Below, piece by piece: positions 1 through 11,032 of a stretch of 11,032 nt of DNA; positions within the stretch are counted from its first letter, which is position 1; each line of letters opens with the position of its first letter. The DNA is from Octopus sinensis (Eukaryota). Where the stretch lies: the NCBI RefSeq assembly GCF_006345805.1, contig NW_021827178.1, positions 1 through 11,032 of the forward strand. The letters are read 5' to 3'. Made by a program: the position numbers and the translations under genes. The notes beneath the pieces are model-generated. The model did no database searches. It worked only from the letters and a program-made list of their open reading frames with translations, and was not told the origin of the DNA.

Positions 1-45
1 ATACATGTATATGTACGCATTTACGAATGTATATATCTGTATGTG

Positions 46-48
<3 letters not shown>

Positions 49-79
<31 letters not shown>

Positions 80-170
80 TACATATCAGTATGTGTATAT
101 GTACGTACGTATATATATTTTACACGCACACATACATATACCAGTGTGTGTGTGGGTGGGTGTGTGGGTG
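49..170. repeat. (AT)14 microsatellite followed by mixed CA/GT low-complexity tract
   Basis: Pure AT run at 49-76, then interrupted TA/CA/GT dinucleotides to about 170. Confidence 0.9.
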
Positions 171-551
171 TATCAGAGAATGAATTACACCTCATTGAGA
201 AACCAGCGCATGAAACGCAAATCCCTTCTGGTAATTTATTCCACCCGTCACCTCCAGCCTTCCCCACTTCCTTATCGTTCTCGCCACGAAGAAAACGCAG
301 CGAACCAAAGATTGACCTGTTATTAAGAACCTATAACAGCCACCGACGCAATTGTTCACCATCACGGCGTCATAGCTAAGTACATTAATGGTGATATAAT
401 CTAGTCGCTTATGTGCAGTGTTGCACTGTAGGAGCTCTATAACTATATTATAGTTGTACGGTGAGCTGCACACATGTTGAGTTAACCGTTGTATAAATGC
501 AAAGCGAACGACACAGAAGCAACAGAGGTGCAACACACCTGAACTATTAGT

Positions 552-612
552 AGCAACAGCAAGTGCAGCAGTAGGAGCAGCAACCTGCTGCAACAGCAGC
601 AGCTGCAGCCGC
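552..612. repeat. Degenerate CAG/CAA trinucleotide tract
   Basis: AGCAACAGCAAGTGCAGCAGTAGGAGCAGCAACC...CAACAGCAGCAGCTGCAGCCGC; no supporting exon context. Confidence 0.6.
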
Positions 613-990
613 TTAACAATGCAATTGCATTATAGCAGCATATTTGTATACGCGTGTGTGTGTGTGTCTGTGTGTGTGTGCGTATCACAAAACGTTGAAA
701 TTTAAGTTGATGCGCCATTGCTTTGTAATTTGCAACGTTGCATTGAAACGAGAAAGAAATCAGATTTTAATACGTTGTAACAGTCGTTTATGTAAGGAAA
801 CTAACTGCAAATTCTCATAGCTACCTATCAATGCATTTGCGTGAAAAATGCATGCATTTTCAAGGCTACAAACAATATAGATGAACAGATAACAAGAGAA
901 GTCATTCGATACGTATAGAGAATCGTATATACATACATACAATATTCTCACGTTGCCAAACGGCATAATAAAACTCACAGACACATACAC

Positions 991-1444
991 TTACTCTTTT
1001 ACTATTTTTACTCTTTTACTTGTTTCAGTTTATTTGACTGTGGCCATGCTGGAGCATCGCCTTTTAGTCGAGCAAATCTACCCCCCCCATGACTTATTCT
1101 TTGTAAGCCTAGTACTTATTCTATCGGTTCTCTCTTTTGCCGAACCGCTAAGTTACAGGGACGTAAACACACCAGCAGCGGTTGTCAAGCGATGTTGGGG
1201 GGGGGCAGACACAGACACACAAGCATATACACACACGTACATATACATACATACATTATATATATATATATAATATATATATATACACATATACATATAT
1301 ACGACGGGCTTCTTTCAGTTTCCGTCTACCAAATCCACTCACAAGGCTTTGGTCTGCCCGAGGCTATAGTAGAAGACACTTGCCCAAGGTACCACGCAGT
1401 GGGAACAATGTGGTTAGTAAGCAAGCTACTTACCACACAGCTAC
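991..1444 (-). mobile_element. tRNA-derived SINE family A, near full length, B-box deleted
   Basis: Reverse complement aligns along its length with 8226-8614: head TAGCTGTGTGGTAAGTAGCTTGC, internal TA/CA microsatellite at about 1207-1301, 3' end CCAGCATGGCC...TGAAACAAGTAAAAGAG with a short repeated tail at 991-1020. It lacks 11 nt covering most of the B box. Confidence 0.93.
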
Positions 1445-1699
1445 GTACATCTTCCATGTATGTATGCATGTATGTACGTAAGCATGTATATATGCATCTA
1501 TTCATTTGTTTATTAATTATGCTAGAATGACTTAGACATTTTAACCTGAGCAGGTTATTCATCCATTCAGTTCTCAAACATGATTAATAAATTTGAAATC
1601 TTCTCATACTTATAGAGTCTCACCATTAATAAGTTTGCGTTGATTGCCTACTCAAAATATTACGTACACACAATACACACCGATACGTATTTATGTGTG

Positions 1700-1880
1700 T
1701 GAAGTGAAATCGAATAAAGGAACGTCAAAAGTAAAAGTAACGAACAAGAGTACGTACACATGGAATGTATTAGTTTGACGCTCGGTAAAAAGGGTTTTTG
1801 ACGTTCTGAGCATAGCTTTTCATCAGAAAGGAAAACTGAAAAATTCAGAGAAGGTAAAATATGACCAACAGCACGTGTGT
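1700..1880 (-). mobile_element. Decayed short repeat carrying a hammerhead-like motif (Penelope pLTR-like or retrozyme-like); homologous to 4151-4380
   Basis: Shares ATGTATTAGT-T-ACGCTC (1766-1783 vs 4208-4225) and the ACGTT..GAGC..GCT.TT...CAGAAAGGAA block with 4151-4380. Boundaries are approximate. Confidence 0.6.
1796..1830 (-). ncRNA. Minimal type-I hammerhead ribozyme-like motif (probably decayed)
   Basis: Minus strand reads CTTT-CTGATGA-A-AAGC-TAT-GCTC-AGAA-CG-TC-AAAA. The CUGAUGA core is canonical and the GUC site is present, but GAAA is altered to AGAA and stem II has one mismatch. Confidence 0.55.
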
Positions 1881-2084
1881 AGTTAAAAATAAAGGTGGGA
1901 AAAGCACGAAAGTATGTTTAAAGATTTTAAAGATTATTTTATATTTGGTATATTGAATGATTTTTCGTAAAATATTACCGGTTTCTACTTGTATGTCCGT
2001 CTTAGCAAATATTATGAATTGAAAGAATGAGAAAAAGTCGGAAACTAAAAACAGGTTATTCTCATATTTTGTACATAGTTAAGA

Positions 2085-2090
<6 letters not shown>

Positions 2091-2148
<58 letters not shown>
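2091..2148. repeat. (GT)29 microsatellite, at the internal microsatellite position of a SINE-A copy
   Basis: Perfect GT run directly before the SINE-A 3' half. Confidence 0.97.
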
Positions 2149-2149
<1 letters not shown>

Positions 2150-2154
2150 GTTTG

Positions 2155-2357
2155 TGTGTCTGTGTTTGTCCCCCCAACATCGCTTGACAACCGATGCTGG
2201 TGTGTTTACATACCCGTAACTTAGCGGTTCGGCAAAAAGAGACCGATAGAATATGTACAAGGCTTACAAAGAATAAGTCCGGGGATCGATTTGCTCGACT
2301 AAAAAGGTGGTGCTCCAGCATGGCCGCAGTCAAATGACTGAAACAAGTAAAAGAGTA
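2155..2357 (+). mobile_element. SINE family A, 5'-truncated (3' half only)
   Basis: Aligns with 8408-8608 from GTGTCTGTGTTTGTCCCCC to GAAACAAGTAAAAGAGTA. No tRNA-like head upstream of the GT tract. Confidence 0.93.
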
Positions 2358-2395
2358 TTGTTTCTATTGATCACAGTGGAAGAGAGCACAATTTA

Positions 2396-2527
2396 TGTGT
2401 ATGTATGTATGTGTGTGTGTATGTGTGTGTGTATATGTGTGTATGTACGTAAGCGTGTGTGTGCGTGTGTGTGTACGTACGTGTGTGTGTGTGTATGTGT
2501 GTGTACGTACATGTGTATGTGTATGTG
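2396..2527. repeat. Interrupted (GT)n/(GTAT)n microsatellite
   Basis: Direct reading. Confidence 0.9.
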
Positions 2528-2673
2528 ATAAATGTATATACGCGAGTGTAAACGACAGAGTGTTAGACAATATGAGCAGAATTAAATGGTTTCTTGGAAG
2601 CCGAACATCAATACAATCGTCACGCAGAACTCTCATCACCAATTTCCAGATGATTATAGAAAACGGAAAGTAA

Positions 2674-2747
2674 TAGAATGGTCAGTGCGCCAGCAGAAAT
2701 ACTTTATGGTATAAATTCCGGCTCTCTACTTACTGAGTTCAAATTCT
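2674..2747 (+). mobile_element. Old, diverged head fragment of SINE family B
   Basis: TAGAATGGTCAGTGCGCCAGCAGAAATACTT..GGTAT...CTGAGTTCAAATTC aligns loosely to 3078-3148; CTGAGTTCAAATTC is identical. Confidence 0.6.
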
Positions 2748-3062
2748 AGAAGGCAACGGAAAATTGCTCCAATATTCGTCGCAAGTCTAGTCAGAGTTGC
2801 CAACAACAAGAGCGGATAGGACTGCCACGTTGCGTTGGCGAATAGACTTTGCTGTACGGTGCCGTTACTACGTATTTCTTGCTCACAGATTTAAAACTAG
2901 TTGCTTTTCTATTTACGAGATCAGCGATTGTGTGTGGCTTTAAAAGTATACACTGTGAGCAAGAGCGAGTGGCTGCTATCTCTAGTACCGCCTAGTACCG
3001 CCGAATGGATATATTACCCAGAAACCATAGGTCTATTTGGATCATTCTGTTGGTATGAATAT

Positions 3063-3295
3063 AAGGCGGCGAGCTGGCAGAACCGTTAGCACGCCGGGCG
3101 AAATGCTTAGCGGTATTTCGTCTGTCTGTACTTTCTGAGTTCAAATTCCGCCGAGGTCGGCTTTGCCTTTCATCCTTTCGGGGTCGATAAATTAAGTACC
3201 AGTTACGCACTGGGGTCGATGTAATCGACTTAATACCTATGTCTGTCCTTATTTATCTCCTCTATGTTTAGCCCCTTGTGGGTAGTAAAGAAATA
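3063..3295 (+). mobile_element. tRNA-derived SINE family B, full-length monomer
   Basis: A-box-like TGGCAGAACCG (3075-3085) and B-box-like AGTTCAAATTC (3138-3148). Positions 3112-3295 match the 184-bp units at 10463-10830. Ends AAAGAAATA running into a TA tract. Confidence 0.92.
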
Positions 3296-3655
3296 TATAT
3301 GCATTTATACGTGCATATATATATATGCACGTGTATGCGTATGCACGTGTATTTATATGCATGTGTATATGTGGATAGATAAAAGCGAACGTGAATATAT
3401 GTGTGTGTGTGTGTGTGTATCCTTGATGGTGTAAGTGTGCGTTTGTTGTGTGAATGTGTGTCTGTAAGTATTAGTGAATGCATGCGTGCATAATTGTGTG
3501 TGTGTGTGTGTGTGCAACTGAGAGTACGTGTCTGTGTTTTTGTTCGTCTGTGTGTTAGTGTATTCAGATGTGTATCAATATGTGTGTGTGTGTGTGTGTG
3601 TATTGAACGAGTGGGCTCGTGTGTGCGTGTGCGAGTATGTGCTTGCGCGCATGCG
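3296..3655. repeat. Compound TA/GT microsatellite-derived low-complexity region
   Basis: Several interrupted TA and GT runs. Confidence 0.85.
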
Positions 3656-3801
3656 CGTTTTGCGTATCGTATTTGCCGGTATCGATCGATAAGTGATCAC
3701 AGTGACTGACATCAAACATGGCTACGTGATCCATCATTTTATCACAGAATATTGACATCTGGACACCTGTGGATTGTGGAAATGGTGGTTGCGGCGGTGG
3801 C

Positions 3802-3846
3802 GGTGGTGGTGGTGGTGGTGGTGGTGGTGGTGGTGGTGGTGGTGGT
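3802..3846. repeat. (GGT)15 microsatellite with degenerate GGT/GTT flanks
   Basis: 15 perfect GGT units; degenerate extension over about 3783-3935. Confidence 0.95.
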
Positions 3847-4060
3847 GCTAGCGCTGGTGGTGCTGATACTGGTGATAATTGAGCAAGGTGGAGGTGGTAG
3901 TAGCGTTAGTTGTGGTGATGGTAATATTGTTGTTGATACACCAATGTGTGTATATATTCACGTGTACATAGAAAATATAGTAGTTTTGGTGATAGAAATA
4001 GGAAAATAGAACAAGAAAATGTGATATTATTAATCGGCAGAAGTTGCAGACTGACTGAAT

Positions 4061-4106
4061 ATATGTGTGTGTGTGTATGTGTGTGTGTGTGTATGTATAT
4101 ATATAT

Positions 4107-4150
<44 letters not shown>
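4061..4150. repeat. (GT)n-(TA)n compound microsatellite
   Basis: Direct reading; abuts the left end of the 4151-4380 element. Confidence 0.95.
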
Positions 4151-4153
<3 letters not shown>

Positions 4154-4380
4154 AGAGTTTACGAAAAAAACAAAGGACGAAGACAAGTGGTGTACAAAAC
4201 AAACAGATGTATTAGTATAACGCTCAGGAATAGAAAAAGTCTTTTACGTTTCGAGCCTACGCTCTTCTACAGAAAGGAACACAGAAAGAAATAAAGGAGA
4301 GAAACAAGGAGAGAAAAAAAGGAGAAAAAATGGAGAGAGAAAAAAAAGTGTGTGTAGTGGCTAACGATCTATCATGGCGA
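4151..4380 (-). mobile_element. Short hammerhead-bearing repeat (Penelope pLTR-like or retrozyme-like) embedded between TA tracts
   Basis: Complex sequence with (TA)n on both sides, a homologue at 1700-1880, and a hammerhead-like motif at 4241-4276. Confidence 0.7.
4241..4276 (-). ncRNA. Minimal type-I hammerhead ribozyme-like motif
   Basis: Minus strand reads CTTT-CTGTAGA-A-GAGC-GTAG-GCTC-GAAA-CG-TA-AAAG. Stem I is CTTT/AAAG, stem II is GAGC/GCTC, and palindromic ACGT replaces stem III, with a GUA site. The core deviates at A6 (U). Confidence 0.65.
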
Positions 4381-4385
4381 CTGGA

Positions 4386-4397
4386 TATATATATATA

Positions 4398-4452
<55 letters not shown>

Positions 4453-4479
4453 ATATGTATGTATATATATTATATATAT
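4386..4479. repeat. (TA)n-(GT)n-(TA)n compound microsatellite
   Basis: Direct reading. Confidence 0.95.
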
Positions 4480-4645
4480 TCTGTTGTGTCTGGGGAGAGT
4501 CATTCTCTTTTAGTACCTTATAATTTAACACACGCACTGGTAAATTTCCACTCATTTACCTATTTATTTTCCTAAAATTTTCGTTGCGTTTTGCAACCTT
4601 TTCAATAGTTGTTGACTCTGTCTGTTATCCAAGCTGCGTTCTTTT
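4480..4645 (-). mobile_element. Second type of short hammerhead-bearing element between microsatellites
   Basis: Complex island between microsatellites containing the motif at 4572-4608. Single copy in the window, so repeat status is inferred. Confidence 0.5.
4572..4608 (-). ncRNA. Minimal hammerhead ribozyme-like motif, U3-A8 variant
   Basis: Minus strand reads CTA-TTGAAAA-G-GTTGC-AAAAC-GCAAC-GAAA-AT-TT-TAG. Stem I is CTA/TAG, stem II is a perfect 5 bp, palindromic AATT replaces stem III, and C3-G8 is replaced by the compensatory U3-A8. Confidence 0.6.
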
Positions 4646-4675
4646 TGTTTGTTTGTGCGCATGTTTATGGGTCAG

Positions 4676-5092
4676 TGTGTGTGCACTTAGATATGCATGT
4701 ATTTATGTATAAATGTATATATGTATGTATGTGTGTATGCATGCAAGTGTATGTATGTACGTATGTATGTATATAAGTATGTATGTGCGTGCGTATGTAT
4801 ATATGTATGGGGTTTGTGACTATGTACTGTGTCTGTATGTATGGATGTGTATCTCCATATGTGTGGACGTGTGCCTCCATATGTGAAGTGAAATGTGTGT
4901 GTGTATGGTCATGTGTATCAGTCTTCATTTGCGAATGTGTGTGTATGTATTCTTGTATGTTCATATTACCTATGTACCTATCCATTTGTATGTCTCTCTG
5001 TTTACTTTCATATCCATTTACCTACATATATGTGCACACACATATACATATGTACACACACACACACACACACATACACACATGCATACATC
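4676..5092. repeat. Degenerate (GTAT)n/(GT)n then (CA)n low-complexity region
   Basis: Direct reading; source of several spurious ORFs. Confidence 0.85.
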
Positions 5093-5163
5093 TACATAAC
5101 AGCCCACTAACTATTCTACCTGTATATAAATATAAACTAAGGGTATGAGGGTATGATCATCAA

Positions 5164-5441
5164 CTACGTATATTTCCTATTTACTACTGGGGATGTTTCA
5201 TTTATGAAGACATACTCCTGTATTTGTCTGAGTGTTGGGGCCTTTGGGTTCTTCGATAAAATGCGGACGTCAAGTTGACCCAGGTTGCCTCCATGCTGGC
5301 ACTTGACATGTTGGTAGAGTATGCAAGATTGCTTTTTGTAGTCATATTGTCTGAAATGTACATTTAGTCTTTCTGCAATGCTCCTAGATGTCTCTCCAAT
5401 GTATGTCATGTTCATGTCTTTACAAGCACCTTCTATGCTAC
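5164..5441 (-). pseudogene. GIY-YIG endonuclease C-terminal fragment of a Penelope-like retroelement (5'-truncated)
   Basis: Translation SIEGACKDMNMTYIGETSRSIAERLNVH...ILYQHVKCQH...RILSK...LRQIQEYVFINETSPVVNRK* matches the PLE GIY-YIG pattern (C..YIGETxR..L..R...H, H....H, IL, R...E...I, P.xN). The first xxY motif and the RT are missing. Confidence 0.88.
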
Positions 5442-5947
5442 GATCTATGTGTGTGCTTTTATGCATCAGGTGCATAAAGGTTCTCTCAAGGTTAATAACG
5501 CAGCATTCGGTGTGGTGTTCCATCAAGACATCCATGTTAAGGTGGGTATAAAGATTGCTACTTCCATCATTTATAATTCATCTCTTTTCATTTTACTTCT
5601 AGTACAGTCACTTACTGTCTATTCGTCATTTCATAATCTACATCACGCTACCTCGTTAGCACGAGTAGGAACAAATGCAAGCTGCTAATTACACTGGTCA
5701 ACAAAGAATTTGTCCCAAGAGAAAGAATACCTGTACCTTATATGTTTTTGCACATAGAATTAAAAAGATAATGTCTATTTATCTGTATGACCCACAGTTT
5801 CTCTGTTCCATGATATTCCTCTCAGCTCCTGTTACGTGGCTAAATTTCAGTTAAGTTAATGAAATGTGAAGCTAACGGTTTAAGAAATACTCCTAATTTA
5901 AATGTTTATGAAAAGAATTGACCTAATGAAATCATAAATCTAACTAT

Positions 5948-5997
5948 CTGAGTCAATGAATCACCAAAGCTTGGCCACACTGAGTCGATGAATCACC
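5948..5997 (+). repeat. 18-bp direct repeat CTGAGTCRATGAATCACC x2 inside the Chapaev element
   Basis: Copies at 5948-5965 and 5980-5997, one mismatch, 32-bp period. Confidence 0.85.
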
Positions 5998-6074
5998 GAT
6001 GATTTGTCAGTACTGTGTTTGAAGTGTAGGCGTGCGGTTGTGTACCAAGTTCACATATTTCATTCACCTCCATA

Positions 6075-6279
6075 ATGCCAAGAAACTGTATAAACATCGT
6101 AAATAACTTTTGCTATATTTGCGGTAACTTAACATTCAAGTCACAAAGATGGTGTTTCACACCATTGATTAAAAAGTGATATGAGCATTATTCTGACTGC
6201 AAAGTGGATGACCAGGATAAAAGCTGGGCCCCCTCGTGTGTTTTGTGTAAACTGTGTCAGGCTTCTCACAGCTTAGGTC
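6075..6279 (+). pseudogene. N-terminal zinc-finger region of a Chapaev3-type transposase, disrupted
   Basis: MPRNCINIVNNFCYICGNLTFKSQRWCFTPLIKK*YEHYSDCKVDDQDKSWAP, then a frameshift to RVFCVNCVRLLTA*. FCYICG, DQDKSWAP and CxxC are motifs I recognise from this transposase family. Not in the ORF track because of the stop. Confidence 0.85.
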
Positions 6280-6686
6280 AAACATTTATTGTATAATTTA
6301 ATTACTCTGTCACGTAAAAATCATTTTCTTTAGTTCATGAGACACGAAAAAGTTCGAATTTTGTTGACCAGTGTTATTATATGTGGATAATTATGACTTG
6401 GTTGCCCTGTTCATCGCATGTTTTCACGTGATCACTAGTCAATGATCCCAAACTGCTTAAAAAAATAAACTTAAAGAATCTTTAAATCTCAAGCAGGAAG
6501 ACGAAAGTGTTTGTTGCTTTTGAACAGCTGTTAAAAAATTGTTTCAATATTCAAGCAAAACCAAGAAATTAAAGGTTAAAATAATATTCAGTACCTAGCT
6601 TATCACCTCTTGTACCAAATGTTTCATCCTGATAATCAACTACGGTTTGCAAAAGTTCCACTATCATATCAAAGTTTTCGTGAACT

Positions 6687-6754
6687 GGTTTCAGTCTCTG
6701 ACCGGAAACTCCACGGGCTTCATAGTCTCTGACCGAAAACTCTACGGGTTTCAG
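6687..6754. repeat. 31-bp tandem repeat, about 2 copies
   Basis: AGTCTCTGACCGGAAACTCCACGGGCTTCA at 6693 and AGTCTCTGACCGAAAACTCTACGGGTTTCA at 6724. Confidence 0.85.
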
Positions 6755-6780
6755 ATTCTTATTCGATATTTACCGATATG

Positions 6781-7470
6781 GTGTCTTTTAATTGTTACCA
6801 AAGGAGTGTGTGTTTAACAGGAAAAGAACGAATACAGCGACTGAATTGCACCAACAAAATTTGCCATCGATACATTACGTTTAGCTGCAAGCATTCCAAC
6901 AAAGCTGAGATGAGGATTATTACAGTTCACGGAAAATAGCTTCTTTAATTAATCTTCTGTTGAACTCTATTTCTATAACCAGCAATAACTACAGAGCAGC
7001 CATAACATTTTGATCGACATTTTTATAATGGCGTTTCGTCTTTTGCAAATTGAATTCAAAATTACTTCCATCATGTTTTAAGTATCTTTTCCTTTTAATT
7101 GGCAAGGGTTCTTGGTTAAAAAGTTGTCTCCTTAAAATCAATATTATTACAAGGATCTACTTCTACCATTTGCTTTCGATGTGTATGATCCTGAGTAGGG
7201 TCAGAGAAAAGGCCAAAATTTTTGGCCGTATGAGTAATCTATGACGAATCATTGGAGCCGGCAGCTAAACATATTAATTTAACATTAACGGAGAGAGAAA
7301 TATATTATTCTGTCCGGATTCTTTTCTACACTATCCAGATGCGATTTCATTAAATAAATATTTGCCAACGATTTTAGTTATCCACAAACTTTCCAAATGA
7401 ATTTTCTATTCTTATCTATAAGATACTTTGTCACCACGAAAAGCAAGGTTTGATGTTGCCAAATTCTCGT
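6781..7470 (-). pseudogene. Heavily decayed hAT transposase (Tip100 / ZMYM1-like type)
   Basis: Colinear motif remnants across frames: LATSNLAFRGD (7462-7430), DPTQDHTHRKQM (7202-7167, cf. DxTxDxSHxEQM), KCRSKCYGCSVVIAGYRNRVQQKIN (7023-6949, cf. CRGQxYDNAxxMxG..GVQ), VNCNNPHLSFVG (6930-6895, cf. CxxHxLNL) and FVGAIQSLYSFFS (6858-6820). Ends not found. Confidence 0.8.
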
Positions 7471-8218
7471 GCAATAGAGAATTCTGTGGGAATCACACTA
7501 TTTTTAAAATCAATAATTTCACTATTTTCTAAACGCATTCTTTAATTTGAAAATACTTCAAACCCAATATAAATATTTGTATTGACATGGCGTCTGAGGA
7601 AATTATATCTTTAAAAGATATTTTTATAAACAGCGAGGAACGTGGATTGTGATGCTAAATCGCACCTGACATAGAATTTGCTATGTGTTCTTGTTTTCTT
7701 ACATTCAAAGGTTTAGTGTTTCCTTCCTCTTTGAAAGGTGCATCTGGTTCTTGAAGGATAATCAATAATTCATATAGCACACTGATGGATTGATCTATAC
7801 TCAATGATGTCACAGTTAATGCTGGTGAGATTGTTGAAGAAAACCACCAGATGCTATTTAGCTTTCTGTTTCATGCATTTTTTTCTTTTATTCCTCCTTT
7901 CAACTGCTCTTAGTTGCATTATAAAATCTTTTGCTAACAAAGGTTCAAAAGATTTTGGCTAAAAGCAAAAGCAGACGGTCTGAATTTATCTGAATTTATC
8001 TGCATAAAACCAGTTCCTAATCATAAACTATCATAAAAATATATTGTGAAAAACTGATGCAAATATCAACGATAGGCTATACATTATATACATTGAGACA
8101 GTTGACATCATCCTCACCAGCTGCCCAGTCTTTGCCACTGCAAGATCGAGGGTCGATTATGTCATAAAAAACTTAGCAGTATAAGAAGCGATATTAGCAA
8201 ACGTAGAAGAAATTATAT

Positions 8219-8614
8219 AGGTGCAGGAGTGGCTGTGTGGTAAGTAGCTTGCTTACTAACCACATGGTTCCGGGTTCAGTCCCACTGCGTAGCATCTTGG
8301 CACCGTGTCTTCTGCTATAGCCCCGGGCCGCCCAATGCCTTGTGAGTGGATTTGGTAGACGGAAACTGAAAGAATCCTGTCGTATATATGTATATATATA
8401 TATATGTGTGTGTCTGTGTTTGTCCCCCTAGCATTGCTTGACAACCGATGCTGATATGTTTACGTCCCCGTTACTTACCGGTTCGGCAAAAGAGACCGAT
8501 AGAATAAGCACTAGGCTTACAAAGAATAAGACCTGGGGTCGATTTGCTCGACTAAAGGCGGTGCTCCAGCATGGCCGCAGTCAAATGACTGAAACAAGTA
8601 AAAGAGTAAAAGAG
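8219..8614 (+). mobile_element. tRNA-derived SINE family A, full length
   Basis: A box TGGCTGTGTGG (8230-8240), B box GGTTCAGTCCC (8273-8283), short internal TA/GT tract, 3' hairpin CAGTC-AAAT-GACTG and (TAAAAGAG)2 tail. Three other copies in the window. Confidence 0.95.
8230..8283 (+). promoter_or_regulatory. Internal RNA polymerase III type-2 promoter (A and B boxes) of SINE-A
   Basis: Near-consensus A box and B box with tRNA-like spacing (32 nt between them). Confidence 0.75.
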
Positions 8615-9259
8615 AGAGATAGTAAGCACGCATGAAACACTGTACATAACAACGATCTGATCGCAGAGGAGATCAAGGCAAATAGACCAGATATAGTTAT
8701 CAAGGATTTGAGCCAAAAAACGTATAATCTAATAAATATCACGATCTTTCCTCGCCAAAAACGTATTAGGAAGGTAGATGGAAAATCTATTTAAAGGAGA
8801 TAGATTTCGAAATGAATATATTAACAGAATGTGGCGCATTTGATGCGATAGCTCCAAAATCCAATAAGAAAACAAACTTGGGAATCAGTCGGTGGTGGAT
8901 AGTTGTTCGGGTAGCAAGTCGCCTAGTATGGTTGGTCTGCCCTACGAGCTTTATATACTCGCGTCAGACTAGCTCGCGTTGTAATTGGCAGGTGTCTAGT
9001 TGGAATAAACACGCATTAGCTATAGCGAAATTCATAACGTTAAATATAGTCCAAATGTATAACTCTGCCAGGAACAGTTCACGTTTTACGCAAGACACTT
9101 TCAGTTGGAGAGAACAGTTCGACACGGTTTTCTCTGCAAGCAACATATACACTACAACATCTGAAACATTAACACAGCTCTCAGGACATATATACGCTAT
9201 GGGAATACAGCCAATACAGACTTATACAGCAGGTTTCAAAGTGTCACCCACAAAAGCGA

Positions 9260-9479
9260 TAAGAAGCTTGCTTTCCAACCATATGGTCCCGGGATCAATC
9301 CCACTGCGTGGCACTTTGGGCAAGTATCTTCTGCTATGATCTCGGATGGACCAAAGCCTTGTGAGTGGATTCGGTAAATGGAAACTGAAAGAAACCCGTC
9401 GTATGTGTGTGTGTGTGCGTGTGTGTGTCTGTCTGTGTCTGTGCCTCTGTCTCTGTGTGTGTGTGTGTGTGTGTGTGTG

Positions 9480-9521
<42 letters not shown>

Positions 9522-9785
9522 GTCTGTGCCTCTGTGTGTGTGTGTGTGTGTGTGTGTGCATCATTGTGTCTATGTTTGTAACCCGCCGCCGCTTGACAAT
9601 CGACGTTGGCCTGTCTACGTCACCGTAACATCGATTCGGAAAAAGGAAACCGACAGAATAAGTACTAGGCTTTAAAAAATTAATCCTGAGGTCAATTTGT
9701 TCGACGAAGACCCTTCAAGGCGGTGCCTCAGCATGGCCGCAGTCAAATGACTGAAACAAGTAAAAGATGGAAGATAAAAGATAAG
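9260..9785 (+). mobile_element. SINE family A, older/divergent subfamily copy, A box missing
   Basis: Colinear with 8241-8614 but more diverged. The internal microsatellite is expanded (9404-9558, including (TCTG)10 at 9481-9520), there is an extra GACCCTTC before AAGGCGGTGC, and the tail unit is TAAAAGA. Confidence 0.9.
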
Positions 9786-9860
9786 TCAAGAACAAAAATG
9801 AAGAATACAAACACCATACACACGAGTCCACGTTTCTAAAAGATAATGTGGCACACATTT

Positions 9861-9920
9861 ATACACACACACACACACACACACACACATGCATATACAT
9901 ACACATCCATACATCCATCC
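9861..9920. repeat. (CA)n and CATC/CATA microsatellite
   Basis: Direct reading. Confidence 0.9.
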
Positions 9921-9975
9921 CAACCTATATGCACAAATATTTTGGCATACATCAAAAGTCGATTAACATTTAGAC

Positions 9976-10176
9976 CAGTGCTTTTCAACCTTTTTGCTAG
10001 AGCGGAACCCCAAGGAAACATTCCACTGGCTCGAGGAACCCCTGCGCAATAATTTAATAGTCTTATGCACACATATCTGCACAGGAGAATTAAAAATTAC
10101 TGCCGATTTTAGCAGTTTTGTAACTTCTTGCGGAACCCCTGGACTGTACTGGCGGAACCCTGGTTGAAAACCACTG
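9976..10176. mobile_element. 201-bp hAT (Charlie/Buster-type) MITE
   Basis: 15-bp TIRs CAGTGCTTTTCAACC / GGTTGAAAACCACTG (1 mismatch). 8-bp TSD ATTTAGAC (9968-9975) / ATCTAGAC (10177-10184), matching the NTCTAGAN preference. Four subterminal GMGGAACCC motifs. Confidence 0.92.
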
Positions 10177-10218
10177 ATCTAGACGCATGTATGTCTTATA
10201 CTTATTACCTGGGATAGA

Positions 10219-10308
10219 GGAGGAATTTGAACACAGAACCTAAACCCGAAAGAAAAGCCACTAAGCATTTTCTCCGGTGTGCCAACGATTCAGTCAGTTC
10301 GCTGCCTT
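10219..10308 (-). mobile_element. Diverged SINE-B head fragment
   Basis: Reverse complement AAGGCAGCGAACTGACTGAATCGTTGGCACACCGGAGAAAATGCTTAGTGG...TTCTGTGTTCAAATTCC aligns to 3063-3149. Confidence 0.8.
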
Positions 10309-10346
10309 AATAATGGGTTCAGTTTTAGGGAAGAGGAAAAGTCGAT

Positions 10347-10830
10347 GGGGTCGATAAATTAAGTACCAGTTACGCACTGGGGTCGATATAATCGACTTAA
10401 TCCGTTTGTCTGTCCTTGTTTGTCCTCTCTGTGTTTAGCCCCTTGTGGGTAGTAAAGAAATAGGTATTTCGTCTGCCGCTACGTTCTGAGTTCAAGTTCC
10501 GCCGAGGTCGACTTTGCCTTTCATCCTTTCGTGGTCGATAAATTAAGTACCAGTTACGCACTGGGGTCGATATAATCGACTTAATCCGTTTGTCTGTCCT
10601 TGTTTGTCCTCTCTGTGTTTAGCCCCTTGTGGGTAGTAAAGAAATAGGTATTTCGTCTGCCGCTACGTTCTGAGTTCAAGTTCCGCCGAGGTCGACTTTG
10701 CCTTTCATCCTTTCAGTGTCGATTAAATAAGTACCAGTTACGCACTGGGGTCGATATAATCGACTTAATCCGTTTGTCTGTCCTTGTTTGTCCCCTCTGT
10801 GTTTAGCCCCTTGTGGGTAGTAAAGAAATA
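10347..10830 (+). mobile_element. Head-to-tail array of headless SINE-B units: 2.63 x 184 bp
   Basis: Partial unit 10347-10462 and full units 10463-10646 and 10647-10830, near-identical. Each full unit corresponds to monomer 3112-3295. Confidence 0.95.
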
Positions 10831-10850
10831 TATATTGACTTTATGATTTG

Positions 10851-10990
10851 GCTGGTACTTTATTTTATGTACTCCGAAAGAACGAAAGGCAAAATTGATT
10901 CCACCGAGTTTTGAACACAGAACGTCAAGAAGCAAAATCTGTATATAGCAAGCAGAATATTTTTTCCGGTGTTCAAATAATTCAGCCAAA
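10851..10990 (-). mobile_element. Old diverged SINE-B-related copy
   Basis: Reverse complement contains ACGTTCTGTGTTCAAAA...TTTGCCTTTCGTTCTTTCGGAG...ATAAAATAAAGTACCAGC, colinear with 3130-3203. Confidence 0.75.
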
Positions 10991-11032
10991 TAAAACAATG
11001 CCAATTATTAGTGATAATGATTAGAAAAATAT

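Follow-up and report, generated by a model that had tools for sequence, protein, structure and literature searches.

Tandem arrays of an octopus SINE share a fixed junction at the landing site of a Tx1-like LINE

The stretch of Octopus sinensis DNA analyzed here (the window, 11,032 nucleotides) is a lone 11-kb contig that contains, at 10349-10830, a tandem repeat with a period of 184, 2.6 copies and 98% matches according to TRF (Table 1). The repeat unit derives from a SINE of which the window also holds a full-length monomer, and this monomer supplies the numbering used below, with 3061 as position 1 and 3112 as position 52; the label 'SINE-B' under which the initial annotation listed it is that annotation's own. 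In this numbering the array reads (120-235)(52-235)(52-235). Its two junctions are identical, AAAGAAATA being joined to GGTATTTCG at 10462/10463 and at 10646/10647, and GGTATTTCG is found in the monomer at 3112, so that the annotated multimer with a repeated, identical junction was borne out. Of the properties of a tRNA-type SINE, the family shows a short, non-coding sequence that is dispersed, present in high copy number and flanked by target duplications. The head has A- and B-box-like motifs, judged by eye against the consensus; the Rfam run covered the head-less array only, and ARAGORN reported no tRNA anywhere in the window.

Table 1. Coordinates of the array, its junctions, the monomer and the interrupted host element in the window.
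Feature	Position	Strand	Basis
Full-length monomer of the array's SINE, with A-box-like and B-box-like motifs in the head (by eye), a body and a LINE-related tail	3061..3295	+	
Head hairpin; landing site 3111/3112 at the 3' edge of the loop	3095..3124	+	in silico fold
Tail common to the monomer and the Tx1-like LINE (29/34 bases; ends approximate)	3260..3294	+	
Tail-side part of the older SINE interrupted by the array	10310..10346	-	
u0, 5'-truncated first unit, monomer positions 120-235, haplotype A129/T132/T199	10347..10462	+	
Junction 1, SINE 3' end fused to position 52	10454..10471	+	
u1, 184-bp unit without head (52-235), out-of-phase duplicate	10463..10646	+	
Junction 2, identical to junction 1	10638..10655	+	
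u2, terminal unit (52-235), haplotype T129/A132/C199, followed by target TATAT	10647..10830	+	
Older diverged SINE of the same superfamily, interrupted by the array: head-side part	10831..10980	-	

Several other repeats occupy the window. By eye, we noted at 9976-10176 a short element that has terminal inverted repeats and is flanked by an 8-bp duplication, the two copies of which differ at one base; we take it to resemble a hAT-type MITE. On the minus strand at 10219-10309, adjoining the tail of the SINE that hosts the array, lies the head of a further old member of the superfamily, which resembles the monomer at about 75%. A second abundant SINE-like family, with an internal microsatellite, is present at 1131-1404 (minus strand), 2153-2357, 8241-8608 and 9260-9770.

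Upon comparing the three units of the array, we found that the 3' part of u1 is identical to u0 (0 of 114 positions differ), while its 5' part matches u2, including the rare G85. Hence, u1 is an out-of-phase duplicate, which could have been made at the DNA level by slippage or through re-entry of the reverse transcriptase. The G85 variant (the TTCAAGTTCC allele) was indeed shared by the two full units, as first annotated, and it is rare in the family, with u1 and u2 among the 5 carriers in 291 units. At three sites u2 differs from u0 and u1 and has the other common allele at each; since u2 shares G85 yet differs at these three diagnostic sites, its 3' part comes from another template. The differences of the last unit had been regarded as private, a description that does not hold, because they are mostly majority alleles of the family: T129, A132 and C199, carried by 147, 148 and 157 of the 291 units, respectively. 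The duplication breakpoint falls between 85 and 129, close to the truncation point, with odd bases at 120-122. Such a coincidence of breakpoint and 5' truncation point did not appear to be a general pattern among the chains compared, as we found it in 3 of 26 truncated chains versus 5 of 51 head-bearing ones, or in 3 of 10 once the approximately 16 of the 26 that are LINE tails, by our own reading and among the output listed, are set aside.

The flanks of the array indicate how it arrived. When the array is left out, the two flanking parts of the older minus-strand SINE align without a gap or a duplication, and the array itself has no target duplication. As the flanks thus restore the older host SINE seamlessly, the locus is consistent with one insertion event in which a multimer RNA was copied, with 5' truncation, into a TATAT site, and we infer that this is how the array was inserted; its template was likely a multimer. 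The first unit begins at monomer position 120, in agreement with the annotated 5' truncation that is expected for reverse transcription from the 3' end. An inversion by twin priming that would involve the minus-strand head at 10219-10309 was considered and rejected, since the age of that head is far greater and the SINE restored by joining the flanks is another one.

The junction is family-wide. In the genome, the junction 20-mer had 31,591 exact matches and the reversed control had 0, such that the count at independent loci, suggested with the initial annotation as a check, established a junction that is fixed and not unique to the locus. Counts of 30,608 for an intact head 25-mer and 57,202 for SINE ends without G at +13 were obtained as well; the three numbers come from different patterns and give no ratio. 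The same back-joints occur in other sequencing runs, raw DNA reads included, the raw read alignment comprising 18 and 202 reads only. A one-off local duplication or an assembly artefact at the window locus would agree with the near-exact out-of-phase duplication of the middle unit and with the lone contig, for whose flank a search of the genome returned no second copy; it can account for the middle unit only and is refuted for the junction itself by the genomic count and by the other runs, which leaves it a next to negligible probability.

For a closer view of the junctions, we used a set of 113 loci (770 kb, with seven overlapping loci dropped) that were mostly picked by the exact junction, so that position 52 is over-represented in the following numbers: the loci contain 273 SINE chains, 159 of them with this tail, and of 234 tail junctions 202 lead to position 52, 9 to 49-57, 15 to 19-21, and 8 elsewhere. 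Target duplications of 11-23 nt flank many monomers. Two side observations were made. At L158-L186, an unrelated repeat that ends in long GAA runs is present in at least 40 copies with 95-97% identity. In sequencing run X23, 40 reads covering 3242-3295 return from 3295 to 3242 with a short piece of 52-64 in between, so that this sample may contain a satellite-like amplification of a unit shortened to roughly 70 bp.

In the monomer, position 3112 was described as lying in the loop of a hairpin, and folding placed it at the 3' edge of the loop: 3095-3107 pairs with 3112-3124 around the loop TAGC, with z = -3.3 relative to shuffles. At the paired positions 47 and 52, T-G occurs in 46 and G-C in 30 of 98 heads, possibly through one founder change. 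The junction, which was likewise described as an inverted repeat, is one in sequence but folds no better than shuffles (z = -0.07). These structures had led to the proposal that the hairpin loop is cleaved and the product ligated to a 184-nt circle that is reverse-transcribed repeatedly, or else that template jumping is guided by the junction hairpin.

If the template were a circle without the head, arrays should lack the head and consist of a single haplotype; since the arrays are mostly headed and mixed, we found the circle not to be supported. A head was present at the start (within the first 20 bases) in 96 of 117 arrays. Among the 80 arrays with at least two full units, 62 contain no unit pair sharing two rare alleles, 18 contain near-identical unit pairs by this rare-allele test, and in 5 at least two rare alleles are common to all units; 44 of the 48 two-unit arrays share fewer than two rare alleles. 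Within the window, too, u2 differs from u0 and u1 at common diagnostic sites. Comparing divergence within and between arrays, another check suggested at the outset, gave a discordance at diagnostic sites of 0.39 within arrays versus 0.45 upon permutation (2 of 1000 permutations), meaning that units of an array are more alike than chance would have it yet far from identical. The order of haplotypes varies between arrays, and in many of them the final unit carries another tail, of an older type. In favor of a circle, the junction is fixed at a loop edge, some long arrays are homogeneous, for example the seven units of L112, and the 3295-to-3112 back-joint appears in contigs of two runs guessed to be RNA, although genomic arrays give the same joint. 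The homogeneous long arrays L232, L082 and L112, however, contain higher-order repeats, which are a mark of DNA duplication. Homogenization of the satellite type by DNA-level duplication was indeed seen in a few arrays of 7-10 units, while the window's three-unit array and most dimers are not satellites. Against the circle also stands a second junction, at position 19, which follows the subfamily of the upstream unit, with C223 in 13 of 15 upstream units. Finally, a search of 10150-11032 against Rfam, in which minimal type I hammerheads could be missed, returned nothing at gathering level and no ribozyme at E up to 10, in line with the annotated lack of a hammerhead core in the unit. Within the scope of these analyses, the arrays show neither of two hallmarks of retrozymes, a self-cleaving ribozyme per unit and one-template, in-phase, head-less arrays. 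Overall, we consider the circle very improbable, and guidance by the junction hairpin is likewise not supported, given a position-19 junction that tracks the upstream subfamily and not the hairpin. Solo copies that insert at GGTAT-like sites outside any SINE, and a LINE that uses the same base although it has no 184-bp unit (both below), count against these proposals as well.

A LINE lands at the base at which the SINE units are joined. Upstream of locus L011 we found a 5.4-kb element encoding a zinc knuckle, an APE endonuclease and a reverse transcriptase (RT). Its ORF2 of 1134 aa comprises endonuclease, RT and zf-RVT, and natural full-length 1134-aa ORF2 frames are present in 6 of 20 LINE copies. 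The element has the arrangement of the Tx1 clade, with a zinc knuckle in ORF1 and an APE endonuclease and RT in ORF2, and the best-scoring informatively named homolog among 52 was the 'Transposon TX1 uncharacterized 149 kDa protein' at 31% identity. On the basis of this domain order and the one named homolog, the LINE appears to be Tx1-like; a homolog search with the LINE endonuclease fragment alone gave no matches. The flanks of L045 and L008 were considered as partner LINEs and rejected, each being an unrelated repeat interrupted by a truncated SINE.

The last 34 bases of the LINE match the SINE tail at 29 positions, which gives the SINE the 3' tail in common with a LINE that is typical of such elements. 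The LINE ends directly against SINE position 52/53 in 30 of the 30 best copies, one of which was assigned by reading across a short duplication at its locus. The same holds for 81 of 84 LINE-type ends scored by eye among the first 100 of 175 matches, and SINE 1-66 is found upstream of all 20 full-length LINE copies fetched; insertion was sequence-specific in all three of these sets, which overlap. A LINE that has no 184-bp unit hence lands at the same base as the SINE junction, and the LINE and some SINEs lie between a resident head and its continuation. The C or G at position 52 is concordant between the two LINE ends in 20 of 20 copies, and we found no link of this base to LINE body lineages (p = 0.21, 17 informative columns). 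Between the 5' and 3' copies of SINE 52-66 around the LINEs, 17 of 300 bases differ, compared to a difference of 0.54% among the LINE bodies. As these copies differ more than the bodies, the incoming RNA likely wrote part of the upstream copy of 52-66. Separately, we noted that the 3' flanks at L240 and L253, which belong to unlinked LINE copies, share a one-base deletion downstream, and that the 5' flanks at L246 and L250, again of unlinked copies, share A59 upstream, a hint that the LINE RNA may carry flanking sequence along. With its 0.54% the LINE is far younger than most junction units, which differ by 3-4% from the majority sequence, and it ends in a different tail variant; the enzyme was presumably supplied by this LINE lineage or an older relative.

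We found the last unit of an array to be commonly older than the unit before it. In arrays ending in another tail, the last unit was more diverged than the preceding one in 46 of 56 cases and less in 9 (7.6% versus 4.2%; p = 7e-7), although a mixture of subfamilies among the older tails may exaggerate this test; in same-family dimers, it was older in 15 of 27 and younger in 8 (p = 0.049). Last units comprise at least three older tail types, and their divergence is close to that of old monomers from the subfamily concerned (8.6% versus 9.5% for tail b). The duplications flanking other-tail arrays are more decayed than those at monomers, with 2.9 mismatches per 13 nt compared to 1.8 (n = 45 and 31, p = 0.016). 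The dimer at L146:1278-1710 has a heavily mutated head and an old last unit around a nearly pristine inner body; contigs of four related-organism runs cover its left flank and head (two of them ~7% diverged), one covers the old tail, and all break inside the SINE. A leading SINE fragment was kept in the same chain in 7 of 154 arrays, and at L036, L074 and L133 it reads as the resident head plus the duplicated target; that so few arrays keep one is at odds with plain nesting. So is the first head of other-tail arrays, which is mostly of the incoming type (T63 in 24 of 26, G47 in 8 of 26, C52 in 8 of 26), indicating that the resident head is usually overwritten or that a template switch made the join. 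Heads also did not carry significantly more mutations than those of monomers (p = 0.34).

A template switch would act in one step: cDNA made from one SINE RNA at a genomic nick would, on reaching GGTATTTC, base-pair to the 3' extension of another SINE RNA, which would then serve as the template. This predicts the same pattern of incoming-type heads, and it is in keeping with array heads that are mostly of the upstream-unit type, with one duplication flanking a whole array, with units from different haplotypes, and with 'Extra template' junctions reported at low frequency for R2 in the accessible part of PMC11331408. Against it stand last units that are about as diverged as old monomers and older than the unit preceding them, the more decayed flanking duplications, and the position of the LINE and some SINEs between a resident head and its continuation. 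Hence, we regard a one-step switch as unlikely.

We instead favor, with a probability of roughly 0.7, that the arrays arise when LINE-type target-primed reverse transcription inserts new copies into resident SINEs at position 52 and homology joins their 5' ends, each event adding 184 bp, and that the resulting multimers are then copied whole or duplicated as DNA. The observations behind this reading are the family-wide junction, the LINE landing site, the shared tail, the older last units, the mixed haplotypes, and the higher-order duplications in long arrays. Counting against it are the likeness of units within arrays, which exceeds chance, the 5 of 80 arrays with rare alleles common to all units, and the youth and different tail variant of the LINE. 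In the proposed sequence of steps, a nick would be placed at 51/52 of a resident SINE and reverse transcription would be primed on the 3' end of a SINE RNA, possibly aided by read-through bases. Reverse transcription would then proceed through the head, and the new head would anneal to the resident head, overwriting it, for a net gain of 52-235 (one 184-bp unit) that recreates the landing site. Head-bearing multimers may subsequently be read through by transcription and moved whole: a run of four T is the rule for termination of such transcription, and the units contain none.

The absence of a four-T run would equally serve a scheme in which a few multimeric masters arose once and all arrays are their retrotransposed copies, enlarged by DNA-level duplication, without ongoing self-targeting. 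Multimers flanked by one duplication do exist (the trimer of L086), the window array has no target duplication and leaves a restored host SINE when taken out, and the near-identical unit pairs in 18 of 80 arrays would be accommodated as well. By contrast, haplotype order that varies between arrays, last units of at least three older tail types, and a LINE that lands independently at the same base all speak against masters, as does the G85 junction, for which 0 of 21 other matches in the genome had the arrangement of the window array. We thus hold such masters to be quite improbable.

Solo SINE copies insert at GGTAT-like sites in ordinary DNA: their target duplication opens GGTAT-like in 9 of 29 copies (background 1.6%) and TATAT-like in 10 of 29 (background 5.0%). 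Among the first 100 ends listed, scored by eye, GG follows 28 of 66 T223 ends versus 0 of 34 C223 ends, and AG follows 14 of 34 C223 ends versus 4 of 66 T223 ends. Within arrays, 8 of 22 C223 units are followed by AGAAA (position 19), versus 1 of 186 T223 units. As the end extensions differ by the T223 or C223 of the upstream unit, the junction site is set by the upstream lineage and not by a cut of the downstream RNA. Tentatively, and at somewhat less than even odds, we suggest that the read-through bases (GGTAT, AGAAA or TATA, depending on the subfamily) constitute an inherited tag that pairs with the nick and steers lineages to position 52, position 19 or TA repeats; the LINE would land in its own passenger SINE, and each SINE insertion would remake the site, resulting in a self-reinforcing homing loop. 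At the last-unit ends of L136, L144 and L148, we additionally observed that an older tail joins other SINE heads around position 19-23 via terminal AGAAT-like bases; nesting by end homology is thus not confined to one subfamily.

Known systems offer partial parallels. The R2 enzyme is a restriction-like endonuclease that acts on rDNA, whereas the octopus LINE encodes an APE-type endonuclease and has a dispersed target. Yet the 'Anneal' 5' junctions of R2, in which cDNA with homology to the upstream target anneals and the shared sequence is not duplicated, form a precedent for the seamless 5' joining proposed here, as described in the accessible part of PMC11331408. For crocodilian SINEU and Tx1-Mar LINEs (Tx1L in Tx1D), the accessible part of PMC4494074 describes a SINE that shares the target preference of a Tx1-clade LINE inside another repeat, and it explains tandem SINEs by sequential insertion. 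The octopus SINE similarly shares its landing site with a Tx1-like LINE inside a repeat; there, however, insertion is into a DNA transposon, with a duplication enclosed between tandem copies, while the octopus elements use the passenger SINE itself as their target and form tandem units without a head. Alu, according to the part of PMC2836564 available, has a self-insertion hotspot at position 133, and in both cases insertion occurs in the sense strand at one base within the own family. Alu nests, in that account, keep both target parts and a short duplication, and L1 is not confined to the site, whereas the octopus junctions mostly show a seamless 184-bp gain and the LINE lands at the site in every one of its 30 best copies.

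In their product, the octopus arrays resemble the TSD1-(SINE)n-TSD1 arrays of the blood clam, with a headed first unit, head-truncated inner units and one flanking duplication, and the SINE-derived satellites of squamates, of which longer arrays are more uniform (PMC11481361 and PMC10702118, accessible parts). The origin given in those parts is unequal recombination or same-locus insertion, with no LINE target site named, and in the clam the inner units have lost part of the tail as well; the octopus junction, by contrast, is fixed at the LINE landing site in tens of thousands of places. The non-LTR retrozymes of animal genomes, as presented in the accessible text of PMC7229834, likewise form short tandem units (170-400 nt), with hammerhead ribozymes and circles, and differ from the octopus arrays, which lack a ribozyme match and begin with a SINE head. 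From octopus, tRNA-derived SINEs have been described as OK, OR1 and OR2 (Ohshima and Okada 1994, as cited in PMC4824008). The literature searched yielded no paper describing this octopus-type junction, although supplements, Repbase, Dfam or subscription papers may hold one, and the accessible text of a 2026 Octopus repeat annotation (PMC13282606) gave no hit for 'nested' or 'satellite'. Compared to the known systems, the octopus case differs in the use of the passenger SINE itself as a target and in the seamless gain.

The idea of a circular RNA would be the more surprising one if true, and it is unlikely. If insertion at the LINE landing site is indeed how the arrays form, it would explain how a dispersed SINE can give rise to tandem arrays by the tens of thousands, through a fixed landing site and homology-joined 5' ends followed by DNA-level expansion, and the origin of SINE-derived satellites would become testable at named sites. 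With its full-length ORF2 frames and narrowly defined target, the young LINE lends itself to nicking and integration assays of the standard kind.
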